From NCBI GenBank assembly GCA_027484835.1, contig JAIXSF010000129.1:1-49381 (forward strand): a stretch of 49,381 nucleotides of DNA, in the 5' to 3' direction. Below are positions 1-49,381 of the stretch, piece after piece (within the stretch, counting starts at the first letter, position 1; each line of letters starts with the position of its first letter). This DNA is from Rhizobiaceae bacterium (GTDB lineage: Bacteria; Pseudomonadota; Alphaproteobacteria; Rhizobiales; Rhizobiaceae). The notes beneath the pieces are model-generated. The model searched no databases. It was given only the letters and a program-made list of their open reading frames with translations, and was not told the origin of the DNA. Both the position numbers and the translations under genes were made by a program.

Positions 1-57
1 AAGAGAGGGCCTCCGAACGGTGGCCGAGGGCCCGCATCGCGGCGGATTTCCGGCACG

Positions 58-91
58 AAAAAAGCCCCGGCGGCGTCTGCCGTCCGGGGCT
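58..91 (-). terminator. Intrinsic terminator downstream of the nolR-like gene
   Basis: Stem AGCCCCGG...CCGGGGCT preceded by an A-run on +, which gives a U-tail on the - strand. Confidence 0.7.
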
Positions 92-186
92 CTGAATTCG
101 GACACAAGAGAGGTTTCACCCGCGCATGCGGGTAACCCGTCGACCAACTCCCACTATCGACCGGTCCGCCTCTGGCAGCGCTGTCA

Positions 187-504
187 TCAGGCGGCGGATT
201 TGCTCGCTGCAGGAGCGCAATAGATGCTTTCCAGCGTCGAGAGGATCTTGATCACCGATTCCGATGTCGACGAATAGTAGATGGTCTGCGCGTCGCGACG
301 CGTCTTGACCAGCTTCTGCGCGCGAAGCTTCGAGAGGTGCTGCGACAGAGCCGACTGGCTGAGGCCCACCTGGGTAGCCAGAACACCGACAGGAACCTCA
401 CCCTCAACGAGGCTGCAGAGGATCATCAGTCGCTTCGGATTTGCCATGGCGGAGAGCAGGCCGGCTGCGACAGTCGATTGTTCGGACAATGCTTTGGTTT
501 TCAT
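187..504 (-). CDS. nolR: ArsR/SmtB-family transcriptional repressor, NolR-like
   Basis: LSAMANPKRL..VGLSQSALSQHLSKLRAQ.LV.TRRDAQTIYYS closely matches rhizobial NolR; NolR-type boxes lie upstream. Confidence 0.85.
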   Translation of the reverse strand: MKTKALSEQSTVAAGLLSAMANPKRLMILCSLVEGEVPVGVLATQVGLSQSALSQHLSKLRAQKLVKTRRDAQTIYYSSTSESVIKILSTLESIYCAPAASKSAA

Positions 505-569
505 CTCAGTTCAACTTTCCTTGGTCGAGCGCCCTTGGGGGGAGTGGCAGTCGTTGAAAAATCCATGAC

Positions 570-658
570 TTAACTGGAGGCTAAACTCTACCAGCAACAT
601 CAAAATTGTATATGCCTAAATTTAAGGTACTGCGTATACTGATTTAGGTAACTCTAAT
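570..658. promoter_or_regulatory. Three NolR-type operator boxes (A/T)TTAG-N9-A(T/A)
   Basis: 570-585 (- strand TTTAG-CCTCCAGTT-AA), 605-620 (- strand TTTAG-GCATATACA-AT), 643-658 (matches on both strands). Confidence 0.65.
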
Positions 659-1389
659 AGCAATTCTCCTGCCGTTGTGATTGACACCGGAAATTCGTGC
701 CGTATCAGCAAGTCTTTGAAAACTATATCCAAACCCTGCGAATCAACGGCCGAGATGCGCCAGTCGCCGTGCGGCGCCTGGTAAACGTCCGTTGCTATAC
801 GCGTTGCGAGGTCGGGATGGCGACCCCCTAATTCTCGCAGTAAGGCGTCTGAGTCCTCAAACAAATCATCGGTGAATTCCGGTAGAAGGAAGTCGGCGCT
901 GCTCAAATGATAGGCACGCCCGAAGCCGCCGTTCAGGCTAGCGCGTTCCGGTCTCAACCGGAAGAAGCGGAAGTCGGGAAAGTCGATGTAAAGCTGCGAC
1001 TTCGGATGCCGGGCGAGAAAGCGGGTCCGCAGCCTCAGATGCGTTTCGCTATCCCGCTCGACGCTCTCGGCCGTGCATTGCAGTGTCAGCCGGGGATGAG
1101 CCAAAGGATCGCCCTTGGCCGGTTCGCCGGTCAGAAGCGAGGCGCGCGGATCGGCCAGCAGGGCTGTCGTGTGGGCCGAGAGGTTCGACACCAGGATGAC
1201 CGCAGCGCCATCGCTGTCCATCCCCAGCAGAACGCGGCTGACAAAGGGAAAGCCCGTTTCCGGATCGATGACGCCGATGGCGGCGAAGCGGGCACCACGC
1301 AGAAGAATGCGCGCCTGGCGGCGCGCATCGTCATCCGTGTCCCTGATAACCTGGGGCTTGTCGTTCATTCCGCTCTCCGGCTTGGGCAT
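622..1389 (-). CDS. HugZ-like / pyridoxamine 5'-phosphate oxidase-family split-barrel protein with a DUF2470-like C-terminus
   Basis: GFPFVSRV, S.LSAHT..L.ADPRASLL, KGDPLAHPRLT, YIDFPDFRFF, LNGGFGRAY motifs; start may be ATG 1368. Confidence 0.8.
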   Translation of the reverse strand: MPKPESGMNDKPQVIRDTDDDARRQARILLRGARFAAIGVIDPETGFPFVSRVLLGMDSDGAAVILVSNLSAHTTALLADPRASLLTGEPAKGDPLAHPRLTLQCTAESVERDSETHLRLRTRFLARHPKSQLYIDFPDFRFFRLRPERASLNGGFGRAYHLSSADFLLPEFTDDLFEDSDALLRELGGRHPDLATRIATDVYQAPHGDWRISAVDSQGLDIVFKDLLIRHEFPVSITTAGELLLELPKSVYAVP

Positions 1390-1413
1390 CTTCGAGATGC
1401 GGAGCAGGGAGCC

Positions 1414-2457
1414 TCATGCCTTGCGGCGATGTTTCGTCAGCCCGCTCACCACATCCTGAGCATCGATCGTGCCGATGACGACGCCGTTGTCAACGACCCC
1501 GATCGTGCCAGGTTGACGCGACAGGGCGTCAAGGATGTCGACCAGGGGCGTGCCCGGCGCCGTCGTACCGGTCACCTGGCCTTGCTCGCCAGTCACTCCG
1601 GCCCGCATGACATCGGACGCAATCAGCATGTTGATCGGATTCATGTTCTGCACGAAATCCGCAACATATTGGTTGGTCGGGTTCTGCACGATCTCCTGCG
1701 GGGTGCCGCACTGGATGATCCGGCCACCTTCCATGATGGCGATGCGGTTGCCGATTCGGAACGCTTCGTCGAGATCGTGGCTGACGAAGAGGATCGTCTT
1801 CTTGAGCCGCGCCTGGAATTCGAGCAGTTCGTCCTGCAGGCGGGTGCGAATCAAGGGGTCGAGGGCCGAGAAGGGCTCGTCCATCAGGAGGATCGGCGCG
1901 CCCGTTGCAAAGGCGCGGGCAAGGCCCACACGCTGCTGCATGCCGCCGGAGAGCTCGTTGACCTTGCGACCCGCCCATTTCGACAGATTGACCAGCTCGA
2001 GCTGGGTCGCCACCCGCTCCTTGCGCTCCGGCTCCGGTACGCCGGCAAGCTCCAGACCGAAGCCGACATTGTCGGCGACGGTCCGCCAGGGCAGGAGGCC
2101 GAACTGCTGGAAGACCATGGAGACGGTGTGCATCCGCAGGTCGCGAAGCACCTGGGGCGAGGCCTTGTACGGGTCGACATAGCCGGCGTCGGTCTTGACG
2201 CTGACATTGCCGCGCACAACCGGGGCCAGCGCGTTGACGGCACGCAGCAGTGTCGACTTGCCGGAGCCGGGCAGGCCCATCAGCACGAGGATCTCGCCTT
2301 CCTTGACGGCGAGGGATGCACCGGCGACGCCGAGCACCAGGCCTGTTGCCGCGCCGATCTCGTCGCGGGTCTTGCCCTGGTCGACCATGGTCAGGGCCCG
2401 TTGCGGATCATCGCCGAAGACGATGTCGACATTGTCGAAGATGACGGCGTCGGTCAT
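1414..2457 (-). CDS. choV: Choline ABC transporter ATP-binding protein
   Basis: Walker A GLPGSGKST, LSGGMQQRVGLARA, LLMDEPFSALDPLIR; in operon with choW and choX. Confidence 0.9.
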   Translation of the reverse strand: MTDAVIFDNVDIVFGDDPQRALTMVDQGKTRDEIGAATGLVLGVAGASLAVKEGEILVLMGLPGSGKSTLLRAVNALAPVVRGNVSVKTDAGYVDPYKASPQVLRDLRMHTVSMVFQQFGLLPWRTVADNVGFGLELAGVPEPERKERVATQLELVNLSKWAGRKVNELSGGMQQRVGLARAFATGAPILLMDEPFSALDPLIRTRLQDELLEFQARLKKTILFVSHDLDEAFRIGNRIAIMEGGRIIQCGTPQEIVQNPTNQYVADFVQNMNPINMLIASDVMRAGVTGEQGQVTGTTAPGTPLVDILDALSRQPGTIGVVDNGVVIGTIDAQDVVSGLTKHRRKA

Positions 2458-3323
2458 GAGTCTTCTCCGGGAATGCGGAAGATGCGGTCGAGGATGATCG
2501 CGAGGATGACGATGCAGAGGCCTGCCTCGAAACCGCGGGCGATGTTGACGGTGTTGAGTGCCCGTACGACTGGAACGCCGAGGCCACTTGCACCCACGAG
2601 AGCGGCGATGACCACCATCGACAGCGACAGCATGATGGTCTGGGTGAGACCCGCCATGATCTGCGGTGTGGCAAAGGGCAATTCGACCTTGCGCAGCACC
2701 TGCATCGGGGTGGCGCCGAAGGCAACCGCGGCTTCCACCAGCGATGGCGGGGTCGAAATGATGCCGAGACGGGTGAGGCGGATCGGGGCGGCAATCGCGA
2801 AGATGACGGTTGCGATCAGGCCTGGGACCATGCCGAGGCCAAAGAGGATGAGCGCCGGGATGAGGTAGACGAAGGTGGGGATCGTCTGCATCAGGTCGAG
2901 CACGGGGCGGACGGCGGCATAGAGCCAGGGGCGACGGGCACAGGCGATGCCGATCGGCACGCCGATCACCATGCAGACGCCGGTGGAGGCAAGCACCAGG
3001 GCCAGCGTCTCCATCGTCTCCTTCCAGTAGCCCTGATTATAGATCAGGAGCAGACCGAAGAAGGTGAAGACCACGACGCCGAGAGAGCGACGCATCAGCC
3101 ATGCGACCAGCGAAAACACCAGGATCATGAAGAGCGGATAGAATGGCTCGACCGCCGTTCCCTTGAAAAAGGGCGCCTGCAGCACGAAGAGCATGGCGTT
3201 GATCGAGGCACTCAGGATGGTCGCGATGAAGTCGAAAACGAAATCGACATTGGCGGTCAGCCAGTCGACGAAGCTTTTCGACAAGGGCCCGATGGGCAGC
3301 TTGTTGTCTGTGAGAAAGTCCAT
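2454..3323 (-). CDS. choW: Choline ABC transporter permease
   Basis: RPVLDLMQTIPTFVYLIP and EAA motif of ProW/ChoW permeases; 4-nt overlap with choV. Confidence 0.9.
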   Translation of the reverse strand: MDFLTDNKLPIGPLSKSFVDWLTANVDFVFDFIATILSASINAMLFVLQAPFFKGTAVEPFYPLFMILVFSLVAWLMRRSLGVVVFTFFGLLLIYNQGYWKETMETLALVLASTGVCMVIGVPIGIACARRPWLYAAVRPVLDLMQTIPTFVYLIPALILFGLGMVPGLIATVIFAIAAPIRLTRLGIISTPPSLVEAAVAFGATPMQVLRKVELPFATPQIMAGLTQTIMLSLSMVVIAALVGASGLGVPVVRALNTVNIARGFEAGLCIVILAIILDRIFRIPGEDS

Positions 3324-3417
3324 GTTTGTCCCCGATTGGCCACAGGTTCAATGCCTGGGAGCCCGCGCGGCCGGATCCCCCTTCCAGCCGCGCGGTTCCA
3401 CGATCGATGGACAGGGA

Positions 3418-4374
3418 TCAGAGGCCGACGGCCGACTTCACCGCTGCAACTGCGTCGCCACCGTCCTTGGTGGTCACGCCGGCGAGCCAAGGGTCGATGG
3501 AGGTCGGATTGGCCTTCAGCCAGTCGGTGGCGGCTGCTTCTGCATCCTGGCCGTCGTTGAGGATCTTGCCCATGATCTCGTTCTCCATCTGGAGCGAGAA
3601 CTTGAGGTTGGTGACGAACTTGCCGACATTCGGGCACTCGGCGGTGTAACCGGCGCGGGTGTTGGTGAAGATGGTCGCGCCACCGAAGTTCGGTCCGAAG
3701 ACTTCATCGCCACCCGAGAGATAGGTGAGCTTGAAGTTGGCGTTCATCGGATGCGGCTCCCAGCCGAGGAAGATGACCGGGGTCCCTTCCTTCTCTGCGC
3801 GGGCGACCTGCGCGAGCATGCCCTGCTCGGAGGATTCGACGACTTCGAAATCGCCGAGTTCGAACTTGTTGCCGTCGATCATGTCGAGGATCAGGCGGTT
3901 GCCGTCATTGCCCGGCTCGATGCCGTAGATCTTGCCTTCCAGCGCATCCTTGTGCTTGGCGATATCGGCGAAATCCTTGATGCCGAGTTCGGCACCCTTG
4001 GCGTTGGTGGCGAGCGTGTACTTGGCGCCTTCAAGGTTCGGTCCGAAGATTTCGACGGACTTGTCCTCACGATAGGGGGCAAGGTCTGCCTCCATGGTCG
4101 GCATCCAGTTGCCGAGGAAGACGTCGATATCCTTGTTCTTCAGCGAGGAATAGGTGACTGGTACCGACAGCACAGTGGTGGTCGGCTCATAGCCGAGTGC
4201 CTTCAGAATGACGGAGGCCGTGGCGGTGGTGGCGGTGATGTCCGTCCAGCCTACATCCGAGAAACGGACGGTCGAGCAGCTTTCGGGTTCGGCGGCTGCA
4301 AGCGGCATTGCGCTGAGTGCGATCAGCGATACGGCGGCCACGAGGGTACGGCGACAAGTCGAGATATACGTCAT
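3418..4374 (-). CDS. choX: Choline ABC transporter periplasmic binding protein
   Basis: Signal peptide, then VRFSDVGWTDI, DVFLGNWMP, YGIEPGNDGN, FLGWEPHPMN; GGGAG RBS before ATG 4374. Confidence 0.9.
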   Translation of the reverse strand: MTYISTCRRTLVAAVSLIALSAMPLAAAEPESCSTVRFSDVGWTDITATTATASVILKALGYEPTTTVLSVPVTYSSLKNKDIDVFLGNWMPTMEADLAPYREDKSVEIFGPNLEGAKYTLATNAKGAELGIKDFADIAKHKDALEGKIYGIEPGNDGNRLILDMIDGNKFELGDFEVVESSEQGMLAQVARAEKEGTPVIFLGWEPHPMNANFKLTYLSGGDEVFGPNFGGATIFTNTRAGYTAECPNVGKFVTNLKFSLQMENEIMGKILNDGQDAEAAATDWLKANPTSIDPWLAGVTTKDGGDAVAAVKSAVGL

Positions 4375-4532
4375 TAGCAGGCTCCCGGTTTTTATTAATG
4401 TTCCCAAGTCAACATTCAATACCGGAGAAATGCAAGGATGCCCGCGCGTTTGCGTCGCAGCACCGCCCCTGTTTGCGACCTTGATGCCTTTCTACGCAGG
4501 CCACTCCGGTCACTCAAAAAAAGCGAATGATT

Positions 4533-4546
4533 TTGATGGCCGTCAA
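4533..4546 (+). promoter_or_regulatory. FNR/FixK-type box TTGAT-GGCC-GTCAA upstream of the cytochrome c gene
   Basis: Matches TTGA-N6-TCAA, about 85 nt before ATG 4630. Confidence 0.55.
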
Positions 4547-4629
4547 AGCAAACGATTGCTTGTCGTGCGAATTGGTGATGGCATGCGCATGCGACGCGCT
4601 GGCGCCGTTCTATGGACCAAGGAGTTTCC

Positions 4630-5016
4630 ATGAAGCCGTCTTCCTTGCTTTTGACACTTGCGGTGGTTGCCGCCCCTCTTTCTGCATTCGCTGCTGGCGA
4701 TCCGGTCGCCGGTGCCAAGACCTTCAAGGTCTGTTCCGCCTGTCACATTGCGACCGAGGCGAAGAACAAGGTCGGCCCGACCCTTCAGGGTGTGGTGGGT
4801 CGCCCGATCGCTTCTATCGCAGACTTCAAGTATTCGAAGGGGATGACCGAGTTCGGCCAGGGCAAGGTCTGGGATGAGGCGCAGCTGACGGCTTACCTGA
4901 AGGCACCCCGGACCGTGGTGAAGGGCACCAAGATGGCTTTCGCAGGCCTGAAGAAGGACGATGAGATTGCCAATGTCATCGCCTATCTGAAGGACCCGGC
5001 CGCCGGCGGCCAGTAA
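4630..5016 (+). CDS. Periplasmic class I cytochrome c (c2/c550-like)
   Basis: Signal peptide, CSACH heme motif, KVGP.L.GVVGR, GTKMAFAG axial Met; AAGGAG RBS. Confidence 0.92.
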   Translation: MKPSSLLLTLAVVAAPLSAFAAGDPVAGAKTFKVCSACHIATEAKNKVGPTLQGVVGRPIASIADFKYSKGMTEFGQGKVWDEAQLTAYLKAPRTVVKGTKMAFAGLKKDDEIANVIAYLKDPAAGGQ

Positions 5017-5226
5017 GCCCGATTGCAACTCTTGAATGCGGCAGCTGTTTCGCAGCTGTCGCATTTCTCTGCTAGCGCCTCTTGTGTGGCCGCCAGGACC
5101 ATCCATATCGGAAGGCGAGGCCAGGCCGCCGATTGTGCGATGCATTACTTTCCCGAGCCGGGAATCGCGCTATGGTGGCAAGAGACGAGACCGGCCCGCC
5201 GCCGGGAAATGGGACAGGGAGACACC

Positions 5227-6315
5227 ATGGCGAGTTTGCAATCCTTCGACAGCGAGATCGAGAAAACACGCAAGATCGTGTCCGAGATGCGCGGCAAGAT
5301 CGAACAGTCCGGCGTCGTGCTGGATACGTTTGCCAAGAGCGACAGCAAGCTCACAGGCCAGAATTTCGATATCGAGAATGCGCGAATCGAAGACGTGCTC
5401 AATCAGCAGAAGGTGATGGAGGCGAATATCGCCGACCTGATCATCGGGCTGGAAGATGCGACCAATGTCTTTGGTGCCGAGTTCGAAAGCATGAAGAGCT
5501 TCTCCGGCATGGAAAAGTTCATCGGCATCTTCTCCAAGCAGAAGGCGCAGCGGATGCGCACCGAGCGGGTGCGCAACATGTCGCTTGCCGGCAATCTGCA
5601 GGAGCTGCTTGCCAAGTCCGACAGCATTGTCGGCATCCTCAAGGAGCAGAAAACGGTTCTCGAGGAGCGTTACAAGACCTCCGAGGCGAGCCTCGTGCAG
5701 GTGATCGAGCGGCGCAAGCAGACGATCGCCAACCTCGAAGAGACCCAGAAGAAGATTGAGACGCTCAATCCGGCGCTGCTCGACATCGAAAACAAGATCG
5801 CAGCCTCGACCGATACTTCTGACCGCACGGCACTGGAAGCCGAGCGCTCCAAGCTTGCGACGGACTACAACCAGGCGCAGGCCCGCGAACAGGAGCTTCT
5901 GGCCGAGAGCCAGACGCTCGAGCGTTACACCTCGATGTTCCAGACCTTCGTCGATTCGCTGAACAACCAGATTGCGGCGCAGAACACGCTGATCAACAAG
6001 CTAACGATCGACACCGAACAGCGCATCGTTCTCTACAAGGCGCTCGAAGATTCGTTGAAGACAGCTGCCCAGCAGGAGGTTGCGCACCGCATCAACACGC
6101 TAGGCTCCCAGGTGGACACGGCGGCGGAAGAAACGATGGCGGGCATCGGGGCGGCCGCCCAACGGCATATCGGCGACCTGCTTGAACTGCACGAGAAGAA
6201 CATGCTCTCGACGCAGGACATCCAGCGTCGCAAGAAGCTGGCCGACGAGGCCTTTGCGCGACGTTTCCAGAGCGTCCTCGACAAGCACAACGCCGCCAAC
6301 TACGTGAAGCCCTGA
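5227..6315 (+). CDS. All-alpha coiled-coil protein, possibly distantly TelA-like; first gene of the AAA operon
   Basis: 362 aa heptad-rich sequence; GGGAG RBS before ATG 5227; typical codon usage. Confidence 0.75.
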   Translation: MASLQSFDSEIEKTRKIVSEMRGKIEQSGVVLDTFAKSDSKLTGQNFDIENARIEDVLNQQKVMEANIADLIIGLEDATNVFGAEFESMKSFSGMEKFIGIFSKQKAQRMRTERVRNMSLAGNLQELLAKSDSIVGILKEQKTVLEERYKTSEASLVQVIERRKQTIANLEETQKKIETLNPALLDIENKIAASTDTSDRTALEAERSKLATDYNQAQAREQELLAESQTLERYTSMFQTFVDSLNNQIAAQNTLINKLTIDTEQRIVLYKALEDSLKTAAQQEVAHRINTLGSQVDTAAEETMAGIGAAAQRHIGDLLELHEKNMLSTQDIQRRKKLADEAFARRFQSVLDKHNAANYVKP

Positions 6316-6384
6316 TCATCCGGGATGCTTTGATGCGACCGCGTCCCGCACCCGCGGAGCGCGGTCGATTTGACGGGGAGGCGC

Positions 6385-7536
6385 ATGAACGTCGTCGATC
6401 GCAACAGCGCTGTGCTGCAATACTTCGCCACCATGGGGGCGTCGCTTTTGGGCCTGGAACAGTTCTTCGGCCAGTCCGATCGCCGTTTCGGCGAGAAGGG
6501 GCCGCCGACGCTGCACCTTTTGCCCTATCTCGATCGGCTGCGGAACTCCTTCACCTCCTGGCAGAACCGGATCGGCTTTTCCGGCCAGTTCAAGATCGCC
6601 CGGGCGGAGAGCGGCTTTCCGATCTTTCAGAACGTGCTGGAGCTTGAGAACGACCGGGCGGGTGCCGAGGCCCGACTGTCCACCATCCCCGCAGTGGCCA
6701 AACTGCGCGAAGAGATGGTCGACTTCATCCTGCGGCAGAAGGAGTTTCCGGCAGCCCTGCAGCAGCAGATCGCCGAGCGGCTTTATCTCGAACAGGTGGG
6801 CGCTGGCGAGATCTTCTCGCCTTTCGTCCTGCCGACCACCGTTGCCGTCAGCGTCAATCCGCAGTCGAAACGGCCCTCCTATCTGGTGAGCTGGGCGGCC
6901 TTCGACGGGGTCAACACGCTGCCGATGATCTATCTGGCGACGATCGAGGACTCCTCGGAGAACGTGACGAAGATCCTGGTGGCCGAAGACGGTAGTCTGA
7001 ACGCCGAGGTCGATATCCCGCTGCCGGTTGGCGGGCTGCTCAATCCGGAACTCGCCCGCAGCTTCGACGATTTCTGTGCCAGGAACTCCGCCTTTTCGCT
7101 CACGCCGGCAACGATCGCGACCAATATGGACCGCGATTTCCCGACGTTGCATCCGAAGTCGGTGCGGCGCGTCGTACTTGGGCCACTCTATTCGACGGGC
7201 CTGACCGAGAATTCCAGCCGGGTCACCGAGATCCTCGACCGGGTGCGCAAGCCGGAGAATGCCTGGGTGATGACCTGGACGGTGCAGGAGGTGTTCTCCA
7301 AGCGTGAACAGCCGGCGGTGAAGGGCTTCTTCTCGTCGACACCGGCGACCCAGGAATTCCACATCGAGACCCATGATCTCGAAGCGGCGCGCATGGGTGT
7401 CTCGACTTACGAGAAGCACGCGCTCGTGCCGCATGATGCCTATCAGGCGCTTTATGCGGCGAACGAGGTCAAGGCGATCTTCGGCAATTTCAAGGTGCAT
7501 GTGATTTCAGGAAATCAGATTGTGAGTGAGGTCTGA
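6385..7536 (+). CDS. Conserved-looking hypothetical protein of the AAA operon
   Basis: GGGGAGG RBS, genome-typical codon usage, 2 nt before the ATPase start. Confidence 0.75.
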   Translation: MNVVDRNSAVLQYFATMGASLLGLEQFFGQSDRRFGEKGPPTLHLLPYLDRLRNSFTSWQNRIGFSGQFKIARAESGFPIFQNVLELENDRAGAEARLSTIPAVAKLREEMVDFILRQKEFPAALQQQIAERLYLEQVGAGEIFSPFVLPTTVAVSVNPQSKRPSYLVSWAAFDGVNTLPMIYLATIEDSSENVTKILVAEDGSLNAEVDIPLPVGGLLNPELARSFDDFCARNSAFSLTPATIATNMDRDFPTLHPKSVRRVVLGPLYSTGLTENSSRVTEILDRVRKPENAWVMTWTVQEVFSKREQPAVKGFFSSTPATQEFHIETHDLEAARMGVSTYEKHALVPHDAYQALYAANEVKAIFGNFKVHVISGNQIVSEV

Positions 7537-7538
7537 GC

Positions 7539-9452
7539 ATGAGCGAACTGACGGCAGGGCTGACCACGCTCCGCGAAGACGATATCGCGAAACATCTGGC
7601 TGTTGCCCAGGGACTGGTGACGCGAGTGATCGTGCTTGACCAGGGCGAGGGCGCCTCTGGCGCCCCGATCGCCGGTACCGGGCGGCGGTTCGTCTCGACC
7701 GTTTCGACAGGATCTGTCCGCCGGACCCGCGAGATCGAACTAACCAAGACCATTCAGTCGACCGGGTCAGCCGATCCGCTGCTGACGCCGGCCCAGCATA
7801 CCGTGCTCTACCGCGTCCGGCGCGGCGCCCAGGTGGCGCTTGCGATCGCGGATGTCTTTGCCCGGCAGAGCGAGCTTGAACCCCTGCAGGCCCGCAACAT
7901 CAGTGCGCCCCTGCAGGGCGAGGAGGCCGCCCGCTTCAAGGCCTTGCTTGCGTCCCAGGCCTATGTCGCGGCCTTTGCCTTTGCCGCCTACCTCAAGTCC
8001 ACCGTCTCAGGTGAGGGCGAGCAGCTCGACGGTATCCACGAACCGGACTTCCTCTTCGATACGGCACAGGATGCCTTGAAGAGCATGGTTGCCGGAATCG
8101 ACACGGCCGTGCAGGGCGCGGGCGACGATGCGACGCTGATCGGCCGGGTGCGCGGTCTGGCCGATCTCGCGCTCGACGGACTTCTCACTCGCAAGGCACG
8201 CTTCGAACATCTCGGCGTCTTCGAAAACGCCCATATCCGCGTCGATCAGGATGATTTCACCCTCGACGGTTTCGACGCCGTGCCGGGGGGCAGGTCGAAG
8301 CCGCTCACCATGAGCTTCAAGAAGCCGGAAGAAATCATCGGCAACCACATCGCCAAATACCAGGCGCTGAAGCTTGCCAAGATGCTGATGGCCTATGATT
8401 TCGACCGGCAGATGAACCCCTTCGTCGAGCTTGGCGGCTTCCTCTTCACCTTCATCGGCGATGGCATGCCAGGTACGGGCAAGACGATCCTGATCCAGAT
8501 GCTGGCAGGGCTGCTCAACGACTACTGCAGGATGGCGGGCTATGCCTTCCACTACGAGAATTTCGGTGTCGACCAGATCTCGTCCTATCAGGGCAAGTCT
8601 GGGCAGAACTGCAAGGCCTTCGTCAACAATGTGCTCAATCCGCGAGTCATCGGCTTCGGCACGATCGATGACGTCGATCAGGTGACCGCCAAGCGCTCGG
8701 ACGATCGGGCCTCTGCCGGTCAGCACGAGGTCACCGCTGTACTGATGGAGAGCTTTGCCGGCGCCTCGACTGTGATCCGGGGCAATGCCACCTTTGGCAT
8801 GTTCTCCAACTACCCCGAGAATGTCGACGATGCGCTTCGCCAGCGCGCCGGCGCCCGCTGGCTGGTCGACGGACCACAGACGCGCGAGGACTATATCGAC
8901 ATCTTCTCGCTGCTCGTCGGCAAGAACCATCAGATCCCGCTCGGCGAACACCAGCTGTTTGCCGGCCAGGAAATCCAGAAGGCCGTCAGCCGCTCCTATG
9001 GCGAGCATGACCGCCCGAAGGAAGACGGCCTCGTTGCCGTTTGGGAACGCTATGAGAAAGCCGAGGGCAGGATAGAAACGCTTGAGGATGTCGGCGCCTA
9101 TCTGCATGCGATCAAGCTCGCCGAACCGCGCTTCACCGGCCGCGCCATCAAGAACATCACCGATGCGATCAAGATGCGGGCGATGGATGTCGAACTGCCC
9201 GACGCCTGGTTCGAAAGGCCCGACGCTTTCGTCCACAAAAGCTACGATGAGAAGAAGGCGATGATCTCGGAGCTTCGCGGCCCTGTGACCATGGAGATCA
9301 TCCTGCAGGAGATCAACCGCTACGCCGACAGCGAATTCCGCTATGCCGACAAGTCGGACGATGCCGCGGTGACGGAGATCATCCGCCGCGAGCGCCAGCG
9401 TGAGCGCGCAATTGGCGAGATCGAGAAGATGAAGGGGGAGGGGACGTGGTGA
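7539..9452 (+). CDS. AAA+ ATPase with a long N-terminal helical domain
   Basis: Walker A GMPGTGKT, Walker B-like GTIDDVD, SN sensor I, DDALRQR arginine finger, FTGRAIKN. Confidence 0.88.
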   Translation: MSELTAGLTTLREDDIAKHLAVAQGLVTRVIVLDQGEGASGAPIAGTGRRFVSTVSTGSVRRTREIELTKTIQSTGSADPLLTPAQHTVLYRVRRGAQVALAIADVFARQSELEPLQARNISAPLQGEEAARFKALLASQAYVAAFAFAAYLKSTVSGEGEQLDGIHEPDFLFDTAQDALKSMVAGIDTAVQGAGDDATLIGRVRGLADLALDGLLTRKARFEHLGVFENAHIRVDQDDFTLDGFDAVPGGRSKPLTMSFKKPEEIIGNHIAKYQALKLAKMLMAYDFDRQMNPFVELGGFLFTFIGDGMPGTGKTILIQMLAGLLNDYCRMAGYAFHYENFGVDQISSYQGKSGQNCKAFVNNVLNPRVIGFGTIDDVDQVTAKRSDDRASAGQHEVTAVLMESFAGASTVIRGNATFGMFSNYPENVDDALRQRAGARWLVDGPQTREDYIDIFSLLVGKNHQIPLGEHQLFAGQEIQKAVSRSYGEHDRPKEDGLVAVWERYEKAEGRIETLEDVGAYLHAIKLAEPRFTGRAIKNITDAIKMRAMDVELPDAWFERPDAFVHKSYDEKKAMISELRGPVTMEIILQEINRYADSEFRYADKSDDAAVTEIIRRERQRERAIGEIEKMKGEGTW

Positions 9453-9466
9453 GTGGGCGCTTCGAT

Positions 9467-9580
9467 TGCCCCTCATCCGCCCTTCGGGCACCTTCTCCCC
9501 GCGAGCGGGGAGAAGGCAACACCGCTCGTGTCGCGCTCCCCCTCTCCCCGCTTGCGGGGAGAGGGTAGGGTGAGGGGGCA
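9467..9580. repeat. Composite palindromic REP/RIME-like intergenic element
   Basis: Two 12-bp perfect hairpins, CCTTCTCCCCGC-GA-GCGGGGAGAAGG (9491-9516) and CCCTCTCCCCGC-TT-GCGGGGAGAGGG (9540-9565), enclosed by TGCCCCTCA...TGAGGGGGCA arms. Confidence 0.85.
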
Positions 9581-9613
9581 TCTGCAGATCGCGATGTGGT
9601 CAAGGGGGCACAG

Positions 9614-10018
9614 ATGCGGGGTGCGAACCAGACAAGGACAGCAAGGGCAAGAAGCCTTCGAAAGGTCGAGAATGATGCGGAGGCGGCCATGTGGAGCGAA
9701 TTGCGGGCCCGGCGCCTCGGAGGGTACAAGTTCGTCCGGCAGCTGTCGATCGGACCGTACTTCGCTGACTTTGCCTGCCGCGAGGCGCTCTTGGTCGTGG
9801 AAGTCGATGGCAGTCAGCATGCGGACAGTGAATATGATGCGAAACGGAATGCATTTATGAATGCCAATGGTTGGTCAGTCGTTAGGTTCTGGAACGCAGA
9901 TGTGCTGCGAGAACGCGAAGCCGTGCTCGAAACTCTGATCGCCATCCTTGATGGTCGGATCAACGAAGCCGTTCTCAGTCGCGACCTGACCTACCTTCCG
10001 GGGGAGCGGTCGGCATGA
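9614..10018 (+). CDS. DUF559 / Vsr-like restriction-fold endonuclease domain protein
   Basis: ARSLRK..AE..MW.ELR, KFVRQ..IGPY.ADF.C, VEVDG.QH, D..R..F...G..V.RFWN; ATGA overlap with the next gene. Confidence 0.88.
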   Translation: MRGANQTRTARARSLRKVENDAEAAMWSELRARRLGGYKFVRQLSIGPYFADFACREALLVVEVDGSQHADSEYDAKRNAFMNANGWSVVRFWNADVLREREAVLETLIAILDGRINEAVLSRDLTYLPGERSA

Positions 10019-11310
10019 ACCGCCTCCTCGAAGCCGAGCTCATCTACGGCCGCCTGCTTCCCATCCGCGAGCCGCATCTCGTCGCGCGCTACAACAAGGC
10101 GCTCGTCGCCTTCGGCTTGCCCGAGACCAAGCTTGCCGAATTCGACATCGACATCACCGGCTTTTCGCCGCAGGTGGCGCAAGAGCTTGGCGATCCCGAT
10201 TATCTCGATCCGCTGAAGGTCAACCGGCGCTTCATCATTCTCACGCCGGAGCAAGACAGTCTGCCGGTCGTGCATACGAGCTTTTCCAACACCGCCGGCC
10301 TGATGCACGAGTTCTATTCGGCCAATGCGCGGGCGATCCATGCGATCACGCTGAAGGACACGCTCTATGGCGAGATCGAGGACAGTGTCTCGGAGGTCAA
10401 GACGCTTGATGACCTGCTGTCGATCAACGAGGTGACGTTCAAGGTGCTGTCGGCCGAAGACCTGCTCGGCAAGGCAGGGCAGCTTCGGCAGCTTTGCGAT
10501 GCACTGGTGACGAGCCCGGATGCCTGGCGCGACGATACGATGCTGGAGCGTATGGTCGCGCGGGCCAAGGAAACCGGTGACATCCGCCAGAACACCCTGG
10601 TGCCGGACAAGCTCGTGTTTCGCCATGATGCCTTCTGGGCCGATCATTTCGGCGGCGTCTTCGTCTTTGTCGATGAGAAAATCACCACTGTGATCTGCGA
10701 TCCGGCGGCACCCGGCTTCCGCCGGTCGAGGCCGTGGCAGGTCAGCTACATCTCGATCCAGGATACAGCGCAGGTCGGGGAGTTCCTGGCACGAACGGGC
10801 CGCATCGAGTTGCCGCGGGCAAGCTGGGTCGAGAGTTCCGGCCTCTTTGCCCATCGCCTCGAAATGGCGCTGTTGTCCGTTGCTGCCAGCCTCGATCCGA
10901 TGCCTGATCTGACACGTATCGACGCCGTCTGGATGCAGACCTTCCTGCATCGCAACGCAAAGGTGATCAACGAGCGCGGCATCTATCCGCTGCTGCAGGA
11001 AGCGCAACGCACGCTGTCGCGGACCGGAAATCTGCGCATGGCCGACATCGATCCCAAGCTGAGGCTCTGGCTCGTGCGCGCCGAGCCCGATCATCCCGAC
11101 CAATGGCTGACGAACCGGCTGATCGCGCATCTGACGCCGGAGGACTTTGTCTCGCGCTTCGTCTTCGACAAGCAGGGCTTCTACCGCGCCTATGACCTCT
11201 ATCCGGAAGCCTATCGCGATTATGTTGTATCCCGCCTGTCCGACACTTATCTGAAGGACAAGGCCGCCTTCCGCAAACGCCTCTATGGATTAGGAGATGA
11301 CCATGCTTGA
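10015..11310 (+). CDS. DUF6638-like protein of unknown function
   Basis: N-terminus LIYGRL....PHLV.RYN.AL..GL..T.L..F.ID..G.SP recalled as this family; tightly coupled within the operon. Confidence 0.65.
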   Translation: MNRLLEAELIYGRLLPIREPHLVARYNKALVAFGLPETKLAEFDIDITGFSPQVAQELGDPDYLDPLKVNRRFIILTPEQDSLPVVHTSFSNTAGLMHEFYSANARAIHAITLKDTLYGEIEDSVSEVKTLDDLLSINEVTFKVLSAEDLLGKAGQLRQLCDALVTSPDAWRDDTMLERMVARAKETGDIRQNTLVPDKLVFRHDAFWADHFGGVFVFVDEKITTVICDPAAPGFRRSRPWQVSYISIQDTAQVGEFLARTGRIELPRASWVESSGLFAHRLEMALLSVAASLDPMPDLTRIDAVWMQTFLHRNAKVINERGIYPLLQEAQRTLSRTGNLRMADIDPKLRLWLVRAEPDHPDQWLTNRLIAHLTPEDFVSRFVFDKQGFYRAYDLYPEAYRDYVVSRLSDTYLKDKAAFRKRLYGLGDDHA

Positions 11311-12412
11311 CCCGATCATCGCGTTCTTCCAACGCGTCTTTGCCGCCATCGGCCGCGGCATCGGCATGGTGGTCGCCTGGCTGCTCTGGCCGTTTCTGGC
11401 TGCTCATGGCTGGTACCGGGATCGCAGCTGGATCATCAAGGGACCGATCCTGGCAGTGCTTGTGCTGCTGGTGGTGCTCTATGGTCAGTTCCTCTACCGC
11501 ACCCAGGTCTGGTACGCCTTCGATCCGGCCTTTGCGCAGGCCTACAAGTTCGCCGAGCGGACTGTGCCTGCAGGCGCTCCGCTTCCTGATCAGACCAACC
11601 GCTGTCAGGACTCGGCCGTCGTCATGATGTCGGCTGCGCTTACCGACCAGAACGTCAACCAGAATACCTGGGTCTCGTCCACGCTGCTTTACAAGCTCGG
11701 CCTGTTCGGGCTCGACTGGGATACGACGCCTTTCATGGACAACAAGGCCTCGTTCCAGCGCGGCGTGAACCAGGTCGTGCGCCGGACCGCCATTCAGCTC
11801 GCCGACAATCTCGGACGTGTGCGTGGCACGTCGGGCATCAACAACGATCTGCAGGATGCGCGCGGCAACATCCAGTTCGACGAGAGCACCTGGTATTTCG
11901 GCACCGATCCTTTCGGCTTCAAGACGCCGACGCCCAGCTATTACCGTGCGGCCGTCGAAAGCTGGAACCGCTTCAACACGTCGCTCGCCAGCTGTGAAGC
12001 GGTGTTCGATACGCGTTCGGACAACCTGCTGCAGCTGCTGGATGGTATGGCGAGCGATCTCGGCAATACTTCCGACATCCTGCGCCGCCGCTCGGAGGAG
12101 TTCAATGCGGGATGGTTCGATACCCGTGCCGACGACCGCTTCTGGTTCGCCTATGGGCAGCTTTATGCGCAGTATGCCATCCTGCAGGCAACCCGCGCCG
12201 ATTTCGGCGAAGTCATCCGCGAACGCAATCTGACGGCCATCTGGACCGAACTCGAACGTCAGCTGCAGGGTGCGCTGCGGATCCAGCCCGCGATCATCTC
12301 GAATGGCCGCGAAGACGGCTGGATCATGCCGACACATTTGGCGACCATGGGCTTCTATATCCTGCGCGTCCGCTCCAACATGGTCGAAATCCGCGCCATC
12401 CTCGATCGTTGA
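11303..12412 (+). CDS. DUF2333-like membrane-anchored protein
   Basis: Two N-terminal hydrophobic segments, then F.DNK.SFQRG, RVRGTS....DLQ.A.G, DDRFW.A.GQ.Y, HLA.MGFY.LR motifs. Confidence 0.75.
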   Translation: MLDPIIAFFQRVFAAIGRGIGMVVAWLLWPFLAAHGWYRDRSWIIKGPILAVLVLLVVLYGQFLYRTQVWYAFDPAFAQAYKFAERTVPAGAPLPDQTNRCQDSAVVMMSAALTDQNVNQNTWVSSTLLYKLGLFGLDWDTTPFMDNKASFQRGVNQVVRRTAIQLADNLGRVRGTSGINNDLQDARGNIQFDESTWYFGTDPFGFKTPTPSYYRAAVESWNRFNTSLASCEAVFDTRSDNLLQLLDGMASDLGNTSDILRRRSEEFNAGWFDTRADDRFWFAYGQLYAQYAILQATRADFGEVIRERNLTAIWTELERQLQGALRIQPAIISNGREDGWIMPTHLATMGFYILRVRSNMVEIRAILDR

Positions 12413-12424
12413 TATGTGGCTTAT

Positions 12425-12456
12425 CGCTCGCCCGCCGCTTCGGCTGCGGGCGAGCG
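12425..12456 (+). terminator. GC-rich hairpin after the AAA operon
   Basis: CGCTCGCCCGC / GCGGGCGAGCG 11-bp stem; no clear U-tail. Confidence 0.45.
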
Positions 12457-12627
12457 CCGCTTGTCCACCGCCGCCCAATCCGCTCCACCGACATGCGCTT
12501 GCCACCGCCGCGCATATGCAGTAAGCATATTCTGAGGTACGTACCTCATTTGCGCTCGCTAGGCTCGTGATCGACAATGCGAGGCCGCTGCGGTGAGGTG
12601 GGTCAATGCTGCGTGGGAGGCGCTGTC

Positions 12628-13278
12628 ATGTCGACTTTGGAACTTCAATCGGATTTCTTGATCAAGGACGCGGCATCGCTTCGCAGTCTTTACGATCAGA
12701 CCCATGCGCTGGCGCTGCAGAAGCAACGCCAAGCGCTCGGCCCGAACGCTCAAGCCTTCATCCGCCGTTCGCCGTTTCTCTGCATCGGCACGCAAGGGAA
12801 CGAGGGCAAGGCCGATGTCAGCCCGCGCGGCGATGCGCCGGGCTTCGTGCATATTCTCGACGACAGGACACTGGCCATTCCGGATCGACCGGGCAACAAC
12901 AGGCTCGATACGCTCGACAATATCCTCGCCAATCGCTCGGTTGGGCTGCTTTTTCTGATACCGGGATTTGACGAAACCTTGCGGGTCAATGGACGGGCCC
13001 AGCTGACGACGCAGCAGGATCTCCTGGAGGCGATGGCCGTCGGCGAGCGGCTCCCGAAACTCGCCATCGTGGTCGAGGTGGACGAAGTTTTCCTGCACTG
13101 CGCCAAGGCATTCCGGCGATCGCATCTCTGGGATCCGGCGAGCATTCAGGATCGCAGCGAGATGCCATCGCTAATGCAGATGATCCTCGCCGATACCACG
13201 GGTGCTCCTGACGACCCCGAGGCCATGACGAAGATGGACGAAAATCTAGAGATCGCCTACCGCCAGACGATGTACTGA
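12628..13278 (+). CDS. PPOX-type FMN-binding flavoprotein (MSMEG_1061-like)
   Basis: FI..SPF, DVSPRGD.PGFV, PDRPGNNRLDTL.NI, ETLRVNG.A, FLHCAKAF.RS.LW; GGGAGG RBS. Confidence 0.88.
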   Translation: MSTLELQSDFLIKDAASLRSLYDQTHALALQKQRQALGPNAQAFIRRSPFLCIGTQGNEGKADVSPRGDAPGFVHILDDRTLAIPDRPGNNRLDTLDNILANRSVGLLFLIPGFDETLRVNGRAQLTTQQDLLEAMAVGERLPKLAIVVEVDEVFLHCAKAFRRSHLWDPASIQDRSEMPSLMQMILADTTGAPDDPEAMTKMDENLEIAYRQTMY

Positions 13279-13291
13279 GGCGTGCTTAGCC

Positions 13292-14032
13292 TCAGCTGAT
13301 GATCTTCAGCCGGATTGCCTTGGCGACCAGCTGGGTGCGATTGACGCAATCGAGCTTGCGGATGGCATTGGTCATGTAGGCGTTGACCGTGTGGTCCGAG
13401 AGCGAAAGGATCTGGCCGATCTCCAGCGATGTCTTGCCCTGAGCGGTCCAGCGGACGACCTCGAGCTCGCGGGCCGAGAGAACATTGGTGTTGCTGGCGG
13501 TGCGCCGCATGCGGTCGAAGACGTCGAAGGCCTGGATGCTCAGCATCGACAGTTCGTTGATCTCGGCCAGCGCCAGCGGGCCGCGATCGCCGTCGTAGCG
13601 CACGACAAACCGGCTGCCGTCGACGGAGTATACCGAGAACAGCACGCCCGATATCATTCGGAACTTGCGCATCAGGGCTGCGAATTCCGTCGGGCAGTCG
13701 AAGGTCGGGGAGGTGCCGTCCGGGCCGATCGTCCAGGAATTATGCATGATCGAGCGGGTGATATGGGGAACCGTCGGGCAATGCTTGAGGAATTCTTGGC
13801 GGTCGAATTCGCGGCAATACTCGACCGGCAGCGTCGTTTCCCGCACCAGCGGACCCACGAGCCGGTCCTGCGCGGTGGGAGCCGTCGCCAGTGTCACATA
13901 ATCCAGGTCGTATTCGCGTGCCGCACGTGACCAGCTGTCCATCAGTTCGGCGCGATTCTGACAGCTCCCGATATCCTGGCTCAAGAGCGTCTGTCTTTCT
14001 GGCAACATTTTATCAATTTCGAAAGTTGACAA
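13292..14032 (-). CDS. LuxR-family solo regulator (autoinducer-binding-like domain plus HTH)
   Basis: C-terminal LSARELEVVRWTAQGKTS.EI..IL.LS.HTVN.Y; start uncertain (TTG 14032 or ATG 14008). Confidence 0.85.
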   Translation of the reverse strand: MSTFEIDKMLPERQTLLSQDIGSCQNRAELMDSWSRAAREYDLDYVTLATAPTAQDRLVGPLVRETTLPVEYCREFDRQEFLKHCPTVPHITRSIMHNSWTIGPDGTSPTFDCPTEFAALMRKFRMISGVLFSVYSVDGSRFVVRYDGDRGPLALAEINELSMLSIQAFDVFDRMRRTASNTNVLSARELEVVRWTAQGKTSLEIGQILSLSDHTVNAYMTNAIRKLDCVNRTQLVAKAIRLKIIS

Positions 14033-14163
14033 CGAAGCGGAAGTTTACGAGCAATATATCAGTCCGGCCGAAAAGCTAGCGATTTTTCGGGGCTTGTCAC
14101 TATTAATATGACTAATTTCTCACCCTTGCTACTCAAAATAGCGTTTGCCTGTTATGATGATGT

Positions 14164-14628
14164 TTATACAGGCAGACTGGACACCGCCTTCACTTCTTCC
14201 ATCACCGCATATGTGTGCGTTTCGCGAACGCCGGGCAGTGGCAGGATCACCTCGGACAGAAACTGGCGATAGGCTTCCATGCCTGCAACCCGGGCTTTGA
14301 CCAGATAGTCGAAGCCGCCGGCGACCATGTGGCATTCCATGACATCGTCGGAACGTTTGACCGCAGCCGCGAAGGTGTCGAACACGTCGGCCGTCGTGCG
14401 GTCCAGTTTCACTTCGATGAAGACCAGAAGGTTGCGGCCGAGCTTCTGCGGTGAGAGCATCGCCATGTAGCCGGTGATGTAACCTTCGCGGGTCAGGCGC
14501 CGGACGCGTTCGGCGGTCGCCGTCGGTGACAGGTTCACCCGTTCGGCAAGCTCGATATTGGTCAGCCGACCCTCCGCCTGCAGCGCTCGGAGGATCTTGC
14601 GATCGAGGCGGTCCAGTTCCTTGCTCAT
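14164..14628 (-). CDS. putR: Lrp/AsnC-family proline utilisation regulator
   Basis: LD..D.KIL..LQ..GR, ECHMVAGGFDYL; divergent from putA. Confidence 0.85.
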   Translation of the reverse strand: MSKELDRLDRKILRALQAEGRLTNIELAERVNLSPTATAERVRRLTREGYITGYMAMLSPQKLGRNLLVFIEVKLDRTTADVFDTFAAAVKRSDDVMECHMVAGGFDYLVKARVAGMEAYRQFLSEVILPLPGVRETHTYAVMEEVKAVSSLPV

Positions 14629-14735
14629 TCTCTACGAAACTCCATTTTCCTAGTGAATATGCCAGAATAGTTACTGAAGAATAGTGGGAAATCCCGCAAA
14701 TCAGGCGATATGTTGCCGATAACACGGAGGTGACA

Positions 14736-17700
14736 ATGATCAAGGCAGCCATGACAGATTTTCCGCGCTTCGAAGCCCCCTATGCGGGCGATGACGACCA
14801 GCTCATCCGCCATTTTGCGTCGCGCCTGTCGCTGTCGGAGAGCCAGAACGGCGCCATCGACCGCCGCGCCACCACCTATATCGAGGCCATCAGGGACAAC
14901 TCCGGCTCGATCGGAGGCGTCGAAGATTTCCTCCGCGAATACGGGTTGTCGACGCGTGAAGGTCTGGCCCTGATGGTGCTCGCCGAAGCGCTCTTGCGCG
15001 TGCCCGATGCGCTGACCCAGGATCGGCTGATCGAAGACAAGCTGAAAGAGGGTGGCTGGAGCGAACACGAGGCGCATGGCGACAGCTGGTTCGTCTCGGC
15101 CTCTGCCTGGGCGCTCGGTCTGTCGGCCCGCGTCATCCGTCCCGGCGAGACGCCTGAGGGTGTCATGCGTGGCCTCGTGAAGCGCCTCGGCCTGCCCACC
15201 GTACGCTCCGCCACCAAGCAGGCGATGCGTTTCCTCGGCCATCATTTCGTGCTCGGCGAAACAATCAAGGATGCGCTGTCGCGCGCTGCCAAGAGCGAAG
15301 AGCGCGGCTACCGCCATTCCTTCGACATGCTGGGCGAGGGCGCCCGCACCGCTGAAGACGCCAAGCGTTACTTCCAGTCCTATGCCAGCGCCATCGAGGC
15401 GATCGGCGCGCATATGGCCAAGCATGGCAAGAGCCAGCAGCTGCCAAACCGCATGGGCATTTCGGTGAAGCTCTCGGCGCTGCATCCGCGCTATCTCGCG
15501 ACCCATCGCGACCGCGTCATGCGCGAACTGGTGCCGGATCTGTTGAAACTTGCGCAGATGGCCAAGGCGCATCAGCTCAACTTCACCGTCGATGCCGAAG
15601 AGGCCGACCGTCTCGAGCTGTCGCTCGATGTCATTGCTGCCGTTTTCGCCGATCCGTCGCTATCAGGCTGGGACGGTTTCGGTCTCGCCATCCAGGCCTA
15701 TCAGAAGCGCGCGCCGCAGGTGATCGACTATATCGACAGCCTCTGCCAGCAGTATGGTCGCCGGATGATGGTGCGGCTCGTCAAGGGCGCCTATTGGGAC
15801 ACTGAAGTGAAGCGTGCCCAGGAGCGTGGTCTCGACGATTACCCGGTCTGGACCCGCAAGCAGGCAACCGATTTGTCCTACCTGCATTGCGCGGCCAAAC
15901 TCATGGAAAAGCGCGCGCGCATCTTCCCTCAGTTTGCCACCCACAATGCGCTCACCGTCTCGACGATCATCGAGCTTGCCGGTGCCGATCGCTCCGGCTT
16001 CGAGTTCCAGCGCCTGCATGGCATGGTCGAGGCCCTCTACGACGCACTGCTTTCGGGCAATGACCGCATCGCCTGCCGCATCTATGCACCTGTCGGCGGA
16101 TACCGTGACCTGCTCGCCTATCTCGTTCGCCGTCTGCTCGAAAACGGCGCGAACTCGTCCTTCGTTGCGGTGGCCGGTGACAAGAACATCCCGGTTACGG
16201 CACTTCTGGAGCGGCCGACCGAAAAGCTCGGCTTGAGCAATGGCCAGAGCGCCCGCCACAGCCAGATCCCGATGCCCCTCGGCCTTTACGGCGACCGCAA
16301 GAACAGCGCCGGCTTCGAATTCGGTCATCGCGACAATCTTGAGCGTTTGATGGCCCGGATCAGTCAGCCGATCGCACAGGTCGCGGCCCGTCCTCTGGTG
16401 CCGGGTGCAACCGGCGCCACCACCGAGGAGCCCGTGCTGTCGCCGGCCGATCGCGCCCGCAAGGTCGGCACCGTGCGCAACGCAACGCCCGCCGATGTTG
16501 ACCGTGCCTTTGCCGCCGGCCGCCAAGGGTTTGCCAGCTGGTCGCGGGTCTCGGTCGAGGAGCGCGCTGCCACCCTCGACAAGCTTGCCGATCTGCTGGA
16601 GGCCGATCGCGACCGGTTGCTGGCGCTTCTGGCGCTCGAGGCCGGCAAGACACTGGACGATGGTGTTGCCGAAATCCGTGAGGCCGTCGACTTCTGCCGC
16701 TACTATGCCAACCAGGCCCGCAAGCAGTTCGGCGAAGCCGAAGTCATGCCCGGCCCGACGGGAGAGCTCAACCGTCTCTCCTGGCGCGGCCGCGGCGTCT
16801 TCGCCTGCATTTCGCCCTGGAACTTCCCGCTTGCGATCTTCCTCGGCCAGGTCTCGGCGGCCCTGGTTGCCGGCAATGCCGTTGTCGCCAAGCCGGCACC
16901 GCAGACGCCGCTGATTGCCTTTGAAGCCGTGAAGCTCTTCCATCAGGCGGGCGTTCCCGAAGATGTGCTGATGTTGCTCCCGGGTGGCGGCGAAGTCGGA
17001 GCCGCGATCGCGGCCCACCCGCGGCTTGCCGGCGTTGCCTTTACCGGCTCGACGGCGACGGCTCAGGCGATCAACCGCACGCTCGCTGCCAAGAACGGCC
17101 CGATCGTGCCGCTGATTGCCGAAACCGGCGGCATGAACGCCATGATCGTCGACGCGACGGCGCTTGCCGAACAGGTGGCCGACGATGTCGTGATGTCCGC
17201 CTTCCGCTCGGCCGGCCAGCGCTGCTCGGCGCTCCGCATCCTCTATCTGCAGGAAGACATTGCCGACGGCATGCTGGAGATGATCGAGGGTGCTGCCCGC
17301 GAACTCAATCTCGGCAATCCGCTCGACATCACCACCGATATCGGCCCTGTCATCGACGAGAAGCAGAAGGCGATGCTGGAGGGCCATGTCGCCGACATGA
17401 AGCGGACGCAGAAGGTACGCTATGCCGGCAAGGTGCCGGCGTCCGGCAACTTCTTTGCCCCGCATATCGTCGAGCTCGATCGCCCCGAGGTTCTGACCAA
17501 GGAAATCTTCGGTCCCGTGCTTCACGTCGTGCGCTGGAAGGCCAAGGCGCTGGACCAGGTCATCGCCTCGATCGATGCGACAGGCTATGGCCTGACACTT
17601 GGCGTGCACAGCCGCATCGAGGCGACCATCCGCACAGTCACCGAAGCGCTCGACACCGGCAACATCTACGTCAACCGCAACATGATCGGTGCGGTCGTCG

Positions 17701-17855
17701 GCACACAGCCCTTCGGCGGTTCGGGCATGTCCGGCACCGGCTTCAAGGCGGGTGGTCCCGCCTATCTCAGCCGCTTTGCGGTCGAACAGGTGATGTCGGT
17801 GAACACCGCCGCTGCCGGCGGCAATGCCAGCCTGATCGCGATCGGCGAGGGCTGA
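14736..17855 (+). CDS. putA: Bifunctional proline dehydrogenase / P5C dehydrogenase (short form)
   Basis: SFDMLGE, ISVKLSALHPRY, RLVKGAYWD, ATHN, YLVRRLLENGAN, ETGG, SAGQRCSA, EIFGP; GGAGG RBS. Confidence 0.96.
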   Translation: MIKAAMTDFPRFEAPYAGDDDQLIRHFASRLSLSESQNGAIDRRATTYIEAIRDNSGSIGGVEDFLREYGLSTREGLALMVLAEALLRVPDALTQDRLIEDKLKEGGWSEHEAHGDSWFVSASAWALGLSARVIRPGETPEGVMRGLVKRLGLPTVRSATKQAMRFLGHHFVLGETIKDALSRAAKSEERGYRHSFDMLGEGARTAEDAKRYFQSYASAIEAIGAHMAKHGKSQQLPNRMGISVKLSALHPRYLATHRDRVMRELVPDLLKLAQMAKAHQLNFTVDAEEADRLELSLDVIAAVFADPSLSGWDGFGLAIQAYQKRAPQVIDYIDSLCQQYGRRMMVRLVKGAYWDTEVKRAQERGLDDYPVWTRKQATDLSYLHCAAKLMEKRARIFPQFATHNALTVSTIIELAGADRSGFEFQRLHGMVEALYDALLSGNDRIACRIYAPVGGYRDLLAYLVRRLLENGANSSFVAVAGDKNIPVTALLERPTEKLGLSNGQSARHSQIPMPLGLYGDRKNSAGFEFGHRDNLERLMARISQPIAQVAARPLVPGATGATTEEPVLSPADRARKVGTVRNATPADVDRAFAAGRQGFASWSRVSVEERAATLDKLADLLEADRDRLLALLALEAGKTLDDGVAEIREAVDFCRYYANQARKQFGEAEVMPGPTGELNRLSWRGRGVFACISPWNFPLAIFLGQVSAALVAGNAVVAKPAPQTPLIAFEAVKLFHQAGVPEDVLMLLPGGGEVGAAIAAHPRLAGVAFTGSTATAQAINRTLAAKNGPIVPLIAETGGMNAMIVDATALAEQVADDVVMSAFRSAGQRCSALRILYLQEDIADGMLEMIEGAARELNLGNPLDITTDIGPVIDEKQKAMLEGHVADMKRTQKVRYAGKVPASGNFFAPHIVELDRPEVLTKEIFGPVLHVVRWKAKALDQVIASIDATGYGLTLGVHSRIEATIRTVTEALDTGNIYVNRNMIGAVVGTQPFGGSGMSGTGFKAGGPAYLSRFAVEQVMSVNTAAAGGNASLIAIGEG

Positions 17856-17865
17856 TCGTCAATAG

Positions 17866-17890
17866 AAAACCCGCCTGCAAAGGCGGGTTT
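17866..17890. terminator. Bidirectional terminator between putA and the UPF0114 gene
   Basis: AAAACCCGCCT-GCAA-AGGCGGGTTT. Confidence 0.8.
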
Positions 17891-17928
17891 GTCCGGTGTT
17901 TCGAGAGAGGGCAGCCAGCGCGGAGATC

Positions 17929-18450
17929 TCAGATCTTGTCTGCGTCGCTGCCCTTCTTCTTGCCGTTCATCATGACCTCCAGATAGCCGAGCATCACCGC
18001 CGAGACGACGAAGGCGAGGTGAATGATGGTCAGCCACATCAGCTTGCCGTCGGTATACTGGTTGGCGTTCAGGAAGACCTGCAGCAGGTGGATCGACGAG
18101 ATCGCTACGATCGAGGACGCGACCTTGATCTTCAGGCTGCCGGCATCGAGCTTGCCGAGGAAAGACACCTCGTCGTTTGCCTCGTCGAAGCGGCTGACGA
18201 AATTCTCGTAGCCGGAAATCATCACCATGACGATCAGGCTCGCAACCAGCGCTGCATCGATCAGCGCCAGCATGGCGAGGATCATCTCGAAGTCCTCGTA
18301 GACGAAGACATTCTGGGCAATCTTCAGGAACTTGTAGCCGAAGGAAACCGCATAGACGCCGAGGGCCGCGACCAGGCCGAGATAGAAGGCGACCAGGATC
18401 CAGCGGCTCGACAGGATGATTTTCTCGATCAGCAGTTCCAGCGATTTCAT
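17929..18450 (-). CDS. UPF0114 / YqhA-family membrane protein
   Basis: SRW...FY.GL, SGYENFVSR, LKIKVASSIVAISSIHLL motifs. Confidence 0.88.
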   Translation of the reverse strand: MKSLELLIEKIILSSRWILVAFYLGLVAALGVYAVSFGYKFLKIAQNVFVYEDFEMILAMLALIDAALVASLIVMVMISGYENFVSRFDEANDEVSFLGKLDAGSLKIKVASSIVAISSIHLLQVFLNANQYTDGKLMWLTIIHLAFVVSAVMLGYLEVMMNGKKKGSDADKI

Positions 18451-18642
18451 GGCGGCATCCTCTCGGCGGGCAATTGTTGCGGCGCAAATATTACATCACT
18501 GCCGGCTTCGACAAGAGGGTGGTTCCATCGCGGGTCGGTTTTAGACCGGTGGATTTCGTTTTGAAAAAAGTCGGCCGCCCTGCTTGCCATCGCGCCCGCG
18601 CCGTCCGATCCTCCGGACCAATGAAAAGGGGCGGGGAAACAC

Positions 18643-20316
18643 ATGGCAGTGGCATCGGATATCGACATCGCGCGCGCGGCTTCCAAGCGGCCGATCCAGG
18701 AGATCGGCTGCAAACTCGGGATACCCTCCGACAGTCTCATCCCTTACGGCCACGACAAGGCGAAGATCTCGGCGGCCTTCATCGAGGGGCTGTCTGATCG
18801 GCCGGACGGCAAGCTGATCCTGGTGACCGCGATCAATCCGACGCCGGCGGGCGAGGGCAAGACGACCACTACGGTCGGGCTCGGCGATGGCTTGAACCGC
18901 ATCGGCAAGAAGGCCGTCATCTGCATTCGCGAGCCTTCGCTCGGTCCCTGTTTCGGGGTAAAGGGCGGAGCAGCGGGCGGCGGTTATGCTCAGGTCGTGC
19001 CGATGGAGGACATCAACCTGCATTTTACCGGTGACTTCCACGCGATCACTTCGGCCCACAATCTGCTGTCCGCCCTGATCGACAATCACATCTATTGGGG
19101 CAACGAACTCGATATCGACACACGGCGCATCACCTGGCGGCGGGTGATCGACATGAACGACCGGGCGCTGCGCCAGATCGTGACCTCGCTCGGCGGCGCT
19201 TCGAATGGTTTCCCGCGCGAGGCGGGTTTCGACATCACAGTTGCGTCTGAAGTCATGGCGATCCTCTGTCTTGCCACGGATCTCGAAGACCTGGAGCGGC
19301 GGCTGGGGCAGATCATCATCGGGTATCGTCGCGACAAGTCGCCCGTCTTCGCGCGGGACCTCAAAGCCGATGGCGCGATGGCCGTGCTCTTGAAGGAGGC
19401 GCTGCAGCCGAACCTCGTGCAGACGCTGGAGAACAATCCGGCGCTCGTGCATGGCGGCCCCTTCGCCAATATCGCCCACGGCTGCAATTCTGTCGTGGCG
19501 ACCAAGACCGCCCTCAAGCTTGGCGATTACGTCGTAACGGAAGCTGGCTTCGGCGCCGATCTCGGGGCGGAGAAATTCTTCGACATCAAGTGCCGCAAGG
19601 CGGGGCTCAAGCCCTCCGCCGTCGTCATCGTCGCGACGGTCAGGGCGCTGAAGATGAATGGCGGTGTGGCGAAGGAGGATCTCTCCCGGGAGGATGTTGC
19701 ATCCGTCGAACGCGGTGCCGTCAACCTTGCCCGGCATCTGGAAAACCTCGCCAAGTTCGGCGTGCCGGCCGTTGTTGCGATCAATCACTTCACCACCGAT
19801 ACCGATGCTGAAATCGCAGCCGTGAAGGCTGTCGCTGCGGGTCTCGGCGCCGAAGCGGTGCTCTGTCGCCACTGGGCTGATGGTTCTGCCGGAATTGCAG
19901 CGCTCGCTGAGGCCGTCGTGCGCATTGCCGAGACACCGTCCGGTTTCCATCCGCTCTATCCGGATGCCATGCCGCTCTTCGCCAAGATCGAACGCATTGC
20001 CACGGAAATCTATCGGGCAGGTGAGGTCACCGCAGACAAGGTGGTGCGCGACCAGCTCGCGGACTGGGAGCGGCAGGGCTATGGCAATCTTCCGGTCTGC
20101 ATTGCCAAGACGCAGTATTCGTTCTCCACCGATCCGACACGCCGCGGCGCGCCCGAGGGGCATAGCGTGCATGTCCGCGAGGTGCGCCTGTCGGCTGGTG
20201 CTGGTTTCATCGTCGCGATCACCGGCGAGATCATGACCATGCCCGGTTTGCCACGCGTGCCGTCTTCGGAGCGCATCCGACTTGATGAGAGCGGGGCGAT
20301 CGAGGGCCTCTTCTAG
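18643..20316 (+). CDS. fhs: Formate--tetrahydrofolate ligase
   Basis: [64 protein letters not shown]. Confidence 0.97.
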
Positions 20317-20379
20317 CACCCACAAAAATCGACCGGCTGCTTGTGATTTTTTCGCCACGGTGATGGCGATCCCAATTCA

Positions 20380-20430
20380 TGCTCAAGATTATCATGTTTT
20401 ATATGTTGACTCGGATCATCATGTTTTATA
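20380..20430 (+). promoter_or_regulatory. Tandem 27-nt-period repeat containing a RirA IRO box
   Basis: GAT(T/C)ATCATGTTTTATA at 20387-20403 and 20414-20430; TGA-N9-TCA at 20407-20421 and TGC-N9-TCA at 20380-20394. Confidence 0.65.
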
Positions 20431-20551
20431 CGGCGTGATTACGGCGGAAACAACCTTTCCGCCCTGCTTTTGACGCAATCCCATTCGGCCGACCCGCTCC
20501 CATCCCCGGAAGCGGGAACCCCTTTCTGCGGCCATCGAAAGGACGACACGC

Positions 20552-22807
20552 ATGCGCTCCCGGTCCCTCCGCCCCATCCTGCTTGCCTGCACGGCACTGG
20601 CAGCCATCACCTCTCTTGCGCCGGCGCAGGCCCAGACCGCCGCCGCGACGACCACGGCCAATGCTGGCGAAACGCAGCTTCAGACGATCGTGGTCAAGGG
20701 CAAGCGGGTGAAAGCCGGATCGGTCGCGGATACGCCTTTGGCCACGGAGACGACGGCTGATGACATCAGGCAGAAGGAAATCAAGGACCTGAGCGATCTC
20801 GGCAATACGACCGAAGCCGGTATCGATTTCATCAAGGCGAAGCCTGGCAGGGCAGGCGGTCTCTTCATCCGTGGCCTGACCGGTGCGCGCGTGGCTGTTC
20901 TCGTCGACGAGATCCCGGTGCCTTTCCTCCAGAGCATCGCACGGACCGGCAGCAGCTCGCCGACGACTGGCATCAACGGTCAGCCGGACAGCTTCGACGT
21001 GGATTCGCTTGGCGGTCTCGACGTGCTGCGGGGTGCCGATTCCAGCAAGGTCGGCTCGGGGGCGCTTGGGGGAGCGCTGGCCGCCCGCACGCTGGAACCG
21101 GAAGATCTGATCGGCGAAGGCAGGGACTGGGGCGGGGTCGCCAAGACCGGTTATGACAGCGAAGACAAGAGCTTCAGCAATTCTGTTGCGGTCGCGAAGC
21201 AGGTGGAAAACACATCGGTGCTCTTTCAGGGCTCCTACACCCGCGGTCATGAAACCGACAATCAGGGCACGGCAGATATCTATGGTAGCTCCCGTACCGA
21301 GCCGAACCCGATGGATTTCGTCCGCAACAATCTGCTCTTCAAGTTCCGTCACAAGCTGGAAGGCGGTCACACGGTCGGCTTGACGGCCGAGCGCTACGAC
21401 TACACGAGCGACAGCAACCTGAAGACCCTGCAGTCGTCGACGTTTACTGCCGCCAATGCCGCAACCACCTTCCGCCCGGATGCCTATTTCGGCTGGGACG
21501 ATGTCCGACGCGAGCGTGTGTCACTTGATTACGCTTATGAGGCGCCGTCGACGGATACCCTTGTGCAGGCGGCAAGCCTGCGCCTTTACTGGCAGCAATT
21601 GACGAAGGATGCCGGCTCGTCGGGGCTTCGCAACAGCGGCACGCAGTATCTGCGCGGCAACGAGGCGCAGGAAGACGACATCGGGATCATCGGCTCGCTC
21701 GTTTCCGAATTCGATACCGGCAGCCTTAGCCATCAACTGCGTCTGCGCGGCAATGCCACGACATTCGAAACGCACCAGTACATCGCCGTCTTCCCCGCTA
21801 CGACGACCACTCTCTCCCAGTCGGACGCGCCGGATGTTGATGGCACGACGATCGGCTTCTCGGTGGAAGATCAGATCAGCTTCGGAGACAGCGGCTTTTC
21901 GCTCACCCCGGGCATTCGCTTCGACTTCCATGACTACGAGCCCCAGGACAGCGCTGCCTATCGGAACAACACCGGCTATGCGGCCTTTGGCCTGCCGAAG
22001 TCGTTCAGCGACAGCAACTTCTCGCCCAAGCTTCTCGCCGAATACCAGATCAATGAAAGCGTCGGCATCTTTGCCCAGTGGGCGATGGCCTATCGCGCGC
22101 CGACCGTCGACGAACTCTACGGCAACTTCACCAATACGCTCGGTGGTTATGCCAGCATCGGCAATCCCAATCTCGAAGCCGAGACAGGACATGGCTTCGA
22201 AGTCGGTGGCAAGTGGGACACGGGTGACTTCAACGGCAGCGTTACCCTGTTCCACAATATGTACGACAACTTCATCAACAACGTGACCCGCGTGGGTGTT
22301 GCGCCACAGCCAGCGAGCCTGTTCACTTACGAGAATGTGCGCGATGCCCGTATCTCCGGCGCGGAAATTAAGGCGCGCAAGGATTTCGCCAATGGCTTCT
22401 TCGCCGAGGGCTCGGTGGCTGTCGCCTATGGTGAATATGGAGACACCAATGCGCGGCTTCGCAGCGTCGCCCCGCTCAAGGCGATCCTCGGCATCGGTTA
22501 CGAACAGGAAACCTGGGGTACCCAGCTGACCGGCATCTTCTCAGCTGCGATGCCGGATGACCACGTCGCCAATACCTTCGATGCGCCCGGCTATGGGATC
22601 TTCAACGTGTCGGGCTGGTGGGAACCGGAAGCAGTGAAGGGCCTGCGCATTCAGGCGGGTGTCTACAACATCTTCGACAAGACTTACTGGAACGCCGTTG
22701 GCGTCGAATCCGTCAACCCGAACGCTGCAAGCTCTGCCAATCAGCCCGTGGCCTTCTATTCGGAAGCCGGAACGACCTTCAAAATCTCGCTCACGCAGAA
22801 GTTCTGA
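20552..22807 (+). CDS. shmR: TonB-dependent heme/hemoglobin receptor, ShmR-like
   Basis: Signal peptide, TonB box-like LQTIVV, plug IRGL, YRAP...NPNL motifs, C-terminal Phe; IRO box upstream. Confidence 0.75.
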   Translation: MRSRSLRPILLACTALAAITSLAPAQAQTAAATTTANAGETQLQTIVVKGKRVKAGSVADTPLATETTADDIRQKEIKDLSDLGNTTEAGIDFIKAKPGRAGGLFIRGLTGARVAVLVDEIPVPFLQSIARTGSSSPTTGINGQPDSFDVDSLGGLDVLRGADSSKVGSGALGGALAARTLEPEDLIGEGRDWGGVAKTGYDSEDKSFSNSVAVAKQVENTSVLFQGSYTRGHETDNQGTADIYGSSRTEPNPMDFVRNNLLFKFRHKLEGGHTVGLTAERYDYTSDSNLKTLQSSTFTAANAATTFRPDAYFGWDDVRRERVSLDYAYEAPSTDTLVQAASLRLYWQQLTKDAGSSGLRNSGTQYLRGNEAQEDDIGIIGSLVSEFDTGSLSHQLRLRGNATTFETHQYIAVFPATTTTLSQSDAPDVDGTTIGFSVEDQISFGDSGFSLTPGIRFDFHDYEPQDSAAYRNNTGYAAFGLPKSFSDSNFSPKLLAEYQINESVGIFAQWAMAYRAPTVDELYGNFTNTLGGYASIGNPNLEAETGHGFEVGGKWDTGDFNGSVTLFHNMYDNFINNVTRVGVAPQPASLFTYENVRDARISGAEIKARKDFANGFFAEGSVAVAYGEYGDTNARLRSVAPLKAILGIGYEQETWGTQLTGIFSAAMPDDHVANTFDAPGYGIFNVSGWWEPEAVKGLRIQAGVYNIFDKTYWNAVGVESVNPNAASSANQPVAFYSEAGTTFKISLTQKF

Positions 22808-22831
22808 GCTCTTTAGTACCAATCCCAGGAC

Positions 22832-22859
22832 AAGGCGGCGCAGCGATGCGTCGCCTTTT
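22832..22859 (+). terminator. Intrinsic terminator after the TonB receptor gene
   Basis: AAGGCGGCGCA-GCGA-TGCGTCGCCTT followed by a T-rich tail. Confidence 0.7.
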
Positions 22860-22870
22860 CTCGTTTTCGC

Positions 22871-23839
22871 TCACCGGCAATACCGAAAGCCGCTCTTTCG
22901 CTCGACCACGTCCAGATGCATGTGGTCCTGGTGGGTCGGGTCGCTGCCGGGGGAGAGCACGGTGGTGAAATAGAGACAGGCGATGGCGTTGAAGGCGCGC
23001 TGGAAGGCTGCTTCTGCCGTGCCGTCGTCCTGTTTGGCGATCATTACCGGCTCTTCCCTGTCGCCGAAACGCAGGCCCGCAATGTCGATCGCATTGCCAT
23101 AGGCATGTTCAGAGACCTTGCCGGTCTCCGCGTTGTTACGGTTGCGGCAGACATAGCCCGAGGCCTGGAGAATGCCGGTGAGCTTCGGTTTGTCCTGGAA
23201 CGCGGTCTCTGCCGCGGGTTTCAGCATGTCTCGGGTCATCCTGGCAAGCTGCAGCGCGGTTTCACAACGGATGGTCGCCTCGGGCTCGAGCGTCACGTCG
23301 GGCAACAGCTTTGTCACGGTGATCGGTGCCGCGATGCCGCAGCCTGTCTCGTCATCGATCGCCGGTTTCTCCTCGAACGTGGCGCCGATGGCCTTGAGAT
23401 CGACAAGGCAGGCGGCCAGTGCCTTTGTGTCCTCCGGCTGCGGTGGCGGATCGGAGGGCGGCTGCGGCTTTGCGGTTTCCTCCTCCTTCTGCGTGTCCGT
23501 CGCGCCGTCGGCTGCGGGTGGACTTGCATCTTTTGCGTCAGCCGCCGGTTCCGCAGCCTTGGGCGGCAGGTCCGGTCCCTGCGCGTCTTGGGCGTTCCCG
23601 TCGTCCGCTTCGGGCTTTTCAGGATCGGCTGCGGGTGGTGTCGGCTTGTCCTGCGGGGTCGGGACGTCTTCGGGCCGGGCGGCCTCGTCCGCTGGCGCCT
23701 CGGAAGGTGGCTCTGCCGCGGGCGCTGCGCTCTCCGGCCGTTTGTCGGGCAGGGGGCCGCTTGCGGGCAATTGCAGGCCGGTCAGGGAAGGCCAGGCCAG
23801 AAAGAGAAGGGCCATGAGCTTCGATATCGTCTTCGTCAT
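22871..23839 (-). CDS. Extensin-like family protein (Pro/Ala-rich linker plus Extensin-like_C domain)
   Basis: Signal peptide, low-complexity P/A/E/D region, CGI..P, YVCR.RN, SEHA.GNAIDI, H.DH.HLD. Confidence 0.85.
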   Translation of the reverse strand: MTKTISKLMALLFLAWPSLTGLQLPASGPLPDKRPESAAPAAEPPSEAPADEAARPEDVPTPQDKPTPPAADPEKPEADDGNAQDAQGPDLPPKAAEPAADAKDASPPAADGATDTQKEEETAKPQPPSDPPPQPEDTKALAACLVDLKAIGATFEEKPAIDDETGCGIAAPITVTKLLPDVTLEPEATIRCETALQLARMTRDMLKPAAETAFQDKPKLTGILQASGYVCRNRNNAETGKVSEHAYGNAIDIAGLRFGDREEPVMIAKQDDGTAEAAFQRAFNAIACLYFTTVLSPGSDPTHQDHMHLDVVERKSGFRYCR

Positions 23840-23957
23840 CTCGTCTCCCTGTTCCCCAGTCCCCGGGTCAAAAAGGCGCGAGCCGCCGAAAAGTTCATCA
23901 TCGAAGCCGATCAAAACGCCCTTGCTAAGGCGCCGGCTCCACGGTATTCGTTTGCGC

Positions 23958-24002
23958 ATGAAGATCGTTTCGCAGAACATTGCATGGTGGTGGGCACGCT
24001 AA
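23958..24002 (+). CDS. trpL: Trp attenuator leader peptide [14 protein letters not shown]
   Basis: 14 codons with three consecutive TGG, upstream of trpE(G) and followed by a terminator. Confidence 0.92.
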
Positions 24003-24041
24003 CGCGGCCTTGACCAGTCATGTCTTCAGACGATTGACCCC

Positions 24042-24076
24042 AAAGCCGCCCGGAAACACTCCTGAGGCGGCTTTTT
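24042..24076 (+). terminator. trp attenuator terminator
   Basis: AAAGCCGCC...GGCGGCTTTTT between trpL and trpE(G). Confidence 0.85.
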
Positions 24077-24126
24077 CGTATTCAAGGCCTGGGGAGACGG
24101 GCCTCGAAGAGTGGAGAAGGACAAAT

Positions 24127-26310
24127 ATGTCGACGATTTTGCAGGAAGACGGCTCGGAAGCCTATCAGACGCGCGGTGGCGTGACCGTCACGCGCAAGCG
24201 CCGGCCGACGCCTTATGCCGATGCCATCTCCACCTATGTCGACAAGCTCGACGAGCGTCGCGGTGCGGTCTTCTCGTCGAACTATGAGTATCCGGGCCGC
24301 TATACCCGCTGGGACACGGCCATCGTCGATCCGCCGCTCGGCATTTCCTCCTTCGGCCGCAAGGTCTGGATCGAGGCCTATAACGGCCGCGGCGAAGCGC
24401 TGCTCGCCATGATCGCCGAGGCACTCGCTTCCGTCGAGGATCTGGCACTCGGCGCCCGGACCGCAACGCGTCTCGATCTCGACGTCAAACTGCCGTCCCG
24501 CGTGTTCACCGAGGAAGAGCGCTCGAAAATGCCGACGGTCTTCACCGTCCTGCGTGCCATCACCGCGCTGTTCTACTCGGAGGAAGATTCCGCGATCGGC
24601 CTCTTCGGCGCCTTCGGCTACGATCTGGCCTTCCAGTTCGATGCCATCGACCTGAAGCTCGTCCGTCCGGATGATCAGCGCGACATGGTGCTCTTTTTGC
24701 CGGACGAGATTCTGGTCGTCGACCATTACTCGGCCAAGGCCTGGATCGACCGCTACGACTTCACCAAGGGTGACGTCACCACCGTCGGTCAGTCGGAAGA
24801 GATTGCGCCCGAACCCTTCCAGCATACCGATACGATCCCGCCGCGCGGCGATCATCGCCCAGGCGAATATGCCGAACTCGTCACCAAGGCGAAGGAAAGC
24901 TTCCGCAAGGGCGATCTGTTCGAGGTCGTTCCCGGCCAGAAGTTCATGGAGCGCTGTGATAGCAAGCCATCGCAGATCTCGAAGCGGCTGAAGGAAATCA
25001 ATCCGTCGCCCTATTCCTTCTTCATCAATCTCGGAAACCAGGAATATCTCGTCGGCGCTTCGCCGGAGATGTTCGTCCGCGTGAACGGCCGCCGCATCGA
25101 GACCTGCCCGATCTCGGGCACCATCAAGCGCGGTGCGGATCCGATCGAGGATTCCGCCCAGATCCTGAAGCTCCTCAACTCCAAGAAGGACGAGAGCGAG
25201 CTCACGATGTGCTCCGACGTCGACCGCAACGACAAGAGCCGCGTCTGCGAGCCCGGCTCGGTCAAGGTCATCGGCCGCCGCCAGATCGAGATGTATTCGC
25301 GCCTCATCCATACTGTGGACCATATCGAAGGACGTCTCCGCGACGGCATGGACGCCTTCGACGGCTTCCTGTCCCATGCCTGGGCGGTCACCGTGACAGG
25401 TGCGCCGAAGCTCTGGGCCATGCGTTTCATCGAGGCGCATGAAAAGAGCCCGCGCGCCTGGTACGGCGGCGCGATCGGCATGGTCGGCTTCAACGGCGAC
25501 ATGAACACGGGTCTGACGCTGCGCACCGTGCGTATCAAGGATGGTATCGCCGAGGTGCGTGCCGGTGCGACGCTGCTCAACGACAGTGATCCGCAGGAAG
25601 AAGAAGCCGAAACCGAACTGAAGGCCTCCGCCATGATCGCCGCCATTCGCGATGCGAAATCCGATCCGAAGTCGAAGCGCGGTGTCGCGCGCGTCGGCGA
25701 GGGGGTCAACATCCTGCTCGTCGACCACGAGGATTCGTTCGTCCACACGCTCGCCAACTATTTCCGCCAGACCGGTGCGACCGTGAACACGGTCCGTACA
25801 CCGGTGCCGGAAGAGATCTTCGATCGGCTCAATCCCGATCTCGTGGTGCTTTCGCCCGGACCCGGATCACCGACCGATTTTGACTGCAAGGCAACGATCA
25901 AGAAGGCCAGGGCCCGCGAGCTGCCGATCTTCGGCGTCTGCCTCGGTCTGCAGGCGCTCGCCGAAGCCTATGGTGGGGAGCTGCGTCAGCTCGCAGTTCC
26001 CATGCATGGCAAGCCCTCGCGCATTCGCGTGCTCGAACCCGGCCTCGTTTTCTCGGGACTTGGCAAGGAAGTCACGGTCGGCCGCTACCACTCGATCTTC
26101 GCCGATCCGGCAACGCTGCACCGCGATTTCATGATCACCGCTGAAAGCGAAGACGGCACGATCATGGGCATCGAACACGCGAAGGAACCGGTCGCGGCCG
26201 TACAGTTCCACCCGGAATCGATCATGACCCTCGGCGGCGACGCCGGCATGCGGATGATCGAAAACGTCGTGGAGAAGCTCGCAAAGCGGAAGAAGGTCAA
26301 GGCGGCCTAA
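24127..26310 (+). CDS. trpE: Fused anthranilate synthase TrpE(G)
   Basis: [27 protein letters not shown], then a GATase domain ([24 protein letters not shown]). Confidence 0.96.
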
Positions 26311-26417
26311 GAGGACGTGGTTGGGGGGCGCCGCGGCGCCTCCGAAGCTCTGTTTGACAGCCCCCGCACTCCGTTGCACAGTTTCTGTGTGCCACGTTGC
26401 CAGGAAGCCGTGATCCG

Positions 26418-26678
26418 ATGAACAAGGTTGTTTTGACCACCGAAATCGATGGTGCCCTTAATGAGGCGCTGGAAGAAATTGCGCGGTTTGAACATCGGTC
26501 GTCGGCAGAACTGGCGGACCAAGCTATCCGCAATCTCGTCGAAGAACGGATAGCTACGCGCGAACTGCTGTATCAAGGGCTTCGTCTTGTCGATGGGGGC
26601 GATGTGAAGGCAGTGGACAGCGCCGACATTCACGCTTGGCTCCTTTCGGATGAGGACGAATTTCCGGCGGCTCGCTGA
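26418..26678 (+). CDS. CopG/ribbon-helix-helix antitoxin (ParD-like)
   Basis: 86 aa; N-terminal beta-alpha-alpha pattern, acidic tail (WLLSDEDEFP); directly upstream of a RelE/ParE-like gene. Confidence 0.7.
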   Translation: MNKVVLTTEIDGALNEALEEIARFEHRSSAELADQAIRNLVEERIATRELLYQGLRLVDGGDVKAVDSADIHAWLLSDEDEFPAAR

Positions 26679-26682
26679 CTCC

Positions 26683-27015
26683 ATGCGGCTCCGCTATTTG
26701 CCGACCTCCGAACTTGGCCTCCGCTGGATGCGCAGCTACTATCGGAGCCATCCGCAACTCGATGTGGTCGCGGCATCGGCTGCGCTTGCCATGGCTGAGC
26801 AAACCATCCTGAGCTATCCTGAGAGCGCCGCACGCTTCGAGGATTTTGATCGGGTTAGAGAGTATCATATTCGTGGCACGCCTTTTTCACTGCTCTACGC
26901 GATCACCCCTGACGAGGTCCTTGTCATCGACATCCGAGACGCGCGCGGCCAGAGGAGTGCCGAGATCCTTCGGAAGTTCGTGGCAGATCTTGGCCCGTCA
27001 TCGTTCGATATGTGA
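26683..27015 (+). CDS. RelE/ParE-family type II toxin
   Basis: P.S, VREY.I..TPF.L.Y.I....V.VID.RD.R pattern of ParE-like toxins. Confidence 0.72.
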   Translation: MRLRYLPTSELGLRWMRSYYRSHPQLDVVAASAALAMAEQTILSYPESAARFEDFDRVREYHIRGTPFSLLYAITPDEVLVIDIRDARGQRSAEILRKFVADLGPSSFDM

Positions 27016-27092
27016 ATGAGCCACCTGTGCACACCCCACATCCCGCCTTGACCTCGCCTTAACGCTTCGGCATTACGCTGCAACTCACACCG

Positions 27093-27118
27093 AACCGCCC
27101 GCTTTGCCGGGCGGTTTT
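27093..27118 (+). terminator. Terminator after the TA module
   Basis: AACCGCCCG...CGGGCGGTTTT. Confidence 0.7.
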
Positions 27119-27171
27119 GTCGTTTCTGGAATTGCGTCTGCAATTCACTCGCATCTGCAGGGAAGAAGGCC

Positions 27172-28080
27172 ATGGTGGCTCAGGAAAACAATCTCGTTCG
27201 GCGGCTTGCCCTGTTCGGCATTCCGCTGGCCTTCGGGGTCATGGGGCTGAAGCTGCTCGCCTGGTGGGTGACGGGCTCGGTTGCACTGCTGTCCGATGGC
27301 CTGGAATCGACCGTCAATGTCATTGCCGCCTTCATCGCCTATTTCGTCATCCGCTACGCGCAGAAGCCGGCCGACGACGACCATCCCTACGGTCACCACA
27401 AGGCAGAATATCTGTCGGCTGTTCTCGAAGGGGTGCTGATCGTCGTTGCGGCGCTGCTGATCATCCGCGAGGCGGTTCCCGCGCTGCAGAACCCAACGCT
27501 GCCCGACGCGCCGTATCTTGGACTTGCCATCAACGGACTGGCCGCCGTCATCAATGCCGCCTGGGCAACGCTGCTCATTCGTGTTGGCCGCAGTCACCGG
27601 TCGCCGGCCCTGTCGGCCGATGGCCAGCATATCATGTCCGACGTCGTGACCTCGATCGGCGTTATCATCGGCCTCGTGCTGGTGCTTGCGACCGGCTATG
27701 CCATCCTCGATCCGGTGCTCGCCATCCTCGTTGCGCTCAACATCATCTGGCAGGGCTGGAAGGTGATTGCGCAGTCCGTCGCCGGCCTCATGGATATCGC
27801 CGTGTCGCCCCAGGAGGACGAAGCCATCCGCCAGGCGATCAAGGAAAATTCGCAAGGTTCCCTTGGCGTCCATTACCTGCGTTCGCGCCGCGCGGGCGCT
27901 GCCACCTTCGTCGCCTTCGATCTGGTCGTGCCCTCGAAGATGACCGTTCGCGACGCGCATCTGATTTGCGACCGGCTGGAAATGGCGGTCCACAAGGCGG
28001 TCCCCGGTACCCGCGTCACCATTCACGTGGAGCCTGAGAACGAGATGGCGCATGGCGCCGGGATCGAACTCGGGCGTTGA
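27172..28080 (+). CDS. Cation diffusion facilitator (FieF/YiiP family)
   Basis: [45 protein letters not shown]. Confidence 0.93.
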
Positions 28081-28097
28081 AGGAAAGAGGAATTACG

Positions 28098-28562
28098 ATG
28101 AGCACGACCGATGTTTCCGGGCTGGCCCAGCTCGGCCAGAGCGTGGATGCGCCCACAAGCCCCGAGACGGCCGTCATGGAGCGCGTGCCGAACGGCAATG
28201 CCGGCACTGATTACGTCGTGCGCTTCACGGCACCCGAATTCACCTCCCTCTGCCCGATGACCGGCCAGCCGGATTTCGCCCATATCGTCATCGACTATAT
28301 TCCAGGCGACTGGCTGGTGGAATCGAAGTCGCTGAAGCTCTTCCTCTTTGCCTTCCGCAATCACGGTGCCTTCCACGAGGACTGCTCGGTCTATATCGCC
28401 AAGCGCATCGTCGAGCTGCTGGATCCCAAATGGCTGCGGATCGGCGCCTACTGGTATCCCCGCGGCGGTATCCCGATCGATGTCTTCTGGCAGACCGGCG
28501 AGCCGCCGAAAGGCGTCTGGCTGCCGGAGCAGGGTGTCGCGACCTATCGCGGCCGCGGCTGA
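28098..28562 (+). CDS. queF: NADPH-dependent 7-cyano-7-deazaguanine reductase
   Basis: [34 protein letters not shown]. Confidence 0.96.
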
Positions 28563-28647
28563 TTGCAGCCGAGTTGCCGGCTTCGGGTGACTTCGCGCAC
28601 CCGAAGCGTTAGCGTCGAGGCGTTGTACCCGCTCAGGAGGCGCCCGC

Positions 28648-28998
28648 ATGCCGAAATTTCTCGCCGTCTATACGATGAAGCACGAGGACTTCGAGCGTTT
28701 CCGCAGTCTCAGCAAAGCCGAGCAGGATGCGATCGATGCCGAGGGCATTCCGAAGTGGATGGCTTGGGAGGAGCGCAACGCAGCCAAGATCGTCAGTCGC
28801 GGCGGTATGGTCGGCAAGACGACGCGGGTCACGCGTGAGGGCATCTCGCCTGCGGCCAATGCGATCTGCGGCTATCTGATCGTCGAGGCGGAGACGGCAG
28901 AGGCGGCCGCCCGCCTGTTTCAGGATCACCCGCATATCACCGTGTTTCCCGGCGACGGCGTCGACATCATGCCTTTCGTCACGGAGCCGGAATTCTGA
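28648..28998 (+). CDS. YCII-related / dimeric alpha-beta barrel protein
   Basis: MPKFL, W.AW, GG.VG, I.GY.IVEAE..EAA..LF..HPH; AGGAGG RBS. Confidence 0.7.
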   Translation: MPKFLAVYTMKHEDFERFRSLSKAEQDAIDAEGIPKWMAWEERNAAKIVSRGGMVGKTTRVTREGISPAANAICGYLIVEAETAEAAARLFQDHPHITVFPGDGVDIMPFVTEPEF

Positions 28999-29052
28999 CA
29001 AGCGCTTCGGCTTTGCGGGAGCTGGCCCGATCGGCTGGCCCGCTCTCGTGTC

Positions 29053-29808
29053 TCAGACTGTCTGGGCGGCACTGATCGAGGAAACGAAGCGCTTGGTGCG
29101 CTCCCGTTCCGGCGCCCGGAAGATCTGATCGGCGCTGCCCATCTCGACCACCTGACCGGCTTCGAGAAAGACCACCTGGCCGGCGATCTTCGAGGCAAGG
29201 CGCAGATCGTGGGTGGCGATCACCATGGTCGTGCCTTCGTTTGCCAGCTGGCTCAGCACGTCGACCACCTCACCGGCCAGTTCGGGATCGAGGGCGGAGG
29301 TCGGCTCGTCGCACAGAAGGACCTTCGGCGAGGGCGCAAGAGCACGGGCAATTGCCACGCGCTGCTGCTGGCCGCCCGAGAGTTCAGCCGGCCAGGCATC
29401 GGCCTTGTGGGCCATTCCCACTTTTTCCAAGAGTTCGAGCGCCCGAGCCTTCGCCTTGTCGCGCGACCATTTCTGCACGGTGATCAGGCCCTCCATGACG
29501 TTTTCGATCGCCGTCCTGTGCGGAAAGAGCTGGAAATTCTGGAAGACCATGCCGGTCTCGCAGCGGATCTTCTGCAGTTCCGCAAACGCGACCCGTCGGC
29601 CGGGCATGAAGTCGATCGCATGGACCCCGATCTGGACCCTGCCGGATGTCGGCTGTTCCAGAAGGTTGATCGAGCGCAGCAGCGTGCTTTTCCCGCCGCC
29701 GGAGGGGCCGACGAGCGCCGTCACGCTGCCTTCGGGCAAAGACAGAGAGATATCGTTGAGGATGGTCGCTTCGCCGAAGCGCTTGACGATATGGGAGAGC
29801 GTGATCAT
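29053..29808 (-). CDS. Polar amino acid ABC transporter ATP-binding protein
   Basis: GPSGGGKST, LSGGQQQRVAIARAL, DEPTSALDPE. Confidence 0.93.
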   Translation of the reverse strand: MITLSHIVKRFGEATILNDISLSLPEGSVTALVGPSGGGKSTLLRSINLLEQPTSGRVQIGVHAIDFMPGRRVAFAELQKIRCETGMVFQNFQLFPHRTAIENVMEGLITVQKWSRDKAKARALELLEKVGMAHKADAWPAELSGGQQQRVAIARALAPSPKVLLCDEPTSALDPELAGEVVDVLSQLANEGTTMVIATHDLRLASKIAGQVVFLEAGQVVEMGSADQIFRAPERERTKRFVSSISAAQTV

Positions 29809-30485
29809 CGATTGGCCTCCAGCATGCCGCCGTAGCGGCTGAAGCGGGTTTCAAGCCGCGCCTGCAGTGCAGACAGCACCGAGCTCAGCGCCAGATAGAT
29901 CAGGGCAGCCTCGATGTAGAGGATCAGCGGCTCATAGGTGGTGGCGACAATGCGCTGGGCGGACTGGAAGAGCTCCGGCACCGTGATGGCGGCGGCGAGC
30001 GAGGTGTCCTTCACCAGCGAGATGAAGGTGTTCGACAGCGGCGGCACGGCAACGCGCGAGGCCTGCGGGAGGATCGTCCGGCGCATGGCCTGACCCCAGG
30101 TCATGCCGGTTGAATAGGCAGCTTCCCACTGGCCCTTCGGCACCGAGGAAATGGCAGCACGGATGATCTCGGAGGTGTAGGCGCCGACATTCAGCGTGAA
30201 GCCGATGAGGGCGGCGGAAAAGGCATCAAGAAGGATGCCGACGCTCGGCAGTCCGTAGAAGATGACGAAAAGCTGCACCAGCAGCGGCGTCCCGCGGATC
30301 ACCCAGACATAGAAACGTGCCAGCAGCACCAGCGGCTTTGCCGCAAACAGTCGGGTGACGGCGGTGACGAGCCCCAGCGTCAGGCCGAAGGCGAACGAGA
30401 GCAAGGTCAGCGGAATGGTGAACTTCACTCCGGCCCAAAGCAGGGTCGGCAGTGAATCGAGCATCAGTTGAAGCCAGTGCGGCAT
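29805..30485 (-). CDS. Polar amino acid (cystine-type) ABC permease
   Basis: IRGTPLLVQLF, AY.SEIIRAAI.S.PKGQWEA, LVKDTSLA. Confidence 0.92.
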   Translation of the reverse strand: MPHWLQLMLDSLPTLLWAGVKFTIPLTLLSFAFGLTLGLVTAVTRLFAAKPLVLLARFYVWVIRGTPLLVQLFVIFYGLPSVGILLDAFSAALIGFTLNVGAYTSEIIRAAISSVPKGQWEAAYSTGMTWGQAMRRTILPQASRVAVPPLSNTFISLVKDTSLAAAITVPELFQSAQRIVATTYEPLILYIEAALIYLALSSVLSALQARLETRFSRYGGMLEANR

Positions 30486-30627
30486 GAAGGCGTCCTTGAA
30501 GCTGCGGACTGAAACGGAACGCAGCAGAGACGCTGAGCGCCACTGCTGCGGAGGAACTTCCTATGTATGGGCGAGCCACCGCGCGGCAACACCGCTCTAC
30601 GGCTCTCGGGTTCGGGCGTTCACCCAA

Positions 30628-30739
30628 CTCCCCCTTGAGGATGAGGTCGGCGCAAAGCTGCGGGTTAAGATGATCCTTCAGGCTCTTGGCGAGGTCATCC
30701 CATCCTGGCTTTGCTCCGCCCCTCCTCATGAGGGAAGAG
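30628..30739. repeat. Degenerate long inverted-repeat (REP/RIME-like) intergenic element
   Basis: CGGCGCAAAGC / GCTTTGCTCCG arms plus CTCCCCCTTGAGG and CCTCCTCATGAGGG hairpin remnants. Confidence 0.5.
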
Positions 30740-30745
30740 CGGATG

Positions 30746-31519
30746 TTATTTCGAGACGTCCTGACCGAAATACGTGTCGGCGATCTTCTGATAGGTGCCG
30801 TCGGCCTTGATGTCGGCGAGCGCCTTGTTGATCGCGGCGACCAGTTCCGGATCGCCCTTGCGCACGATGATGCCGGAGGCGTCGGCTTCTTCCTTCTCGG
30901 CGGCGATCTTCACCGGAGCGTCCGGCTTCTGCTTCTTGAAATCCAGGAAGGAGAGGCTGTCGTTGATCGTCGCGTCGGCGCGGCCGGTCAAAACCAGCTG
31001 GATCGACTGGTCGAAGCCATCGGTGCCGACGAGTTCGGCGCCGGCTGCTTCCGCGATCTTGCCGAAGTTGCTGGAGAGCGACTGGGCCGAGGTCTTGCCC
31101 TTCAGGTCGTCGAAGCTCTTGATCTCCTCGTTGCCGTCCTTGACGATCAGCACGGCCTTCGAGACGATGTACGGGTCCGAGAAGTCGTACTTCTGCTTGC
31201 GGGCTTCGGTGATGCCGACCTGATTGATGACGGCGTCGTAGCGGTTGGCGTCGAGGCCGGCGATCAGGCCGTCCCACTTGCCTTCGACAAACTCAGCCTT
31301 CACGCCCAGCTTGTCCGCGACGGCCTGGCCGATCTCGACGTCGAAGCCGACGAGCTTGTTGTCGGCGTTGTGGAAGGTGAAGGGCGCGTAGGTGCCCTCG
31401 GTGCCGATCTTGATGACGCCTGCGGCCTTGATCTGGTCGAGGTTTTCGCCAGCTACGGCCGGTGCGAGGATGAGGGTCTGCAGGGCTGCGGCCGCTGCAA
31501 TCGTCTTGAGCCAGCGCAT
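30746..31519 (-). CDS. Amino acid ABC substrate-binding protein (FliY/TcyJ cystine-type)
   Basis: Signal peptide, GTEGTYAPF, GFDVE, WDGLIAGL...RYD...NQV.IT..R; AAAGGA RBS. Confidence 0.9.
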   Translation of the reverse strand: MRWLKTIAAAAALQTLILAPAVAGENLDQIKAAGVIKIGTEGTYAPFTFHNADNKLVGFDVEIGQAVADKLGVKAEFVEGKWDGLIAGLDANRYDAVINQVGITEARKQKYDFSDPYIVSKAVLIVKDGNEEIKSFDDLKGKTSAQSLSSNFGKIAEAAGAELVGTDGFDQSIQLVLTGRADATINDSLSFLDFKKQKPDAPVKIAAEKEEADASGIIVRKGDPELVAAINKALADIKADGTYQKIADTYFGQDVSK

Positions 31520-31680
31520 CGGTATTCCTTTCATTCCATTGTTCGGTGCCATCGTCTTCGCAGATCGCTGTCCCCATGGGATGAGAGAAAAGAGCAAATA
31601 AAATAGGCAAATGAGAATATTTTGCTCATTTGGCATCTTGGTTGCTGCGTTCGGCGCGGTCTGTCGGCCGACCGAAACGC

Positions 31681-31727
31681 AAAACCGCCGCGAAGGTTCC
31701 GGTGTGGAACCGGGCTTCGCGGCGGTT
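31681..31727 (-). terminator. Long hairpin terminator downstream of hupE/ureJ
   Basis: 13-bp perfect stem AACCGCCGCGAAG / CTTCGCGGCGGTT with an A-run on +. Confidence 0.7.
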
Positions 31728-31762
31728 AAAGGAAGAGCTGTCAGGCAGGCCCGACAGACGTG

Positions 31763-32335
31763 TCAGCCGAAGGCGATTGCAGCGCCACCGACGACCGTGG
31801 CAAGGCCGAGCACGCGGGCGACCGCGGGGCCGAAGCGCGTGACGCCGAGACCGAGCGCCACACCGGCAAGATGCAGGGCGGCTGTGGCGACGAGGAAGCC
31901 GAGGCCGAAGGACAGCGCCCCGGCCGAGCCGAGTTCGCCACCATGGGCATGGCCGTGGAAGAGGGCGAAGAGGCCAACAACGGCAGCCGAGGCTGCGACC
32001 GGCGGGCGGACGGCTGCAGCAACCAGCAGGCCGAGGCCGATGACGGAAGCGAGGATCGCCGGCTCAACGAAGGGGAGGGAGACGCCTGCAACGGCCAGAC
32101 CGAAACCCACGGCCATCATGGTCACGAAGGCTGCGGGCACGGCCCACAAGGCGCGGCCACCGATCTGGCTTGCCCAGACACCGACGGCAACCATGGCCAG
32201 GATATGGTCAGCCCCGAAGAGCGGGTGAGAGACGCCGGCCATCAGCGATCCGTGCGCTGCCGGATCAAGGTGGGCAAAGGCGGGGGCTGCGGCTGCTGCA
32301 AACAGGGCGGCGGTAAGTGAAAGGCGTTTCAACAT
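31763..32335 (-). CDS. HupE/UreJ-family Ni/Co permease
   Basis: Signal peptide ending AFA|H, G..HP..G.DH.LAM.AVG.W, FHGHAHG.E, TA.LH. Confidence 0.92.
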   Translation of the reverse strand: MLKRLSLTAALFAAAAAPAFAHLDPAAHGSLMAGVSHPLFGADHILAMVAVGVWASQIGGRALWAVPAAFVTMMAVGFGLAVAGVSLPFVEPAILASVIGLGLLVAAAVRPPVAASAAVVGLFALFHGHAHGGELGSAGALSFGLGFLVATAALHLAGVALGLGVTRFGPAVARVLGLATVVGGAAIAFG

Positions 32336-32717
32336 GTCTTTTCGTCCCTCTAATTGGTCGACTCAAGGCGGCCGGAATTCGGTCCCGCCGATCGTCCCCA
32401 TAAACCATGGCTGACCCTAGCGTAACCCGTCCGCAGATGTCCACGGCAAAGGATTGCGCAAACCTACGTCGATTGCCGGGGGTGAGCCGTGGCGTCTGCG
32501 GCACGCTGTTGTGCAGGACCGACAGTAGAACGGGCGGTTACTTCAGGCACTACATCGGCGGGGCTCGTTCGGCATTTTCTGTGTCTCATTTGTGCATCGC
32601 TGCCTCGCCAAAATTGGGGGATATTTCCGGATGAGTCAGTTGTTATTGCAACCACAAATGGACAAATGGCTGATTTGCAATGGAAATATGCTGTCAAAAC
32701 GGCGTCATTAAACATCA

Positions 32718-32732
32718 TTAATTTTATCTTAA
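32718..32732. promoter_or_regulatory. CtrA-type box TTAA-N7-TTAA
   Basis: TTAA-TTTTATC-TTAA in an AT-rich intergenic region; may be a chance match. Confidence 0.35.
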
Positions 32733-33069
32733 GTAAGTATTGACCTTGGTAACTCGTAGGTGTTTTTATTCCACCGGCCGAATTGGCTGTCTAAATCCAG
32801 TAAAGAACGCAATTATAAAAACATTCTAATATATATAGGGTATCTTGAATGGTCATAGATCGGTCGGTTCGACTCAGCCGGTGAATTAATCCGGAGCAAG
32901 GGCGCGAATAATACAGCGTACCTGGATATATATATCTGCATATGTGTGAGATTCACCAGAATAGTCTGGCGGATTATACAGCTCTGTTGTCTTGTACGAC
33001 CTATTCTCTCTCTGAGGTGGTTGAGTACGGATTGAAATCGGGGCGATAGGTAAAACAGAGGAGAAGACA

Positions 33070-34311
33070 ATGAAAAGTGTAGTCGCAGCTTCAGTATTGG
33101 CGCTGATGGCATCGACCTCGGCGTTTGCAACGGATGTCGATGCCGAGATCAACCAGTTTGCGGTTGGCATCCAGAAGGCTCTGAACGAGATCGAAGACGT
33201 CACGAAGGCAACCGGCGTCACGCAGGAAGCCGTCAACGCAGCGAACCTCGTTTCGAAGCTCGATGTGGGTTACCTCGAGGACATTACCCAGAAGTCGTTC
33301 GTCAAGCAGATCGCCGTGAACAGCATTGAATCGCCGAAGTTCGACAAGGTCGAAGTCACGGGCGCCGCGCAGGACGCGACGAATGTTGCGAACTCGATCA
33401 GCATCGGCAAGGATGACGGTTCGGCGGGCAACGCCGATTACCTCGAGAAGATCAAGCAGGGATCGTTCGGTGATCAGTTCGCCAAGAACACCATCTCGGA
33501 TGTCAAGCTTGCCAAGACAGTCGATCAGGCTGCCGTCAACGCGGCAAACCTCGTGACGCTGTCTGTCGACGCCGGTGACATCGACAAGATCAAGCAGGGA
33601 TCGTTCGGCGAGCAGACCGCCATCAACAAGATTGACAGCGGCTGGACCTGGAAGGGTGCCGTCATCACCGACGTGACCCAGAGCGCGACCAACGTTGCCA
33701 ACTCGATCTCGCTGGGCAAGATCGACACGGGTTCGTTCAACCAGCTGCTCGACAAGGCCAAGCAGACCGCCTTTGTCGACCAGTACGCCTCCAACGACAT
33801 CGAGATCGCCAAGACGGTCGAAGACGTTACTCAGGAAGCCGTCAACGCGACCAACCTCATCACGTCGGATGCGGCAGGTCTCGGCGAAGTCACCCAGACC
33901 GCCTATGGCGATCAGGATGCGCTGAACACCATCAAGTTCAAGAAGTGGATTGATGGCAACGCCGTCGTCGACGGCAAGGTCGTTCCTTCGAGCCAGAGTG
34001 CCACAAACGTCATCAACAGCGTCTCGGCGCCGGTGATCAAGACGACGCTGGCTCAGTTCTCTGCCGTCGACCAGAAGGCCAAGAACGTTGCGGATTCGGT
34101 TGGTTTCGGTTCCCAGATCTGGGACTTCGAACAGACGGCCGTCAATGCGACGAACCTGGTCTCGATCGGCGCGATCGGCAGCGATCTTGAACTCAGCCAG
34201 GTTGCTCTCGTGTCGCAGAGCGCTTCCAACCTGATCGATGCCAACGGCACGGTCGACAAGGTTGTCCAGAGCGCGACCAACGTTGCCAACTCGATCGGCG
34301 ACCTGAACTGA
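33070..34311 (+). CDS. Secreted Gln/Asn-ladder repeat protein, candidate major amyloid/fibre subunit (HfaD/curlin-like analogue)
   Basis: Sec signal (..SAFA), then 8 units of Q-x5-Q-x-A-x-N ... Q-x-A-x-N-x-x-N; no Cys; GAGGAG RBS. The ORF is solid, the function is inferred. Confidence 0.7.
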   Translation: MKSVVAASVLALMASTSAFATDVDAEINQFAVGIQKALNEIEDVTKATGVTQEAVNAANLVSKLDVGYLEDITQKSFVKQIAVNSIESPKFDKVEVTGAAQDATNVANSISIGKDDGSAGNADYLEKIKQGSFGDQFAKNTISDVKLAKTVDQAAVNAANLVTLSVDAGDIDKIKQGSFGEQTAINKIDSGWTWKGAVITDVTQSATNVANSISLGKIDTGSFNQLLDKAKQTAFVDQYASNDIEIAKTVEDVTQEAVNATNLITSDAAGLGEVTQTAYGDQDALNTIKFKKWIDGNAVVDGKVVPSSQSATNVINSVSAPVIKTTLAQFSAVDQKAKNVADSVGFGSQIWDFEQTAVNATNLVSIGAIGSDLELSQVALVSQSASNLIDANGTVDKVVQSATNVANSIGDLN

Positions 34312-34319
34312 TTGGTTCC

Positions 34320-34356
34320 TGGCCAGGCTGCGTTTGTCAGCCTGGCCATTTTCTTT
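34320..34356 (+). terminator. Strong hairpin with U-rich tail between the two repeat genes
   Basis: TGGCCAGGCTG-CGTTTGT-CAGCCTGGCCA-TTTTCTTT, 11-bp perfect stem. Confidence 0.75.
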
Positions 34357-34410
34357 CTACTGCCGAATCTGTGGAGGCCTGGCTCATGAGGAGCCAAGGT
34401 AAGTGTGGTT

Positions 34411-35475
34411 ATGTCCCGGAGTTCTCGAGTTGTCTTGGCCGTGACTTGCACGGCCCTGGTTGCCTGGCCCGGTCTTCCGTTTGCCGAGCCGATCGAGTTG
34501 ATCCCGTCGCAGGACGTGCTTGACTCGGCGCAGGTGGTCCAGATCTACAAGGGTCGACAGGATGCCCGCCAGTCTCTGGGGTGGAGCAATGTGTCGGTTG
34601 CGAAGTCGGCCCGCCAGAGCGCCAGCAACGCCGGCAACATCATCGATGTCCGCGATCGTCCGCTTGACAGTGTCCGTCAGGACTTCGAGGGGCAGCAATA
34701 TTCGGTCAACAGCATCATCCTGAATGCCGTCTCGGCGCTGGAAACGATCGAGCAGGAAGCGTCGAACACGGGCAATGCCGTTGTGGGTGGCGACATCGGC
34801 AATGTCGAACAGTATTTCGCCGACGGTTCGGTGCAGCACGCCAAGAACCGGCTGACCTTGCCGGATCTTCCCGGCACACTTCGCCAGTCCGGCACCAACA
34901 CCATGAACCTCGTCTATTCCGAGCAGTCGGTGGCGCTGAGCTCGCAGAACTTCACCAAACAGGCCGAGCAGATCGTCGACAACCGGCTCTTCGTCACGGG
35001 GGCGGGCGGGGGCGGCGCGATCGTTCAGGACGGCACCAATCTCGGCAACATCATCGTGGCGCGGGACGTGGATGAGGTCATCCGCGATTTCTCCGGAGAC
35101 CAGATCGTCAACAATGTCGTGACGCTGAAGGATGGCGCGCGCTGGGGGTCGATCAGCCAGAACGGCACGAACATCGCCAATTACATCGAGGCGGAGAATA
35201 TCGGCTATCTGAAGCAGACCTCAAGCAATGGTCGCCAGATCGTCAACAATCGCGTCGAGGTCGAGACCCTTGCTGGCGTGACCCCGATCACGTCGCCGAA
35301 CATCACCCAGAACTCGAACAATTTCGTCAACATGATCGTCCTGAAAAAGACGGCCGAAGATGGCTCATCCCAGGTTGTGGACGTCCTGCAGCAGGCGGAG
35401 TACGGCCAGTCTGTCCAGGGCGTCAATGCAGGCACCGTTTCCCAGACGGGGAACGCCGTCTCGATCGAGCGCTGA
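34411..35475 (+). CDS. Secreted paralogous repeat protein, candidate minor/nucleator subunit
   Basis: Signal peptide; six Q-x-(A/G/S)-x-N-x-x-N motifs alternating with Q...Q-x3-N strands; start may be GTG 34405. Confidence 0.65.
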   Translation: MSRSSRVVLAVTCTALVAWPGLPFAEPIELIPSQDVLDSAQVVQIYKGRQDARQSLGWSNVSVAKSARQSASNAGNIIDVRDRPLDSVRQDFEGQQYSVNSIILNAVSALETIEQEASNTGNAVVGGDIGNVEQYFADGSVQHAKNRLTLPDLPGTLRQSGTNTMNLVYSEQSVALSSQNFTKQAEQIVDNRLFVTGAGGGGAIVQDGTNLGNIIVARDVDEVIRDFSGDQIVNNVVTLKDGARWGSISQNGTNIANYIEAENIGYLKQTSSNGRQIVNNRVEVETLAGVTPITSPNITQNSNNFVNMIVLKKTAEDGSSQVVDVLQQAEYGQSVQGVNAGTVSQTGNAVSIER

Positions 35476-35525
35476 AGGCTCTTTTCCGGGCCTGGTTCGC
35501 CGGCTGCGCGCTCCGTTCCCGGGTC

Positions 35526-35942
35526 TCAATAATCCGCGCAGGCCGGATCCTGGCACCACTGCGGGAAGTCGATCCAGGGCGCGTCCGGCCATTCCGCCGG
35601 CTTGTCTTCCATGTAAAGTGCAGCAGCGCTAATGTAGTTGTTTTGCGCTTTTACAAGTTTCGTCGAGCAAATGTAAGCTGCGTGCTGCTTGATCAACTTG
35701 CCGATGCTGTCGCGTGTCCGCTCGTCAACGGTGTTGGGTGCGGGCTGCTTCAACGCGGCAAAATACGCGTCGATACCCGCCATCACTGTCAGCGGAGAGC
35801 CGCGAACATAGGGCTCACAGGTCGCGCCGGTGCGTTTCAACTCGACCATGGCGCGGACGAAATTCTCAACGGTCTTGGTCTCCGCAGTGGCCGGCCATGC
35901 GATCAGCCCTGCCGCAAATGTCATAAATATAAATTTCCGCAT
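35526..35942 (-). CDS. Small secreted hypothetical protein with four Cys
   Basis: Signal peptide (..PATA), helical body, C-terminal WPDAPWIDFPQWCQDPAC. Confidence 0.65.
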   Translation of the reverse strand: MRKFIFMTFAAGLIAWPATAETKTVENFVRAMVELKRTGATCEPYVRGSPLTVMAGIDAYFAALKQPAPNTVDERTRDSIGKLIKQHAAYICSTKLVKAQNNYISAAALYMEDKPAEWPDAPWIDFPQWCQDPACADY

Positions 35943-36188
35943 AGGAATCCCCTATACATTCCTTTGTGATTTTTCGATTCCTGCGTCATCCGTTCTGTAT
36001 TGTCCAGTACCGCGATTCTGCAGTTCGTTGTTGTTTTTAAGTGTTGTCTTTTGGCAACGAAGACGCGGTGTGTTCTGCGTTGATTTGGTTTTCCAGTAAA
36101 TTGCCGCTGTTTCTCGCGGGCTTTAATGCTATCCCATCGGCCGATTATATGTAGACGAGATGGATAAGCTTAAATTTTGGGAGGTTAT

Positions 36189-36527
36189 ATGATCATCTCT
36201 AGATATTTGAAACCTCTGTTGATGCTGGTTGTGGCAGCGCCCACGGCTGCTTTTGCCAACGGTCTGGGTGAAGACAGACCCTATCAGTTTCGCACTGCAA
36301 ACGAACGTCAGGTATTGCTGAACCTCGAGCGCACCCGTCTTGAATTGCAGGGCAAGTTTCCCGCGACAGGCGTAGGATCTTCCTCAGGTTTGGGTACCCA
36401 ACAGACCGGTAACATTACAACCATAACTATTAATGGCTCTGGAAATACTGTGACGACGAGCCAGACAAATTCGGGTGCGCAGACCATTACGCAGACCGAT
36501 AGCAATAATTCGATTTTGAACAACTGA
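36189..36527 (+). CDS. Small secreted HfaA/curlin-like protein
   Basis: Signal peptide; Gly/Ser linker, then QQTGNITTITINGSGNTVTTSQTNSG beta-arch; GGAGG RBS; 10 nt upstream of the CsgG/HfaB-like gene. Confidence 0.6.
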   Translation: MIISRYLKPLLMLVVAAPTAAFANGLGEDRPYQFRTANERQVLLNLERTRLELQGKFPATGVGSSSGLGTQQTGNITTITINGSGNTVTTSQTNSGAQTITQTDSNNSILNN

Positions 36528-36537
36528 GGCCTGTGGG

Positions 36538-37416
36538 ATGACGTTTCGTAAATTCCGCGGTCTCCTGCTTGCTCCCGTGTTGCTCCTCGCCGCCTGCCAG
36601 TCTCAGACGGCAGAGAAGGCGCCGAAGGAACCGTTCCTGGGGCCTGTTCCGATCGCGACGCGCACACCGGTTGATGCCGCTCTCGAATGCCTCAGCAAGA
36701 CCCCCGAAGTTCAGCGCTACCCGCGCATGTTCGCCGTGCATGTGATCACGGATCAGACCGGACGCTATTCCTCCGAGGAAAGCGGCAACTACCTGCCGCG
36801 TGACAGTGCCGGCATGATGGTCTCCCTGTTGCAGAAGGCGGGCGTCAAGCAGGTCAACCGGTCGAACACCGCTGTGACCGAGTGGGAAATCGCCCGCGCC
36901 CGCGAGCAGATCCTCGGCGATGGCGGCAATGTCGTCGTCGGCGACGAGAGCCTGCCGTTCCGCCCGCTGGTCAAGGGGGCGCTGCGTGGTTCCGATTACG
37001 TGGTCGACGGAGTGATCACCCAGCTCGATTTCAACACCTATTCCGGTGGGCTCGAAGCAAGCGTAGGTGGGGCTGGTGCCGGTGCCCGACGGTTTGCCGT
37101 GACGGCAGCGATCGATATCCGGGTGACCGACACCAAGACGACCCGCATCGTCAAGGCCAAGTCCTATTCCAAGCAGGCGGTTGGCCGCGAAGTCTTCGCA
37201 TCGGTCTTCCGCTTCTTCTCCGACGAGCTGTTCGACATCAAGATCGGCAGCAAGTCGCAGGAAGGCCTGCAGGCTGCCGTGCGTTGGGTCCTGGCAGATG
37301 CCACCTATGACCTGGTCAAGGAGTTGAGCGGCCACAAGGGCGCCTGCGACGTCTACCTGCCGAAGGCATCGCAGGATGACAGGTTGGCGCCCGCCGAGGT
37401 CGCCTCGGCCAACTGA
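36538..37416 (+). CDS. CsgG/HfaB-family outer-membrane lipoprotein secretion channel
   Basis: Lipobox LAAC; T....AL.CL, AV..I.D.TG, V.R.....E, SDY...G.IT.LD.N..SGG, D.R..DT.T..IV...SY.KQ..G.EV, QE..Q.AVR. Confidence 0.85.
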   Translation: MTFRKFRGLLLAPVLLLAACQSQTAEKAPKEPFLGPVPIATRTPVDAALECLSKTPEVQRYPRMFAVHVITDQTGRYSSEESGNYLPRDSAGMMVSLLQKAGVKQVNRSNTAVTEWEIARAREQILGDGGNVVVGDESLPFRPLVKGALRGSDYVVDGVITQLDFNTYSGGLEASVGGAGAGARRFAVTAAIDIRVTDTKTTRIVKAKSYSKQAVGREVFASVFRFFSDELFDIKIGSKSQEGLQAAVRWVLADATYDLVKELSGHKGACDVYLPKASQDDRLAPAEVASAN

Positions 37417-37531
37417 TTATACGGCCCGCAGACTGGGTCTTAGCCAGTTCAGGCACACTCGCCCGGCCCGTGTTTCGGGCGCGTGTGTCTGGTTTCTGAG
37501 GTGGTGCGCTGCGAAGCCATTGCTGTTCGTT

Positions 37532-38032
37532 TTACTTTTCCACGCCCAGCACTTCCGCACAACGCGACAGGCTGAAGCCGTTTCCGGTCGTGTCGTTGCT
37601 GGCGCGGATGCTGGCGATAATGCCGCCGCGGTCGGTATTGATCTGCAATTCGCAAAACAACTGCTCATAGCGGCCTGGCGTGATCAGTTCCGGCTCCCAG
37701 AAGGGGTCGCGGGTGATAACGCGGGTCTGCGTGACCGTCTGGCCCGATCCGTCCTGGCTGGTTTCGGTGCGGATGATCGTGCGCGCCGGCTCAGGCCGGG
37801 TATAGACAGGCGGAATATAGCGGGTCTTGTCGCCGCCGCGCCAGGTGTAGATCTTGCCCGAGGACAGCGGGTATTCGTCGATCGGCGGGCCGTAGGCCGC
37901 AAAGAAACGTTCGACAGGCTGACCGATCCAGCGGGACTGCAGCGCCCTGTTGGCGTCTTCGGTCGTGGTGCATCCTGCAAGGATCGCAAGCGGGAGGATG
38001 AGCAGGGCGATCAGGGGGCGAAAGTGGCGCAT
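37532..38032 (-). CDS. Hypothetical lipoprotein
   Basis: Lipobox LAGC, WIGQ....FFA.YGPP, C-terminal Cys pair. Confidence 0.75.
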   Translation of the reverse strand: MRHFRPLIALLILPLAILAGCTTTEDANRALQSRWIGQPVERFFAAYGPPIDEYPLSSGKIYTWRGGDKTRYIPPVYTRPEPARTIIRTETSQDGSGQTVTQTRVITRDPFWEPELITPGRYEQLFCELQINTDRGGIIASIRASNDTTGNGFSLSRCAEVLGVEK

Positions 38033-38266
38033 TGGCAATCTCTGAAACATGAGCCGGTCAGGCCTTGTGGCCCGTCCAAAGTGTGTGTTCGAGCCTACTG
38101 CGTCCGGTCGTCCTCCCGCAAGGGACCGCCCTTGGCGCAAGGCATCGGCCAACAGCCAAATCCGGGAGTGTCGCCGGATCTTGCTTTATCAGCTGCAAGG
38201 TCCGAGGCTCATTGCGGTTCGATGGCGTAGCCATATCTGGCTTTGCCTGCGGGAGAGGGGAATGAG

Positions 38267-38935
38267 ATGAAACTGCATTACAGTCGCAACCCGAACCCGA
38301 GGCTCGCGGTGGCCGTCGCCCGTCATCTTGGCTCGTCGGTCACCTTTGTCTTCGCATCGCCCTTCGCGCCCGGACAGGCGGAGACATACCGCGCGCTCAA
38401 CCCCGGTCTGTCGATCCCGATCCTCGAGGAAGAGGGACGGCGCAGTCTCTGGGAGGCCGATGCGATCGCGTGCCGGCTGTCGCGGCTTTCGGGAACCGGC
38501 TTCTGGCGCACCGATGATGACGAGCCGGACATGATCCGCTGGCTGAGCTGGGGCAAGGCGAATTTCGTGATGGCCTGCGACATGGTGCATTTCGAATATG
38601 GCACCAAACAGCGCTATGGCATCGGGCCCGTCGATCCGGCCAAGGTCAAGGTGGGGCTCGATGATTTCGGGCGCGCTGCGCAGCTTCTCGAGGCCGAGTT
38701 TGCCGGGCGTCCGTTCCTTCTCGACAGCGGTCTTTCCTATGCCGATTTCCGCATGGCGAGTTTCCTGCCGTTCAACGACGTCGCCGGTCTGCCGCTATCC
38801 GACTACCCTGCGGTGTTGGCGTGGTATCGGCGACTGGAGGCGCTTCCCGCCTGGTCCGACCCGTTCGACGGTCTGGACGCACCGCAGCTGCCGAAAGCCC
38901 CGCTTGCGGCCGAACGGCAGATCCATCGCCAATAG
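38267..38935 (+). CDS. Glutathione S-transferase family protein
   Basis: LNP...IP.L, LWE..AI...L, FL....LS.AD. Confidence 0.88.
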   Translation: MKLHYSRNPNPRLAVAVARHLGSSVTFVFASPFAPGQAETYRALNPGLSIPILEEEGRRSLWEADAIACRLSRLSGTGFWRTDDDEPDMIRWLSWGKANFVMACDMVHFEYGTKQRYGIGPVDPAKVKVGLDDFGRAAQLLEAEFAGRPFLLDSGLSYADFRMASFLPFNDVAGLPLSDYPAVLAWYRRLEALPAWSDPFDGLDAPQLPKAPLAAERQIHRQ

Positions 38936-39041
38936 AAGCCTGCCTTGCACGCCGGTTCGGCTTGTCTCGCCACCCGCTCATCCCATATCTGTGGTCGAGC
39001 CAAACACATGTCCGGCCTGCAGTCGGACGAGGAGTGTCTTC

Positions 39042-40505
39042 TTGTTTTCCTTCGATAACAGCTATGCCCGCCTGCCGCAGACCTTTCACCGGCCGGCGCG
39101 TCCAGCCGCTGCCCGTGCACCGCAGCTGATCCGCTTCAACCACGCCCTTGCCGCCGACCTCGGCCTCAACGTGGAGGACGCAAGCGATGCCCGGCTGGCA
39201 CAGGTGCTGTCGGGCCAGGTGATCCCCGTCGGCGCGGAACCCTTGGCACAAGCCTATGCAGGCCACCAGTTCGGTCATTTCAACCCGCAGCTCGGTGACG
39301 GGCGGGCGCTGCTGCTCGGCGAGGTCCTCGACCGCGAGGGTCGACGGCGCGATATCCAGCTGAAGGGGTCCGGCCCGACCGCCTTTTCGCGCAATGGCGA
39401 CGGCATGGCAGCGCTGGGACCGGTCCTGCGCGAATACATCATCTCGGAAGCCTTTGCGGCTCTTGGCGTGCCGGCAACGCGTGCGCTGGCGGCCGTCTCG
39501 ACCGGTGAACAGGTGGTGCGTGAGACCATGCTTCCCGGCGCCGTCTTCACCCGGGTTGCCGCAAGCCATATCCGAGTCGGCACGTTCCAGTTTTTCGCCG
39601 CGCAAGGCGATGAAGCCGCGGTCAAAACGCTCGCCGACTATGTCATCGAGCGGCACTATCCTGCAGCGCGCGAGACGGAGAACCCCTATCTCACGATGCT
39701 GACGCTCGTTGCCGAACGGCAGGCGAAGCTGATTGCCCGCTGGCTGTCGATCGGCTTCATCCATGGCGTCATGAACACCGACAACATGGCGATCTCCGGC
39801 GAAACCATCGATTTCGGCCCTTGCGCTTTCCTCGACGAATATGATCCGCGCAAGGTCTTCTCGTCGATCGACCAGCGCGGTCGCTACGCTTATGCCAACC
39901 AGCCGGGCATCGGCCAGTGGAACATCGCCCGCTTTGCCGAATGCCTGTTGCCGCTTCTCGATGCCGACGAGGAAAAGGCGCTGGAAGCGGCAAACGGCGT
40001 GCTGAAGGATTTCGGCGATGTCTTCCAGGCCGAATGGCTCGCGCTGTTTGCGGCCAAGCTCGGTGTCAGGGAACCTGCAGACGATGACCGTCCGCTGGTT
40101 ACCGATTTCCTCGAGTTGATGCATCAGGGCGAGGCGGATTTCACGCTCACGTTCCGGGCATTGTCGAAGGTCGCCGGCGGTGCCGATGTCGTCGCCCTGA
40201 CCGAGCTCTTCAGCGTGTCGCAGCCCGGCCTTGCCGAATGGCTCATCCGCTGGCGGCCCCGGATCGAAGATGGTCGCACAGCCGCCGAGTGCCAGGCGGC
40301 CATGGAGGCGGTCAACCCGGCGCTGATCCCGCGCAATCACCGCATCGAAGAGGCGATTGCCGCTGCCGTTTACAACGACTTCTCCTTCTTCCATCGCCTG
40401 GTCGATGCATTGGCCACCCCTTATGCCGAGGATCCTGATACCGCCGACCTGCGCGTCCCGCCAAAGCCCGAGGAGCGGGTGACCCGGACATTCTGCGGGA
40501 CGTGA
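39042..40505 (+). CDS. selO: SelO/YdiU protein adenylyltransferase
   Basis: FDNSYA.LP, AQAYAGHQFG, LGDGRA, QLKGSG.T.FSR.GDG, HGVMNTDN, IDFGP, terminal TFCGT; TTG start after GAGGAG. Confidence 0.92.
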   Translation: MFSFDNSYARLPQTFHRPARPAAARAPQLIRFNHALAADLGLNVEDASDARLAQVLSGQVIPVGAEPLAQAYAGHQFGHFNPQLGDGRALLLGEVLDREGRRRDIQLKGSGPTAFSRNGDGMAALGPVLREYIISEAFAALGVPATRALAAVSTGEQVVRETMLPGAVFTRVAASHIRVGTFQFFAAQGDEAAVKTLADYVIERHYPAARETENPYLTMLTLVAERQAKLIARWLSIGFIHGVMNTDNMAISGETIDFGPCAFLDEYDPRKVFSSIDQRGRYAYANQPGIGQWNIARFAECLLPLLDADEEKALEAANGVLKDFGDVFQAEWLALFAAKLGVREPADDDRPLVTDFLELMHQGEADFTLTFRALSKVAGGADVVALTELFSVSQPGLAEWLIRWRPRIEDGRTAAECQAAMEAVNPALIPRNHRIEEAIAAAVYNDFSFFHRLVDALATPYAEDPDTADLRVPPKPEERVTRTFCGT

Positions 40506-40526
40506 GGGGGATGGGCACTCAGCGCG

Positions 40527-41417
40527 TCAGGCTTGGCGCGGCATGCTCCTGATGTCGTCCAGAAGGCCGGGACCGATCGGCGTCCAGCCCAATGCCGCCT
40601 GCGTCAAAACGGAGGAGGCGGGCATGTCGAAGGTCGCAAAGCCTGCCATTGCCCCCAGATAGTCCGCAGCCTGTTCGGCCGTCACGGATTGCACCGGCAG
40701 GTCGAAGTGCTCGCCGATCACGCCTGCGATGGTGCGAAGGCTGACGCCTTCCTCATCGACCGCATGGTAGCGCGCACCGCGTTCACCCTTTTCCAGTGCC
40801 AGCCGGTAGAGCAGGGCAGCGTCGCTCACATGGCAGGTCGACCAGCGGGCGGCGCCATCCCCGACATAAGCGGTCGAGTTTCGGGCGCGTGCCGCATCGA
40901 TAAGATAGCTCACCAGGCCTTGGCGCCTGGTGTCGTGAATTTGCGAGAGGCGGATGGTGATGACGTTGACGCCCGCCTGGAGAAGGTCTTGCCCCGCCTT
41001 TTCGGACGCGATGCGCGGGTTCCCGTGCTGAAGGTCGAGTACGGTTTCTTTGGCCAATTCGCCTGGGGTCGCGATGCCCATGCCAATGGCAGAGGTGATC
41101 AGCATCGGGCGGTCGGAGCCGACAAGCGGCTTGCCAAGCGCTGCGATCGCCTCGGCATCCTTCAAGCAATTCGCCTGATAATTCGAAAAATCATGGTCGA
41201 AGGCGAGGTGGATGACGGCATCTGCCCGCTCGGCGCCGCGGGTGAGGCCGTCCAAGTCCTCAAGCGTGCCTAAATGCGCTTCCGCGCCCATCGCCCGTAG
41301 CAGATCCGCGCCTTGCTCCGATCGGGTTAGCCCCAGCACCTGGTGTCCGGCAGCGCGCAATTGAGGGATGACGGCGGAGCCGATAAAGCCGGTTGCTCCG
41401 GTGAGAAAGATTTGCAT
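40527..41417 (-). CDS. Extended SDR / NAD-dependent epimerase-family oxidoreductase
   Basis: IFLTGATGFIG, AVIHLAF.HDF, LGW.P.GP.L. Confidence 0.9.
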   Translation of the reverse strand: MQIFLTGATGFIGSAVIPQLRAAGHQVLGLTRSEQGADLLRAMGAEAHLGTLEDLDGLTRGAERADAVIHLAFDHDFSNYQANCLKDAEAIAALGKPLVGSDRPMLITSAIGMGIATPGELAKETVLDLQHGNPRIASEKAGQDLLQAGVNVITIRLSQIHDTRRQGLVSYLIDAARARNSTAYVGDGAARWSTCHVSDAALLYRLALEKGERGARYHAVDEEGVSLRTIAGVIGEHFDLPVQSVTAEQAADYLGAMAGFATFDMPASSVLTQAALGWTPIGPGLLDDIRSMPRQA

Positions 41418-41523
41418 GCCTGTATCCTTTCCAGTGAACGGGACAAGCAATGGCAGATCTGTTATCCTGTTAAAGTAGTGACTTTATCATGGTATAATTC
41501 CTCTCAGGATTGGCAGTCCTCTC

Positions 41524-42342
41524 ATGGCCGCGACGACATTGGCGAGTTATCTCCGCGACCGCAGGACGCGTCTCGACCCGGCGACCTTTGGCCTGTCCGG
41601 ACGTCGCCGTACGCCGGGTCTGCGGCGCGAGGAAGTAGCCCAGCGAGCCAATATCAGTCCGACATGGTATACTTGGCTCGAACAGGGGCGGGGTGGTGCG
41701 CCCTCCGCCGATGTGCTCAACCGTATCGCGGGGGCCATGTTGCTCACGGAAGCGGAACGCGAGCACCTGTTCATGCTCGGCTTGGGGCGACCGCCCGAGG
41801 CGCGCTACACGTCCGTGGACGGCGTCAGCCCGCGCCTCCAGCGCTTCATCGACCGGCTCGACACCTGCCCTGCCGTGGTGAAGACGGCAACCTGGGACGT
41901 GGTCGCGTGGAACCGCGCGGCCACCATCGTTCTCTCCGATTACGGAAAGCTGCCGCCGGGCGAGCGCAACATGCTGCGCTATCTGTTTCGCAATCCCGAG
42001 GTTCGCGCCAAGCAACATGACTGGGAGGCGATTGCCCGCTTTTCGATCGCTGCCTTCCGAGCCGATGCCGCCAGGGCCGGTGCGGTGTCGCAGATCGGCG
42101 ACCTCGTCGACGAGCTTTCCGAGGCGAGCGCCGACTTTCGCCGGATCTGGGCCGAAAACGAGATCAGCGTTCCCGGGGAAGGGGCCAAGCGGTTGGCGCA
42201 TCCAGTCCTCGGCACCATCGATCTCGAATATTCCGCCTTCGCCGTCGACGGGCGGGTCGATCTCAACCTGATGGTCTATACGCCGGTCGATCCTGAGGTC
42301 GCGGACCGGATCCGCGCTTTGGTCGGCGATGAGCGGGCGTAA
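41524..42342 (+). CDS. XRE-HTH / MmyB-like transcriptional regulator
   Basis: RRTPGLRREEVA..A..S..WYTWLEQGR; divergent from the SDR gene. Confidence 0.9.
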   Translation: MAATTLASYLRDRRTRLDPATFGLSGRRRTPGLRREEVAQRANISPTWYTWLEQGRGGAPSADVLNRIAGAMLLTEAEREHLFMLGLGRPPEARYTSVDGVSPRLQRFIDRLDTCPAVVKTATWDVVAWNRAATIVLSDYGKLPPGERNMLRYLFRNPEVRAKQHDWEAIARFSIAAFRADAARAGAVSQIGDLVDELSEASADFRRIWAENEISVPGEGAKRLAHPVLGTIDLEYSAFAVDGRVDLNLMVYTPVDPEVADRIRALVGDERA

Positions 42343-42482
42343 CCGGACTGAGACAGTCCGGGTGCCGTCGCGAAATTGTCCCATTGAAAGCGTCGAGTGC
42401 AATCAGGTGTAGTCTCCACGTGCTCGCGCCTGAGTCCCCCGTCTGCACTGACCCGCCGCCTCCCGTTTTCAGAGATGATTTC

Positions 42483-44315
42483 ATGCTCCGCTATTTCGAG
42501 ACCATTGTCGTTCCCACTGCCCGTGAAACGCCGGGCGATCCGCCGGACGGGCTCCTCAGTTTCTACTGGTTCTTTGTTCGCCAGGCGAAGGGGCTGTTCC
42601 TTGCGCTGCTGCTTGCCAGTCTGCTCGTTGCGATCGCCGATGCCGCAATCCCCGTCCTGATGGGGCGGCTGGTCGAGGTGCTGACTTCGACCCCGCGCGA
42701 GCGGGTCTTCGAGGAAGCATCCGGTCTGATCTTCGGACTGATCGTTCTGGTGCTCGTCATCCGCCCGCTGGTCACGACGCTGCAGGGAGTCGTGCTCAAC
42801 CAGTCGATTGCGCCCGGGGTCACCAACATGGTGCGCTGGCAGAGCCACTGGCATGTCATCCGCCAGAACATCTCCTTCTTCCAGAACGATTTCGCCGGGC
42901 GCATCGGCTCGCGCATCCTCGAGATCGGCCATACGCTCAGAAGCTCGGTCGTCTCGATCATCTCGGTCGTCTGGTATCTGGCGGCCCTCGGCGTCATCAC
43001 ATCCGCCTTTCTGGCGGCCGCCAGCTGGTGGCTGGTGCTGCCGGTGGCGCTTTGGACGATCGCCTATATCGGCTTTCTCATCCTGATCGTGCCGCAGATC
43101 CGCCGCGGCTCGAAGGCGATCGCCTTTGCACGCTCGGAAATGGTCGGCCGCATCGTCGACAGCTATACCAATATCATGACCGTCAAGCTCTTCGCCCGGC
43201 CGGAGGAGGAGGATGCCTTCGTTCGCGAAAGCGTCGACAAACACACCGGCCGGATGATCATCCAGCATCGCTGGCTGTCGCTGTTTTCGATCGGCCTCAC
43301 AGTTCTCTCCGGCCTGCTGATCGCCGGAACGACCTGGGTTGCCGTCCAGCTCTGGGTCGACGGGGCGATCGGCATCGATGTCGTTGCCATGGTCCTGCCG
43401 ATGACGCTGCAGATCTCCGGCACCTCGGCCCGCGTCGCCCAGGAAATCACCCAGATTTCCGACCAGGTCGGCACGGTCCACGAGGCGATGGAAACGATCG
43501 CCAAGCCGATCGGCCTCACCGACACGCCGGCCGCCCGGCCGCTCACGGTGACGCAGGGCGCGATCCGCTTCGACGACGTCTCGTTCCATTACGGTCGCAA
43601 GGGCGGGATCATCGAGAACCTCACGCTCGACATCAAACCCGGTGAGCGCATCGGCCTTGTGGGTCGCTCCGGTGCCGGCAAGTCGACGCTGATGAACCTG
43701 CTGCTCCGCTTCTACGATCTGGAATCCGGCCGCATCACCATCGACGGCCAGGACGTCGCCCACACCACGCAGGCGAGCATCCGCCAGCACATCTCGGTCG
43801 TCACACAGGACACCTCGCTGCTGCATCGCTCGATCCATGACAACATCGCCTATGGCCGCCGCTCGGCTTCGAGGGCGGAGGTGATCGAGGCCGCTCGGCA
43901 GGCGCATGCGCTCGAGTTCATCGAACAGCTCACCGACTGGAACGGCCGTACGGGCTTCGACGCGCATGTCGGCGAGCGCGGGGTGAAACTCTCCGGCGGC
44001 CAGCGCCAGCGCATCGCGATCGCCCGCGTCATTCTCAAAAACGCGCCGATCCTGATCCTCGACGAGGCGACCTCGGCGCTGGATTCGGAAGTCGAACAGG
44101 CGATCCAGGCCAGTCTCGAAGGCCTGATGCAGGACCGCACCGTGATTGCCATCGCGCATCGCCTGTCGACGATCGCCGCCATGGACCGCCTCGTCATCCT
44201 CGACAAGGGCCGGATAGTCGAGCAGGGCACGCATTCCGAGCTTCTGGCGCTGGGTGGCCATTATGCCGGTCTCTGGGCGCGGCAATCGGGCGGCTTCCTC
44301 GAGGCCGAGGGCTGA
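42483..44315 (+). CDS. Fused ABC exporter (transmembrane domain plus ATPase)
   Basis: FFQNDFAGRI, GRSGAGKST, LSGGQRQRIAIAR, LDEATSALDSEVE, IAHRLST. Confidence 0.92.
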   Translation: MLRYFETIVVPTARETPGDPPDGLLSFYWFFVRQAKGLFLALLLASLLVAIADAAIPVLMGRLVEVLTSTPRERVFEEASGLIFGLIVLVLVIRPLVTTLQGVVLNQSIAPGVTNMVRWQSHWHVIRQNISFFQNDFAGRIGSRILEIGHTLRSSVVSIISVVWYLAALGVITSAFLAAASWWLVLPVALWTIAYIGFLILIVPQIRRGSKAIAFARSEMVGRIVDSYTNIMTVKLFARPEEEDAFVRESVDKHTGRMIIQHRWLSLFSIGLTVLSGLLIAGTTWVAVQLWVDGAIGIDVVAMVLPMTLQISGTSARVAQEITQISDQVGTVHEAMETIAKPIGLTDTPAARPLTVTQGAIRFDDVSFHYGRKGGIIENLTLDIKPGERIGLVGRSGAGKSTLMNLLLRFYDLESGRITIDGQDVAHTTQASIRQHISVVTQDTSLLHRSIHDNIAYGRRSASRAEVIEAARQAHALEFIEQLTDWNGRTGFDAHVGERGVKLSGGQRQRIAIARVILKNAPILILDEATSALDSEVEQAIQASLEGLMQDRTVIAIAHRLSTIAAMDRLVILDKGRIVEQGTHSELLALGGHYAGLWARQSGGFLEAEG

Positions 44316-44344
44316 GCCTTCGGGTTTCCCATCCCGGCGACATG

Positions 44345-44373
44345 AAAAAAGGCGCCCCTTGCAAGGCGCCTTT
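44345..44373. terminator. Bidirectional terminator
   Basis: AAAAAAGGCGCC...GGCGCCTTT between convergent genes. Confidence 0.75.
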
Positions 44374-44397
44374 CGATTGTCTGACTTATGCGGCCGT

Positions 44398-44931
44398 TCA
44401 GATTGCCGACGGCTGCAGGGTCATCGAGGTGCCGGTGGCGGCAATGTTGAGGCCGATCTGGCCGGACACGCTGACCGGCTGCAGGTGGATCGAGCCGGAG
44501 GTGCCACCGAACAAAACGTTAGCGCCAATGCCGGCACCGACGGTCGCTTCTGCGGTCGCACCGCCATAGAGGCCGCCGAGCGAGCCCTTGTGGTAGCCGG
44601 CGGTGGGCGCAAAGACCGCCCAGATCACGCGGCTCTGAGTGGTGAAGCCGAGATCCACACCGAACTTCTTGATCGAGCCGGTATAGGTGTCGAGCGGTTC
44701 GCCGTCGATGACGGAGGTGAAGGCGCAGTCTGCGGTCTTGGCAGAGCCGAGGACGTAACCGACGCCACCGCCAATCTGGCAGTCGAGATAACCGATGCGG
44801 ACACCGCCGACGCGGTCGCTTTCAACGACAACCGGAGCAGGGGCGGCGGCCGTCATGTCAGCGGCGACAGTGATGCCGGCCGAGGTGAGGACGGGGAGGG
44901 CGGCGAGGCTCAGGATGAGCATTTTCTTCAT
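44398..44931 (-). CDS. DUF992-family secreted protein
   Basis: G.L.C....GVG..LGS....C.F, Y.G.I.KFG.D.G, WAVFAP, G.GAN.L.GG, LQP.SV.GQ.GLN.A. Confidence 0.88.
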   Translation of the reverse strand: MKKMLILSLAALPVLTSAGITVAADMTAAAPAPVVVESDRVGGVRIGYLDCQIGGGVGYVLGSAKTADCAFTSVIDGEPLDTYTGSIKKFGVDLGFTTQSRVIWAVFAPTAGYHKGSLGGLYGGATAEATVGAGIGANVLFGGTSGSIHLQPVSVSGQIGLNIAATGTSMTLQPSAI

Positions 44932-45145
44932 GGCAATTCTCCTTCCATGTTCGGCTGCCGGGTGCGGAACGGCCGTTTTCGGCTTCTCAGGCAGCGTGGA
45001 ACAACGCCTATCGGCAAAGATTGATCCAACTGAGGCTGAAGATAGGCGGCAAGGTGGCGATCCACCGGCTTATCGGCCTATCTGCGCATGGCTTTCGAAC
45101 GAGGTGTGACGTGCAGCACGCCAGGCCCCTATCCGGGCCCTGGGA

Positions 45146-45170
45146 GGAACAAACGGCGTCGTCGGCACTT
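45146..45170 (+). promoter_or_regulatory. EcfG/RpoE2-type promoter GGAAC-N18-TT
   Basis: GGAAC 45146-45150 and TT 45169-45170, 30 nt before a general stress gene. Confidence 0.5.
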
Positions 45171-45200
45171 GTCCAGAACACCCCAGCCGGAGACATGCCC

Positions 45201-45632
45201 ATGACCCTTACGCTTCCCGACGTCGCCAAGAAGATGCAGAAGATCGACTTCTGCATGATGATCACCAAGACCGAATTCGGCGCCATCGCCAGCCGACCGA
45301 TGAGCAACAACGGTGATGTCGACTATGACGGCGACAGCTTCTTTTTTTCGTACACCGACACCCGCAAGGTGCGTGAACTGACCGCCGATCCGACCGTGTC
45401 GCTGACCTTTACCGCGCCGCCGAGCCTGCTCGGCAAGCCCGGTATCTTCGTGGCCGTCGAAGGTCGTGCCAGCCTCATAGCCGACAAGACCGTCTTCGAG
45501 GCGCATTGGACGTCCAGTCTTGACCGCTGGTTCCCGGAGGGCATCGATACCCCCGGCATCGTGCTGATCAAGGTGCATGCTGATACGATCCAGTATTGGG
45601 ATGGCGAGGAGAACGCCGTGTTCCGGCTCTGA
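45201..45632 (+). CDS. General stress protein 26-like (pyridoxamine 5'-phosphate oxidase-like)
   Basis: IDFCM, SRPMSNNGDV.YDGDS.FF, WF..G.DTP...LIKV.A...YWD. Confidence 0.85.
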   Translation: MTLTLPDVAKKMQKIDFCMMITKTEFGAIASRPMSNNGDVDYDGDSFFFSYTDTRKVRELTADPTVSLTFTAPPSLLGKPGIFVAVEGRASLIADKTVFEAHWTSSLDRWFPEGIDTPGIVLIKVHADTIQYWDGEENAVFRL

Positions 45633-45658
45633 ACACCGTTGCGACTTTTTTGATTGTC

Positions 45659-45687
45659 AGGCGTCGGCGGTTGCCGGCGCCTTTTTT
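45659..45687 (+). terminator. Intrinsic terminator
   Basis: AGGCGTCGGC-GGTT-GCCGGCGCCT followed by a T-run. Confidence 0.7.
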
Positions 45688-45861
45688 CGTCCTTGCTGCG
45701 ACATCCGTGCTGACCCTGCCGCCGCTATCGGGCAGATGAGAGCGTGGACAACTGGTCGTGGGTCTCTTGCAGAATGTCGCAGACAGGCTGCAAATGCCGC
45801 GTGCGGGCTTTTAAGATCGGCGCCACAACATCCACTCCCAGACATCAGGGTTCACAAGGCT

Positions 45862-48423
45862 ATGGCAGAGTTTCCGACCAAGGCGAAAGTCGTCATCATC
45901 GGTCTAGGCGGCATCGTCGGCGCGTCGATCGCCCATCATCTCATCGAGCGCGGCTGGGACGATATCGTCGGCATCGACAAGTCGGGCATCCCGACCGATA
46001 TCGGCTCCACGGCGCATGCGTCCGACTTCTGCTACACTACGAGCCATGACTATCTCTCGGTCTGGACCACCCAGTATTCCATCGATTTCTTCGAGAAGAT
46101 GGGACACTACGCCCGTATCGGCGGTCTCGAAGTCGCCCGCACCGGTGACGACATCTGGATGGAAGAGATCAAGCGCAAGCTCTCGTCCGCCCGCGCCTTC
46201 GGCACCCGCGCGCACTATGTCTCGCCCGCCGAAATCAAGAAGCTCTTCCCGCTGATCGAGGAAGATCAGGTCATGGGCGGCATGTTCGATCCGGATGCCG
46301 GCCTTGTCATTCCGCGCTCCCAGACCGTTGCCGGCAAGCTCGTCGATGCGGCTGAAAAGTCCGGCAAGCTTCAGATGTTCGGCAATACGCCGGCCCAGTC
46401 CCTCATCGTCGAGGGTGGTCGCATCAAGGGCGTCGTTACCCATCGCGGCACGATCTACGCCGATCACGTCGTTGTCTGCGCCGGTCTCTGGGGCCGCCTG
46501 ATTGCCGAAATGGTCGGCGAAGACCTGCCGGTCATGCCGGTCGACCATCCGCTCACCTTCTTCGGTCCGTACAACGAGTTCGAAGGCACCGGCAAGGACA
46601 TCGGCTATCCGCTGCTGCGTGACCAGGGCAACTCCGCCTATATGCGCGACACCGGCGACCCGAAGACTTCGGAGGGCGGCCAGATCGAATGGGGCTATTA
46701 CGAGCAGCACAATCCGCGCATGTGCCATCCGCGCGAGCTGCTCGAAAAGCACGAGGCGCGCCTCTCGCCCTCGCAGCGCGACCTCGACATGGAGCAGATC
46801 ATCGAGCCGCTCGAGCGCGCCATGGAACTGACGCCGATCCTCGGCGAACTCGGCTATAACGAGAGCCATTCCTTCAACGGACTTCTCCAGGTGTCCGCTG
46901 CCGGTGGCCCGTCCTGCGGCGAAAGCCAGAAGGTGCGTGGCCTCTGGTACTGCGTCGCCATCTGGGTCAAGGACGGCCCGGGCTATGGCAAGCTGATTGC
47001 CGACTGGATGACCGACGGCCGCACCGAGATCGACCACAACTCTATCGATTATGCCCGCTTCTATCCGCACCAGCTGACCGAAGACTTCATTGCCGGCCGC
47101 TGCTACGAGGCCGCCCAGAAGATCTACTTCCCGGCCGTGCACACCCGCGAACCCTATGCATCGGGCCGCGGCGCCAAGCGCTCGCCGATGTATGAGCGCG
47201 AAGTAGAGCTCGGAGGCTATTTCATGGAACTCGGCGGCTGGGAGCGCGCGCATGGATATGCCGCCAACGAGCACCTCTTGGAGAAATACGCCGATCGCGT
47301 TCCGGTTCGTGAAAACGAGTGGGATAACAGACACTTCTGGCGCGTTTCGAATGCCGAACATCTGGCGATGAGCGAGGATTGCGGCATCGTCAATCTTTCC
47401 CATTTCCACATGGTCGACATCGAAGGCCCTGACCATGTCGAGTTGCTCGAATGGCTCTGCGCTGCCAAGATCGGCGGCGACGCGAATATCGGCAAGGGCA
47501 TCTACACGCACTTCCTCGACGACGCGGGCATGGTGCGCGCCGACTTCACCGTCTTCCGCCTCGCCGACCGCTGCCGCCTGGTCAACGGTGCCGACGCCGG
47601 CCCGCGCGACTTCCACTACATGAAGCGTGTCGCTCAGGATCGTGGCCTTGATGTCACTATCACCGACACCTCGGAAAAATACATCACCATCGGCATCTGG
47701 GGCCCGAACGCCCGCGTGACGCTGAAGAAGGCCGTCGCCGACGCCGCTGGCCTCGACCCTGAAAACTTCCCCTTCGCCGCGATCAAGCAGATCGAAATCG
47801 CCGGCAAGTCCGTGACCGCCTTCCGCATCTCCTATGTCGGCGAGCAGGGCTGGGAACTGCACATGAAGTATGAAGACGGCCTCGCCGTCTGGGATGCGCT
47901 CCGCGCCACCGGCGTCATGGCCTTCGGCGTCGAGACCTATGCCAACTCGCGCCGCATGGAAAAGAGCCTGCGCCTGCAGAACGCCGACCTTCTGACCCAG
48001 TACAACCTGATCGAAGCCGATCTGGCGCGCCCGAAGGTCAAGGAAGCCGATTTCCGCGGCAAAGCCAAGCATCTTGAATACAAGGCTCGGGACAAGCAGC
48101 CGGCCATGCTCTGCACGCTCGTAATGACCGACAATGTCGACAGTCAAGGCGTCGCGCGTTACCCTGTCGGCTCCATGCCGGTCGTCGATCCCGCCACCGG
48201 CGAGGTCCTGATCGACAGCCTTGGCCGTCGCTCCTACACGACCTCCGTCGCCTTCGGCCCGACCATCGGCAAGAATATCGCGCTTGCCTATCTGCCGCAG
48301 GAATATTGCGAGGTAGGCCGGAAGCTGAACGTGGAATACTTCGCCGAGAGCTTCCCGGTCGAGGTTGCAGCCGTGGGCTACAAGCCGCTCTACGACCCTG
48401 AGAATCTGAAGCCGCGCAGCTAA
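45862..48423 (+). CDS. FAD-dependent oxidoreductase with a GcvT domain (dimethylglycine/sarcosine dehydrogenase-like)
   Basis: N-terminal GGIVG.S.A.HL FAD fold, GST.HA, GGWER, RISYVGE.GWE, terminal YDP.N...RS. Confidence 0.88.
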   Translation: MAEFPTKAKVVIIGLGGIVGASIAHHLIERGWDDIVGIDKSGIPTDIGSTAHASDFCYTTSHDYLSVWTTQYSIDFFEKMGHYARIGGLEVARTGDDIWMEEIKRKLSSARAFGTRAHYVSPAEIKKLFPLIEEDQVMGGMFDPDAGLVIPRSQTVAGKLVDAAEKSGKLQMFGNTPAQSLIVEGGRIKGVVTHRGTIYADHVVVCAGLWGRLIAEMVGEDLPVMPVDHPLTFFGPYNEFEGTGKDIGYPLLRDQGNSAYMRDTGDPKTSEGGQIEWGYYEQHNPRMCHPRELLEKHEARLSPSQRDLDMEQIIEPLERAMELTPILGELGYNESHSFNGLLQVSAAGGPSCGESQKVRGLWYCVAIWVKDGPGYGKLIADWMTDGRTEIDHNSIDYARFYPHQLTEDFIAGRCYEAAQKIYFPAVHTREPYASGRGAKRSPMYEREVELGGYFMELGGWERAHGYAANEHLLEKYADRVPVRENEWDNRHFWRVSNAEHLAMSEDCGIVNLSHFHMVDIEGPDHVELLEWLCAAKIGGDANIGKGIYTHFLDDAGMVRADFTVFRLADRCRLVNGADAGPRDFHYMKRVAQDRGLDVTITDTSEKYITIGIWGPNARVTLKKAVADAAGLDPENFPFAAIKQIEIAGKSVTAFRISYVGEQGWELHMKYEDGLAVWDALRATGVMAFGVETYANSRRMEKSLRLQNADLLTQYNLIEADLARPKVKEADFRGKAKHLEYKARDKQPAMLCTLVMTDNVDSQGVARYPVGSMPVVDPATGEVLIDSLGRRSYTTSVAFGPTIGKNIALAYLPQEYCEVGRKLNVEYFAESFPVEVAAVGYKPLYDPENLKPRS

Positions 48424-48453
48424 GGACAGGGCGGTTTCGTCAGAGAGTTATGG

Positions 48454-48483
48454 ACCCGTCGGTCGCAAGGCCGGCGGGTTTTT
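48454..48483 (+). terminator. Intrinsic terminator
   Basis: ACCCGTCGGTC-GCAA-GGCCGGCGGGT followed by a T-run. Confidence 0.75.
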
Positions 48484-48754
48484 CTTCGCCTTCCTGTTTG
48501 CAATAGCTGATGAAACCTCACAGGCTTTGGTGAGCGCAAACCGCATCGTTCTGAGGGCGGCAGCCTGACAGAGGCCTCTGTCCTGTAATCTCAAGGTCTG
48601 GCCCTGAGCAGCCAATTCTCGCCTTTGGCCACCGCTCCAAAGTCTCCGCCGCGCACCGTGGCACGCCCTCGGTCAGCAAAGGCAGGCCGCTTGCATTCGA
48701 TCGCCCCGATCCCGGCGAGGGACCCGCACCGCGTCAAAACATGCGGCTGCTCAA

Positions 48755-48779
48755 GGAACATTTGCGTGCAGTATCCATT
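48755..48779 (+). promoter_or_regulatory. EcfG/RpoE2-type promoter GGAAC-N16-CATT
   Basis: GGAAC 48755-48759 and CATT 48776-48779, upstream of the GlsB/YeaQ gene. Confidence 0.55.
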
Positions 48780-48812
48780 GTTCCATCACTCAAACTCGGA
48801 TGGAGAAACACT

Positions 48813-49067
48813 ATGGAATTGAACGGCGTAGGTCTTATCGGTGCAATCGTGATCGGCGGTCTTGCCGGCTGGCTGGCAGAGCGTTTCATGCGCAGCAACA
48901 TGGGGCTGGTCATGAACATCGTGCTCGGCATCGTGGGTGCCATCGCCCTCAACTTCATCTTGGCTACGGTCTTCAATGTCGCCTATGCCGGTGCCATCGC
49001 CTACCTGATCATCGGCTTCATCGGCGCCTGCCTGCTGATCGCCGTTGCCCGGCTTATCCGACGGTAA
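48813..49067 (+). CDS. GlsB/YeaQ/YmgE-family stress membrane protein
   Basis: IG.LAGWLA...M....G...NI.LGIVGA, IGACLLI; GGAG RBS. Confidence 0.9.
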   Translation: MELNGVGLIGAIVIGGLAGWLAERFMRSNMGLVMNIVLGIVGAIALNFILATVFNVAYAGAIAYLIIGFIGACLLIAVARLIRR

Positions 49068-49381
49068 CTCTCGGCGAAATCCTTCGGTTTCAGCCGTGCG
49101 AGGGGGACGGATCCGCGACATTTTCCAACGGAATCAATGCCGCACATGTTTTTTCGTCCCCCACCACTTTCACCCTCGTAGACTCATTTCCGTCCCGCCC
49201 TCGGATACACCTGACGATGCGATGTCAGGCGAGGCGGGGCCGGCGCCGGGGTGGCGGGTTGTCGCAGGCGCAAATCCCCGGCCCGCTGCAACGGTCTCCC
49301 TCCGGACGAGGGGCTGGATACGAAGGTGATGGGGTCGGATGCCTCCTCACCGGATACCCCGATTGGAAGGACGTGCCTCAG

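Follow-up and report, generated by a model that had tools for sequence, protein, structure and literature searches.

A five-gene cassette, encoding an HfaB-related CsgG-family lipoprotein (B), two Gln/Asn-type repeat paralogues (R1 and R2), a small protein (A) and a four-Cys protein (C4), was identified in a 49,381-nt stretch of DNA from a Rhizobiaceae bacterium (contig JAIXSF010000129.1; hereafter the window), and is a real and conserved unit of scattered aquatic alphaproteobacteria, with four gene orders seen among Allorhizobium-type rhizobia, Devosiaceae and Roseobacteraceae. We think it rather probable that the HfaB-related pore exports R1 and R2, and that these proteins, which are predicted uncapped solenoids, assemble head-to-tail as a curli-like fibre on the cell surface, in a system whose branch is sister to that of the holdfast anchor. 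No description of the cassette was found in the literature. To our knowledge, functional amyloid systems with their own pore are few (curli, Fap and probably Hfa), and hfa genes have been described as essentially limited to Caulobacterales.

Table 1. Features of the cassette and its upstream region, in window coordinates.
Feature	Position	Strand	Size or remark
AT-rich regulatory region and putative long 5' leader of R1	32560-33069	+	GC 0.42
CtrA-type box TTAA-N7-TTAA	32718-32732	.	exact match, 352 nt upstream of R1
R1, secreted repeat protein, putative major fibre subunit	33070-34311	+	413 aa
Terminator-like hairpin between R1 and R2	34320-34348	+	11-pair stem, then T run
R2, R1 paralogue, putative minor/nucleator subunit	34405/34411-35475	+	356/354 aa
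C4, secreted 4-Cys protein, putative accessory (chaperone-like) factor	35526-35942	-	138 aa
A, small secreted protein, putative pore-to-fibre adaptor	36189-36527	+	112 aa
B, CsgG-family lipoprotein, putative outer-membrane secretion pore	36538-37416	+	292 aa

All five open reading frames listed in the earlier note were confirmed at its coordinates (Table 1), and its description of their products, with the repeats, the four Cys and the CsgG/HfaB-type lipoprotein, was borne out; the start codon of A (ATG) was picked from homologues. Because C4 lies on the minus strand, the five genes do not form one operon in this window. Export signals had been ascribed to all five proteins; that of B stands, as a lipobox with an invariant Cys20, and the Sec signal peptides of the others are calls from visual inspection and from low model confidence at the R1 N-terminus. 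The AT-rich regulatory DNA described earlier coincides with the two GC minima of the window (500-nt windows), one upstream of R1 (0.41-0.44) and one around the spacer between C4 and A (0.47-0.49), and the 246-nt spacer itself has a GC content of 0.435, versus 0.61 for the window overall.

A search with B found 28 GTDB loci; A and C4 were each present in 28/28 and R1 and R2 each in 26/28, the two loci without the repeat genes being interrupted by contig ends. A is located immediately upstream of B in 28/28 loci, and the A-B and R1-R2 neighbour pairs are kept across all four gene orders. A reverse search with R1 recovered the five genes in 7/7 additional genomes of the genus and also in genome G739, and in genome G684 the cassette genes sit at two contig ends. 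Absence of the repeat genes alongside the pore homologue in other genomes had been set beforehand as grounds for abandoning the idea; in the 36 genus genomes searched with both B and R1, both were detected in 6 and neither in 30, which together with the 26/28 GTDB loci demonstrates their co-occurrence. The roseobacter genomes G885 and G956 may overlap the 28 loci and were not taken as independent. Overall, the cassette was found in 14/80 genomes of the genus, 3/401 of the order and 3/301 of the roseobacter family, and titled carrier records include Rhizobium rosettiformans W3, Peteryoungia ipomoeae, Devosia psychrophila and Loktanella salsilacus. The sole other recurrent neighbour is a generic amino-acid ABC permease family (15/29 loci). 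One genome, G330, carries A-B and a single repeat gene without C4 and R2, so a separate nucleator is not encoded everywhere, which counts against the fibre model.

R1 and R2 are repeat paralogues, as had been proposed: Q-x3-N-x2-N occurs in 8 copies in R1 (shuffles: mean 0.16, maximum 3, n = 5000) and 6 copies in R2 (mean 0.24, maximum 4), Q-x5-Q-x3-N occurs in 9 copies in R1 (mean 0.12, maximum 2), and hhalign pairs the two proteins at 99.6%. R1 consists of 8 Gln/Asn-type rungs of ~50 aa each, and rung number ranges from 4 to 16. Its length varies between 225 and 765 aa (CV 0.29, 24 homologous loci) and that of R2 is near-fixed (313-393 aa, CV 0.05, 26 loci), which echoes the variable length of CsgA and fixed length of CsgB (PMC3521004) and supports major and minor roles, respectively. 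None of the 109 R1 homologues has a recorded Pfam domain. The AF2 model of R1 (pLDDT 88) is all-beta beyond the signal peptide and in structural searches matches beta-solenoids best, CsgA (8c50) among them. Several results count against the fibre reading: only one of the five models is confident, the remaining four scoring 55-70; the CsgA match has an rmsd of 9.3 A and is tied with SufD (Z 14.8) and EtpA (Z 14.6), solenoids that form no fibres; and the Q+N content of R1 is modest (0.136). Foldseek with the R1 model gave no match at E <= 0.001. The C-terminal motif Q[TSVI][GA]N-x5-R is present in R2 in 26/26 loci, and its core Q[TSVI][GA]N is common to the last strand of R2 (26/26) and the arch of A (28/28), Q[TSVI]GN being found in 0/26 R1 sequences.

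In the window and in most rhizobial and roseobacter copies, the first rung of R1 begins about 10 residues or less from the signal peptide, and the C-terminal end lies 5-11 residues past the final rung in 25/26; rungs thus reach near both termini, leaving no cap. Capping domains, named earlier as a finding that would argue against the proposal, were found neither in the R1 model nor in the repeat layout, and R1 is predicted to be an open-ended (uncapped) beta-solenoid subunit. However, the Devosiaceae copies and three rhizobial ones (including loci L025 and L026) start with an extension of 20-45 residues, in many cases rich in Pro/Gly or containing Cys-x-x-Cys, and this N-terminal stretch could serve as a cap.

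In common with curli (type VIII secretion), the cassette has a lipoprotein of the CsgG family, a pair of paralogous Q/N repeat subunits of which one is variable in length and one fixed, and a predicted uncapped beta-solenoid with strand-arc-strand repeats and two related motifs. In contrast, the R1 rung is about double the curlin repeat of 23 +/- 5 aa (PMC10192328), B is far from curli CsgG, and the cassette has no curlin consensus, Pfam curlin match or CsgF match. Neither the curlin (X6QXGX2NX10) nor the Fap consensus (the latter as given in the earlier note, which had placed the repeats outside both) is matched by any of the five proteins, and no PF07012 (curlin) match exists in the genome; true curlin genes are present elsewhere in 2/4 cassette genomes tested. 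CsgE, CsgC and CsgH families (Pfam) had no match among the five proteins. Fap of Pseudomonas (FapB/FapC, FapF and FapD) likewise combines long Q/N repeats with paired major and minor paralogues, but the exporter of the cassette is of the CsgG type rather than a FapF barrel. The FapF barrel and FapD peptidase are not among conserved neighbours (29 loci, flanks up to 10 kb) and no Pfam match to them was found in the five proteins; likewise the genome lacks a CsgF (PF10614) match, in agreement with the initial failure to recognise csgF, fapD or fapF. FapC was not among the matches listed in the R1 fold searches. Judged by sequence, R1 and R2 are a family without an existing name, matching none of HfaD, curlin and Fap.

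B scored 57.2 bits against Pfam CsgG (PF03783; cut-off 20.8) and 162.6 bits against NCBIfam HfaB (NF037935), below the cut-off of 300, its homologues scoring 139-170 bits on the latter, and it matches E. coli CsgG structures at E 8e-9. This bears out the CsgG/HfaB motifs reported at the outset, and HfaB is the nearest named family. B is the sole CsgG-family gene found in the genome (84% complete) and probably assembles an outer-membrane pore. In a quick tree, which carries a long-branch warning, B falls in its own clade (SH-aLRT 99) beside HfaB and distant from curli CsgG, and HfaB, the B clade and a third clade are grouped with an SH-aLRT of 100.

As in the Hfa system of Caulobacterales (HfaA-HfaB-HfaD, with HfaE), the gene just upstream of the pore is small and its product has a C-terminal beta-arch: hhalign aligned the arch of A with that of true HfaA at 96% over 33-34 columns (controls 8%), bearing out its description as a small beta-arch protein. 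However, A lacks the N-terminal STRDANGNR block of HfaA and has the motif NGxGExRx[WY]QFR instead. A had no match to HfaA NF037934, and among 57 A homologues scanned (73 detected at E <= 0.001, 50%-identity representatives) there was one weak match. The idea that A is CsgF, which was suggested by a likeness of the N-terminal YQFR motif, was rejected (hhalign 1% against four alphaproteobacterial CsgF; Pfam and PDB sequence searches negative), so the case for an adaptor role consists of its position, its size and its similarity to HfaA. A complex prediction for three copies of B (21-276) with A (24-112) scored 0.00 with the partner fold uncertain, and is neutral either way. The four Cys noticed in C4 are invariant in 23/23 aligned homologues. 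C4 is predicted to be all-alpha (AF2 pLDDT 86), and its 53 homologues all have E < 1e-34, with no weaker tail. No known family was found for C4; generic four-helix/ferritin-like matches were dismissed as a fold assignment, the best Z (8.9) being too low for helical bundles.

The CtrA-type box upstream of R1 (consensus from PMC7200025) is the single exact match in the window, where 0.05 are expected. It is exact in 15/27 homologous upstream regions, versus 0-2/27 at six other spacer lengths, and was found in all three families, although only 3/9 roseobacter loci have it in exact form, which counts against it. By this pattern, CtrA may bind at the box. True hfaA genes differ, with an exact box upstream in 0/11 checked. 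That the box serves the divergent hupE was rejected because loci lacking an adjacent hupE (L036, L047, Devosia and roseobacter loci) still have it. The R1 leader contains conserved blocks across 9 aligned rhizobial loci, but no structured RNA was found (no Rfam match; two-sided change in 1/26 predicted pairs, an unconvincing covariation), and a sigma-70 scan was uninformative. The R1-R2 hairpin could reduce R2 relative to R1, which is only a lead because the count of such sites in the region is not above chance. Contigs from four sequencing runs (three recorded as RNA; two studies) cover R1 in 4/4 runs, parts of R2 in 3/4 and B by one short contig in one run, with C4, A and most flanking bins uncovered. 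These runs were selected for containing part of the region and their contigs cannot rank genes; missing cover was given no weight, and the cover of R1 and R2 is a weak hint of expression.

From these data we infer an assembly route. R1, R2, A and C4 would reach the periplasm through Sec, and A would dock on the pore B with its HfaA-type beta-arch exposed outside, the job of CsgF in curli. The fixed-length R2 may bind A via its conserved last strand and then nucleate, and the variable-length R1 would polymerise on R2 as the major subunit, a behaviour to which uncapped solenoids have been linked (PMC10192328). C4 might act as a periplasmic or surface accessory to the R1/R2 pair, and CtrA probably makes R1 expression follow the cell cycle or the change from motile to attached life. 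The resulting fibre might be in an amyloid state.

A divergent Hfa-like anchor, in which B, A and R1/R2 are HfaB, HfaA and HfaD and a short SDS-resistant polymer tethers polar polysaccharide (UPP or a roseobacter equivalent), would account for the grouping of B with HfaB, for the arch and gene position of A, and for secreted low-complexity beta-rich partners in both systems. Consistent with it, G330 has the order A-B-R with the repeat gene in the hfaD slot, the ESM Atlas lists in fifth place for R1 an HfaD cluster whose score of 0.81 falls short of the 0.9 lead level, and the genome carries a upp-like cluster that has a CtrA-type box too. Nevertheless, we regard it as unlikely. R1 and R2 align with HfaD (7-sequence alignment) at 0.5% in hhalign, and number two paralogues against one; HfaD NF037936 had no match in R1, R2 or the 84%-complete genome, which also lacks an HfaA HMM match, so the repeat proteins are no simple orthologues of HfaD or, given the missing curlin match, of CsgA. 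R1 also aligned at 4.5% with the other HfaB-linked repeat family ('D-prime'). Two of the three published C-terminal HfaE motifs were sought in that genome (<= 1 mismatch) and matched no ORF, and the cassette has an additional 4-Cys helical protein. Polysaccharide genes are never conserved neighbours (29 loci, flanks up to 10 kb), a upp-like glycosyltransferase occurs in 78/80 genus genomes versus 14/80 for the cassette, the two being uncoupled in distribution, and some roseobacters carry the cassette although the group was reported to be without upp and hfs/hfa (10.1101/085225). The major/minor length pattern also suits a polymer. The choice first posed between a distinct class and a remote Hfa-like anchor thus ends in between: the Hfa-related B and A speak for the anchor, the new families R1/R2 and C4 for distinctness, and the missing polysaccharide link against the anchor.

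It is quite improbable, in our judgement, that R1 and R2 leave through the pore as solenoid rods, single or in short oligomers (adhesins or surface-coat proteins, with flat faces that bind glycans, minerals or algal surfaces), with repeat number setting length and C4 or A acting as cap. By rmsd, R1 is best matched by secreted solenoids that form no fibres (EtpA 2.9 A, HMW1 3.2 A), some R1 copies have the N-terminal extensions, and C4, a possible cap, is missing where there is a single repeat gene; but a terminal cap sequence is absent from most R1 copies, function-tested CsgG-type pores export polymerising subunits, and the inward Q/N ladder suggested by periodicity is of the curli kind. A co-transferred island, linked for another reason and with R1/R2 periplasmic or exported by another route, would fit the patchy spread (suggesting transfer and loss) and the separate transcription units of R1-R2 and A-B in most gene orders, but is very improbable given linkage kept through four rearrangements at ~30% R1 identity, with the permease family as the only further linked gene.

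Beyond the curli-like fibre that we favour, the cassette could represent a further functional-amyloid class, namely a CtrA-controlled, polysaccharide-independent fibre with ~50-residue rungs and a dedicated nucleator, adaptor and helical chaperone, as one of at least four cargo modules on alphaproteobacterial HfaB-type pores, a proposal that we hold tentatively and rate at somewhat less than an even chance. If true, the Caulobacter holdfast anchor would have specialised from within a broader family of type VIII-like fibres, with HfaA as an adaptor that is the analogue of CsgF. A sister system would also give amyloid and materials work a new repeat architecture, besides a new pore of the CsgG type, and, being self-contained and present in culturable strains, would offer a simpler model for HfaA/HfaB/HfaD assembly and for other cargo of HfaB-type pores.

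All five open reading frames proposed in the earlier note were found as described, namely two paralogous Gln/Asn repeat proteins (R1 and R2), a four-Cys protein (C4), a small beta-arch protein (A), and a CsgG/HfaB-family lipoprotein (B).

Features of the cassette and its surroundings in the window
Feature	Coordinates	Strand	Description
TTAA-N7-TTAA	32718-32732		exact box
Conserved stretch	32980-33069		precedes R1 ribosome-binding site
R1	33070-34311		ORF
R2	34411-35475		ORF
C4	35526-35942	-	ORF
A	36189-36527		ORF
B	36538-37416		ORF
Putative lipoprotein gene	37532-38032	-	unannotated, convergent with B

Of the cassette proteins, B alone exceeds a family cut-off (57.2 bits for Pfam CsgG), and it is the only CsgG-family match in its own genome (G000, 84% complete). 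Its NCBIfam scores fall short of the cut-offs for both HfaB (162.6 against 300 bits) and curli CsgG (35.8 against 505), and B matched solved E. coli CsgG structures (E 8e-9). Models of HfaA, HfaD, curlin, and CsgF found nothing in the 84% of this genome available and matched as expected in control genomes. C4 is predicted to be helical (pLDDT 86), and its 53 homologues all have E<1e-34, with no weaker tail. By the names of its homologues, the host belongs with Allorhizobium/Peteryoungia-type rhizobia. Third-position GC of gene A is 0.53 versus 0.70-0.89 in neighboring genes. The putative lipoprotein gene adjoins the cassette in 9 of 10 rhizobial loci and in no Devosiaceae or roseobacter locus, and probably lies outside the system.

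R1 consists of eight tandem ~50-residue repeat units (rungs), each with an 'a' strand of the form Q-x5-Q-x-A-x-N-x-I and a 'b' strand of the form Q-x-A-x-N-x2-N-x-[VIAL]; these motifs occur 9 and 8 times, respectively, and at most 2 and 3 times in shuffled sequences. The arrangement in R2 is the same, and hhalign (99.6%) makes R2 a paralogue of R1. The repeats fit neither the curlin nor the Fap consensus, as previously claimed (0 matches to either pattern), and the rung differs from the 23 +/- 5 residues given for curlin repeats (PMC10192328). The first rung of R1 begins at residue 29 in the window, an N-terminal extension is present in Devosiaceae and a few rhizobial copies, and the last 'b' motif lies 5-11 residues from the chain end in 25 of 26 copies, the remaining one being frameshifted. 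R1 varies from 225 to 765 aa with 4-16 'b' motifs (CV 0.29; 24 loci, omitting frameshifted L027 and mis-started L046), whereas R2 is nearly constant (313-393 aa, CV 0.05, 26 loci), which matches the length contrast described for CsgA and CsgB (PMC3521004). The frameshifted R1 in the Rhizobium rosettiformans W3 record (L027:6509-7770), with four rungs in each of two frames, is either a pseudogene or an assembly error.

AlphaFold2 modeling of R1 from a 70-sequence alignment yielded an all-beta best model (pLDDT 88.0, pTM 0.87), the only confident one of five (pLDDT of the others, 55-70). Because the VIA structural search ranked beta-solenoids on top and Foldseek returned no match at E<=0.001, the modeled R1 fold is of the solenoid class without a close solved relative. 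The leading VIA matches lie no more than 1 Z apart, namely Pontibacter CsgA 8c50 (Z 15.0, rmsd 9.3, 196 aligned), SufD 1vh4 (14.8, 4.2, 239), EtpA 8cpk (14.6, 2.9, 198), and 5awf (14.0, 3.8, 228).

Scanning GTDB with B identified 28 loci (10 Rhizobiaceae, 9 Devosiaceae, and 9 Roseobacteraceae). A and C4 are present in all 28 and R1 and R2 in 26, the other two (L032 and L033) running out at contig edges. Gene order is R1-R2, reversed C4, and A-B in rhizobia, R1-R2-C4-A-B in Pelagibacterium, C4-A-B facing R1-R2 in Devosia, and A-B-C4 facing R1-R2 in roseobacters. All-against-all comparison of 29 loci revealed nothing else that stays with the cassette, apart from antisense ORFs and, in 15/29, members of a generic amino-acid ABC permease family. 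R1 matched in 14 of 80 genus genomes; in all seven that were new relative to the B search the five genes lie together. The supposed co-occurrence of pore and repeat genes was borne out, as 6 of 36 genus genomes searched with both B and R1 have both and 30 have neither, although related genomes do not count as independent and the genus genomes overlap with the 28 loci. Outside the genus it is rarely found, in 3/401 genomes order-wide (its own genome counted) and 3/301 of the roseobacter family. G330 departs from the five-gene pattern: it has A-B plus a single repeat gene, and neither C4 nor R2 orthologues were found in it. In this minimal A-B-R locus (L106:6603-9324) the repeat gene occupies the place of hfaD, and its pore forms a basal branch of the cassette pore clade; G330 also encodes an operon of D-prime, another repeat family linked to HfaB-like pores. 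Two cassette-bearing Devosiaceae (G878 and G880) encode true curlin-repeat proteins elsewhere; therefore, both systems are able to coexist.

The exact TTAA-N7-TTAA upstream of R1, which is the CtrA consensus (PMC7200025), is the single copy in the window (0.05 expected). Across the genome the motif is enriched, with 37 copies at spacer 7 and 1-10 at each of five other spacers, and other boxes adjoin genes judged by eye as flagellins. Of 27 homologous upstream regions, 15 have the exact box (7/10 rhizobial, 4/7 Devosiaceae, 3/9 roseobacter, and G330, 87 nt upstream of A-B-R; the L046 start was adjusted manually), and other spacers give 0-2, whereas true hfaA upstream regions have it in 0/11 and with one mismatch in 3/11. 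The ~70-90 nt before the R1 ribosome-binding site are strongly conserved in close rhizobial relatives, with no covariation, and may bind a protein or small RNA. Contigs from all four sequencing runs (three recorded as RNA, two studies) cover R1, and three cover parts of R2, which proves neither transcription nor its level.

Searching 401 alphaproteobacterial genomes for HfaB matched 32 of them, 14 above cut-off. In a quick maximum likelihood tree of 62 pores, cassette pores (18 rows, SH-aLRT 99), HfaB above its cut-off (14 rows, 99), and pores of a third type (4 rows, 100) form separate clades that join at SH-aLRT 100 as an unordered trio; six curli CsgG sit far away on a long branch, and the tree carries a long-branch warning. 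With the A profile, 7 of 14 true hfaB loci yielded the ORF immediately preceding the pore gene (E 1e-5-0.05, 2379 ORFs), and 7 of 8 upstream ORFs scanned were above the NCBIfam HfaA cut-off. In profile comparison, A and HfaA score 96% across 33-34 C-terminal columns (HfaA-R1 and A-R2 controls, 8%), but the N-terminal half of A is unlike that of HfaA and marks out a broader family (73 representatives); no similarity to CsgF was found. R1 and R2 did not align with the HfaD profile (0.5%; seven sequences only), and a language-model search with R1 listed an HfaD cluster weakly (0.81).

Other HfaB-like pore loci were also observed. A second, undescribed-looking operon type (L097-L111, L017, and L018; e.g., L108, G446) comprises a pore, a 230-390 aa secreted protein (beginning AFD-x2-W-x-W, ending ATAVGN), and a small Q/N-rich protein. 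Genomes often carry several copies (five pore matches in G446); the scanned partners had no NCBIfam match, and hhalign against HfaD gave 43%. The third type (L093-L096) pairs an A-like protein (NG[FYL]xExPWQFxT motif) with its pore, and a ~1,700-aa secreted beta-rich protein is nearby in 3/4 loci. Pores above the HfaB cut-off lack recognisable adjacent hfaA or hfaD in L088, L090, and L091, and adjacent hfaD in L085 and L092.

On another contig of the same genome, a six-gene polysaccharide cluster (L152, G000:C373:3881-12286) encodes GNAT, Wzz/Wzc, Wza, GT4, sugar transferase, and Wzy-type domains, and its first gene is preceded by an exact CtrA-type box; we take the cluster to be uppA-F, from its gene order and the description in 10.1101/085225. 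The affinities of the pore with HfaB and of the A C-terminus with HfaA favor a polysaccharide anchor of Hfa type, which we nevertheless consider unlikely, given that R1 and R2 are unmatched to HfaD. Moreover, the upp-like cluster does not depend on the cassette as its anchor, because the glycosyltransferase of the cluster is present in 78/80 genus genomes versus 14/80 for the cassette. The paper 10.1101/085225 describes hfa homologues as absent from most Rhizobiales, and upp and hfs/hfa as absent from roseobacters.

In curli, the CsgF N-terminus docks in CsgG and CsgF recruits CsgB, which nucleates CsgA (PMC7304575), and SDS-resistant HfaA/HfaD polymers need HfaB for surface localisation (10.1101/2022.07.20.500906; PMC6707917). 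By analogy with both, B would be the pore, followed by A as adaptor, R2 as nucleator, and R1 as major subunit, with C4 as an accessory, and we regard this curli-like reading as fairly probable. The last strand of R2 and the arch of A have a common motif and a hairpin lies between R1 and R2, which fit this order without showing it. That R1 and R2 are instead non-polymeric rods appears improbable, and unrelated linkage of the cassette genes very improbable. Published literature, with subscription journals mostly uncovered, yielded no paper on the five-gene cassette. We file the cassette as a variant of type VIII-like secretion, because it would function in the manner of curli and is kin to Hfa, yet lacks defining features of both.
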